Assembly: GCA_965112735.1 (NCBI GenBank)
Contig: OZ218952.1
Span: 5,022,001 to 5,086,000, forward strand
Reading direction: 5' to 3'
DNA length: 64,000 bases
From: Phaeosaccion multiseriatum
Lineage: Eukaryota > Protista > Ochrophyta, other classes
In this document: one piece after another, positions 1-64,000 of the stretch
How the letters are laid out: each line of letters starts with the position of its first letter
Numbering within the stretch: the first letter of the stretch is position 1
Notes under the pieces: model-generated
What the model was told of the DNA's origin: nothing
Seen by the model: only the letters and a program-made list of their open reading frames with translations
Databases searched by the model: none
Program-made: the position numbers and the translations under genes

Positions 1-1
1 A

Positions 2-118
2 GACAAGGACGTGCGAAGCCTCCTTCAGAACTGTCTCCACTGCCTCACCAAGCAACAGCAAGGGCGAGAGAGTGCCTCGTCCCCTGCTAGCTCAGTGGCA
101 CGCTACTGCCCCCCCCCC
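2..118 (+). mobile_element. Degenerate Ty3/Gypsy-like integrase fragment (end of H2C2 zinc finger)
   Basis: Manual translation with one frameshift gives DKDVRSLLQNCLHCLT / SNSKGERVPRPLLAQWHATAP. This resembles the CxxC plus 'VPRPLxxxxHAT' linker that precedes the integrase core. Recognised from memory only. Confidence 0.5.
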
Positions 119-252
119 AGAGTGGTTGAACTGGAGAGGGTCCGGATCGTAAACAATCGCGGGCCGTCAACGGCAACGCCACTCTGAACGAAATCATCAA
201 GAAGACGGAATTTTTCAGTTCAACCAACGCTGCAAAACACGCGCCGACTCCT

Positions 253-378
253 CCCACGCCATTCAGTGCCCCAACCAGAGCACTCTCTATCACACCGGGA
301 TGCTCTCCTCCATCGAGGACAGGAGAGCGTCCCGGTGTGGTAGATTGTGGCCTGGTTAGGGCACTGAATGGCGTCGGG
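253..378. mobile_element. 126-bp foldback MITE-like element with CCC...GGG ends and candidate 4-bp TSD (TCCT)
   Basis: 256-309 is a near-perfect reverse complement of 321-374 (e.g. ACGCCATTCAGTGCCC / GGGCACTGAATGGCGT). TCCT lies at 249-252 and 379-382. Confidence 0.6.
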
Positions 379-410
379 TCCTCCTGGGCCGTAAAGGCAC
401 TTGACGCCGA

Positions 411-453
411 CAAGGGTACTTAAAGAAAACGACGTTTTCTTTAAGTACCCTTG
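411..453. repeat. 43-bp perfect AT-rich palindrome flanked by a 7-bp direct repeat
   Basis: CAAGGGTACTTAAAGAAAACG-A-CGTTTTCTTTAAGTACCCTTG, with ACGCCGA at 404-410 and 454-460. Confidence 0.85.
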
Positions 454-608
454 ACGCCGAGAAGGAAAAAAAAAAAAAAAAGGGGGTGGGGAAGGATTTT
501 GAAATGCTCGCGACGACTTGGAGCACCAACACACAAACTTGGAGGCTTCCGGGGATCGGGCGGCGCCGCAGATCATTTCCCTCTTCCCACAGTGACGCTC
601 GCTCTGAG

Positions 609-2331
609 ATGGGGGGATGTGATGGGGCCCACGCACTTCCTTCAGCCGCAGGAGGAGATGCTACAGTAGAGGCTAAGGAGGGGGGAGGAGAAGGTGGAGG
701 AGCGAAGGGAAGTGCAGGAGAACGAGAAGGAACCCTGACAGGAGAAGCATGCTCGCAAGACGGAGCGGGGGGCGAAGCAGACTTTCCGCCACATGTTGTG
801 GATCAGGTGAGGGAGCAACGGAAGTCGGGTAGCAGTAGGCGGCGAACTTTTCTTTTGCGCTCCCGGGCTCCTCCCAAGCCGGGCCCCTCCGTACTTGGTG
901 CCGCCCTTTTCCCTCCAATCTCCCCTCTTATTTACCAATGAAACAAACACGTCAATCGAATGGATCAATACTGCATGAATGCCCCTCCTACAGGAGCTGC
1001 TAGAACCTTACCACTACATCCTGCGGGTGCCCGGCAAGGATGTGCGGGGCCTCATGGTGGAGGCCTTCCAGGACTGGCTGGCCATCCCGCAGGAGAAGGT
1101 GGAACAAGTCAAGGAGATCGTCGGCATGCTTCACACCTCCAGCCTGCTGTAAGGAGGAGGGTGCGGGGGGGGCGGTGGGGGAAGAGGGAGGAGGGGAGAA
1201 GGTGGACGGGGGGGGGGGAGATGAGTCGGGTCGAACCTCTCTGCCTGCATGCAGATAGATATACAAGTCAAATCCCGTCCAGCCCCTCCGCACTGCCTAA
1301 GCTCTGCTCTTCCTCATTGACTGACCCCCCCCCCCCCCTCCCTCCCTGCAGGGTGGACGACATCGAAGACAACTCCAAGCTGCGCAGGGGCGTACCAGTG
1401 GCGCACCTCATCTATGGGCTGCCGAGCACGCTCAACACCGCCAACTACGCCTACTTCCTCGCGCTGGAGAAGGTCGTGCGCTTTGATTGCCAAGCGGCAC
1501 TCGGCTGCTTCGTGGGGGAGATGCTCAACCTTCACAAGGGGCAAGGCCAAGACATCCTGTGGAGGTGAGGGGATGGCAGTGGATGCACAAGACACGGGCC
1601 TGGAGTTGGGGGAGTTTAGGGTACCTCTACTTTGTTATTGGAGGGCGTTTCGAGGGCCTCTACTTTATTTAGTCCTCTCTTCAGTGCCCGTCTTCCCTTC
1701 CTTCACCTGATTTCGCACTGCCTTCCGCTGCCTTCCTTGCCCCCACCTGCCTCTCTTGGTTTCCACTCCTGCGTGCGTCTGTACCACCCTCAGGGATAGC
1801 GGACGATGCCCGACGGAAGAAGAATACACAGGTTCGGACAGCGTGTAAGAAGCGCTAAACACAGACGGACCACCAACACCTCCCCCTCCCTCCCTCCCTC
1901 CCTCACCCCTCACCCATCCCCCCTCTCCCCTCTCCCCTCCCTTCCTCCATAACCCCTGTCCTGTCGCTCTGTAGAGATGGTGATCAACAAGACGGGTGGT
2001 CTGTTTCGCCTTGCAGTGGGACTGATGCAGCCTTTCTCCAAGGACTCGCGCAGCTTCACGGCCCTGCTCGACAAGCTCGCGCTCTACTTTCAGATCCGAG
2101 ACGACCTCATCAACCTCAGCGGGTGAGTGCGAGTTTTAGTTGGTCAGAACCTCTGCTCCAAGGGGGTAAGAAATTGAAACTGAATCTGTGAGTTGTGAGG
2201 CGGGCGGTTCAGGGCTGGGCACAGACGAGTTCCAGCAAGGCTCTGCAACGTTAAGAGCGAAGGGATCGTTGAAGGAACGTTAAAGGGAGTCGAGTCCGTT
2301 CGTGCCGTCCCCAACTCTCAACACACTCTGC

Positions 2332-2391
<60 letters not shown>

Positions 2392-2693
2392 CCTCCCTCC
2401 TGTCGGTCTGTCTGTCGGTCGGCCCCCCTCCCTCTCTCCTACCCACAGAGAGGAGTATATGAAGAGTAAATCGTACTGCGAGGATCTTACGGAGGGCAAG
2501 TTCAGCTTCCCCATCATCCACTGCATCCGCTCCCGCCCCACAGACCACCGCCTACTCAACATCCTCAAGCAGAGGACAGAGGTGAGGTGGATGGACTTGG
2601 GTACCCCCGCAGGGCATTGAGTGGGCATCGACAGCACCCCTCCCTCGGGGAAGGAAGGAAGGGCTCACCTCTGAGTGAGGTTGTGTCTGTGAA

Positions 2694-2724
<31 letters not shown>

Positions 2725-3152
2725 CTGTGAATGTGTGTACGTGTGCGTCTGTGAATGTGTGTGTGTGTGCGTGTGCGTCTGTATCTTGTTTGTTTATATG
2801 TGTGTGTAGGCGCCTTAACACATTGCCCGCGGGTCCCTCTCCGCCATGCACTGCTGTCTCCCGTGATGTGATGTGCGTGTGTTGGTGTCAGGACGTGGAG
2901 GTGAAGCGTCATGCGGTCTCGTGGATGCGGCAGACGGGCTCCTTCTCCTACACCCTCGAGGCCACGAACAGACTCAAGGCGGAGGTGCTGAGCGAGGTAG
3001 AGAGGTTGGGAGGGCACCCCAAACTTGAGCACTTAATCGAGTTACTTGACGGGCAGCTCAGCAAGCAGATGCCTGATTGGGTCTCATGGTCAAGCCCAAG
3101 TGCTGCAAGCAAAGCCAATGGCGAGGAGCGCTTTGCAGTGGATCAGATATGA
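609..3152 (+). CDS. GGPS1: Geranylgeranyl pyrophosphate synthase (type III), 7 exons
   Basis: Spliced at GT-AG: [22 protein letters not shown] '[16 protein letters not shown]', '[12 protein letters not shown]', '[16 protein letters not shown]', SARM '[11 protein letters not shown]', '[15 protein letters not shown]'. Start ATG 609 is inferred (504 is also in frame); stop TGA at 3150-3152. Confidence 0.93.
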
Positions 3153-4482
3153 GTGCTGGAGAGAGAGAGAGAGAGAGAGAGTGAGAGAGAGGGCTTTTTC
3201 GACGAATAGGAAGCTTCAGGAGCAACGGGAGAGAGAGACAGAGAGAGTGAGAGGGAGAGAAAGAAAGAGGGAGGGGGAGAGAAAGAGAGAGGGGGAGGGC
3301 CTTCTCTCTCTAGACCCCACCCCACACCGTCCTAGAGCTTCCCTTGGGAGGCGATGGCAGTCGATGGCAAGGGGTGAGGAGGTGGAAGGCAGGCCTCTAT
3401 ATGAGGCTATAGAGGGAGTGTATGGTGTGTGGGGGCTGCTGGGGCAAGTCGAGGGACATTGCTGTGACAGTGAAGCCTATTCACACTCCATTTGAACTGC
3501 CTGTACGTAGGCGTGACAAGCCCGGGGGGGTGCGGCGCTAAGCTGTGCTGCAGTTGCCGTGTGTGGTGTGTGGGGGTGTGTGGTGGGAGTGTGTGCGCGG
3601 CTGTCGACGGTGAGCGGAGGTTCAGAGTCGTGTCTCCACGAAAGCCGTCTCCAACAACTCAAGGGAGAGGGGAGCGGCGCAGTAGCAGCAGCAGTCGCTG
3701 CAGCAGGAGTAGCAGCAGCACCACCACCACCACCGCCAGCACGAGCACCAGGGGGGGGAGGAGGGAGGGGATGGGGGCGCGGCAGCTGTGGCTGGCACGG
3801 CTTCGCACAGGGCAGAATCGCAGGGCAGGCCGGCAGGGGTGGACCCTCCCCCTCGCTGCACTCGCTGCCCTCGCTGCCCTCACTGCTCTCGTGTGCCCTT
3901 CATACTCGCCTTCGGTGCAGCGGCACGGAAAGCGATTGCGATTGGCTTGTCGCTCGATGTTGGCGTTCGCTGTCTGGTTGATGTGTGCGAGGGCCAATTG
4001 CAGTCGATGGCAGTCGATGGCAGTGAATGGCAGTCGATGGCAGTCGATGGCAGCCAATGGGAGTCAATGGCAGTCAGCGACAGAGACAAGAGACACAGGC
4101 GCTCACACGTCCTCGGCGACAGCAGCAGTTGGTAATACAGCGAGGGCCTTGATAAGAGAACAGGGGACAACGCGGGGGGCACAACCGGCTGGGGGCTGGG
4201 CGGGGGGGGGGGGGGGGAGGGGGGGAGGGGGGGGCTCATGAAGCTCAGCCTCTTCCTCCCTTGTGCACACACAGACGACGACGACGTTGGCCGCCGACGG
4301 ATTCTTGATCGATCTACTTTACAGACTTAAGAAACAGAGCTACATGACTGCTCTGGACTCCCCTCACCCCTCTCCTCCCCTCGGCTTCGGCCGCTGGGCC
4401 TCCGCCCCCCTCTAATGGCACTGAACGGACCGCAGTGCATTTGTGACTGGAGGGCTTCACTAATTGCCCCCCCCCCCCCCAT

Positions 4483-4536
4483 TTAGTTGTGCCCGTTGGC
4501 CATGATGGAGTTGATGTGATCCAGGATTATACTGCG

Positions 4537-4568
<32 letters not shown>

Positions 4569-5364
4569 CACACGCACGGACACGGGAAAGGATTGGCACA
4601 GCACGGAGGAGGGGCATGGGGGGAGGCGAGGGTTAGTCAGCAGACGAGCGGTGAATGTATGGGCAGAAAGAAGCCTCCTTCCCTTTACTCGCCTCCTCCC
4701 CTCCTCCGTCCGTCCACCCTACCCTCTCCCTCCCTCCCTCCCTCCCTCCTCCCCTCCCTCCCTCCCTCCCTCCCTCCCTCCTCCCCTCCCACCCTCCTCC
4801 CCTCCCTCCTTCCGTCCCTCCGTCCCTCCGTCCCTCCGTCCCTCCCTCCTTCCCTCCATCCCTCCCTCCCTCCCTCCCTCCCTCCCGCCCTCCCTCCCTC
4901 CCTCCCTCCCTCCCTCCCTCCCTCCCTCCCTCCCTCCCTTTCTGCTCACCTGGCCATATCGGAGGCCTGCTGCGTCCTCAGAGACAACTCAAACACACTG
5001 TCGGTATCCTGGTCCCAAATGGTGAGTGACACTTGCCGCCTCGTTCCTCTCCAAGAGTGTACATCGGCATAACTGTACTGCTGCAGCAACTCCTTGCGAT
5101 CCACACCGAACATGTGCATCCCGTCGGCGCTAAAGGCGAAGAGCAGCGTGCGTGGAAGGTGACTCATAAGGTCAGGTTGGCAGCCCACTTTGACGGCGTA
5201 GAAGTAGTGGGCGCCGAACATAGGCCTCTCTCTGCACTGCTCCACAAAGAGGATCTGAGGCATTGGGTGGGGGGGTAGAGGCGGCAGCAGGTGGGTGCGT
5301 GGGTTACGAAAGGGGGGGGGGGGGAGAGGAGATAACACGCACACGCACGCACACACGCACGACG

Positions 5365-5409
<45 letters not shown>

Positions 5410-8400
5410 GCACTGTGCGAGTCTCTGCCTCACCTCGAGCTCGCTGGCGCTCTTGGGCAGCAAGTCAGTGCTGAGGTCCGCCACCGCCTTGCTCCAGCGC
5501 TTCTTGTCGCACTGTCGCTGCCAGGCGGGGGGCACGAACCACATGAGGCGCTGCTCCACCGCCTTCGGACTCCAGCCGCCCCCCCCGGGGTACTTTTCGT
5601 AACCACCATTCTCCCCCTTCCCATCTTCCCCTCCAGTCGACCCCTTCGCCTTGTCTGCTCCGTTCTTGGTGTCTGCGGCTGCCTGCTGCTCCTCCAGCAC
5701 CATGGCGATGGCGGTGAGCAAAATGACCCCCTGCTCGTCGCTGATCTCGAGCGTACCCGAGCGGATGGCATCGTCCTCGGCCTGCAAGTACACGAGTCTG
5801 AGGGAGGCAGGAGGGAGAGGAGGGAGGGGAGGGAGGGGAGGGAAAGGGAGGGAGAGAGAGAGAGAGAAGAGACAGAGGGAGAATGATACAGAGACTGAGT
5901 AGAGCCCGACATTTAAATTCGATACTCGAGGTGCATCCTGGATGTAGGACGCCAGTGGGCCACGCGTGGCTGTATTAGCCAAAACATCACCTCCCTCTCT
6001 CCCCCTCCCTCCTTCTCACCTTTCCCGTCCCATCTCTACCTCTCCGTCCCTCCCCCCATGTCCCCCTCTCTCCTCCTCACCCCCTCCTCTCTGCCCCTCC
6101 CTCTCCCTCCTGCCCTCTCTCTCTCCCTCCCTCCCTCCCTCCCTCCCTCCCTCCCTCCCTCCCTCCCTCCCTCTCCCTCCCTCCATCCCTCCCTCCCCTC
6201 TCTCTCACTGTCCCTCCCTCCCTCCCTCCATCCCTCCCTCCCCTCCCCCCTCTCTCTTCCCACCTGTTGTACGCGGCGTCCTCTGTGGGCCACGCGTGAC
6301 TGTGTAGGAATATCTTGCGCTTGTAGATGAAGCGGAAGTTACGGCGCTGACGGGCCTTGCGGATAAACACGTCCTGTCGGGCAGCGGGGTCATGTGATGG
6401 GGGTGTATGGGGAGGGCAGCGTGGAGGTGGATGGGGAGGGTAGAGGTAGGGAAATAGGCCGTCAGAAGGAATCCTTGGTGCCCTGTTTCACAGCCCTGAG
6501 GAACCCTCATCACTACTCACTCACCCATCCACTCACTCACTCACTCATTCCCTCGCTCCCTCATCCATCCACTCCCTCACTCACCCACTCACTCCCTCAC
6601 TCCCTCACTCACTCCCTCACTCACTCATCCATCCACTCCCTCCCTCACCCACTCACTCCCTCACTCCCTCACTCACTCCCTCACTCACTCATCCATCCAC
6701 TCCCTCCCTCACCCACTCACTCACTCACTCACTCACTCACTCACTCACTCCCTCACTCACTCATCCATCCACTCCCTCCCTCACTCACCCCAAGGTAGTC
6801 CTCGTTCCTGAGCGGGCTCGGTGTGAAGGGAAGAGTGGCCTTCTCGTCCTGTGCCTTGGTGTCCACGGCCTGGGGAGAGAGGAGGAGGGGCAGGGAGAGG
6901 GAGAGAGAAGAGAGAGCCAGTACAGGCAGAGAGTGAGAGAGACAGAGCGAGTACATGTACTTGTACTGTAGAGGGGTACAGGACACCATGGGGAGGGAGC
7001 AGAGGCCAAGAGAGGAGAGGAGAGGAGAGGAGGAGGAGTACCGTACGCCTTTCTCTTCGCTTGAAGCGCTACGTAAGCAGGCTCAAGGCCTTCTGTACCT
7101 CACCTTGCCCATGTCATAGACGAAGAGGCCCATTTGGTCGGTGCGTGCCGTTTGGAGGCCTCCGAAATGCGCACATACCTCCAGGATCTGAAGGAAGAGA
7201 GAGGAGAGGGAGGGGGTGAGACAACGCACAGGGGGGGGGGGCGAGAAGAGAGGGAAGAGAGAGGAGCGCGTGGGGACGAAGCACCACACACAAGTTTGAA
7301 AAGAGTTTACACACAAGTAAAAAAAGCCAAATACGTTACGCAGCAGTTACATTGGGCTCCTCCCCCCCCTTCCACCGCCCATACCCATACGCCTTTACTC
7401 AGATACGCCTCCCCTCCCTCCCCCTACGGCCCTGCCCATATGCCTCTACCTTGACGACGTTTAGGTCCGGAGCGAGGGGCAGGTCCTCTGTCAGCAGCGC
7501 TCCGTTGACAAGCTCGATGGTGGCAAGAATGGGGGGGCGCTCCTTGTATGCCTACAGATAATGGGTGTCAGGACAGAGCAGCAGCAGTGGGTGTCAGGAC
7601 AGAGCAGCAGCAGTGGGTGTCAGGACAGAGCAGCAGCAGTGGGTGTCAGGACAGAGCAGCAGCAGTGGGTGTCAGGACGAGAGGAGCGGTGGGCATGGGG
7701 TGTACGGAGCAGTACCGCACAGGACCAGCTAAGCTGAGCAGGGGGCGTCACGAGACACTTGCTTGCTTCACCCGCAGAAGGTAAAGATGCACCCACCCAC
7801 GTACGCACGCACGCGCCCATCAACACCCACGCACCCAGCTATACACAGCCACACAGACCCACACCCCCCCCTACCCACACACAGAGCCTCACCCTGCCTA
7901 CCCACCCACTGGCATACTGTACCCACCCATCCCATTGACATACTACACCCAACCACCCATCGACAAGACTACACCCACCCACCCACCCACACCCACCCAT
8001 TGACATACTACATCCACGCCCCCATCACCAGCCACGCACCTGAATCTCTTCAATGGTGAGGACGATTCCTTCCGCGGTGCGGCTGCTCATCATTCCCTCG
8101 AGCGTGTAGAGGCAATAACGTGCATAGCAAGCCTCCGCCCCGTCTAGCCTGCACTTGTCCAGCACAAAGTGCAGCAGGAAGTTCTCAAAGGGCTCGCTCG
8201 GGAGGAAGGTGTTGGTGCACATACACATAAGCTGCCATGCCTTGGCCGTGCTCTCCGCCTTGGGGTTGTCGGTCAGCTGCTTCATCATCTGCACGTAGAT
8301 CTCATCTCTCAGCTCCCGCTCTGCCAGGCCCTTGGTAAGAATGTTCCTCGCCAGCATCTCCGGGAAGCTCATCTGCTTGTCTCCCATGTAGCCCAACAAA

Positions 8401-8905
8401 GCCTTGCGCAAAGAGACAGCGGCCTTGTTCATCTCCTTCGGTTTGAGCTCCGTCAAGCTCTTGCTACAGAGCGTGTTTTGCCACACCAGCATGCTCTCCA
8501 TCTCCCTCCGCTTGTGGAGAAGATTGCCCTTGGCGTAGTCCGATCGGCTCCTCAGCTTGGAGTAGTTTTTGAGCTTGTACTTGGCGTTGCTTGCCTTCTC
8601 GTGGCGCTCCTCCCTCTTGGCACGGAAGTTCTCAATGTCTTCGTCCGTCATTGTGTTGAGCTCCCCCTGCGGCTGCACCACCTGATGATCATGACATCAG
8701 ACACCACGGAATGAATGCATAATGCAGGATAGAATTAGGGATGCAGCGATACAGCGATACAGACATATGTATACATATACTACGACGTGTTGGGACGGAG
8801 GGAGGGACAACGACGCACCCACCCACAAGCAATCAAATCAAATCACATCACATCACATCACATCACATCACAGCACAGCACAGCACATCACTAAGGTGAC
8901 CCACC

Positions 8906-8936
<31 letters not shown>

Positions 8937-11900
8937 AGTGACTTACGTGCCCCATCTCCTCCATTCGCTTGAGCATCCGGCGGACCTTGTCCATCATCTC
9001 AAGCTGGAGCTCAAGTTCGTCCGCAAGGTCAAGCGCGTCCGTCATCCTCTCCCGAGAGTCAGAGGCGATGGAAGCCGTCAGTTTAGACTGCACCACAAGC
9101 TGCCGCCCGCACCTGAGTGGGTGGGTGAGTGAGTGCGTGAGTCAGTGAGTGAGTGAGTTCGTGAGTGAGAGAGTGCGTGAGTCAGTGAGTAGGTGAGTGC
9201 GTGAGTGAGTGCGTAAGTGAGTCAAAGAGTCAAACGATGCCCTTACCTGTTGCTTAGCGCCTTGGCGTCGCGCAGAGGCGCCTCCAATGCGTGCCCCGGG
9301 CCCGTGGGCATGACACTGCTGACCGGCTTGACACCCTGCTTGACAGCAGCACTGGCGCTGGTGCGCTGGAGCGCTGAGGGCATATTAGAGAGGGACGTCT
9401 CTGCAAGGGTGATGGACTGCTGAAGGGGGAGCAAGTCCTTCTCGTTGATGCCCCCCTTGGAGAAGATCTTGAGCGAGAGGGCGCGGCTCACGCTGTTGAG
9501 CTTACTGTTGGCGTCAGTCACTTCGTTCAGCCATTTCTGCGCCAGGCGGCCTGGTTGGATGGTTAGAGGCGTATGGGTGGGGAGGGAAAAGAGGCATATG
9601 GGTCAGGTAGGAAGGTGAGTCAAACACACGCGGCGGTACGAGTGTTTTGCCGCAGCGGGCCCATCCATAGCTCCAGCGCCCCATCCACTTCGAAGCACAA
9701 AAAAAGGCTAATGCGAACCATCGCAGACCATCCCAGATACGTCGCCCCTCGCCCTTCCGCACGCACTCCACTCAAGCACAGCAGCACTACTCACCCCTCT
9801 CCACCTCCGGCTCCTGGTGAAAGCCGAGCTCGATGGCAGTGCTCATCGCGGAGTTGATCTTGCCCAAGTCCCTCAAATTCACACCCTCACAGATGGCACG
9901 CTTCACCTGCTCCAACCGCTGTCCGCGGTCCACCTGGCCCTTGACCTCTGACAGGGCCAGAAAGTGGGCATCCGCGCCCCCCCCATGCCCCCCCACCTGC
10001 CCCTGATGCACCTCCTGCAGCACGCCCTTCATACGACCCTGATCCCCGCTGTCTAGAGCGGCCTGCAGCCCCTCCTTGGCGGCCTCTCTCTCCCTCGCCT
10101 CCCCCCTCATTGCCTGTAGCTCGTCCAGGTCCTCCCCTGTGTAGCCTGCCTCTCGGGCATTGGTAAGGGCTTCGTCGATTACGCTCAGACTCTTCTGACG
10201 CTTGGCGAAGGACAAGGCTCGCTTGACGTTCTCCGTGGCTGACGTGTTGGTTGTACTCACAGCGAGCGTCGCCAGCATGGCCTCCGCTTCGGCCACGGCG
10301 CTGCTCTCATCCTGGTAGTCCGTGAGGTACCATGTTACAGCAGTCAGTCGGTCAGTCAGTCAGCCAGTCAGTCAGCCAGTCAGTCAGCCAGTCAGTCAGT
10401 CAGTCAGTGAGTCAGTGAGTCAGGCAGCCAGTCAGTCAGCCAGTCAGTCAGTCAGTCAGCCAGCCAGTCAGTCAGTCAGTCAGTCAGTCAGTCAGTCAGC
10501 CAGTCAGTCAGTCAGTCAGCCAGCCAGTCAGCCAGTCAGTCAGCCAGTCAGTCAGCCAGTCAGTCAGCCAGTCAGTCAGCCAGTCAGTCCTTCTCACCTC
10601 GTCCAGCGGCGCCAATGCCCTGAGCTTGTCGAGAGCAGGGGGGATGGCAGTGGAGTGTTTCCGCTCTGAGGCGGCTCGCAGCGTCTTCACCGTCTCCACA
10701 CGGTGCTACAGCAATGGATGCCGAGAGGGGGGGGGGGCGGGCAGAAGGGTGGGCAGAGGATGAGGAGACGAGTCGAGACGGACAGACAGGTATGCCCCCC
10801 AGACAGGTGGCTAAAAACCAGGCAGGTCCTAACACCAGGCTCTAACACCTCGACGGTGAGCACGAGAGCAACGCAGAGCAGGGCAGAGCAGAGGACCCCA
10901 CAACAAAATCTCCTCCGACAAGCTCACGCACGCACGCACGCACGCACGCACACACACGCCTACAGAAAAGCACACATGCACGCACGCCCCCACGCCCACC
11001 ACGCCCCCACGCAACGCACGCACACACGCACCTGCAGCCTGGTGAGCTCGGCCCTGGCGGCGTCTACTTCCTTGCCCTCCACACCGACCCTGCGGGCCTT
11101 GCCCAGGAGCTCTGCCAGCCCGGGCAGGTCGCTCTTGCCCCTTCCCACGGCAGCCTTGATCTCAGCCAGCACCCCGTCCTCCTCCTCCATCCTTCGAGTC
11201 AGACCTTCCGCCTCGGAAACCTCCTCCCCGCTGAGCCCCATATGCCTGGCCAGCTCCAGCAGTCCCTCCAGCTCCCCCCTGTTGCGGGCATTGGTGGCCT
11301 CCCTGAGCTGTCCCTTGAGCTTCCTCTCTGCCTCCAAGAGGGCCTTGAGTTTCGTGGCCTCTCCGACGGCGGGGTGGGGCTCGCTTCCCCCCTCGGGGTG
11401 TCCCAGGGGGGGCGCCATGCCCGACGCTGCGGCGAGGGCGGCAGTGAGTGCGTTGAGGTCCCTTTGCCGCACGGCGTCCTCAAGCAGAGCCACCACCTTG
11501 TACGATGGCATACGTAATTGAGTTCGTATGATTACGTAATTGGTAGTAGTATGTGCAGAGACGAGGCAGGGGGGGAAAGAGGGGCGTCAAGGTGGCGTCA
11601 GCTCCTGTCAAAGTGAAGTGAGGAGTCAAGTCATTCACAGATGGCTCAGTCAATGGCTCAGTCAAGTCATTCACAGATGGCTCAGTCAAGCCATCCCAAT
11701 CACCCCACACCGCGAAGGCGGGGGCACAGAGAAAAAGCACATGGGCAAAGCGTGTAGATAGAGGTAAAGCATAGGGGTAAAGCGTGTAGACAGAGGTAAA
11801 GGGAAAGCAGCAGCGTATGCATGTACCTTGGACTCCGCCTCCAGCCTGCGATGCAGCGCCTCGGCCTCTCTGACCACTTCCATATGCCTCCCGCTGTTGG

Positions 11901-12276
11901 GCAGCTCGTTGGCCTGCAGCAGCCAGTGAGACAGAGAGGGCAGACTTCGCTGGGAGATGGCCGAATGCAGCTGCACAAGAATGGTGCGGAACAGCTTGAG
12001 CCTCTGGCGGCAGATCATGCCCCTGGCCACGCGTTGGAGGCGACAGACGGTGGCCGTGAGCACGGAGTCTCGGGCAGCGTCGAGCGAGGCTGCGGCGTCT
12101 TGCTTGAGCAGCACCTTTGGGGATGAAGGGAGGGAGGGAGGGAGGGAGGGAGAGGTGAGAGGAGAGCAGAGAGGGTACAAAGGAGAAGGGAGAGAGGAGC
12201 GCTCCTGTCCTCCTGGTCCTGTCCTCTGAGGGACTGAGACCGGAAATGCTCTCCTCCGCTGCCTGCCCATATGCCT

Positions 12277-12315
<39 letters not shown>

Positions 12316-15300
12316 TGGTCTTGCCCACCGCGAAGCATCCCTCCTGCAGCTTGCCCCCCCTCGTGAGCATCCCGATGAGGTCCTTTGCAGGCACCGCAGA
12401 GGACAGGCCGGGGCAGATGCAGTGGTAGCGACTTGAGAAGTCGGAGAAGCTTCGGCGGATGGGGAAGCCCATCTTGCGGATGGAACACACCTCGAGCAGC
12501 CCTGAGTAGCGAAGCTGTTCGAGCGTTCGAGCATCGATAGGTAAGTCAACAAGTCAGGCAGCAAGTGAGGTAAGTGAGGGAATCAATCAATCAATCAGTG
12601 AGCTACTGGTATCGTATCAGAAATGGCAAGTACACATGGTAGTACGGACACACACCTGTTCGAGCATCATGTGTGCCATGAAGAGGCCGCCCTTCTTGTC
12701 GCTGTTGGGCTTCATGCAACGGATGAAGTGCGGCTCCGTGTCATTCAGAATGGCCATCAGGTCGTCCAGCTGGGCACGGAACTGTTGAGAGGGGATGGGA
12801 AGATGATGAGGGGCTGTCAGTTGTACGACAGGGGGGGATACCGAAACGCAACCATGAAGCGCAACCCCCCCTAATGTAGCGTACGCACCTGCTTTCCCAG
12901 GGTGTTGGACTTTGCCATGCCTTGCACTCGGACGCCGGCACGTGGAGGAGTCGGGGGGGTGGAAGAGGTGGTTCTGGGAGAGAGGAGGTGAGGGGAGGGG
13001 AGGGGAGGGGAGGGAGGAGAGGGCAGAGGCATATGGGCACCGGGGAGGGAGGGAGGGAGAGGGAGGGGAGTGAGCACATCACTAGCGACATAGCATTGAA
13101 ACTGACACTAAAGCGCCCCTTTCAAGTCCCTTTCATCGGTGCTCCTCCGTAGGTAGGCAGGCCCTTTGATGCCCTTTTGCGTGTCGGGTGGAGCTCTGAT
13201 GGGCCGCCCTTCCACCAATGCAGCACGGACACACAGACAAGAGGCGGTCTCCAAGCCTGCCTTTCCCTCTCCATCTTGCCCCTCCCTCCCCCTCTCCCCT
13301 CTCCCCTCTCCCTCCTCTGCCTGACCTGGTGGATACAGGCCTCCCCACAGGCGAGTTGGGCCTGCTGCGCCCCTCTCCGTCGAGGAGGTCCTGGATGAAG
13401 GGGGAGTCGCTGCCTCGAAGGGTAGACAGCACGTCCTGAGCGATGGAGTGGAGGCAAGGTTTGATTCGTCAGGCAGCGTAGACGGCGGTTTGTACGCGGT
13501 TATTACGCGGTCAGGGAAAGGCAATGCAGCAGCAGCAGCAGCAGCTAGGAAGGTAAGAGACGGGGGAGAAGAGAAGGAACAGCAGCTTGGCCGCGTTTCC
13601 ACCGCGTGTCATCCGAATAAGATGACAAAAAACAAACTGAAACTCTTGTGACTCGGGTAGCAGAAGCAGCGTTAACCACAGGCCTGCCCATAGACCTTAC
13701 CAAAAGCCTGCCCACCTGCCCATATGCCTGCCTCCCTGCCCCATATGCCTGCCTCCCTGCCCATATGCCTACCTGGTGCAGTGCATCCTTGTTCTTCTCC
13801 AGGAAGTCCTTGACATTGTAAAAGACGGCTCCTGCGTAATGGAGCACGCCGAAGCACGAGCGCGAGTTGGGGTCAGGGCACGAACCCCGCTTGGGCCGCA
13901 AGTGGTGCTCGTTGAGGCGGTGGTCCTGTTTGTGGGGCAGAGGGGAGGTGGGGTGGGGCGGGGCACGGTCAGGAGAAGTGGATGGGTCGGGGGAGGAGGG
14001 GAGAAAGGGAGAGGCAGAGAGAGAGACCACGCATGGCGGCTGCTGAAGGGGCACGGCAGACAGGAGGCACAGATACCTCTACCCATATGCGTGTCTGCCC
14101 ATACGCCTGCCTACCTGCTGCAGCTTGGCCAGGAACTTCTCGTCTGTGCCATTGACCATGATTTGCTCGTCCAGCATGGAGAAGATTCCGTTGGACCGCG
14201 ACTCCAGGAACTCAAGGATGGGTTTGTTGTCTTGGAAGGTGAAGCTCGACACCTGATCACACGGTCAACGGGGAGGGGCAGGGAGGGCATCACAGTTGGC
14301 ATCCGAGATAGCAATGGGGCGTGGATGTGTAGGTGTGATGAGGATGTAGAGGCGTATGGGTGACCAAAGGGTGGTCACGGGGGGGTGGAAGGATTGGCGC
14401 TTCGTTTAATGACTTACCATGACGCCCTCCTCTGCGTACGCCGCAATCTCCAGAGTGAAGACGTGTTGGTTGAAGTGAAAAGCTGAAGTATAGGTAACAT
14501 GGGGTAAGTTGGGGTCATATGGGATGGCATGATCAGAGTCAGGTAGAGAGAGAGAGAGTGACAGGGAGAGTGGAAGAGAGAGGCCGGGGGGAGCGGAGGG
14601 GAAGGGAGAGAGGGAGGGAGAAAGGGAGAAAGGGAGAGAGGGAGAGAGAGGCCGGGGGGAGCGGAGGGGAAGGGAGAGAGGGAGGGAGAAAGGGAGAAAG
14701 GGAGAGAGGGAGAGAGAGGGGCCGAGCGGAGCGTGGTGCAGACAGGCCTTTTGTCGAGGTCATACTTCGATCGCTATACATATTTATCAAGGTCGATTTT
14801 GAAGATCGAGGCTCCATCCCTACACATTGTCACTCACCCAATTTCTCGTTACAGTAGTTGATGCACAGCTGCAGACAAGGCCAGCAGGGGGGGGGCACGA
14901 GCCGCGAGAGGGAGGGGGGAGGGAGGGGGGAGGAAGGGGGGGAGGGAGGATTGAGTGAGTGAGGAGATGGAGGGGAGGGGGGGGGGGGGCGTGCGTGGTT
15001 CGGCAGCGGAAAAAGGACATCGAAACGGGCACCGACAAATACAAAGTTGGGCAGACAGGACCGGCCTGGTCTGATAGGAGGAAGAGGAGGAGGAGGAGGC
15101 CGTACTCCAACGCAAATACACACCGCACGGGCTTGGAGGCTGTTGACGACGGAGCTCACCACACACACACACACACACACACACAGCCTTCCTGCCATAC
15201 TGCCTCACCTGCTCGAAGCTGTTGACGACGAAGCTCTCGAAGCCGAAGATGTCGAGCACCCCGATAATGTTGGCCGTGCCCTCCGCGTAGGCTGCCTGCA

Positions 15301-18300
15301 CCTGCTTGGCGGCGTGCTGAGCTCTGCCTCTCTTGGGGCTGCCGTCCTCGCCGGCGCCGGTGAGAGTGCGGTTGATGTGGCGGATGATCCAGCCGAACAT
15401 GAAGGAGTACAGAACCTGGGGTATCGGGTATTGAAGTACAAGAAGGGGTGGGGGGGGGAGTGGATGGGGGGGTGGGGGGTGAGGGAGTGGAGGAGGAGGA
15501 GGAGGAGGCGGTGGTGGAGGAGGAGGGGAAGGAAGAAGAAGAAGAAGAGGAGGAGGAGGAGGAGGAGGAGGAGAAGGAAGAGGAGGAGGAGGAGGAGGAG
15601 GAGGAGGAGGAGGAGGAGGAGGAGAAGGAGGAGAAGGAGGAGGAGGAGGAGAAGGAGGAGAGGCGGGGTGGGGGGCAGTCAGTGAGTCATTCAGTCAGCC
15701 AACCAACCACCAGTCCAGTGGCATTACGGGCGTGGTGTGCACGTGCGCGTGCGTACGGGTCAGGCCGCCCTCCCTGCCTCCCTCACATCACCAACATCCC
15801 CCTCCCTCCCTCCCTGCCCCCCTCACATCACCAACACCCCCCTCCCTCCCTGCCTGCCTCCCTGCCTGCCTCTCTCCCTCCCTACCCCAACTACTCACTC
15901 TGGCCCTCACTGACCCAACTGCTCACTCATGCCCTCACTCACTCCCTCCCTCCCTCCCTCCCTCCCTCCCTCCCTCACGCATTCATCCCTTCACTGACCC
16001 AACTGCTCACTCACGCCCTCACTCACTCCCTCCCTCCCTCCCTCCCTCCCTCACGCATTCATCCCTTCACTGACCCAACTGCTCACTCACGCCCTCACTC
16101 CCTCCCTCCCTCCCTCCCTCCCTCCCTCCCTCCCTCACGCATTTATCCCTTCACTGACCCAACTGCTCACTCACGCCCTCACTCACTCCCTCCCTCCCTC
16201 CCTCCCTCCCTCCCTCCCTCCCTCCCTTCCTCCCTCACGCATTCATCCCTTCACTGACCCAACTACTCACTCAGGCCCTCACTCACTCACTCCCTCCCTC
16301 ATGCATTCATCCCTTCACTGACCCAACTACTCCCTCCCTCACTCACTCCCTCCCTCCCTCCCTCATGCATTCATCCCTTCACTCGCCCAACACTCCCTCC
16401 CTCACTCCCTCCACTCCCTCCCTCTCTCCCTCCCTCTCTCCCTCCCATCTACTGCCGTCCCTCACCTTGGCCATGGCATCTCGTGTGGCTTTGGCCTCTG
16501 AGACCTTGTAGGGCACAATCACATCGCCCACGCTGAGCTTCCTCGTAGTGAGGCACTTGGCCAGCTCATCCGGCCCCACCCCTAACAGCTTGCCCACGAG
16601 CTCCAGCCCCGCCCTCTCTGGCAGCTTCGCCTCCTCGTCCTCCCCCTCCTCTCCGTCCTCCCCATCCGCTCCTGCTCCTCCCGAAGTGGACGAAAAGACG
16701 CCGCTGGCCCCGCCCTTGAAGCGCTCCACGAACTCGAGATTACCAATGTGCAAGACGGCTGCCACTGTGGTCCAGATGTCTTTCTTGGCTTGCTTGCCGA
16801 ACTCCAGGGTATCCATGGCACGCTTTACCTCTTCGAAGTCTACTTCGTCCACCACCCTGCAGAGGGGATGGCAGTCCATGGGAGGGGGGGAGGGTGTCAG
16901 AGAGAGACATCCGAAGAACAGAACCCACAGACACATGCATGCATACACACACATGCACACTTCTACAGACACACACACAGACACCGCAAAGAGACAGACA
17001 AACAGACACAGAAACACAGAAACACAGAAACACACACGCACGCACGCACGCACGCACACCCTCACCCATCGATGAAGTAGTCGGCCTGTTTGTTGAGATA
17101 TTCAAAGTACTCGCAGCTTTCCAGCTGCAGCAGCTCGCGCAGGGGCCCACCCGCAGCCCCCGAGAAGGAACTACGTCGGGGTGACGAGGACGAGTCCCCC
17201 CCCACCTCTCCCCCCTCTCCATCCATCTCTGCCTCTGCCCCTGCCAGCAGCTGATAGAATATGTGGTAGTTACGCTCGCCGTCTGCCTGGCTCACTACCC
17301 GGCTCTTCTCGAGGAGGTAGGACACAATGCTCCCCTCTGAGATGCCCCCGAAGCGGTCGAAGAAGATGGTGATGAGCTTCCCAAACCTGCTCGAGTTGTT
17401 GTTGCGCACCTGCACGGGTTGGGCATACGGGGATGGATGGGCGTCATTGGCCGTCGCCAATCGACCAATGGGAGGGGAAGGGGAGGGAAAGGGGCAGGAA
17501 AGCAAGGGAAGGAAAGGGAGGGAAGGGCAGGAGAACAACCAGAGCACAAGAGAGGGCAAGGGGAAGGGGAGGAGACGGGAGGGAAGGGAAGGGAAGGGAA
17601 GGGGAGGGTAGAGTAGAGTAGGGTAGGGAAGAGTAGGGTAGGGTTTGGTAGGGGAGGGAAGGGTAGGGAAGGCCGACGCATGAGGTCCCGCACGGCACGA
17701 CGCGAGCAGACAGAGAGGCCTCCCTCCCTCCCTCCCTCCCTCCATGACCTCCCTCCCTCCCTCCCTCCCTCCCTCCCTCCCTCCCTCCCTCCCCTCCCTC
17801 CCTCTCTCACCGTCTTGGCATTTCCAAAGGCCTCTAAGATCGGGTTGGCCTGTAGCAGCTGCTGTTCCAAAGAGCATTCCTCTGCATCTGAGGCCCTCCC
17901 GCTGTGACTGGCACTGAGGTCCGCAATGTACTGTAGTACGAGTTTGCAGGCCTCGCTCTTGCCGGCGCCGCTCTCCCCCGTGATGATGACTGACTGACTC
18001 TTGCGCTCGTTGAGGAGGTCGTGGTAGGCGGCATGGCCGATGGAGAAGACATGCGGGGCCTTGTCACGAGGGTCTCCCTGGAGAGGGAGGGTGGGAGGGG
18101 GGAGGGGGAGACGGGGAGGGAGAGAGGGGGATAGGGTGGGGGGATGGCAGAGAGAGGGAGGGAGGGGGAGGGGGAGGGGGAGGGAGGGAGGGAGGGGCAC
18201 ACGCACACACACGCACACACACGCACACACACGCACACACACGCACACACACGCACACACACGCACACATAGGTAGACAGTCAGTTCGTGGATCAGGAGC

Positions 18301-19975
18301 GGTTGGGGCGATGGACCCAACTTGACACCCAACTTGACACCCAACTTGACAGCTTTCCCGCGAGTCGCGCGCGTTGCTCACAGGGGGAAGACGGCTGACT
18401 GCAGACCACGCCTAGGAAGGGGAGAAGGACCCCCACCCACTCACTCACTCACTCACTCACTCACTCACTCACTCACTGACCGACTCACTGACTCATTCAC
18501 TCACCCACTCACTCACTCCCTCACTCCCTCACTCCATCACTCACTCACTCACTCACTGGCTTAGCTCACTCACTCACTCCCTCACTCACTCACTCGCTCA
18601 CTCACTCACCCACTCACCCACTCACCCACTCACTACTTACCCATTGACTAACACTCACTCACTCCCTCCATCACTCACTCACTCACTCACACACTCATTC
18701 ACTCACTCACTCACTCACACACTCATTCACTCACTCACTCACTCACGCACCTGCTTGTAAAAGTCCATCCGCTCGGGTGTGTAGAGCGGCAGCGGCTTGA
18801 AAGGGTTCACCGACACCAAAATGGTGCCAATGTTGGAGTAGATCTGTCGGGCGGGGGGGGGAGGGGAGGAGGGGGAGGAGGGGGAGTAGCAAAAGAGGGG
18901 GGGCGGGTGGTGGTGGAGCACAAGAGGGGGGGAGGGTGAGGAGGGTGAGCTTGTAAGAGGTGCTGGCGACGAAGGGAGGGGCCACAGCGACCAGGCACCA
19001 AGCCGCAGCCGCCCCAACTCTACCGCCCCCCCCCCCCCCAAGGAGCCCTAGTTGGGTGCCCAAGGAGCCCTAGTTGGGTGCTACCCTAAGGCTTGCGTTT
19101 GTTGCCTCCGCCGCATCATTCGCTCTCACCTTATCCTCCGCAAAGCGCGAGCGCAGCACATGCAGCAGGCTGTGGTCGTTCAAGTCGTCGAGGTCTGTGA
19201 GGTTGTCCACGTTGGCGGACATGCACGAGTGGTGCAGCTCGGAGCACAGAATCGTCTCGGTTCCGTCCAGTGCACGCACCTGCACGTGATGATGGAAAAT
19301 GGCAGGTGATGGCACATGATGGTGGAAGGTGGCAGGTGATGGCCAGGGGGGGAAGAGCAGAGGGTTGTTTCAGAGGAGTGCAGCAGCAGCAGCAGCAGGA
19401 GGAGGAGGAGGAAGAGGTGTAAACAGAGGAGGAAGAGGTGTAAACAGAAGCCAAGGAGGAGTGTTCCTTGCCGCTGCCTCCTCTGAAGGTGCCTCTCAGG
19501 GACCTGTCTGCACTGCCCATACGCTATTTGCGGATTAGGGTCTCGCCCAACCCCCCTTGTCAGCCACACTCCCCTCCCCCTTCCCGCTGCCGTTCCTGCC
19601 CTTCCGCTCCTTGCTAACATGTGGAGAGGGAAGCTGTGCCGTCAACATCACATCCCTGCCCTCCCATTGTTGCAGAGTTTCCTCGATTCGCCCCATGTCC
19701 CTCCGCGTGGGCCGCTCATCTTCTGCCCCTCCAACGTCCAACCCCTCTGTCAGCCGCACTCTCCTCCTTCGTAGCCAGCCAGGCTCCCTCCCCCCAATAT
19801 TCCGTGGTAATGCTCCTCCATGTTCCGTGGTAGTACTCGTACTCACCGTGCCGTCCTCCATTTCGACCTTCCCAGGCTGCCCCTTCACAAATAGGTCCAC
19901 CACCTTTCCGGGCAGCACCACATGGTCCTTGTCAGGCACCCAGATCCACGAGCCGCCGTGGAACAGGGAAGCCAT
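4483..19975 (-). CDS. Unconventional myosin: N-terminal SH3-like, motor, IQ, helical-repeat tail, MyTH4 and FERM; 29 exons by manual count
   Basis: P-loop [21 protein letters not shown], switch [10 protein letters not shown], switch [31 protein letters not shown]. MyTH4 '[18 protein letters not shown]...AWQLM'; FERM-like 'PMFGAHYFY...[12 protein letters not shown]'. All introns examined are GT-AG; stop TAA at 4483-4485. Confidence 0.93.
7563..7678. repeat. 26-bp intronic tandem repeat (GGGTGTCAGGACAGAGCAGCAGCAGT), about 4.5 copies
   Basis: Directly visible; abuts a myosin acceptor site. Confidence 0.9.
15900..16385. repeat. Intronic minisatellite of about 55-70 bp with core CATTCATCCCTTCACTGACCCAACT, about 7 copies
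   Basis: Repeated core separated by variable (CCCT)n and (CACT)n runs in a myosin intron. Confidence 0.85.
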
Positions 19976-21093
19976 GTCTACTGAGGCGTCCCCTTCCTAC
20001 GCAAGTCTCTTTCCTCCTCACCGCCCCCCAACGGGGCGAGAACGCAAGAGACGCAGGGAAGACCGATGAGAGAGAACCTGCGCTCACTTTAGCTCGAAAC
20101 GCGCCCTCGCTGCCCAGCAATCAGTTCCACCGCTATTCCTAGTAGGCGTCAGGGAAACGATCATCACGGGAGACGGGGGGGGAAAGGACCCGAAGACAAG
20201 GTGGCGTTAAGGTAATCATTCCTGCTCCGCGACATTGACATTAGCCAGGTAGGCAAAGTACAGCAGCTGCTGCCGCAGCAGCAGCAGTGCGGTGGCTTCC
20301 ACTCCACTCCATCAACGACCAAAGAAAAGGGGTGGTGCTGCATCTGCATGCGACGGAACGGCGGGGTTTTCTCCCAATCTCTCTTCATTGGGGGGATGAT
20401 GGCAAATGCTCTCTCCATTCCCCCAATCAGCCACCTCCTTCTGCTTCGCATACGGTGTGTTGGAATGCGACGACCGCCTCGAAAGGAGAGTCGCTGGCCG
20501 AGCCCCTCGCTTTGACCACCAAGCCGCAACAAACAGGCCCTGTTGGAGCGGGAGACAATTCCGCCTTTTGCCAGAGAGAAGACAGCCAAAGCCACCGCAA
20601 CACACAGCCGCAAGGGGAGCACGACGTCTTTCCTAGCCTAGTCCCTTCCTGCCCTCTTACCTCGTGCTCTGTCAGGCTATACACCACACTCTGTCCTGAT
20701 CGGCGAATCAGCACGTGAGTTTGGAGTTTTCAATTTGAGCTTGTTGTCCTCCATGGTTCTTTGATCCATCGATCTCACCTGAGCAAAATTTTGATGAAGC
20801 AAGGAAAGCCCGAAGCGACGACAAACGTAAGTCCGCGATTGTGGGAGAGACCATGAAGGTGATGAAGGAGAGAGAAGAAAGAAGAGGAGGTGGTATCAGC
20901 ATCTCCCCTAGGGCAGCACGGTACTGGCTGGCTCCTGACATGCTGAGCAAAAGGATAGCGTCTCGCTGCGGCTTCAGAGCTTCAGATTTTTACAAAATTC
21001 GGTGAGCTCGATTCTCCTGCTGACTCTTTTTCTCCTGCTCTACCGCTGCTAATGGGAAGGAGGAGGCGGGCAGCAGGCAGACAGGGCGAAGCT

Positions 21094-21126
<33 letters not shown>

Positions 21127-21723
21127 ATGGTATGTTCGCCGAGTATGTGTGTGCGTGCGTGTGCGTGCGTGTGTGTGTGTTGGCGTGCGTGTTGCGTGCG
21201 TGCGTGCGTGCGTACGTACGTGCGTGTGTGTGCGCGTGTGTGTGGGGGGGGGAGGGTTAGACGCAACCCCTCTTGGACCTGCCTGACTGTCTCTCTCGGA
21301 CCGGAGTCCCTCATCTCTCGCCGCTTGGGAGGAACTGGCACCCCCGACTGAGCGGTAGCGGCCTCGAGACTTGAAGACTTGGAGCTGGCTGCAATGGACT
21401 GACTTGAAGCAAGAGGAAGGACGGGCTTCAAGAAGCTTCAAGGACTGGCCCCGGCCCCAGACGAATAGGCGGAGGACTCTGGAGGTTACCCACTCCGAAG
21501 CCTTAGAAATACCGGCTGCTTCCAGCGTGTCTCAAGTTGGTTTGATGATTCGCGGGCCTGACTTGTTAGCTCATATAATCCCAAACAAACACCTCCAAAC
21601 TGGTCTCCAAACTGAGCTAGAACACGCCCCCCCTTGCACCCACATGCGTACACCCCTGGGGCACAGGACTCTCCCCTGCCACCAGGCTTGCTGATGCTGC
21701 TGCTGCTGGTGCTGCTGGTGCTC

Positions 21724-21755
<32 letters not shown>

Positions 21756-21764
21756 CATGGTGCT

Positions 21765-22200
21765 GCTGCTGCTGGTGCTGGTGCTGTTGCGGCTGAAGAT
21801 GGTGCTGGTGGTGCTGCTGGTGCTGCTGGTGTTTCTGCAGCGTCTCCATCCGTACCGGCGAGAGAGGAGGAGCCTTGAGGACTCCTCGACTCGGAGTCCA
21901 CGCCTCCCCGCCAGTGGCATCGAGTGGCACGGCGCTCTGCCTCCCCCGCCCGCCTCCCTCCTCTCCTCGACCCTAGCGTGCTCTTGAGCAGCGTGCTCGT
22001 CAGTCAGCAGTACGTGTTCCTGCGTTGTGCGCGGCCGAGTACATTTGCGTTTGCGCTTGCCACCCCAACCGCACACACACAGGGCCTGACCCCCTGACCC
22101 CTCTCCGACGGCGGCGAAAGTATCTGATCTCCTCCTCTTCTCTGGTTTCATATGCCCATATGCCCACATATATGCCTGCCTGCATGCCCTGTGATGCAGA
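21765..22200. repeat. Copy 1 of a ~0.4-kb dispersed direct repeat (copy 2 at 27358-27750)
   Basis: Long identical stretches such as CTGCAGCGTCTCCATCCGTACCGGCGAGAGAGGAGGAGCC. Similarity ends sharply at CCCTGTGATGCAGA in both copies. Confidence 0.9.
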
Positions 22201-22211
22201 AAAACATACGC

Positions 22212-23105
22212 TGCCAGTCGGAAGTTAGAGAGGAGGACGAGTCTTTGCGCACCCGGCACCGCCCCTCTGACGGTGCCGCGCACACTCCAACCCACCCGAT
22301 TCTCTATCTCCCCGCGGTAGATACCAATGGGTACCCCTCGAATATCTCCCCACTGAGTCCACCAGTACCCCGGGGCGAGTGGGTGGGAGAAGATTCACCG
22401 CGTTAGCTGCTTTCAGGGCAGCGACTCCTATCCTCACTTCCACTCAACCACACCACACCACAGTCCTCTTATGCCACACCCTCAAGTTTCTAAACCCCCA
22501 TCCTCCCTCGCCAGTCCGTGAAAAGTCGTTTTCCCACCGGGGTACGAAAACTCCCCTTTCACGGCCTTCCCGGTCGGATACCTCTCCCCAACACTCACAA
22601 ATGCCCACCCAATAGTATTACAATTAGGTAAGAGGGGGTACTTGCCAGTCGGAAGTTAGAGAGGAGGACGAGTCTTTGCGCACCCGGCACCGCCCCTCTG
22701 ACGGTGCCACACACACTCCAACTCAACTGGATTTCCAGTCCCTCAACTCGTCCCTCCGCCTCGCCTCTCCCCCCCCTCGCCCTCCCCTCCACGCCCCACT
22801 ATCCCATCATACTCCGCATCCCCAGTCTTTGTCCGCCCCCGCCTCTCTCACCCCCAAACACTGGTCCCACGTCCTCGCCCTCCTACTGTAACAATATCCC
22901 CCCTTTGTGCTAGTATCTCCGACACCCTCTCCGACTCCTCCACGTTCGACCGAATGTACCGCATGAACGCCTTGCTCTTCCACCTCCCTTCCACTTGAAT
23001 CGTCGAATCTGACGCCCCCTTTGCCGCTAGTGTCGTTGCACCCCCAACACGAAAGGAATGCAGTGCATATAACGACTCTGACTCATCACAGCTTGCCTGA
23101 CGCAG
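22212..23105 (-). mobile_element. 3' end of a DIRS-order (Ngaro/PAT-like) tyrosine-recombinase retroelement
   Basis: A startless minus-strand frame at 23105-22848 encodes YALHSFRVGGATTLAAKGASDSTIQVEGRWKSKAFMRYIR (H-x-x-R, W and catalytic Y). It is followed by two 80-bp direct repeats (22643-22722, 22212-22291) around a ~350-bp spacer, matching the B1-A2-B2 layout of split-direct-repeat elements. Confidence 0.85.
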
Positions 23106-23243
23106 TTACGGGAGAATCTCCCCTACCACGCTCTTCTTGTAGGGAGATGGAACGAAGAAACTGACGACCATTCGTGAGCATACCCCCACATGTCTCAGCC
23201 CCTCTTCTCAGCCGACTTTTCTCCTCTTCAGCTGTTCCCGCCC

Positions 23244-23390
23244 TGTTACGATACAAGGCATCCCAATATGCCTTCAGTATTATTGGGATGCCTTATATCG
23301 TAACAAAAGGTGGGTTCGGTTACCACCTTTTGTTACGATATAAGGCATCCCAATATGCGTTCAGTATTATCCGAACCTTATATCGTAACA
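23244..23390. mobile_element. 147-bp micro LTR-like (TRIM-like) element with 5-bp TSD
   Basis: Two direct repeats TGTTACGATA...TATCGTAACA (23244-23305, 23331-23390) around a 25-bp spacer. CGCCC is duplicated at 23239-23243 and 23391-23395. Confidence 0.8.
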
Positions 23391-24658
23391 CGCCCCTCTC
23401 CATACTGTCTCAGCCCCTCTTCAAGCTGTTTCTGCTGCTCTTCAAATTTTTCAAATGTTTCATTCGCCTCTTTCAGCTGCTCTTCGCACCGCCTTATCTT
23501 CTTTTTGTTCGTTTCTTCCTCCACCTTAAGCTCCTCCTTCCTCTCGTTGAGGCTATTTTCCTCCCGCTCAAGCTGCGCCCTCCTCTCCTTGAGGCTACCT
23601 CTCTCCCGCTTAAGCTCCTTTTGCTCCGCCTGTACCTTCTTAAAACACCCTCCCTCAAACAGAGTTCTCTGGATCTGCAATAAGTCCTTGCCGTACTGCA
23701 AGCCCTTTTCCCCCTTGTCCTGCCATTCATTCCACGCCGTAACGTCGCTATCCTGCGTTATCTCCACCTCTCCCGCACATGGTTGCCGATCCATTAAGTC
23801 CCTCTCACTCTGGTTGTCATCCTCACCCTCGGCATCGTTGCCATCTTCCTCCTCCTCCTCCTCCTCCTCCTCCTCCTCCTCCTCGTCCTCGTCCTCCTCC
23901 TCCTCCTCCTCCTCCTCCTCCTCCTCCTCCTCCTCCTCCTTCTCCTCTTCCTCCTGTGGTTGAGCTGAGGTAGCGTCTGCATTGACTTGCTTGTGCAGTA
24001 GCAAGTATTGCTGTGCAAACTTGAAGTCACTGGCACAGGCTTTGTCTGGGTCGGGGTCAATCGAGTTGTAGCTCCCCCCCATCTTCTTGATTTTTTCCTT
24101 CGAAGCATTCGAAGCAGAGCTCGAAGTCATCCAGTTCGAGAGCTGGGTCCTGGCGCCCAAGCGCCAACTGTGCAAGTCTTTTTTGAAAGCCACTGACTTC
24201 TTTTGGGCGCGCTTTCTTGCTGTATCTGAGACCACTGCCCCGCTCTCGATGACTTTTCTCCACTTCAACGCCCTCTCGACGATGTCCAGTAGGGCCGGAT
24301 CCTGAATGCCTTGATCGAGCAGAGCTTTAGGCTTTGCGTAGCATTCATCATAAATCTAGATTGAAGGAGAGCGGACCAAGAGGGTGGGGGGTGGGTGGGG
24401 GGGGGGGGCGAGCTTAAGTTGTTTAGGAGGTAGAAGAGGGCAAGAAGACGAGACAGATGGTAGAAGGCAAGGAAGAATAAGGAGAGGAAGGGGAAGGGGG
24501 AGGCATACACTCATCAGGAGTCATGAGAACGGAGGGAGGAGGAAGAGGGAGGAGAGTGTAGAATGGAGAAGGAAAGGAAACAGAGCCATCATCAATGGAC
24601 CTTTGAGGTACACACATACCAATTTGTTCTTGCGCCGTACCATCTTCTTAATCTCCTC
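23378..24658 (-). CDS. Partial spliced gene of unknown function (poly-Glu tract, E/K/R-rich coiled coil), possibly pseudogenised
   Basis: Exon 24658-24620 (EEIKKMVRRKNKL) splices GT-AG in phase to a 326-codon open exon, 24355-23378. The stop codon is supplied by the inserted 147-bp element. The 5' end is unresolved. Confidence 0.5.
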
Positions 24659-25061
24659 CTAAGCTAAGCTGAGATAGTAAAGGGGGTCGGGGGGGGGGGC
24701 AATTTCAAAAATCGAAGGAACTAAAAAACTCGAAGAAAAATCGAGGCGTGAGAAAAGTCGTTCTCCCTTCCCTTCCATACTAGAGAAGTAGCTGGGTGAA
24801 CGGAAAAAAAGGGGGACGCAGCTAACTCTGAAGGATACAGGTTGCTTGAGGTTCTGATGGCTTTATTGTGCCTCCCTTGCCTATGGCTACTCTGGACGCT
24901 GAGCAGAAAGTCACACGCACCTCTGTAAAGCCCCTCCAGCCAGCCAGCCAGACTGCTCTCCTCCTGACTGGCCTAGAAGCCTAGGTTTAAAGGCCCAGAG
25001 ACGATCAGGCCCCCGGCCTAGGCCTCTTTTTGGCGCAGCCCCCCCGGCCTAGGCCTATCGA

Positions 25062-25251
25062 CCCTGGACAAGATTAGGGTGTGCGCCGGTCGTAATCAGT
25101 AATCAGCCAGCCCCGGCTGGCTGGCGCATAAACAGTAATCAGGCTGGCTGATCACCGGCTGTAAGCAACCAGGCCGGCTGGCGCCGGTCATAATCAGTAA
25201 TCAGGCCGCCTGCGCCGGCCGTAATCAGTAATCAGATAATCTTGTCCAGGG
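25062..25251. mobile_element. 190-bp MITE, TIR CCCTGGACAAGATTA, flanked by TCGA
   Basis: Perfect 15-bp TIRs; TCGA at 25058-25061 and 25252-25255; internal TAATCAG and GCCGGC repeats. Confidence 0.85.
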
Positions 25252-25255
25252 TCGA

Positions 25256-26113
25256 CTCCCTCCCTCCCTCCCTCCCTCCCTCCCTCCCTCCCTCCCTCCC
25301 TCCCTCCCTCCCTCCCTCCCTCCCTCCCTCCCTCCCTCCCTCCCTCCCTCCCTCCCTCCCTCCCTCCCTCCCTCCCTCCCTCCCTCCCTCCCTCCCTCCC
25401 TCCCTCCCTCCCTCCCTCCCTCCCTCCCTCCCTCCCTCCCTCCCTCCCTCCCTCCCTCCCTCCCTCCCTCCCTCCCTCCCTCCCTCCCTCCCTCCCTCCC
25501 TCCCTCCCTCCCTCCCTCCCTCCCTCCCTCCCTCCCTCCCTCCCTCCCTCCCTCCCTCCCTCCCTCCCTCCCTCCCTCCCTCCCTCCCTCCCTCCCTCCC
25601 TCCCTCCCTCCCTCCCTCCCTCCCTCCCTCCCTCCCTCCCTCCCTCCCTCCCTCCCTCCCTCCCTCCCTCCCTCCCTCCCTCCCTCCCTCCCTCCCTCCC
25701 TCCCTCCCTCCCTCCCTCCCTCCCTCCCTCCCTCCCTCCCTCCCTCCCTCCCTCCCTCCCTCCCTCCCTCCCTCCCTCCCTCCCTCCCTCCCTCCCTCCC
25801 TCCCTCCCTCCCTCCCTCCCTCCCTCCCTCCCTCCCTCCCTCCCTCCCTCCCTCCCTCCCTCCCTCCCTCCCTCCCTCCCTCCCTCCCTCCCTCCCTCCC
25901 TCCCTCCCTCCCTCCCTCCCTCCCTCCCTCCCTCCCTCCCTCCCTCCCTCCCTCCCTCCCTCCCTCCCTCCCTCCCTCCCTCCCTCCCTCCCTCCCTCCC
26001 TCCCTCCCTCCCTCCCTCCCTCCCTCCCTCCCTCCCTCCCTCCCTCCCTCCCTCCCTCCCTCCCTCCCTCCCTCCCTCCCTCCCTCCCTTCCTCCCTCCC
26101 TCCCTCCCTCCCT
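25256..26113. repeat. (CCCT)n microsatellite of about 860 bp, nearly perfect
   Basis: Directly visible; one C>T interruption near 26089. Confidence 0.97.
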
Positions 26114-26507
26114 CTATCCCGCTATTCCTCCCTGTGGAAAGTCGATTCGTAAAGCAATGGCCCAGGCCCAGGCAGATACGGTGAGAACGAGTGGCGTGGC
26201 TCTCACTATCCTATGTGCGTAGGTGGTCGTTTAGGACTAGCATGCGATAAGTTAATAGAGGCAAGGCTGGCTGCTAGGCTGGCTTTGGGGTTGCTGTTAC
26301 CTTGTCCGTGTGTCTAGTTCTAGCCTATCTGTAGGCGACAGCGCATGTCGTTTTACACTATCTGTAGGCGACAGCGCATGTCGTTTTACATCCCTCCCTA
26401 CCTCCTTCTATCCGTCTACCCCTCTGTCCCTCCCAACCTCCCTCTACCCCTCCCACCCTCCCTCTGTCCCTCCTTCCCTCCCTCCCTCCCTCCCTCCCCC
26501 CCTTCGA

Positions 26508-26704
26508 CCCTGGACAAGATTACGGTGTGCGCCGGCCGTAATCAGTAATCAGCCCCCGGCTGGCGCATAATCAGTAATCAGCCGGCTGGTCACCGGCTGT
26601 AATCAGCAACCAGGCCGGCTGGCGCCGGCCATTTCCTCGGGCTGGCGCCATAATCAGTAATAAGGCCGGCTGCGCCGGCCGTAGCTAATGAGTAATCAGA
26701 TAGG
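26508..26704. mobile_element. Second, direct copy of the TCGA-flanked MITE (right TIR partly deleted)
   Basis: TCGA|CCCTGGACAAGATTA at 26504-26522, with the same internal repeats; ends ...TAATCAGATAGG|TCGA (26705-26708). Confidence 0.8.
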
Positions 26705-27357
26705 TCGAGGCCTAGGCCTAGAACCGCCGGCCTAGGGAGGAAAAATGGTCGGCCTAGAGCATAGGCTTCTAGGCCAGTCTGAAGTCAAATGGGCGGGCAT
26801 TTCCCCAGCGGACAGACACCCAATTCCCTTACGTGACACACTTACGTAAGGCATTAAAAGTAATATTTCCCCAGATTTCAAAGCTCTCCTGCACCGCCTG
26901 CTCATGGCCTCTGCTGCCACTGCTGTTCCGGCTACAGCGTTGCCCCCTTTGCAATGGCCTGGCATGATGATGGCTGCGAGTGGACGATGGGCCGAGAGCG
27001 TCATGAGCAAAGAGGGAGGCGAAGACAGTCGGTCGGCGCTGGAGGCGATGGGGTGCGGTCCTATCACTGGGTACGGCCCGTCCCATCACTGGGTACCGGC
27101 CCAAATGGGCCTAGAAAGGTCCCAACACACGGGGTACCAAGATAATAATATAGAGGAATATGGGCACCAGTGCCCGGCATTGGCCCCTTTTTTTTCTCTG
27201 GTACTTGTGTGGCTCCGGTACCCAGCAGCACACTTCTCTTCGCTGGGTACCAGGCTTGGTACCCAGTTGTTTCGGACCCACCACGGGGTACCATGGTCCT
27301 GTTCACCACCCCCGAGAAGAAGAGTCTAAGGGAGAGTGAGTAGTCACGGTGGTGGTG

Positions 27358-27750
27358 GTGCTGCTGCTGGTGCTGGTGCTGTTGCGGCTGAAGATGGTGC
27401 TGCTGGTGCTGCTGGTGCTGCTGGTGTTTCTGCAGCGTCTCCATCCGTACCGGCGAGAGAGGAGGAGCCTTGAGGACTCCTCGACTCGGAGTCCACGCCT
27501 CCCCGCCAGTGGCATCGAGTGGCACGGCGCTCTGCCTCCCCCGCCCCCCTCCCTCCTCTCCTCGACCCTACCGTGCTCTTGAGCAGCGTGCTCGTCAGTC
27601 AGCAGTACGCGTTCTTGCGTTCTGCGCGGCCGAGTCCATTTGCGTTTGCGCTTGCCACCACCCCAGCCACCACACGTCTGATCTCCTCATCTTCTCTGGT
27701 TCCAGCCATATGCCCATATGCGCATGTGCCTGTATGCCCTGTGATGCAGA
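27358..27750. repeat. Copy 2 of the ~0.4-kb dispersed direct repeat
   Basis: See 21765-22200. Confidence 0.9.
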
Positions 27751-28361
27751 TGGGGAGGTGTTGGTGGTCGGCCTCGGGCTCGGGCTTGGGGAAGGGGGGA
27801 GGGAGGCCCTTCTTACTGCCCGCGGGGAAGGGGCGGACCGTTCACCGGACTGGAGCGTTCCCGAAGTGGTGCCACACACGCAGCTGCGGCCATTGCCATT
27901 GCCATTGCCAGTCGGTCTGTGAGTGTCTCGGCTTGGCCTGTGTCTCCTGCCTCGTTCGAATCCAACCAGCCACTGAGCCGTCCTCGCCTGACTGACCGGG
28001 GCCTGAGCCCGTCTCACCCTGATCCTTCTCGTGCGACCCCTCTAAGACCTTCCTCGTTTGACCATCATCTGCAGAGAGGCCAAGGAGTCCGGCCCCTCTT
28101 AAGTTGAGACAGCAGCTCCCCCCCTTCCCCTGCTGCCATACGGTGCCATATGCGCTGCTGAGGGCCGTGCTGTGGTGGCCGGCCTGGCCCGGCGAGCCTC
28201 CACGGAGGCCATCTGCTGCATCTACTGCCATCCGAAGGGCTGTCCGACGGCTCTTCCGTAACGCCATTTGACTCTCTCGCTGTTGGCTCCATCACTGCAG
28301 AAGGGCCTGGGAGGAGTGGAGGGCTTCAGGAGAAAGGGTGGCGGTGGATGCGTGGGAGGCA

Positions 28362-31300
28362 TCAGGAGAGGGAGTCGATGACGTCTCTGGGAAAGTCTTC
28401 CCTCAGGCGCAGCACTTGCTTGATCTGCGGCGGCAGGAGAGGATGGCAGTGGATGGATGCAGGAGGGGAGGGGGTTCCGAGTCAGGATAAGGACGAGCAA
28501 AAGGGGACAAAGCGACCAAGCTGCGCTCTCTCTCTGGGATGCACGCACGCACATGCACACGTTCACGCACACGCCCACGCGCACCATCCTGCCTCCAGCC
28601 CTGGCTGACCCCTCCCTGGGCAGCCTCGGTCATGACCCCCCCCCTTACCTGGTCCTTGGTAAGTACCTCGTCGCTGATGGAGTACCCTTTGGCGTCCTGC
28701 GGTCTGTCGAGGTTCAGCAGCGCCACCATTTGCCCCACTCGTGAGAAGGGCGTGACGAGGGCCGCATCTTGCACCCAGCTAGAGAGCTCCTGCTGTACCG
28801 CCCGGACCTGCATCACGCACACGTGTACACACGCGCATCGGGGTCGTTAAGGCAGGGCCGTTCATTGTTCACTGAATCACTGTTCACTGAAGCAAAGGCA
28901 GGCAGGCAGACAGGCAGGCAGGCAGGCAGGCAGACAAGGCCAGACACGGGACAGAGAGGGAGAGGGAAGGAGAGGAGAGGATGGGTTCTCCTCGCCCCAA
29001 AGCGCCACTTCCTCATCGCTAAAATGCGTTACAAGAGCGTTACATTACCTCCATCCGAAGCAGCATGGCCCCCCACATGTTGAAGGGCAGCGGCGGCGGC
29101 GGCGGCGGCTTGAGCTTGCCCTTGTCCGCGCCCGTCGAGGCCCCGGTCCCGGGGGGGGATGACGCCCCGGGGGGATCGGTCCCGAGGGGGCTGATGGCCG
29201 TTATGAGATCTGCGCACACACGCTCGGCGAGCAGCTGCACCAAGCGCTTAAAGGGGGTGGGGAGCAGCGAAGAGGAGCAGCGCCGGAGTGCGCTCTCGCG
29301 TAGGAGGGACAGCAGCCCGACCACCGCCGGCAGCTCCTCTTCCTCTCCCTCAAGCTCCAAACCTTCCAAGACGTAGTGGTGCGCTCTCTGCCTGCGTTGC
29401 CGAGGGTTGGCGCTTGGGTTAGGGCTGGGGTTGGCCCCTCCCCCCCCGGGATGGTCAGCAGGGTGACTGGATGACCAACTGCTGTGGCTGTGGCTGGAGG
29501 AGGAGGATGATGCCAGAGCTCTCCCTTGGTCAGAGAAGCTCTGGAGGACTTGTGTGGAGACTTTGGGGTAGAGCTGGTCCAGCAGAGTGCACATGCTCGC
29601 TTCGCCGATGGACCGGTACTCCCTGTAGGGTATACGTGGTGCATGGCGCGCAGAGGACAGTGGGCAGTGGGACGGAGGGAGGCATGCAGAGCGAGTCAGT
29701 AAGGGATAGTGGACAGGGGACAGGGAATAGGGGACACGCAACGTGTAGAGGGGTTAGGAAAGAAGGAAGGGGGACAGGGGAGTAGAGAGTAGGGAGGGGG
29801 CGAGGGCACGCCAGCTGAAACTCAAACACGCATACACAAACCTGAGTATGTTGTGTATCTGCTCCAGCATGGTCTGCACGAGGGGGTTAGATGAGTCCAA
29901 GCTCCGCTCCACCGCCTCCTGCACGCACACACACACACACACACGAGCCGTTCGAGTGCAGGCGTCAATGGCAGGTCTCAGTCAGTCAAGGACACTCCAC
30001 TCCACTTCCACAGGATCTGGGGTGGGGACGGGACCCATCTGGTGCCATCTCTTTTAGCGCACCCACTCGCGCACCCACGCAGACACCCTACGCACGCACG
30101 CACCCACGCACGCACCCACGCACCCACGCACCCACGCACCCACGCACGCACGCACCTACGCACCTGTATACCCTGTAGCGAGGACACGGCCACCGCGGTG
30201 CTGTTGACGGCCACCGCCAGCGCCTCAATGGGGATGAGGCCCTCTGTTGCCATCCGCACAGACTCAGAGTCTGCCTCATCAAGCGCACGGGCAAGCTCCT
30301 CCGCGAATCCCCCGCCTGCTGAGTCCGGCCCTCCTCCTCCTCCCCCCCCTCCTCCTCCCCCCGCCGCCCCCTGCTGCTGCTGTATGAGCGACTGCTGCTG
30401 TTGCTTGTCCCGCCCCCCCCCGTCCCCGCTGGCGAGTCGGCAGAGGCCTCCGTAGAAGCTCGGCTCCGTCGCGCTGGGCTCGAGCATGTCGGTGATACGG
30501 TTACACACCGCGCAGATGGCCTGTTCCGAGCAGGTGCTGACGGCCCTAGACAGGCTCTTGTGTACGATGAAGGAGCAATCTTCCACCATGCTGCTCACGA
30601 ACATGCCCTCCGCCACCTGGGGGGGTTGGTGATACAGAGAGGGAGGGAGGGAGGGAAGGACGCAAGCTGTCGAGGGTCAATCAACTCAGTGCTCTCTCTC
30701 TCTTTCTCTCTCTCTCCGTTTGGTTTGTGAGAGAACATCGGCCTCCACCCCTCCACCCAGCTATCCGATAAATCGCCTGCGATATCGACACCCCTGCTGC
30801 TTAGGTACATACACGTAAGACTTGCGTAAGACTTGCGTACCTCGATTTTCTCGGCGATCCGAATGGCCTCCGCCACGCTGGCAGCGCAGTAAGCATCCTC
30901 CAGCTGCACGTACACGCCCACCAGCTGCACGAGTTGGTGATTCAGAGGGCCCCGGGGGTCCACTTCCAGCAACAGGTCCAGCGCGGCGAAGTCGAGGTAG
31001 CGCTGCAGGAACTGAAGGGCGAACGACACCTCGGAAACCACAAAGTCCACAGCACGGGGCTCAAAGGAGGAGGAAGAGGAGGAGGAGGAGGAGGAGGAGG
31101 AGGAGGAGGAGGAGGAGGAGGAGGAGGAGAGACTCCTGACGGCGTCTGCGGCGACGGTCTGCCACTTTTTCATTGAGGTGTCGTGCTCGAACCACTGCAG
31201 GCATACATGCATACAGGCATATGGGCATACGGGTATACGGGCACAGAGAGAGGGAAGGGCATAGGCGCAGGAGGGAGGGAAGCACAGCGAGGGAGGACAC

Positions 31301-31467
31301 AGAGGGCATGGGGGGTCACAGACAGAAAGCATGACGGCTCGACAGGGGTGGGAGCGGGCGGGGGCAGTAGATGGCAGCATATGGCAGGGCTGACAGGCCG
31401 GTGGAGGCCAAGGAACGAATGCACAGGCGTCCCCCGCGTTTGCGTCAGTGCCCCGTCACACACTCTC

Positions 31468-31523
<56 letters not shown>

Positions 31524-31950
31524 ACATACGGACTCACGGGCGCGTATTCTGAGCATACTTCCCCGCCCAACAAAGGCCCCAGGGCGGCGGCGCATGTGCT
31601 TACATCATCTCATTGACTGACTGACTGCCTCACTGACTGACTGACTGACTGACTGACTGACTGACTGACTGACTGACTGGCTGACTTACCTCGAGCACTT
31701 TGAGTGCCTGGGCCTCGCAGTCCTCCTCGAGCCGCTTCATGGCGGGCGCCTCCGCCTCCGCTCCCAAGCCAGCGCCCCTGCACACAGAGGTCCACACAGG
31801 GAACACAGGGGGTGCCAGGGGGGGGGGTGTTGGGTGTTCGGTTTAGCTTAGCCGTATGGGGGCATCTGTTGGATGTTGGGTATAGGATAGCCGTGGGGGG
31901 GCACCTATGTGGGGGGCTCACTGCAAGGAAGGGGTCTGCAATACCTAGTC

Positions 31951-31983
<33 letters not shown>

Positions 31984-33444
31984 GTCAGTCAGTCCGTCAG
32001 TCAGTCGACATTGGAACAAGCCGGTGTGACATGCAGAATCGCCTCCCCCTCTCCATCCCCATCCCCACCCACAGCCATCCCCCCCCCCACCCTCCCCTCC
32101 CGCAGGACAGACGCGTACCTGAGCTTGAGCATGACCTTGGAGGCCTCTCCCAGCACCACCGACAACGCCGTTACGTGGGGGTGTGCGTCCCCCGAGTCCA
32201 CGGCCTCAAGCCCCCCAACGCCCCCTGAATCTCCTACCCCTTGTTGGGACGACTCCGGCCCCCCACCACCATGCATACCTGCCCCTGCCCCTGACGCAAG
32301 CAAGGCCTTGGAAGAGGCCAAGTTGAGGCGATGAAGGGCCCTGACAGAGGCGAGCTGCCGAACTGCAGCGTCCATTCGCTGCCTGAGCTCAGTGCGCAGG
32401 AGCCCCCCGTACACGTTGGCTGCAACACGGGCACGGCCGATGGACGCGACGTGCTGTGTCGCCTCCAGCAGCCTCTGCTGCAGCATGTTGTACTCCGCCT
32501 CCGCCTCCTCTTCTTGGCCTCGGTCTTGCCCCGTCTGATCACCATCTGTGACTTCTCTCTCGCTGCTGCCATTGCCCGACTGAGGTTGTGGTTTCCGGGC
32601 CCTGGCGGCCTCTTGGCACAGCTTGCGTAGAGCAGTTTCTGCGGCGTCGCCCCCCTTTTTGCGGCAGTCTGCCACCATCTCTTTGAACACGGTGGTGGCG
32701 CCATCGTCTGGAGGCAGCAGGTCCACCTGCCGCTGCATCTCACACACCCAACCCTGTAAAGTAAGGGAAGGACCAAGCAAGAGAAGGGAGAAGGGCGAGA
32801 CGAGAGGGGCATACGGGCTGTTGGTGGGCAGAGGGCGCACAAGGCGTGCGGAGTGCGGCACGGCGAAGGAGGCAAGACCGGGCTCGGAGGATGTGCTATT
32901 CTCGCGTGCAGAGGACCGAAGTGGAGGCGCAAGCGAGGACGAGGAGAAGAGACGCAGAAACTGCTTCGGCACTACTCTGCCGCTGATAAGGCAGCAAGCA
33001 GCGCACGGAGGTGGCAAACAGACAGCTTGGGCAATGGGCCTGCTTGGAAAGCGCGATGCTGCCCCTCCCTAACACCAAACGAGGCCTATAGTCTGCACAC
33101 ATAGACGACACCTTCCTTGGTATTGCTTCACTCACCACGCTGTGGGCCGTGTTGTCCTCTGCTAAGGCCAAGTAGAACTGTTCGAAGCACTGCTCCAGGG
33201 ATGGCACGTCTGGGTAATCTCCTCCTCCTCGCCCTTCTCCTCCTTCCTCCGCTCCTCCTTCTCCCCCCCCTCCTCCGCCTTCTCCCCCCCACTCTCCTCC
33301 TTCTCTGCCTTCCGCATAGTCGCCGAGCTCGCCCTGGTGCTGCTGCTGCTGCTGCTCGTGCTCGTGTAGGTGCTGTTCGTTGCCCTCTATTTGCACTGCT
33401 TGCTGCTGCTGCTCCTGGCCGTTCTCATCCTCAGGAGTTGCCAT
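28362..33444 (-). CDS. COG4: Conserved oligomeric Golgi complex subunit 4-like protein
   Basis: 'YVQLEDAYCAASVAEAI...VSSMVEDCSFIVHKSLSRAVST', 'FNMWGAMLLRMEVR', 'FSRVGQMVALLNLD', and C-terminal 'IKQVLRLREDF'. GT-AG introns; stop TGA at 28362-28364. Confidence 0.8.
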
Positions 33445-34668
33445 AGGGAATTAGGACTACTTGCAGCCCCAGCCGTTGCTGCAGTCTGGGGCTTCTTCTT
33501 TTCTTGGGAACGCGGTGCTCCAAACGACTGAAGAACCAACCGTTGTAGCAAAATGGCCCTGTGAGTCCCTTCCATTTCTGGGCTCGATTTACGATTTATG
33601 ATTTATGAAAAGGAGGGCACTTTGAGGCTTTTTCTCTCACGCACAAAGGCCCAGCAGCTACAGAAGCACCACGCTCAGTTCCGTGTGTAAGCGTCTGTGC
33701 GCATTTCTCCAACTGCCCCATCTTCAGGGTCCTAGGAATCGCCCAAAAACGAGTAAGTGCCGCCGCCGGCTACCCAACTGGAGCCCACTCGTCGATACTC
33801 GGGATGGGGAGCACGAATACCTGAGCCGACTGCGCCTCTCGCGTCGAGTGGACGGTGACAATGTTGGAGTGAGCTTGTTCGTTAGCCCTGGCACAAGCGA
33901 TGGAGAGCGGCTGCAAGTTCGCGGGGAGACAATTGGAAGCATATGGTTGAGTGCCACAAACAAGTGGGGAACACTTGAGGTGGGAGAGAAGAGCGACAAG
34001 TGGCAGGTGGTGACGGAGGAGATGTCTAGTGGTTAACTCTATGAAGAAGCTGTGGAGTTGTGCCGGGCTGATTCCTTCGTCACCAACGATGCTGTGTAAT
34101 GTCGATGTCCTGTCCATACACCTGCAGCTGGCTGCCTGAACCACCTGCAAATTCATAAATGAAGCTCAAACCTTGCCGTGCTTTATATATACATTAGTGT
34201 GTTGTTTATTGCCACCCTGCCACTTCACGCTCCCCCAAGGGGGCGCTCTCCCCCAGCCAGAGGGGCTGCATTCGCCTTCCCTCCTCCTCCTCCTCCTTCT
34301 CCATCCTGCTCACCTGCTCACATGACTATGTAACTTACAGCTCGGCACAGCACCTCTTCGGAAGCTCGGGGCACAGCATCAATTTAAAGCACAGTCATTC
34401 ATGCACTCCGGCTACACACGTATGTATCTGTAGCGTGCCCGAGTATTGCGCGTGCAAGACGCGACCCTCCTTGGGCCCCCCGCCCCCCAAAGTAGTGAAT
34501 GAAGTAAGGAGGCGAGGATAGCTAAGAGTGCCAAAAAACAAAAACACGCCCCCCCCCCCCCTTCAAGCCCAACCTCTCGGCGAGCGATCGATCTATCGCA
34601 GTCTGTCGGCCGATCGGTGAGTGGGCCACCTCGCCAGCGTGGACAATGTGAACATGTTTCATCCTCCT

Positions 34669-35803
34669 TTAGTCCTTGTTGGCCGTTACACCCTTCCCAA
34701 AGTCCGGCCCCGAAGGACTGGCGGCGGGCGTCACCCCTTTTGGACTAACTCTTCCATCCCTGACGTCATCGGGGTTGAGGTAGTCGCTGGTGGCGCGCTC
34801 TTTGAGGATGTCGGCACAAGGTCCCATTAGCCTGCAAGTAAGTCAATGAAGAGGCAAGGAGAGGATGATGGCCGCAGATGGCCCAAGAGGCAGGAGCGTA
34901 GGAGTTGATTGAGAGAGACAAGAGAGAGAGAGACAGAAACGGGGTTGGTTAGCGAACAGAGAGAGAGAGAGAGAGAGAGATAGAGAGAGAGAGAGGAAGA
35001 GGATGAGGGATTCGCTTGGAAGAGGCAACACGGTAGAAACACACAGAGAGAGAGGCAGGCAAGAGGCAGGAGGGGAGGAATGGAGAGGGAGAGGCCGGGC
35101 GGCCGCCCATGTCTGCAGTCGGAGGCACCACACACACCCTGGCAGGCTGGGGAGAAATCGACAGCAGTCAAGCAGCCAAGCAGTCAGGCCCAAGCATCGC
35201 CCCTCCCCCCCCCCCTACCCCCTTACACTCGTGTAGATAGCCGTTACATACATACACACGGCCGTACACACGAACGCACCTCTCGAAGGTAGAGATGTCG
35301 AGACAGGCCACCTTGAGCTCTCCGTCGGCCTTGACTGTGGCCGTGCGCGCCGTCTTCTCCAGCAGGGCCTTCTCTCCAAAGTACTCTCCAGGCCCGAGCA
35401 GCGACATGAAGATGTCCTGCCCGTCCTTCTTGACAAAGGCCTTGGCCGACCCCTCCTCGATGATGTAGAACTTAAAGCTTGCCCTGTCCGCGTCTCCCTG
35501 CTCCACAATCACCTCCCCGTCCTCGAACACGGCTGGCGCCACCGCATCCGCCAGCTGAGCCACCTCGGTTGGCTTGAGACAAGCCGCCTTGAGAATCTCT
35601 ACCCCCTGGAGGAAGTCCTCGTACTTCTTACGCCTCTCCTTGCCCGCCTCCATGATGGTGTTGCGGAACGTTCCTCGGTCCAAAGCAAAGATTTGGCACT
35701 CCGTCACCGCCTAGAGGGCAGGAAGCGGGGTCAGGGGTCAGGGACAAGGGAGCCAGGGCAGAGGGTTCGGAGTCAGGGTCAGCGTGAATGCAGTTAGAGG
35801 TCG

Positions 35804-35838
<35 letters not shown>

Positions 35839-36186
35839 AGAGAAAGAGAAGGCACAGGCCCCAATACCTAGCACACAATCAGTCCCGTCAGTCCAGAGCA
35901 CAGCCAGTTCAGTTCAGTTTCAGTTCAGTTTCAGTCAGTTTCAGTTCCGTACCTGCACAGTGGCCGATCGGGGGGCGTTGTACATGAGGGCGAGCTCTCC
36001 GAAGGCGGCCCCCGCCCCGATACGTCGCACGGCCTCGTCCTTACCGGGGATGAATATATCGAGCTCGCCGCTGCTGACGACATAGAAGAAGTCTCCAGCC
36101 TCTCCTTCCTTGATCACCTTCTCGCCGGGGGGGGCAACCTTCTCCGCCATTGCAGCCACCACCTGCAGGAGGTAGAGAAGAGAAGA

Positions 36187-36225
<39 letters not shown>

Positions 36226-37054
36226 TGAGGACACAAGAGATGAAGAGAGGGGGTGGGGTGGACATGGGGAGACAAGCGAAGAGAAGAGAAGGACGGAGTC
36301 AGAGGCCAGAGAGACGTGCAGCGGGATGGGCAGGGATGGGCACTTCGTCTGGACGGTATGGGTCGAAACGGTCGAAACGGTACGTTCGTCCCATCGTAAT
36401 CAATCCAAACCTTCCACTTCCGGACACCCCTCCCCTACCCCCTTCCTCCTGTGGACCGACCATTCCCTCCCGTTTCATCTTTTTACTATACTTATTACCG
36501 AGCCATACTGCTGTATACAATACAACTCACATCATCAAGCTGCTGCGGCAGAAGCGAGTTGAAGAGGAAATTCTTGGCGACGGCATCGCGAATGGCCTTC
36601 TCCTGCTCTGGGCTCTTGGGGATGACTATCTTCTCACTGGAGGCGTTGGGGGTCTTGTCCACCTCTGCACTCACGCTCGTGCGGCGCGTGCGACGGGCAG
36701 CCCCCGGAGGAAGCTCGGGGAGCTGGGGGGGGAGGAGAAAGGAGCCACACACACACCATCGAGAGAGCGTGAGGAGGAGGATGGTACACGTCGACTTCAG
36801 AGGCGGGAGGGCCCCTGGGGAGCCCCACTTTCCATTACATTGGGAAGCTCTCCCCACCTCCCCCCTTCCACAGCCCAAAAGAAACATTGTCCCCCCTAGT
36901 TCCGAGGTCTACGTAGGATTCATACCGTCCGTTGCTCGTAGGAAGTGAGAGAAGAGAGGGAATGAAGGCCTTTATCCCCTTGCATCCAGCCACTCACCGC
37001 TTCTTGCGACCCCCCCCGCGCCCCGCCGGCTGCTTTGCTCGACTTAGCCCCCAT
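34669..37054 (-). CDS. cAMP-dependent protein kinase regulatory subunit-like protein (two CNB domains), 5 exons
   Basis: MGAKSS N-terminus, inhibitor site RRTSVSAE, PBC-A FGELALMYNAPRSATV, PBC-B FGEKALLEKTARTATV, 'FERLMGPC'. Stop TAA at 34669-34671; no kinase domain follows. Confidence 0.9.
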
Positions 37055-38100
37055 GGTGTCTGCCTCCGTTCCTTCGGCGGACTTCCCCTGGCCCTTGATC
37101 CGCGAAGCTAAGCTCGCCGCAGCCTGTGCAGGAGTCAACCATGCAAGTACCAAGTCAACAAGGGAAGGGAGGACGGTTGTAAGCGCCGTGCTGGAAGGTG
37201 GGAAGGGAAGTGAGCGTGGCGGGTTGAGCATGGCTTCGGAGCACAGACCCTCCAGCCAACAGGTGAGAGCATCTCCCATTTGGAGGGGTCCATAGTGGAG
37301 GCGCTTTGCTCCCTCCCAGAACAACAGGTTCTAGCGAGGGCACCTCGGAGTCGGGTTATTTTTCATTGCTTCTTTTCCCGTGCCTGGCCCTTCCCCTCCG
37401 CCGCTCTATCACATACACAAGCCCCTTGCACCTGGACTGGCGTGCACCCCCCCCCTCTGCCCCTCCCCTCCTCTGCTGCTCGCGGCAACAACCCAACCAC
37501 TCACCCCAATAACTGCCGTACCGAAAGGGAGACAGAGAAAACCCCTGAAGCCCGGTGCGTCGCCCGCAGCAGCACGATAGGTCTGACCAGATAACTAAGG
37601 GAAGAAGGACGTCGGCGATGAAGTAGAATGCTTAACGCTGTGGGGTGTGGTCTTTTTGTTGATTAAACACGAAGGGGAAGGAACATCGCAAAGTCGACCC
37701 TCGCGAGATAAACCTCGTGACCTCGATTTTGGTTTTGCTCTCCCTGAACCGTTTGTCCGGGGGGTAGTTTGAGATCATAATAACAAACACAACACACCAA
37801 GACCACACCCAAGGAGAAGCATCTGGCTGATGCGGAGGAGTACACTTGGAGGGGGAGAAGCGCTTTGCTGATAGTCACTGTCGCATGTTCTCTGGACTTC
37901 TTGGTCCGGTTAAATTTTTTGTTTGACGAACAGAGCTCTCGGGGACGAGAGAACGTAGGAGCACACCCGGCGGGGCTCTCTTTCCTCCTCCAGCGACATC
38001 ACCTAGCGGCCTCATTTGCGCTTCGAAGGAGCACGCACGGCTCTCTGGTTCCGAAGACTTTCAACATATTTAGAAGAAGCAGTAGCAACAGTGAGTAGCA

Positions 38101-44290
<6,190 letters not shown>

Positions 44291-45513
44291 GCGAAGGGAG
44301 GGGGGCTTCCTCCTTCCTCCTCCTGCCCGCTGCGAGAGTGTGAGAGGCAGATAGATGGCAAGGGTGAGAGAGGCCGAGTTCTCAGGTGATTTCTTAAGTC
44401 AATGAATGCCCATTTCCAAAGAAGGGCGGGGGTTGGCCCTGCCTCGCGTGGCGCTACCTTCCTGCGATTGGGTCCTGAGGTTGCGGTCGCCCAACCTCAC
44501 CCAACCCCCCCCCCCTATCCCCTCGGTGCCCTCTGCCCCGATGGGCCGGGAGAGGGGAGCGACAGAGGCGCATCTGACCATCTGCAACCATCTGACCATC
44601 TGCAACCATCTCCGTCGCGGCTCGGCTCTGAGAGAGGCCAGGCCACGGCCAACGCCAAGCCAATGAGAGGCGATCGGCCAAGCTAGGGCAAGGCAAAGCA
44701 AGGGCAAGCTAGGGCAAGGCCAAGCAAGGGCAAGCTAGAGCGCTCAGGCGAAGCGACACTCCGGCGAGCGACAAGGCTTGAAGGTGCCACACGGATTCGA
44801 CTGCGGCTCGAGGGGATAAGCCGAGGCGCCGCACTGACGCCTCTTTGCTTAGCATTCATCGTATGCTCTCTTCCTCCTTCTCCTCCTCCCCCCCCTGCTC
44901 CTGCTGCTGCTCCTGCTGCTGCCTCTACTGCAGCACTACACGCCAGATTCATATTCACAGACGCACTACAGACCGTAGTCACAGATGGGCATACGTTGGA
45001 CATATCCGAACATCGCACTGCAGATCGGCCGCCTTGAGCGCAGCTTCCAAGTGCGCGTCTGCCGGTCCCATCCACCACCCTTCGGCCGTCGTGCCCTGCC
45101 GTGCCGACCCTCCCATATATGAATGGGCTTCCACACCGGGGTGAGGGCCGATCTTGCTGCGTCGAGTCGTTACGATTAGTGACCTTGCTGCAGCGCTAGC
45201 AGAAGCTCCAGCAGACCAACTGTGGGCGTCTCTTCGGCTCACTTGGTGCCTCCCATGGGCCTGTCAGTTGCACCCAGCACCTCAGTCCATTGGTGTCACA
45301 GGGCATGTGGAGTGGCAGAATAGATAGGACTGCTGCGCACCTCCTGCCGTTGAATTTTTGGAGGGGGGGCAACTGATAAGCGGACAACCATCCAACAAGT
45401 TCAGTTGTTGCTTTCGTGCTTCTCGAGAGCCGAGCCGTCCCGCACCGGCCCGGGCTCGCACTCCTTGCCGTGGCCTGGTAACGTTTCCGAGAAGAAGGGC
45501 CTATAGCCTCTCT

Positions 45514-46239
45514 TCAGTGCCTGGCCCAGGCCAAGTGCACCATTGCTGCGAGCGGCGCCCCCAGGATGACGAGGAGCCCTCCTCCTCCTCCTCCTCCTCC
45601 TCCTCCTCCCCCCGGAGCACCAACCCGTCCCCTGGCGCTGCTGACGGCACTTAGACAGGCATAGTCCCCCGTGCAGCCGTGGAAGTTGCACTCCTTCCAC
45701 AGGTCTGTGTAGAGGTCCGTATCAGCGCAGCCAGCCTCGGTGAGGCAGTACAGGGCGTCTGGGTAGGCAGCAGTGGCAGGGTCCACCGAGTCGCGCTCGC
45801 TCAAGTCGGAGTACTCAGGGCAGCAGGCGCTGTCGGGAAGCAGGGACACAGTGAGCATCTGGCAGCCCTGCGGCACGTTGCGGGACACGTTGTGTCGCAT
45901 GTCACTGAGACACTTCATGGCCTCGACGTACTGGCAGCCTTGGCAGACGTGGTACATGGGCCCGCTGGAGCCACCGCCCACCTCGTAGCAGTTGGCCGCG
46001 TGTGTGTCTGGGAGGGAGAGAGGGATGGAAGCAGAGGGAGAACACAGATTCGTGAGGGCTCAAAGCCCCAGGAGAGTGTAATGAAGTGCCCTGATACACA
46101 CGGGGGTGGCTGGGTTGGGACATACGCTGTTTCTCTATCCTCACCCACCATAGGATGACGCTTGACCAGGCAGAAAGGCAAGAGTGAGAAGGCCTGGCAG
46201 CCCTGCCACCGCCCACATAACTCCACTGAGGCCCCACAT
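45514..46239 (-). CDS. Small secreted Cys-rich protein with hydrophobic C-terminus (possible GPI anchor), 2 exons
   Basis: Exon 1 MWGLSGVMWAVAGLPGLLTLAFLPGQASSY is signal-peptide-like. A phase-1 GT-AG intron leads to exon 46007-45514 with 12 Cys, a Gly spacer and a LLVILGAPLAAMVHLAW tail. Confidence 0.7.
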
Positions 46240-46357
46240 CAGGAGAGAGCATGAATGAGGGTGGTCGCCCGTTGCGGGCGAAGGATGGCAGTGGATGGAT
46301 CGTTCTGATTGCATGCTTTCAACTTGGAGAAAGAGAGAGAGAGAGAGAAGAGAGGTT

Positions 46358-48150
46358 ATGGAACATAGCGCTGCGTATGGAGAGGTCAGAGAGGAGGAGG
46401 AGGAGATGGAGATGGAAAGTCCAGGTGATAGCGGCAACAGCAAGACCTCTGCTGCGCCGACTGCCGGCGAACCACCCCGCCCAACCAAGGGAGTCAAGTA
46501 TCGCTACCTCCCCCCTCGCTCCTCGGGCCTGCGCTGTGGTCGTGCCCCTCGCCTGCAGCTTCGCCTCATACCGTCTGACGGAGCCGACGTGGTGGGGTCC
46601 TTGTCCCCTGGGAGAGTGGTGGACGTGTTCAGGTTCGAGGCCGGGGCAAGCGAGGAGGACGAGGAGGAGGAGGGCGACATGGGAGAGGGGGAGGCGGCGT
46701 GGGCCTGTCTGGGGCCGTGGGGGGGGGGGAGGGGGCGTGCGCTGGGCGGGGAGGTGTGGGCTAGGGTGTCAGACGCCGCTGGGTCCCTCTCCCCCTCTCC
46801 GGGCCGTGCGCACGAGCACCCACACGCACACACCGGTGGAGAGGGCAGTGGCGATTGCTGCTGCTGCGGTGAGGAGGCAGGCCCCGTGTGCCGAGTAGGC
46901 TTTGGCTGCTGCTGCTACTGCTGTGGCCGTAGCAAGAGCACGGGCGACAGTCACCATAGAGGAGGAGGAGGAGGAGGAGGGGGAGGAGGAGGAGGAGGAG
47001 GAGGGGGGAGGCGAAGCCAGCCCCAGCATCAGCACCAACCCCTGCGGCAGCCTCTGCGCGTTCTGCACAAATGCTCCAGCTACCGCAGATACGAAGTCTT
47101 CAAGGGCAAGAACGTGTTCCTGCTCGGCGGGCGGGTGATGCTGGGGTCGGGCTTGCAAGGGCCAATCACCACCATGCTGCTCACCCTCCTGCCCATGTGG
47201 GGGCTGCTGGTGTCAGTGGTGCCGCACTTCTCACCCTCGCCCTCACCACAAGAAGGGGAAGAAGGGGAAGAGGGGGGGGGGGGGGGCGTGGGACCTTGCG
47301 GATGGCAGTGGAGGCGCTCCTGATCGTGCTGACCTCTCTGTCGGTGGGGCTCTTTTGGAGAACGGCAGCCACGGAGCCCGGCATCCTGCCCAGGGTGGGG
47401 CAGGAAGGAGAGCTCAAGCTGCCCAGAGGAGCCGCCGTCGGAGGCCCCGGGGAGTGGAGGTGCGGGAGAGGGCAGAGGAGGGGCTCGGCACAGCTTGGTG
47501 CTGCTTGACGGGCATTGGTGCTGCTTGACAGGCATTGGCGCTGCTTGACAGGGATTGGCGCTGTCTATCTCAGGGGGGGAGAGAGAGTTGGGGTGCGGGG
47601 CTATCGATGGACCCAAGCACGCATGCATGCGTGCACATACTCACCCTCACCGCCCTCTTCCTCCCCTCCCCTCCCCTCCCCTCCCCTTTCCTCCCCTCCC
47701 CTCCCCTCCCCTCCCCTCCCCTCCTCCCTCGCTTGCTCTGTCTGTGTGTTCCCTGTGCCCTGTCCCCTGCGGCAACAAGGTTCTGTGAGACGTGTTCGAT
47801 CCACCGCCCTCCCCGCGCCAAGCACTGCCGCAACTGCGACAACTGCGTGCTGGAGATGGACCACCACTGCGTGTGGCTGGGCCAGTGCATAGGCAAGCGC
47901 AACTACAAGGTACTACCTCAACAAACTCAATCTTCATCCTCATTTGCTCACTCACTCACTGCTCCTTCCAACGTTTTATGCCGACAAGGTATATGCCTCT
48001 ATGCTGACCACCCATATGCCTCTAACGCTCCCCCCATACGCCTCTATGCTGATCCCCCACTTACCTCTGAAAAGTACTTTGTCGGCTTTGTGGTGAGCAC
48101 CATGTTACTGTGCCTGGCGGGCTTCGGGGTGTCCCTGGCGCGGCTACTGC

Positions 48151-48239
<89 letters not shown>

Positions 48240-49506
48240 TGTGTGTGTGTGTGCGCGCGCGCGTGTGTGTGTGTGTGCGTGCGTGCGTGTGTGTGTCAGT
48301 TTCGGTTTCGGTTTCAGGTTACCTGTTAGTTCCATGAGCCCTCTGGTGCCATCTGCGGCTATAAGATAACGTTCTTGTGACGCTGTTGTATCACCAACAG
48401 GTGTCCGAGGCGGCGGTGGAGGGAAGCGTGGTGACCCTCGGAGACGAGGGACCACCCGCACTCATCTTCGTGCTCTGCTTCGTGCTCGCCTTCTCCCTTC
48501 TAGGTGAGCGACTGACTGGGGGGTGACTGCGGGGTGACTGTCTTGCGTACCTTGACTGAGTGCCTTGGGTCAAGGATGGGTCAGAGCCTCAGTGACCTTC
48601 GGTTTGTTTTGAGGGGCGAAGGGCGATGCTGAGGCTCCCTCACCTCCCGATCGCTTTGTGTGCGTGTGTGTGAGCTCTCTGTAAGCTGTGCTGTGCTGTA
48701 CCGTAGCGAGGAGAGACGCACTGAGCGCATGTGAGGTGCATCGTTAATGTGCTGAGGTGCATCGTTAATGTGTTGAGGTGCATCGTAATTGTGTTGAGAT
48801 GCGTCGTTAATGTGTTGAGGTGCATCGTGAATGTGACACTTGTCCGTCCGTCCTTGCCGCAACTCCGAGCGAGATGAGTCTCAGAGAGCGCCTTAGTGCA
48901 TGTGTGTGTCACTGTGGCTGGTGGCCTTGCTCATCGTCCAGAGTCCGCTCTCTCTCCCCTGTTTGCTTGTGCATGTGCATGCCTCCCTTCCCCTCCCCTC
49001 CCCTCCGCGCCCCCTGCCCCTCTCTGCCCACCTGCTCTGCTTCTCTACCTCACTTATCCATCTGCCTGTGTGATGCAGCACTCTCTCTGTTTCACCTCAA
49101 TCTCATATACGAGGGCGAGACTACCAACGAGCGTCTAAGGGGCATAGGGAGGCCCTCTTCCTCCGCGGCAGCAGATGGCGACGACGGTGGCGCTTCCAAT
49201 TCCGATTCCGAGTCCGATTCCGATTCCGCGGCGCAACAGCAGCGGCGGCAGCGGACAGGCTGTTCCAACTTCTTCCGTCTGCTGATGAGCCCCCAAGAGC
49301 CCTCTCTCCTCGCAGACCCGTCGGAGGTGGTGTGGGTGGAGGGGGCCGCGGCGGAGGCGGCAAGTAGAGAGGCGGCGAGGAGAAGGGAGCGGCTGCTGGA
49401 GAGTGGCGGTAGGGAGGGCATTGAGCTCACCTCCTACCCCTATTCGCGTGGTCATGGTCGTGTCGGCGACTTGCCCACTGCCTCGCGCAGGCACTTGATG
49501 GCCTGA
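46358..49506 (+). CDS. DHHC protein S-acyltransferase, ERF2/ZDHHC9-14-18 type
   Basis: '[19 protein letters not shown]', 'TEPGILPR', '[43 protein letters not shown]', 'ETTNE'. One frameshift in a G15 run (47272-47286); start inferred. Confidence 0.9.
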
Positions 49507-49538
49507 GCAGAGCTGAGCAGTAGCACAGCACACCTCCC

Positions 49539-49573
<35 letters not shown>

Positions 49574-50149
49574 GGCGGCGAAGAAGGACACGCGGGTAGG
49601 GAAGGTTAGGGCGGGGCAGCTGGCCCTCCTCAAATGGCGACTCCTTGGGGTCATGTTGGTGCTCTTCTCAAGGCGTAGGGAGACTCGTGTCGGCCCTTGG
49701 GCTGTGCAGAGGGGTTAGCACCTCGCCAAGGAGGAGGCAGAGCGCAGAGCCAACAGCAGCAGCAGCCAGCGGCCAGGGGCAGCGGAAGAGTGTGGAGGGG
49801 GAAGGGAGCCTCCCCACCTGACGCGCTTTGTAGAAGAGTCGGACTGCATGGAGGGGAGCCGCACTGCCTTACCAAATGTCTCACTGCCTTACTCGAGTGA
49901 GTCACTGCCTTCACTGCCTTACTCGAGTGAGTCACTGCCTTACCAAATGTCTCACTGCCTTAATCGAGTGAGTCACTGCCTTCACTGCCTTACTCGAGTG
50001 AGTCTCTGGCACATGGCGACCGCCCAGCAGAGGTCATAGTCATGTGCTGACTGGCGCCCAAGAAAAGAAAAGGTCCTGCAGTCATGGTCCGCCTTGCCTA
50101 AGGAACACGACCAACAAGGCCAACCAACACGGGCTGAGCGGACTTGTGC

Positions 50150-50592
50150 AAGCCCAGCTTGTGGTGGAGTACATCAGGACCCTCGGTGCATCGGAGTACG
50201 CCTTCGTACCACGCCGAGTGAGCTACAACCATGCCCAATACTATTGCCGGGTACAGCGATGGAGGCCGAGGACAGCTCGTGTCCATCAACAGCTGCGATG
50301 AAAACGATCTCGTGATCAAGTTCATCCAAGAGGAAGAGCGCACTGGCCGCCGCCAAAACTTGCCTACACTGGATCGGCCTGGGCGGAATGATGCCAAGAA
50401 TGGCCTAGATGTGTTCGACTGGACAGACGACACCACCACACCACCACAGCACCACAGCGTCGTACAGCGCCTGGGGCCATGGCAAGCCCAATAGCGCTGG
50501 CGGTGATGAGAATCATGGCAAGTACTGGGGGCCTTTACGGAGGATGGAATGACGGTAGGGGCGACGGCCCGTGGGACTTCATTTGCGAGCGC
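50150..50592 (+). pseudogene. Frameshifted, intronless C-type lectin-like domain
   Basis: Across frames: EYAFVPRRVSYNHAQYYC / GQLVSINSCDENDLV / HWIGL (50367-50381) / FDWTD / WGP.KPN / GGWNDGRGDGPWDFICE. The motif order matches a CTLD, and the Cys of WNDxxC reads Gly. Confidence 0.75.
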
Positions 50593-51181
50593 GAGCAGGA
50601 CTGTGTGCGTGAGTGTGAGATTGAGAAGGCGCCGCAGTGCGTGAGCGCGTGTGCCCGCGTGCGTGCGTGCGTGTGGAAGGCGTTGAAGTTGTCCGTGAGT
50701 GAGTGAGCGAGGAGAATTGAATTGGCGGGAGGACAGCGATTCTGTTTAGTGGCAGGCGGCGGTAGACAGACACAGCTGGCAGCGAGCGAGATTCTTACTG
50801 CACAACACACACACAAACTTGCATCGTAGTAAAATTACTTTTAAAAACTCGTTCATCGTTGTCCTCTTCCCGACTCGTAGTGGTGATGCTACTGTTAGTT
50901 ACTCGAGCGGTCTTCTCATCGACGCCCCCGACAAGACTTTTCCCTCCCGAAACACGCACAGAGCTGCTACCCCACTTGGCCCTACACCGCAGCAGGTGCC
51001 TGCCCCGCCCCCCTCGCCATCCCCCTGTGTCTCGGAGCCTGGCCGCCTCCTCGGACTCCGAGCTCTCATAAGCTCTTATGTACACCTCTCTCGAACCACT
51101 TGCTTGCCACATCCCTCCATCCCTCCGTCCCTCCCTCCCTCCATCCATCCCTCCCTCAGCTCGGCTCATGTATCCGAGTGT

Positions 51182-54100
51182 CTAATCAGAGTCTTCGTCC
51201 TCGTCGCTGCTGCTGTCCAACATGTCGAAGGGGTTGTTGCCTCCCTTGTCCCCTTCCCCTTCCTCTGACCCACTCAACGTTTCCTGCAAAGCAGTGCCCG
51301 CAGAACCCACCGCTGTATTACCAACTGCTGCTGCTGCTGCTGCTGCTTCTGCTTCTGCTTCAGTGCCGCCCTCCTCCTCTGTGGGTGTGCCGTCATGGTC
51401 GCCATACGTGCCCCATTCGTCCCCTTCGTCCCCACCTGACTGCGTGGGTGGCCAAAAGGCCTTCGGTGGCCAGAAGACGAGCTTTAGCCTCCAGCCGTTG
51501 AGCGCATCGCGCATTATGAGGTTAGCCGCTCGGAACACGTCCGGCCTGAGAGGGAGGGGTCAGGGAGGAGGGGAGGGGCAGAGATGAGGGAGGAGCAGAG
51601 ATGAGGGGGAGGGGAGGGGAGGGGAGGGGAAAGGGCGGAGAGAGAGGGAGAAGGGGCCGACAAAAGGCACACAGGGAAAGATCGGGGGGGAGAGGGTGAG
51701 TGAATGGGCAGAGAATGAGAGGGTGGCACATACGCAGGCATACGGGTTAGGAGAGGGAGGAGAGGACCGCCCGGTCCTCCACACTACTGAAGCAAGCCGG
51801 GGAAGGGAGGGCAGGGGCAGAGGTACATGGGCAGGGCAGGGGCGGAGGCATATGGGAGGCAGAGCAAGTGTCATCGAAGCCTCACCCTCACCCTCACCCT
51901 CACCCTCACCATCACCCTCAACCTCAACCTCACCTGCCTCCTCGGCCCTTGACCATGAAACTGTCAAGAGCACCAAAAGAGCATCAACAGGGCACCAACA
52001 GAGGGGAGGGGGGCACGTGGGGGGTATGAGGCACCAGAAAAATCAATCCCTGTCAAGCAGTGTCAAGCAGTGTCAAGCAGTGTCAAGCAGTGTCAAGCAG
52101 GGCCCGTTTGGACAAGCAAGTCTATACACCCACACACAGCCAAGGCCTCAAGGCAGCCAGCCGGCCCGACAGAGAGCCTGCCCTACTGTCCAGGACCTTG
52201 ACACCAGGCACTTGCGACACTCCCACACTCGCCCACCCACTCCCTCAGTCAGTCCCTCAGTCAGTCCCTCACTCACCCACTCACTCACCCACTCACCCAC
52301 TCACTCACTCACTCACCCACTCACTCACTTACTCACCCACCCAGTGAGTCTGTCAGTCTCTCACTGAATCCCTCACCCCCACCCTTTCTCCCTCCCTCGC
52401 TCGCGCACTCAACTCACTCACCCTTCCTTGAAGGCGTACGCCATGGCAAGAGCGTACGGTGACCACACGGCGCTGGCAAGGTGGCCCAGCTCGAAGGCAG
52501 GCCCACTCCGCCTCTCCGCACACCGCCTTGCCCCCCCCCCTCTTCTCCCTCCTCTACCTCCTCTACCCCGTCGCCCTCCTCCCATCTCTCCCCTCTCTCC
52601 CCTCTCTCCCCTACCTCCGTCCTCCCCCCCCTCCTCCTCCTCCTCCTCCCCCTCCTCCTCCTCCTCCTCCTGCTCCTGCTCGTGCTGGAGCTCCAACTTG
52701 ACAGCGTCGTTGAGGTCCTCAACTTGCTCTCTTGACTGCAGGGCCTGGGCCAGACCCAGCGCTTGCTCCATAGGGGGTGAACAGTGCTCAGACACCCAAC
52801 GCACGACAGAGAACGGCTCACGAACCTTCAGAGAGAGGGAGAGAGAGAGAGAGGGGAAGCAAAGGCGCAAGAAGGCACAGAGCCAAAGGGGGTCCATTTC
52901 GTTGGGCGAGTGAAGTGGATGAAGCGGGTTAACGCGGGCAAAGTGGGGCGGAGCCTGGGATTGAACATAGAAAGACTGAGGGATAAGGTTGAGGAAAGAC
53001 TAAGGGTTTGAACACAGATCCAGATTCGATCGATTGTCAGCCCTGCTCATGCAGTCAGTCAGTGCGACGGAAGCGACCCACATTGCAATGGGATGGACCT
53101 CACTCGACTCAACACAATGGTCTCACTCGACTCAACACAATGGTCTCACTCGACTCAACACAATGGTCTCACTCGACTCAACACAATGGTCTCACTCGAC
53201 TCAACACAATGGTCTCACTCGACTCCACACAATGGTCTCACTCGACTCAACACAATGGTCTCACTCGACTCAACACAATGGCCTCATTCGACTCAACACA
53301 ATGGTCTCACTCGACTCAACACAATGGTCTCACTCGACTCAACACAATGGTCTCACTCGACTCAACACAATGGTCTCACTCGACTCAACACAATAGTCTC
53401 ACTCGACTCAACACAATGGTCTCACTCGACTCAACACAATGGTCTCACTCGACTCAACACAATGGTCTCACTCGACTCAACACAATGGCCTCACTCGACT
53501 CAACACAATGGTCTCACTCGACTCAACACAATGGCCTCACTCGACTCAACACAATGGTCTCACTCGACTCAACACAATGGTCTCACTCGACTCAACACAA
53601 TGGTCTCACTCGACTCAACACAATGGCCTCACTCGACTCAACACAATGGTCTCACTCGACTCAACACAATGGCCTCACTCGACTCAACACAATGGTCTCA
53701 CTCGACTCAACACAATGGTCTCACTCGACTCAACACAATGGTCTCACTCGACTCACTTGCGCGATAGGGTAGGAGCCGAACACCACTTGCATGGCACGCT
53801 GCACCGCCAGTTGAGGGAACACCAGCCCGGGGCAGTCGCACACGCGCACCTGCAGGGCGGGGCAGGCATATGGGCAAGGGGAGGGGAGGAGTCAAAGGCA
53901 ATGAAGGGTAGGGGAGGGTAGGGGGCGGGATGGGGTGTCAAGGCCTGGGCACGGGCCAGGCGGCAGCATACTCATGGAGCGCTGAGGAGGGCTCTGACCA
54001 GGGGTTAGGGGGGCAAGGGGAGGAGGAAGGCAGCAACGGAATCAGAGACCTTGCCACGCTAGGGAGGGAACATCGAAAGGCAGTCATTGGCATAAACAGA

Positions 54101-56988
54101 CACAACACCATGTCACTCAGCCAGTGTGAGGCACACGTCATGACAGACACAGACTCTTGTCTCGTCACCTTTGGGCAGAGGAAGTGCGTCTGGAAGAACT
54201 TGGTGTGGCCCGGGGTGGCGCTAGTGCTGAGCTTCTTCTGCCCCATCAGCGTGTTCAGGAAGGTGCTCTTGCCCATGTTGGGGTCCCCGATGACCCCCAA
54301 GGTTATGAACTTGTCCTGCAGCTCAGATGCGTCGCCCCCCTCCTCGTCCCGCCCTCTCCCTTCCCCGCCCTCCCCCCCCGGCCCTTGCTCTTCCTCCTCC
54401 CTCTCCTCATCGTCGTCCTCCTCCTCCCCCTCCTCGTCCTCTTCCCCTCCCTCCCCCGCTCCGCCCCATCTTTGCCGACCTTGTGGCCTGTATGTGCGTC
54501 GCACGTGCCCGTGTGCATCCCTCTCCTCCCCGGCCTCGCTCTCTACTTTGTGCCTCCTGTGCTCCTCCTCCTCCCTCTCTCTGTCCCTGAGCTGCTCCAG
54601 CGGCCCCCCCGGGGTGTCCAGGTAGGCTTTGGCGGGAACGGACCTGCCCCTCTTGCGGACGCTGAGTCTTGACACCGCCTCGAGAAGACGTCGGAGGCTC
54701 TTTAAACCTTTGGGGTCTCTGCGGCGCACGCACACACGCACGCATACCCACACGAGGGAGGGAGGGAGGGAGATGAGCGGGCGGGGTGGGGTGAGACACG
54801 CCTATGTGATACAAGTGGAGGCATATGTCATATATATATGGAGGCATATGTCACATATGTGGGGAGGGGGTGAGGGCAGTCACGGGACGGATCTGACAAG
54901 AGGATGCGCAGAGCAGGGGAGGAAACAAAAGAGCGAAGGAGGGAGGGAGGAAGGAGGGAGGAGTCGATAGCCAGGACATACACAAACACACACACAACAA
55001 CAACAAGAAAAGGCACCAGCCCTCCGTCCCTCGCCCTTCACAAGTTGCACATCACACACACACATACACACACACACCTGGCGACTGCCTCCTTGTCTTT
55101 GCTCCTTGTGAATTTCGAGTCCGCGCTAAAGTGCACCACCGGGGTGGAGGGGTACCTGGTGTTAGAGAGGGGGAGGAGGGGGGGAGGGGGGGAGGAGCAG
55201 CAGGAGGAGGGGGAGGATGAGGAGGGGAGGATGAGGAGGAGGAGCAGAGAAGAAGAAGAAGGATGAGAAGGGCCGAAGCGAAGCGAAGTCGCGTTCCTCT
55301 CATCGCTTATCGAGTAGAACGTATCGCAGCGCCTGCCCGCCAGGAAGGACAACACTCCTGCCCGCATGCCGGCCTACCCACCCCTGCCCACTTGTCCTCC
55401 CCTTGCTGCCCCCCCCTGCCTCTGCGCTGCCTCTGCCCTACCTCTCTTTGAAGACATTGGTCCAAGCCTGGGCCTGCCCACTCCCCACGAGGTCTGCTTT
55501 GGTGAGGCACAGCACAGCGGCCTTGCCCAGGTCTTGCGTGACGTGCCTGAGCAGTCAGTCAGTCAGTCAGTCAATCAGTCAGTCATTCAATTTCTCAGTC
55601 AGTCAATCAGTCAGTCAGTCAGTCAGTCATTCAATTTCTCAGTCAGTCAATCAGTCAATCAGTCAGTCATTCAATTTCTCAGTCAGTCAATCAGTCAGTC
55701 AGTCAGTCATTCAATTTCTCAGTCAGTCAATCAGTCAGTCAGTCATTCAATTTCTCAGTCAGTCAATCAGTCAGTCAGTCAGTCATTCAATTTCTCAGTC
55801 AGTCAATCAGTCAGTCAGTCAGTCAGTCAGTCAGTCAGTCAGTCACATAGTCAGTCAGCCAGCTCATCCAATCATCAGTCAGTCAGTCCCCTGGTGTTGC
55901 GTGACGTGCCTAAGCAGTCAGTCAGTCAGTCATCAGTCAGTCAGTCATCAGTCAGTCAGTCAGTCAGTCAGTCAGTCATTCAGTCAGTCAGTCCCTTGGT
56001 GTTGCGTGACGTGCCTGAGCAGGCCCGCGTGGAAGTGCAGCGGCGGACAGCGACAGTCCACGAGCAGGAGCAGCACGTCGGACTTCTCAATCACTCGCCA
56101 CAGCTGCCTCCACACCTCCAGGTTGTGTTCGAAGTGGTTCAGAGCAGAGGGCGGGTGCGCGGCGTAGAGGCGCTGCAGCCACGAGTCGAAGGATCTCTGG
56201 AAAGTTGGTGATACAGTACAGGAGGAGAGGCCAGGCAGCGTGACAAAAGGAGATTGGGTAGGGCTGGAAAGAAAGCGCCAAGGCCCGAAGAAACGCTCCC
56301 GAGCCGCATTCCCGAGCACAGGATGGAGTACACGAGCATGAGGGAAGCATGCGACGTGTGGAGCGGCACATCGCCTCACAAGCGCCATCATGCTTAGCGC
56401 CACCATGCCAAAAGAGAAAGCGACTGCCCCCCCCTGACCCTGCGCTCCAGTCCAGTCGGTTAGTTTAGTTACCTGCTCGAGGGTCTCCAGCTCCAGCGCT
56501 GAATGCGCCCTCGCTCCCCGCCAGTCCGGCCGTAGAGGCATGAACTCACTCACGGTTTGTCCCTCCCCCTCCCCCTCCCCTCCCTCTCCGCCTTGCTCTC
56601 TTCCAAGCTGGCGGAAGAGCGCCTCAGGGCAGAGAGCTCTCCCGTCTACGGTCTCCAGGCGGTGGCGGTGGCTGTGTCTCTGCAGGGGCCGCAGCGCGTC
56701 CGCTCTCCCAGAGAGCACCTCTTCGTCCGTCTCCTTCCTGAATCTGGTCCGCAAGTCCCTCCCTGTCCGTGGGCCTGCTCGTGCCCCTGCGCTCGACTCG
56801 GGTACGCTTCCCGCCACCACTCCACCCCCTCCTTGCCCGAACCCTCGAGGAGCGGACCCATCCCCAGCAGCCCCAGCGGATCTATCCAACCTCTCGGTCG
56901 GGTGTCCCCCGCTCGACGAAGGTGGCCTCCTCTTGCCCCCCCTGCCTCTTCCTCTCCCTCTCCCGCCGCCGCCTTTCGCCTGAGGCAT
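51182..56988 (-). CDS. GNL1: Guanine nucleotide-binding protein-like 1 (circularly permuted YlqF/YawG-family GTPase, GNL1/LSG1 group)
   Basis: 'FEHNLEVWRQLWRVIEKSD', G4 TKAD before G1 GDPNMGKS, G2 TPGHTKFFQT, G3 DCPGLVFP, and 'GRPDVFRAANLIMRDALNG'. Includes one GC-AG intron. Confidence 0.9.
53099..53756. repeat. 23-bp tandem repeat (CACTCGACTCAACACAATGGTCT), about 28 copies, in a GNL1 intron
   Basis: On the sense strand the array starts at the donor GTGAGTCGAGTGAGACC...; few variant units. Confidence 0.95.
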
Positions 56989-57167
56989 CCCTCCTCAGGT
57001 CCACCAAATCTATACGGCTCTTGTCATTCCCCCCGTTGCATTGCTTTCCTCATCTCCTTTGCTTGACACCTTCTTGGTGCTTCACGTGCCTAAAAGTAAA
57101 AAAAAAAATGGCCTCGTGGGCCTGGGCCCTCTGGTGGTCACCTCCCTTTCTTTAAGAGAAAATCGCT

Positions 57168-60137
57168 ATGGAGGCGGATGGAAGTGGGGCTGAGGTTCCC
57201 TCTGCGGGTCTGCCTTCGGCCCCAGCGCCCGCAGTCGAAGCAGCAGGAGAGGCGCCCGTCCCTCCGCCAGCCCTCCCTCTGAGCGACGAGCTCAAGGAAA
57301 TTATAGACAGATTTGCTGATCCCGTGGAAGCTGCTGCCTTTCGCGCCGCAAACGAGAAGGCCCTACCCGCAAGCATGTTCGCCACTTCGTTTGAACTCAC
57401 CACTGGGAAGGGGAGCAACGGCGACGGAGGTGAAGTAGGGAGCGGCGGGGCGACACTGGTGCTTCACCACCCCGCGTGTGAGCTGCACAGCATTGAAGGG
57501 CACCCGGAGAGCCCCAAAAGGTCTGTGGCGTGGCGTGGCGTGGCCGGGCAGAGAGCCGATAGAGCCAGCAGCAGAGATCGCAGTGCAGACACTTTCCCGC
57601 CCTGCTACAAGGGCTCCCTCTTGCTCTCCCACCTCTCCCTCTCCTGTGACTCTCGCCCCCCCCCCCCCTCCCCCTCTTCCTTACCGCTCCCTTCTTGCCC
57701 CTGCCCATTCCATAATTGACGCTGCTGCTCTTCTCTCTCAGAGTGAAGGGTATCATGCGGGCGCTGCGGAAGGCCTTCCCCGACCTGTCCCTCTGCCTGG
57801 CGCCGCAAGTGAAGGAGGAGCACCTCCGGAGAGTGCACCCGCAGCGACACATCGACTTCCTGGACAGGCTGTGCAGGTGCGGTGTGGTGCTGGAGGGGGG
57901 GAAGAGGAAGAAAAGGAGGGGGATGGGGCTCTCACCGACGCAGACAGCAGAGGGCGTATCATTCCAGCAAACAGGGTGGTGGTCCAGCGCGCCGGGTCTG
58001 GAGTATGCAGTCCATGCTTTGTGCTACAGTCAGTAATGCTGTGCGGCCTGTACCAGAAAAGCCCCCACACGCTCTCCTTTATCTCACATCTGTCATGTGC
58101 CGCCCTCCCCAGCCAAGCGGAGCAGCAGGCCAATCTCAGACCACGGCTCAAGCCCTGGGAGCTCGTGCAAGCCATCGATGACGACACCAACATCATGCCC
58201 TTCAGCAGGGAGGCCATCTCCAGGGCGGCGGGTGCCGTGGTGCACGCCGTTGACTGCGTCTTCAAGGGGACGCCCTCTCACTTCCCGCCCTCTCCTTCCG
58301 CGGCCGCTGCTGCTGAAGGAGACGCCGCTGCTGTATCACCAATTGCTGTGCCTGCTGCACGCAACGCGTTCTGCTGCACCCGCCCCCCGGGGCACCACGC
58401 CTCTCAGGCCAGGGCCATGGGCTTCTGCTTCGTCAACAACGCCGCAGTGGGGGCCCTACACGCCCTCGACAAGTACCTGGGGGGCGTGGACAAGGGAGAG
58501 GGCGTGAACCAGCAGGGCACACCCGCCGCGGGGGGGGAGGAGGACCGCTCAAGCATGACCACCAGCTTGAATGTCGGTGACCCCGACGCCAATGTCGATA
58601 ATCCCGATGCCAAAGGTCGAGTGGCGGTGATCGACATTGATGTCCACCACGGTAACGGCTCGCAGGACATTTTTGCCGATGTGCCCCGCGTTTTCTACGG
58701 CTCGACTCATCAGGGGCACGGCTTCTACCCGGGCTCCGGCTGGGGCGATGAGACAGCTTCTAACGTGAGTGCGGGAGTGGGTGGGTGGGTGCGTGAGTGG
58801 GTGGGTGGGTGCGTGAGTGAGTGGGTGCGTGAGTGGGTGCGTGAGATGGAGGATATCTCGCTCTTGTGAAGGGAGCGCTCTCGGACGACAGTGGGACGAC
58901 ATTCACGGCTGTAGTGCAAGGGGACACTGAATCTGACCCTGACCCTGACCCTGACCCTGGTCCTCCCTCCCTCCCTGCCTCCGTCCCTCCCTTCCCCTCG
59001 GCTTCTCCTCGTCCACAGAACTCGTTGTGTAACGTTGAGCTGCGCGACGGTGACGGCAGTGCCGCCTTCCGCAAGGCCTACACTGAGCACGTGTTCCCTG
59101 CCCTCAGGGCCTTCAAGCCGCACCTTATCATCATCAGTGCGGGCTTCGACGCGCACAGCGAAGACCCTCTCGTAAGTGCAGGCAGTGTAGTGGGATGGAT
59201 GGATGGATGGAGGTATGGATAGCAATGTATGGCAGTGTAGTGGGATGGATGGATGGAGGTGTGGATGGCAATGTATGGCAGGGTAGTGGAATGGATGGAT
59301 GGAGGTATGGATGGCAATGTATGGCAGTGTAGTGGGATGGATGGATGGAGGTATGGATGGCAATGTATGGCAGTGTAGTGGGATGGATGGATGGAGGTAT
59401 GGATGGCAATGTATGGCAGTGTAGTGGGATGGATGGATGGAGGTCTGGATGGCAATGTATGGCTGTACGTAGACGGGTGGATGGCAGCATGGGATGGGTA
59501 GACTGGTGGATGGATGGATGGATGGCAATCTATGGCAATCTATCCTAGCCCTTCGACTTTCCTCTCGTTCTAATCGACTGCCATCCCATCCACTGCCATC
59601 CCCTCCACTCCGCTGCCATCCCATCCACTGCCATCCCCTCCCATCCTACAGGCGGGCATACAGCTGCACGCAGACGACTTCCGCTGGGTCACACAGGGGC
59701 TTTGCCTCATCGCGCAGGAACAGGAGCAGTGCGCAGGGCGAGTGGTTTCGGTGCTTGAGGGCGGGTACCACATCGCGGCCATCAGCGCCTCGGCCACGGC
59801 ACATGTGGACGTGCTAAGAGCGGCGTCGAGAGGACAGCTCGAGGACATGATTCAGAAGGATGAGGCCAGAGAGGCGGAGATCGAGGCGGAGCGGGCGGTA
59901 GCGGTGGAGGTAGCGGGAGGAGGAGGAGGGGGAGGAGGAGGAGGAGGAGGAGGAGGAGAGGGTGTGACGACGGGAGTAGAAGCAGCAGCAGCACCAGTAG
60001 CAGAAACAGCACCAGGGGCAGGCGGAGCAGCAGGAGTTGGTGATACAGCAGAAGGCCAATTGGACGGCTTGGTTAAACAGCTGAGTTTGGAGGAGAAGGA
60101 AGAAAGAAGCACGGAGGAACCGCCAGCCCCTCCCTAA
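57168..60137 (+). CDS. Zn-dependent deacetylase (class II HDAC / AcuC-AphA-like), 5 exons
   Basis: [51 protein letters not shown] and VLEGGY motifs are all intact. Confidence 0.93.
59181..59465. repeat. 46-bp intronic minisatellite (GGCAGTGTAGTGGGATGGATGGATGGAGGTATGGATGGCAATGTAT), about 6 copies
   Basis: Starts just after the donor at 59172 in the last deacetylase intron. Confidence 0.9.
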
Positions 60138-60668
60138 TGGGCAGCGAAGGGGAAGGGGAAGGAGGAGGAAGAGGAGGATGAGAAGGGCGTATTTCCCCAC
60201 CAGACACCGAATTCTTTGATTCAATCGTACCGGGTTCTTTGATAGAATTATGGTTGGGCTGGCCCCGCCCGATCCCCTCCCCTTGTGATTCTCCAAAAAT
60301 TCCATCATTTAGTCATGGTGCTTCGTTTGGAGCTCTACTCTTACTCTTCTACCCATCGCGCGCTGAAAGGCCCCCCACCTCCTCCCCCCTCCCTTCAACA
60401 CTCTGTCTAAGCAACACGCAGCCTCTGGCCGACAGGAGCGGACAGGGGCGGACAGGGGCGGGCCTCTTGACAGGGGCGGACCGGCGAGTGGGCAAGTGGG
60501 CCTCTTCTCTGCCCTACAGCCCGCCTCCTGATACCCATATACCCATATACCCATGTGCTCTGGCGCACAGTGCTTTCCTCCTCCCCTCGTTGTCAGGCGT
60601 CAGGAGTCAGGAATCAGAGGTGTGAGGAGCCAGGTGCCAGGAATCAGAGGTGCCAGGAGCCTCAGTCT

Positions 60669-63600
60669 TCAGTCGTCCCTAAGCTTGAGCAGGAGCCTGC
60701 TCGAGAGCTCCGTCCCAACCATCCCCTCGTATTCCGTCAGCAAGGGGGCGAGGAAACGGCGGCTGTCGGCGGTGAGGTGCCGAAGGCTCAGTGGGGCATG
60801 TTGGCCAAGCACGAGCGGGATGGCGTTCAAATCCGCCCCCGACCCCTCCTCCCCCTCCTCCCCCTCCTTCTCCTTCCTCTCCTCCTCTGCCCTCCTCTCG
60901 GCCTTGGTCTCCGCCTCCCCCTCCTTCTGCCCTTGACGTAAGCAATCGGAGAGCACCACGTACTTGCTCGCTTTGAGTGCCTCTTGACAGGCGGAGAGTG
61001 GCACCCACTCGAGCCTTCTTGGGCACAGCAGCGAGGAGGGGCGGTACTCTCCTTTGTAACGCATCTTGACGCAGTCCGGGATGAAGTAACCCATCATGTA
61101 GTATCGAAGCTCACTCTCACACTCACTCTCACACCCACTCTTCGACTGTGACTCTGGTCCCGACTTTGAGGACTCCTCATGCCCGCCACTGCTCTGCAAA
61201 TCCTGCTGACTGCTCTGATGACGCGCCAGGTCGGCCTTGACCCAAGCAATCTCCTCCAGCGCAGTGAGCTTGCCCAGCACGAGGTCCCGATAGGCGGGGT
61301 CGTAGAAGCAGTACACGGAGCTCAGACAGCGTGGCAGTACGTCCACTACCCCCACCGCCACTAGGCGCCCGTCTAGGCGGTAGAGCTGGTGGTAACTCCC
61401 ATAGGGTACAGGGCCGTCCCCGTCTCTGTCTGTGTCCCCGTGTGTGTGCTGCCCACTGCCGTCTCCTCCTCCAGGGATGGATGAGGGCTTTTGGTCCTCC
61501 CCTCCTCCAGCACCGACGCCAACACCAGCACCAGCACCAGCACCAGCACCAGCACCAGCAGTATCGCCGGCAACACCCCCAGAGCCACCGTCAGGCCGCT
61601 CCCCCCCCCCGGCTCTCGTTGCTCTCGTTGCTCTCGTTGCTCTCGTTGCTCTCGTTGCTCTCGTTGCTCTCCGCTTCTCACGGACGAGGGGGCTGTCCAC
61701 GAGGAATCGCTCGAACTGCTTGCGATTCACATCCCCCGGGGGGTCGCCGTGTACGCTCACCTGCGCGGCAGCAAGCAAGGCAAGAAGCAAGCAAGCAAGC
61801 AAGCAAGCAAGCACGCAAGCAAGCAAGCAAGCAAGCAACAAGTCAGGGCGTCCGTTGTCCGGCGACGGGGTGTGAGCAAAGGACAAAGGGCAAAGAGCAA
61901 AGGACAGAGAACAAACGAGCAAAGAGACGCAAGGAGGCGGCCAGAGCCACTGAGACAGGAGCCACTGGGACAAGAGTTATCGGTGCTCTGACCTGGCTCT
62001 TGCTAGTCAGTCCTGTCACCAAGTACCTACTAGTCCTAACCTCGTCCTGTTACCTGGTATTTCTTGTACAGTGCAAACACCTCGGCCGTGTATCTGGCGG
62101 GCACCGTGGTGATGGAGAATGTGGGCTTGCGGTGCTTGGCCTGTTTGGGTATCTGCTCGGGCATTTGCTTGGGCAGCGGCGGAGGAGACACCGCCATCGC
62201 CGCCGGAGAGGCAATTTGAGCTTCAGTTTGAGCCTCAGTCGCACCCTCTTCTCCCTCGTGTGCCGTGGCGAGGGGCGGCGGTAGAGACGCATCTCCCCCT
62301 CTGTCCTGCGGCCCTTCGCCTGAACTCCCTCCACCACCACCCACTTGACTTGCCGCAGCACCGCCCAACCCCCCCCCTGCCGTCGCTATTGTCAATGCTT
62401 CTAGCGTATGTCCTGCGCCCTCCTCGTCGCTGACCCTCATGGCCGTCGCCGGATCCCGTCCCCCCTCGGAGAGCTCCCCCCCGGGGCGCAGCTGGAAGTT
62501 GAGGAAGCCGTTGTCCGCCGCCGTTACGCTGCGCAGCCCCGACGAGAGCAGGGCCGAGGGAGACGTCAGAGAGGCCAGCAACAAGTGGGCGACGTCCACC
62601 GGCCGGAGCACCACATGCTGTTTCCCGCCCTTGCCGCCTTTGCCGCCTTTGCCCTTCCTATTCCCACCTTCGTCTCCGGTTCCGCCATCCCCTCCTCCCC
62701 CCCCCCCCCTCCTCCTCCTCCGCCTCCTCCTCCTCCTTTCCCTGCTGCCGCTGCTGCCCTCTTATTAACCATGGCTGCCAGCTTCATGGCGATGGCCGTG
62801 CTGTAATCCATCACGGGCGCCAGTTGTGACTCCGCGACCCCCCCGCCGGCCCTGATCTTCTGCTTGCCCCGCAGAAGAGAGCTCGGTTTGACCGCCCCCG
62901 CCTTGCCCACCTCCCCTAGGTCCTCTAGCGACACCCCAGGAAGCTTCCCTGCATCCACCACCTCCCACACCGCCTGCCGGACAGCGGCCTCCAGCCTCCG
63001 ACACACCGCGGCCCGCTGTATCACCAACTGCTGCTGCTGCTGTTGACCTGTGGCATCCTTCTGCCCCACCTTCTGTTCTGCCCCCGTCTCCCTCCGATTC
63101 GATGCGTGGGAAGCCTCGCAGGCCCCGTTCGGAGACCGTTCCGCTGATCCTTGTTCCTTGTGTGTCCCCCCCGCGCCTCCCGCCCGCTGTCGCTTCGGCT
63201 TCTTAGAGGGGCCGACCCGCATCCTGCTCTTCTGCCTCTCTGCCTCAACTTCAGCCTCCGTGTAATCGTGGGTCTCCTTATCAGTCTCCTTCTTAGTCTC
63301 CATCTCTGCGCCCCCCTCCTCCCCCTCCTCCAACATACCCTCCAGGCCCCCCTCCAGGCCCCCCTCCAGCAGTCTGCGCAGCTTGCCTTTGACCCTGCGC
63401 TGCTGCTTGTCGGGTGAGAAGTGAGTCACGTCGAGGCGGATGGTGTACTGGGGGCAGCACGTCTGCCGGACAGAGGCAGAGAGGGGGGGGGGTTGGCGAG
63501 AGTAAGAGTCTGCTTCGCGTTCCAGTTTGCCTGTGGTGGGCGCAAATGCAAGGAACGGCCCAGGCTGCGGTACAGTGGCCGACTGATGGCACAGGAGGGA

Positions 63601-63863
63601 GTAAATTGTGAGGGATGAAGCGCACGGGTGAAGTATTGTCTGCACATGACTGTGCAGGACGCTGCAGGACAGGAGCAACAGTGGAGCAGCAGCGGATCAA
63701 CAGCGTAGCAGCAACAGCAGTACCTTGTCCATGATGGGCTTGTAGAGGAAGGTCCCGCTCCTCCTCCAGCCCCGCTCCAGCAGCAGTTGGTAATCCGTCG
63801 CCGTCAAGCGCTCCGCCATCATGCCGTACGACAGGGAGGTCTTCGCCGCGGCCTTGCAGTAGC
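60669..63863 (-). CDS. ATE1: Arginyl-tRNA--protein transferase 1; the 5' exon lies beyond the window
   Basis: GYCK, 'DYQLLLERGWRRSGTFLYKP', 'TCCPQYTIRLD', 'LYKKYQVSVHGD', 'YGSYHQLYRLDGRLVAVGVVDVLPRCLSSVYCFYDP', 'YYMMGYFIPDCVKMRYKGEYRPSSLLCP'. One frameshift in a C13 run (62697-62709). Confidence 0.93.
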
Positions 63864-64000
63864 CTGGGGAGCCGCACAAGGGCGCGATTGGCTGGGGGTT
63901 AGACAGTAGACTCGTTCTGGGAAATGGGTCCCCACGGAACATGGCCTTTTTTGCACACCGCTGGGCGGCGCTAATCCGACGAAAGCTGGGGATGAGGGAA

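Follow-up and report, generated by a model that had tools for sequence, protein, structure and literature searches.

An insert homologous to the Add-1 domain of arginyl-tRNA synthetase in the arginyltransferase ATE1 of the stramenopile alga Phaeosaccion multiseriatum

An ATE1 gene with an interrupted insert

The window analysed here is a 64,000-nt stretch of the Phaeosaccion multiseriatum genome (assembly GCA_965112735.1, contig OZ218952.1, positions 5,022,001–5,086,000 of the forward strand). Its minus strand carries a gene for the arginyl-tRNA–protein transferase ATE1, which extends from ATG to stop over positions 60669–63942 and was delimited by its ATE_N and ATE_C regions, GT-AG junctions, and homologues. 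The gene has three exons and would encode a product of approximately 906 amino acids, provided that one base bridges a frame change located inside exon 2. Exon 1 (63724–63942, minus strand) encodes the protein's N-terminus together with the initial portion of ATE_N (...GYCK...GWRRSGTFLYKPIMDK) and ends at the donor AAG/GTACTG, where the slash marks the exon boundary. It is followed by a 261-nt GT..AG intron (63463–63723, minus strand). Exon 2 (62054–63462, minus strand) encodes the last part of ATE_N (TCCPQYTIRL), the helix that follows it, an Add-1-like domain, and the beginning of ATE_C (VPARYTAEVFALYKKYQ). Intron 2 (61761–62053, minus strand) is 293 nt long, has the boundaries CAG/GTAACA ... 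CGCAG/G, and bears an (AGCA)n microsatellite. Exon 3 (60669–61760, minus strand) completes ATE_C and adds the C-terminal tail and the stop codon; within it, ATE_C is broken up by in-frame low-complexity runs made of repeats. The splice junctions are of the GT-AG type with compatible phases. Because a single exon holds the Add-1-like domain together with sequence of both ATE halves, the domain does not originate from a neighbouring gene. The alga is a GC-rich stramenopile, and the region is the central part of an ordinary ATE1 gene.

The two halves that flank the insert match the Pfam families ATE_N and ATE_C, as originally predicted. The open reading frames of exons 1 and 2 both exceed the 27-bit cut-off of ATE_N (PF04376), with E-values of 3e-11 (profile positions 4–47) and 1.3e-6 (profile positions 47–72), respectively. 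The catalytic part with the GNAT fold, ATE_C (PF04377), is matched in exon 3 with an E-value of 1.2e-32 and a score of 113.5 bits over profile positions 5–122 of 122; the match spans protein residues 66–317 for the 122 profile positions. The N-terminal cysteine motifs are present as LCGSPGYCK (C..C ahead of the GWRRSG box) and TCCPQYTIRL (CC-P-x-Y-T-I-R). The best homologues of the gene are annotated ATE1s from stramenopile algae and plants, and exon 3 clusters with stramenopile ATE1s in a quick tree (SH-aLRT 97). The product is ATE1 by family and is predicted to transfer arginine to N-terminal Asp, Glu, and oxidised Cys.

The Add-1-like domain is encoded in two halves on the minus strand. The N-half (62767–63012) comprises helix 1 (AAVCRRLEAAVRQAVWEVV), a strand region, and helix 2 (MDYSTAIAMKLAAMV), and aligns to residues 206–278 of P0074, the closest relative. 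The C-half (62489–62614) comprises helix 3 (RPVDVAHLLLASL) and the β-hairpin LRSVTAADNGFLNFQL. The loop between helices 2 and 3 is occupied by a Gly/Lys low-complexity linker (62615–62766, minus strand) whose building blocks are a 9-nt repeat, GGCGGCAAA, and one of the (GGA)n type; other ATE1s likewise have variable inserts at this site. All of the peptides quoted in the original prediction were located by minus-strand translations and peptide look-ups. RRLEAAVRQAV (63000–62968) and VMDYSTAIAMKLAAMV (62814–62767) are both in the frame with codon starts at 0 mod 3, and LRPVDVAHLLLASL (62608–62567) and LRSVTAADNGFLNFQL (62536–62489) are both in the frame with codon starts at 1 mod 3. Directly before helix 1, positions 63016–63030 of the minus strand hold an exact copy of a dispersed 15-nt word, CAGTTGGTGATACAG, which encodes QQLVIQ; the word has seven copies in the window at up to one mismatch, compared with zero expected by chance.

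Joining the two halves requires a frame change between positions 62742 and 62615, either by one extra base or by an intron with a length of 2 mod 3. As assembled, frame 0 meets a stop at 62568–62566. The linker contains a run of exactly 13 identical bases (62697–62709, minus strand; C on the plus strand, G on the coding strand), to which the frameshift had been attributed in the original prediction. Both the run and the change of frame are present; however, correction at the run is one of several ways of restoring the frame. An enumeration of frame-restoring GT/GC-AG introns across the linker identified just two GT donors, one giving a 50-nt intron (62667–62618) and the other, at 62769, giving introns of 116–152 nt. 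All of the candidates lack a pyrimidine tract and the 261–293-nt size of the other introns of the gene. An exact-word scan of metagenome contigs found no independent DNA copy of the linker flank, and word-based protein searches did not return the annotated model of the window's own gene.

It is improbable that the gene is truly frameshifted, and thus a pseudogene or the source of a product truncated after the N-half with a broken domain. The stop in frame 0 of the assembly and the position of the run within a slippage-prone microsatellite agree with such a lesion; however, the second frame is open and conserved downstream, where it encodes the C-half with all motif residues and the start of ATE_C. 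Furthermore, both splice junctions are conserved, the 364-codon exon 3 matches ATE_C with an E-value of 1.2e-32, a miscount by one base is typical of assemblies at a homopolymer of 13 bases, and the two GT-AG options likewise restore the frame. The frame change most likely reflects either a homopolymer miscount of one base in the assembly or a short intron, and the Add-1-like domain is probably intact in the protein encoded in the window.

Homology of the insert to the N-terminal domain of arginyl-tRNA synthetase

Add-1 is the N-terminal domain of roughly 100 residues by which arginyl-tRNA synthetase (ArgRS) reads the tRNA-Arg D-loop. The original prediction held that the ATE1 insert resembles this domain. 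The window was scanned with a profile built from 23 ATE1 inserts of other organisms, which was compared with all 1252 six-frame stop-to-stop pieces. The C-half was the best of the pieces (E = 1.7e-6, profile positions 92–138), and the N-half was the second best (E = 9.4e-4, positions 4–84), whereas the third reached an E-value of 0.61. The resemblance in the window is not due to chance, because the two halves are its two best pieces and match the profile collinearly. When whole ORFs of the window were scanned with Pfam, PF03485 (Arg_tRNA_synt_N; gathering cut-off 21.5 bits) was not matched, because the domain is split. When the halves were searched separately, PF03485 was the sole family reported for the C-half (13.4 bits, E = 0.12, positions 52–85), below the cut-off, and the N-half gave no PF03485 match.

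The ATE1s of other organisms with a contiguous insert exceed the PF03485 cut-off. P0074, in which ATE_N, Add-1, and ATE_C form a single uninterrupted open reading frame on one 345-kb contig, scores 29.7 bits (E = 1e-6) when the insert is scanned alone and 24.7 bits when the entire protein is used. The scores of P0100, P0083, and the Marchantia protein are 33.4 bits (E = 6.9e-8, profile positions 2–84 of 85), 25.4 bits, and 21.7 bits, respectively. At E-values of up to 10, PF03485 is matched by 15 of 23 ATE1 inserts, and the family is already present in the precomputed annotation of two ATE1s. The insert of Arabidopsis ATE1 is below the gathering cut-off in the Pfam scan; angiosperm inserts have diverged too far for detection by Pfam. 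ArgRS accounts for eight of the ten matches in the PDB to the 23-sequence profile and for all of the top nine matches to a 54-sequence profile (best E = 3.1e-4), both profiles consisting solely of ATE1 inserts. The matches fall on ArgRS residues 30–100, approximately.

The Add-1 fold, which consists of an N-terminal helix, an antiparallel sheet, two helices, and a C-terminal β-hairpin, was looked for in predicted structures of orthologous inserts rather than in the split sequence of the window, and it is present in the models from both P0074 and Arabidopsis. The AlphaFold model of P0074 residues 195–329 has a pLDDT of 85, and its top 19 Foldseek matches are all ArgRS. In VIA-align, 15 ArgRS entries match the model with Z-scores of 11.8–7.4 and rmsd values of 2.0–4.2 Å over 86–100 residues; the next fold has a Z-score of 4.2. 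The matched ArgRS region corresponds to chain residues 1–100, approximately. The model of the Arabidopsis insert has a pLDDT of 87, and in an exhaustive search its top six matches among 48,161 chains are all ArgRS, with Z-scores of 9.9–7.6. For the algal and Arabidopsis models, the best ArgRS Z-scores are 10–12, compared with 4–6 for the next unrelated fold. ATE1 structures are absent from the fold matches of the insert models.

The notion that the similarity arises from chance matches of short motifs in low-complexity sequence is refuted within the limits of the tools. The surroundings are full of Gly/Ala/Lys repeats, and the whole-ORF scans of the window lack the family; however, several orthologues score above a curated Pfam cut-off, the structural matches span the whole domain with Z-scores well above background, and conservation of the domain extends across land plants, red algae, and stramenopiles. 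As judged from Pfam, profiles, and predicted structures, which are independent of one another, the ATE1 insert is a true homologue of the N-terminal Add-1 domain of ArgRS. The host of the domain is not a class I synthetase, since the insert lies between ATE_N and ATE_C and not at the N-terminus; this position identifies the host protein and has no bearing on the homology of the domain.

The domain is present in 78 of the 115 ATE1s surveyed, including those of land plants, green and red algae, and stramenopiles, and is absent from the fungal and animal sequences among them. The short ATE1s have 71–146 residues between the landmarks of the inter-domain segment. In a quick ATE1 tree, at least four changes (gains or losses) of the domain are needed, with gain and loss, and the origin, not being separable. 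The mention in the original prediction of a comparable insert in plant ATE1s agrees with the predicted Add-1 fold of the Arabidopsis insert, and its suggestion that the architecture could be widespread is borne out by the survey; it had also suggested that the architecture is overlooked, and our search found no paper describing an Add-1 domain in ATE1. Among synthetases, ArgRS has been considered the only one with this domain (PMC3956977), and plant ATEs have been described as consisting of ATE_N and ATE_C with a "variable inter-domain" region (review PMC5452128). Arabidopsis ATE1 and ATE2 and other plant ATEs are orthologous enzymes bearing the same inserted domain. The copy in the window is nearer to the synthetase consensus (DY...NGFLNF) than those of plant ATEs, but it is interrupted by the repeat linker.

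The pocket motif and a possible reader of tRNA position 20

Nucleotide A20 is an identity mark unique to tRNA-Arg. In ArgRS, a hairpin motif stacks on A20 and forms hydrogen bonds with it; the motif consists of Tyr/Phe ... Asn/Gln, and its residues in the E. coli enzyme are A78, F82, and N84 (PMC3956977, PMC8975779). The counterpart in the window is NGFLNF (62495–62512, minus strand), which corresponds to E. coli G81-F82-I83-N84. Together with the residues ahead of it, the motif reads A-D-N-G-F-L-N-F (62518–62495), and the Ala four residues ahead of the Phe is equivalent to A78. Among 53 non-redundant ATE1 domains, G-[H/F/Y/W]-x-N-F contains the sole residues that are invariant throughout the domain, namely its G and N; they match the ArgRS pocket that reads A20. 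The aromatic position of the pocket is conserved in the same set, in which A or T occupies the A78 position. By contrast, the "GDYQ" signature on the N-side of the pocket of A20-dependent cytosolic-type synthetases is degenerate, reading MDYS in the window, GDYS in P0074, and GDYA in P0100. Most ATE1s retain just x-T/S-S-N at this site. The Gln that in E. coli bonds A20 (Q40) has not been retained. The ATE1 insert thus has in common with Add-1 of ArgRS the fold (Z up to 11.8), the Pfam profile, and the hairpin motif of a small residue followed by G-aromatic-x-N. It differs in its position inside an aminoacyl-transferase with the GNAT fold, in the degenerate GDYQ, in the long lineage-specific low-complexity inserts of its loops, and in that its tRNA binding is putative.

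The long variable loop between ATE_N and ATE_C is topologically the place at which human ATE1 has its "alpha-C loop" (residues 191–268, approximately), which adds to the acceptor-stem contact a second one, to the D- and T-arms of the tRNA elbow (PMC11283454). In humans, this element is one helix within a disordered loop; its conservation extends from fly to human, and it is unrelated to Add-1 in sequence and fold. It has been assigned to "higher organisms", with Arabidopsis described as lacking it (PMC11283454). The ATE1s of the fungi S. cerevisiae and K. lactis share the ATE_N and ATE_C (GNAT) core, the CC-P-x-Y-T-I-R motif, and a helix inserted into the groove of the acceptor stem; however, their inter-domain segment is short and lacks an Add-1 module (PMC10115844, PMC9351520).

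We propose, with a probability of about 0.65, that the Add-1 module in the loop between ATE_N and ATE_C contacts the elbow of the tRNA and recognises D-loop nucleotide 20. The module is inserted after the helix of ATE_N that binds the acceptor stem and before ATE_C. The GNAT core would hold the arginylated CCA end, while the module would dock on the elbow and read A20, which would add affinity and specificity for tRNA-Arg. In plants and algae, the domain may take the part that an unrelated loop helix plays in human ATE1. It probably helps ATE1 to choose its tRNA, and its binding to the D-loop is putative. The chances are about even for the broader proposition that plant and algal ATE1s read A20 with a module taken from ArgRS and that a tRNA identity reader may thus have been reused outside translation. 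Channelling, in which tRNA would be bound by ATE1 and ArgRS together and which the original prediction had raised, looks unlikely because both enzymes would claim the same site of the tRNA.

Yeast ATE1 structures show contacts to the acceptor stem alone. An acceptor-arm minihelix is enough for arginylation in yeast and mouse systems (PMC10115844). Since this minihelix suffices and ATE1s without the domain work, the domain is accessory and not essential to the chemistry. It is possible, but unlikely, that the Add-1-derived insert no longer reads position 20 and acts as a generic clamp of the tRNA elbow, a scaffold, or a protein–protein or regulatory module, for example in contact with substrates or partners of the N-degron pathway. 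Such a role would fit the poor conservation of the GDYQ half of the pocket in ATE1 inserts, the ability of fungal and animal ATE1s to manage without the domain, and the finding that yeast ArgRS has the motif but that its mutation leaves the kinetics unchanged (PMC8975779). However, the sole residues that do not vary among the 53 diverse sequences belong to the pocket hairpin, which would not be expected if the fold alone mattered, and the insertion site is the loop that in human ATE1 reaches the elbow formed by the D- and T-arms. The reading of position 20 by the module is the preferred interpretation. The cytosolic tRNA-Arg of some stramenopiles has C20 or U20 (PMC8975779). The 64-kb window contains no tRNA gene, and hence no position 20 can be read there.

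Implications for tRNA choice in the Arg/N-degron pathway

The plant Arg/N-degron pathway controls oxygen and nitric oxide sensing, germination, and flooding tolerance. The presence of a folded, synthetase-derived putative tRNA reader at the site of the human loop in land plants, green and red algae, and many stramenopiles bears on how ATE1 picks Arg-tRNA-Arg out of the translation pool, and gives a concrete testable mechanism of tRNA choice for this pathway. It would also be an example of an identity-reading module of a synthetase being reused by another tRNA-dependent enzyme. If the proposed reading of A20 is true, ATE1 would compete with ArgRS for one site of the tRNA and would co-evolve with position 20, and loss or relaxation of the domain is to be expected in lineages in which the cytosolic tRNA-Arg lacks A20, such as fungi and perhaps diatoms. 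The known lineage-specific changes at position 20 of tRNA-Arg (PMC8975779) thus provide a natural test of the co-evolution of ATE1 with the tRNA that it may read.

The ATE1 gene and its divided insert

The gene encoding arginyl-tRNA--protein transferase (ATE1), identified by reading positions 60500-64000 on both strands, has three coding blocks on the minus strand. Exon 1 (63942-63724) begins at the first ATG past an in-frame stop and ends at the donor AAG/GTACTG. An intron of 261 nt separates it from exon 2 (63462-62054), which starts with the residues TCCPQYTIRL, finishes with LYKKYQ, and has the donor CAG/GTAACA. The second intron of 293 nt, much of which is taken up by an (AGCA)n microsatellite (18.5 copies, 61770-61842), precedes exon 3 (61760-60669, stop included). 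Pfam divides the ATE_N half of the enzyme between exon 1 (E 3e-11) and exon 2 (E 1.3e-6) and places the catalytic ATE_C half in exon 3 (E 1.2e-32). The top homologues are ATE1s of stramenopile algae (Tribonema, brown algae, and Heterosigma) and plants, and in an ATE_C-based tree exon 3 falls within a supported group of stramenopile ATE1s. In-frame microsatellites interrupt ATE_C at 61507-61671 of the minus strand: (RAT)n is encoded by a perfect 9-nt repeat (GCTCTCGTT, 6.7 copies), and (GA)n by nine copies of the 6-nt unit CCAGCA. They add about 110 low-complexity residues to the catalytic domain and leave the Pfam match unbroken.

The original prediction placed a domain resembling the N-terminal (Add-1) domain of arginyl-tRNA synthetase (ArgRS) between ATE_N and ATE_C, and all four peptides that it quoted were found in place by minus-strand translation and peptide look-up. 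The N-terminal half of the insert, RRLEAAVRQAV...VMDYSTAIAMKLAAMV, is read in one frame (63012-62767), and the C-terminal half, LRPVDVAHLLLASL...LRSVTAADNGFLNFQL, in another (62614-62489). Two tandem repeats make up the Gly/Lys-rich linker between them (62621-62653 and 62691-62737, minus strand): one has the 9-nt unit GGCGGCAAA and encodes GGK, and the other is a microsatellite of (GGA)n type, whose triplet run surrounds a homopolymer of exactly 13 bases (62697-62709). Repeat expansion has therefore lengthened a loop on the domain's surface. The same loop contains unrelated Lys-rich inserts in the alignment of other ATE1s.

The homopolymer had been regarded as the site of a frameshift to be corrected. 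One added base does restore the frame, but so does the removal of a stretch with a length of 2 mod 3. The frame-change interval contains only two GT donors; one gives a candidate intron of 50 nt (62667-62618), and the other, starting at 62769, gives candidates of 116-152 nt. None of these resembles the two real introns of the gene in size or composition. No independent copy of the linker region was found in an exact-word scan of metagenome contigs for the linker flank. Both halves stay in one protein under every frame-restoring option, and the ATE1 of the window is very probably intact, with the frame change due either to an error in the assembly or to a short intron.

The halves and exons were each searched separately and never joined; wherever a test called for a contiguous domain, natural orthologues were used. 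Among 1252 six-frame pieces of the window, the two halves are the top two matches to a profile of 23 inserts that includes no window sequence. They are collinear on the profile, with E-values of 1.7e-6 and 9.4e-4, compared to 0.61 for the third-best piece.

A dispersed 15-nt word, CAGTTGGTGATACAG, has an exact copy in exon 2 (63016-63030, minus strand), where it encodes QQLVIQ inside a CAG run immediately preceding helix 1 of the Add-1-like domain. The window contains seven copies with at most one mismatch, whereas none are expected by chance; the others are at 4126, 40071, 51313, 56202, 58331, and 60034, and QQLVIQ is in frame at five places. A neighboring plus-strand open reading frame (59742-60137) has a poly-Gly run near its end, after a stretch containing LEGGY, which we take to be typical of histone-deacetylase/acetoin-utilisation family proteins.

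Homology of the insert to the ArgRS N-terminal domain

We put the probability that the insert is homologous to the N-terminal domain of ArgRS at about 95%, because Pfam matches, profiles compared with the PDB, and predicted structures agree as three independent lines of evidence. The Pfam profile PF03485 (Arg_tRNA_synt_N, 85 positions, curated cut-off 21.5 bits) has a match at E ≤10 in 15 of the 23 inserts when these are searched in isolation, and the cut-off is passed in several contiguous orthologues. The scores are 33.4 bits for P0100 (E 6.9e-8, profile positions 2-84), 25.4 bits for P0083, 21.7 bits for the ATE1 of Marchantia paleacea, and 29.7 bits (E 1e-6) for the isolated insert of P0074, the closest contiguous relative, which reaches 24.7 bits as a whole protein. 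Precomputed annotation in the protein collection already assigns PF03485 to two ATE1s. Pfam does not detect the domain in Arabidopsis ATE1, and the C-terminal half from the window, searched alone, has PF03485 as its sole match, under threshold (13.4 bits, E 0.12). In searches of the PDB, eight of the ten matches to the 23-sequence profile are ArgRS, as are all of the top nine matches to a 54-sequence profile, with human cytoplasmic ArgRS first (best E 3.1e-4). The matches are always to ArgRS residues about 30-100.

P0074 is a single uninterrupted open reading frame running from ATE_N through the insert (...PRLEAALREAVRAIL...LGDYSSPTALALTAQLRKR...PALAQRLLIHLLP...LRSIKAAPNGFLNFFL) to ATE_C on a 345-kb metagenome contig. 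Its source (ENA ERZ25039514 contig_86584, 3001-4896; our L001) is an intron-poor eukaryotic contig with a prokaryote-style gene call. The C-terminal 120 residues resemble out-of-frame read-through past the middle of ATE_C, and therefore an intron or a frameshift has probably cut the gene model short.

The AlphaFold model of the P0074 insert (residues 195-329) has a pLDDT of 85 and pTM of 0.80, and its best 19 Foldseek matches are all ArgRS. In VIA-align, 15 bacterial, archaeal, and eukaryotic ArgRS entries align with it at Z-scores of 11.8 to 7.4, with rmsd of 2.0-4.2 Å over 86-100 residues within chain residues about 1-100; the next, non-ArgRS fold has a Z-score of 4.2. A comparable insert in plant ATE1s, which the original prediction had mentioned, is borne out by the model of the Arabidopsis insert (P0110, residues 148-274, pLDDT 87). 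When it was searched exhaustively, without Foldseek, against 48,161 representative chains, the six best matches were all ArgRS N-terminal domains (Z 9.9-7.6; next 6.3). No solved yeast or human ATE1 structure is among the structural matches, which fits those enzymes being without the module.

Distribution among ATE1 enzymes

A word search with the ATE_C exon as the query gathered 77 ATE1 proteins, of which 29 contain the motif [G/P]-[F/H/Y/W]-[I/L/V/M]-N-[F/I/L/V], located between ATE_N and ATE_C in full-length proteins. These include proteins from land plants, Volvox, Micractinium, three red algae, Laminaria, Heterosigma, and many environmental eukaryotes. The 23 aligned inserts share a common plan. 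A first helix and a strand (x-V-K-V-F-P-P-R) are followed, across a loop, by a second helix that opens with S-N; beyond a variable loop come a third helix (x-x-I-A-E-x-L) and a hairpin whose end is G-aromatic-x-N-F. The insert profile is matched at E <1e-3 by 95 of 175 gathered ATE1-family proteins. Both flanking landmarks are present in 115 of the 175, and 78 of these carry the insert. The landmarks are 242-489 residues apart in the 78 carriers and 71-306 residues apart in the 37 ATE1s without the domain. Carriers comprise angiosperms, a lycophyte, a liverwort, green, red, and brown algae, Chrysoparadoxa, Heterosigma, and many further eukaryotes; non-carriers comprise fungi, flukes, an ochromonad, and many short environmental ATE1s.

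The presence or absence of the insert requires at least four changes on a quick ATE_C tree, which leaves out the insert's own columns, is unrooted with weak deep branches, and does not distinguish gain from loss. In the part of it that contains the stramenopile ATE1s (proteins P0073, P0100, P0071, and P0074), 28 short ATE1s, including that of the ochromonad, form a strongly supported clade with no sign of the domain; 24 are confirmed to be without it, and four have the middle region missing. The position of this clade beside domain-bearing forms suggests repeated loss, or gene replacement.

Automated Pfam annotation flags the domain in a minority of ATE1 sequences. Therefore, it is visible in databases, yet apparently overlooked. 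In open-access papers and preprints, no account of such a synthetase-like domain in an ATE1 was found, although a subscription journal may contain one. Structural accounts of yeast, K. lactis, and human ATE1 and a plant ATE review do not mention it; the human account notes an extra tRNA contact lacking in Arabidopsis (PMC11283454). The novelty is the undescribed pairing of enzyme and domain, each of them already known.

Insertion site and possible contact with tRNA-Arg

The sole invariant positions in 53 non-redundant ATE1 domains belong to the motif G-[H/F/Y/W]-x-N-[F/I/L], namely its G and N. Between these two, the residue after the G is aromatic in all 53, and about 80% have A or T four residues before the aromatic. 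The counterparts in E. coli ArgRS are G81, N84, F82, and A78. The tRNA-Arg nucleotide A20 is stacked against F82, N84 is central to its recognition, and the small A78 leaves space for the adenine (PMC8975779); the Add1 domain's A20 pocket has been described as the same motif, given as Tyr/Phe-Asn/Gln (PMC3956977). The hairpin motif in the window is A-D-N-G-F-L-N-F. The GDYQ signature from the other side of the pocket (F36 and Q40 in the synthetase) is kept only in part: the window has MDYS, P0074 has GDYS, and P0100 has GDYA, and most ATE1s retain no more than x-T/S-S-N.

The domain is inserted into a long variable loop that lies between the helix following CC-P-x-Y-T-I-R and the opening strand of ATE_C. 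Yeast ATE1 contacts only the acceptor arm of tRNA, with a helix entering the acceptor-stem groove (PMC10115844), and loss of the helix of a loop in human ATE1 weakens tRNA binding (PMC11283454). From the residue numbers in the latter study and Pfam boundaries, we infer that the human loop is the one that carries the insert, which makes the geometry of a tRNA-elbow contact plausible. The GNAT core would hold the arginylated 3' end while the Add-1 module in the loop would reach the elbow, the site of nucleotide 20, mirroring the layout of ArgRS.

Several observations speak against a D-loop role. ATE1s that lack the module are still active, and an acceptor minihelix can be enough (PMC10115844); equivalent residues of yeast ArgRS can be mutated without kinetic effect, and cytosolic tRNA-Arg of some stramenopiles has C20 or U20 (PMC8975779). 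There are no tRNA genes within the 64-kb window. Added affinity and specificity for tRNA-Arg through its D-loop would be the most likely role of the insert, at even odds or somewhat better. The original prediction also proposed channelling of the substrate. ATE1 and ArgRS would claim one tRNA surface, and therefore their simultaneous binding seems unlikely; a hand-over of the tRNA between the two enzymes, or competition for it, would be more likely.
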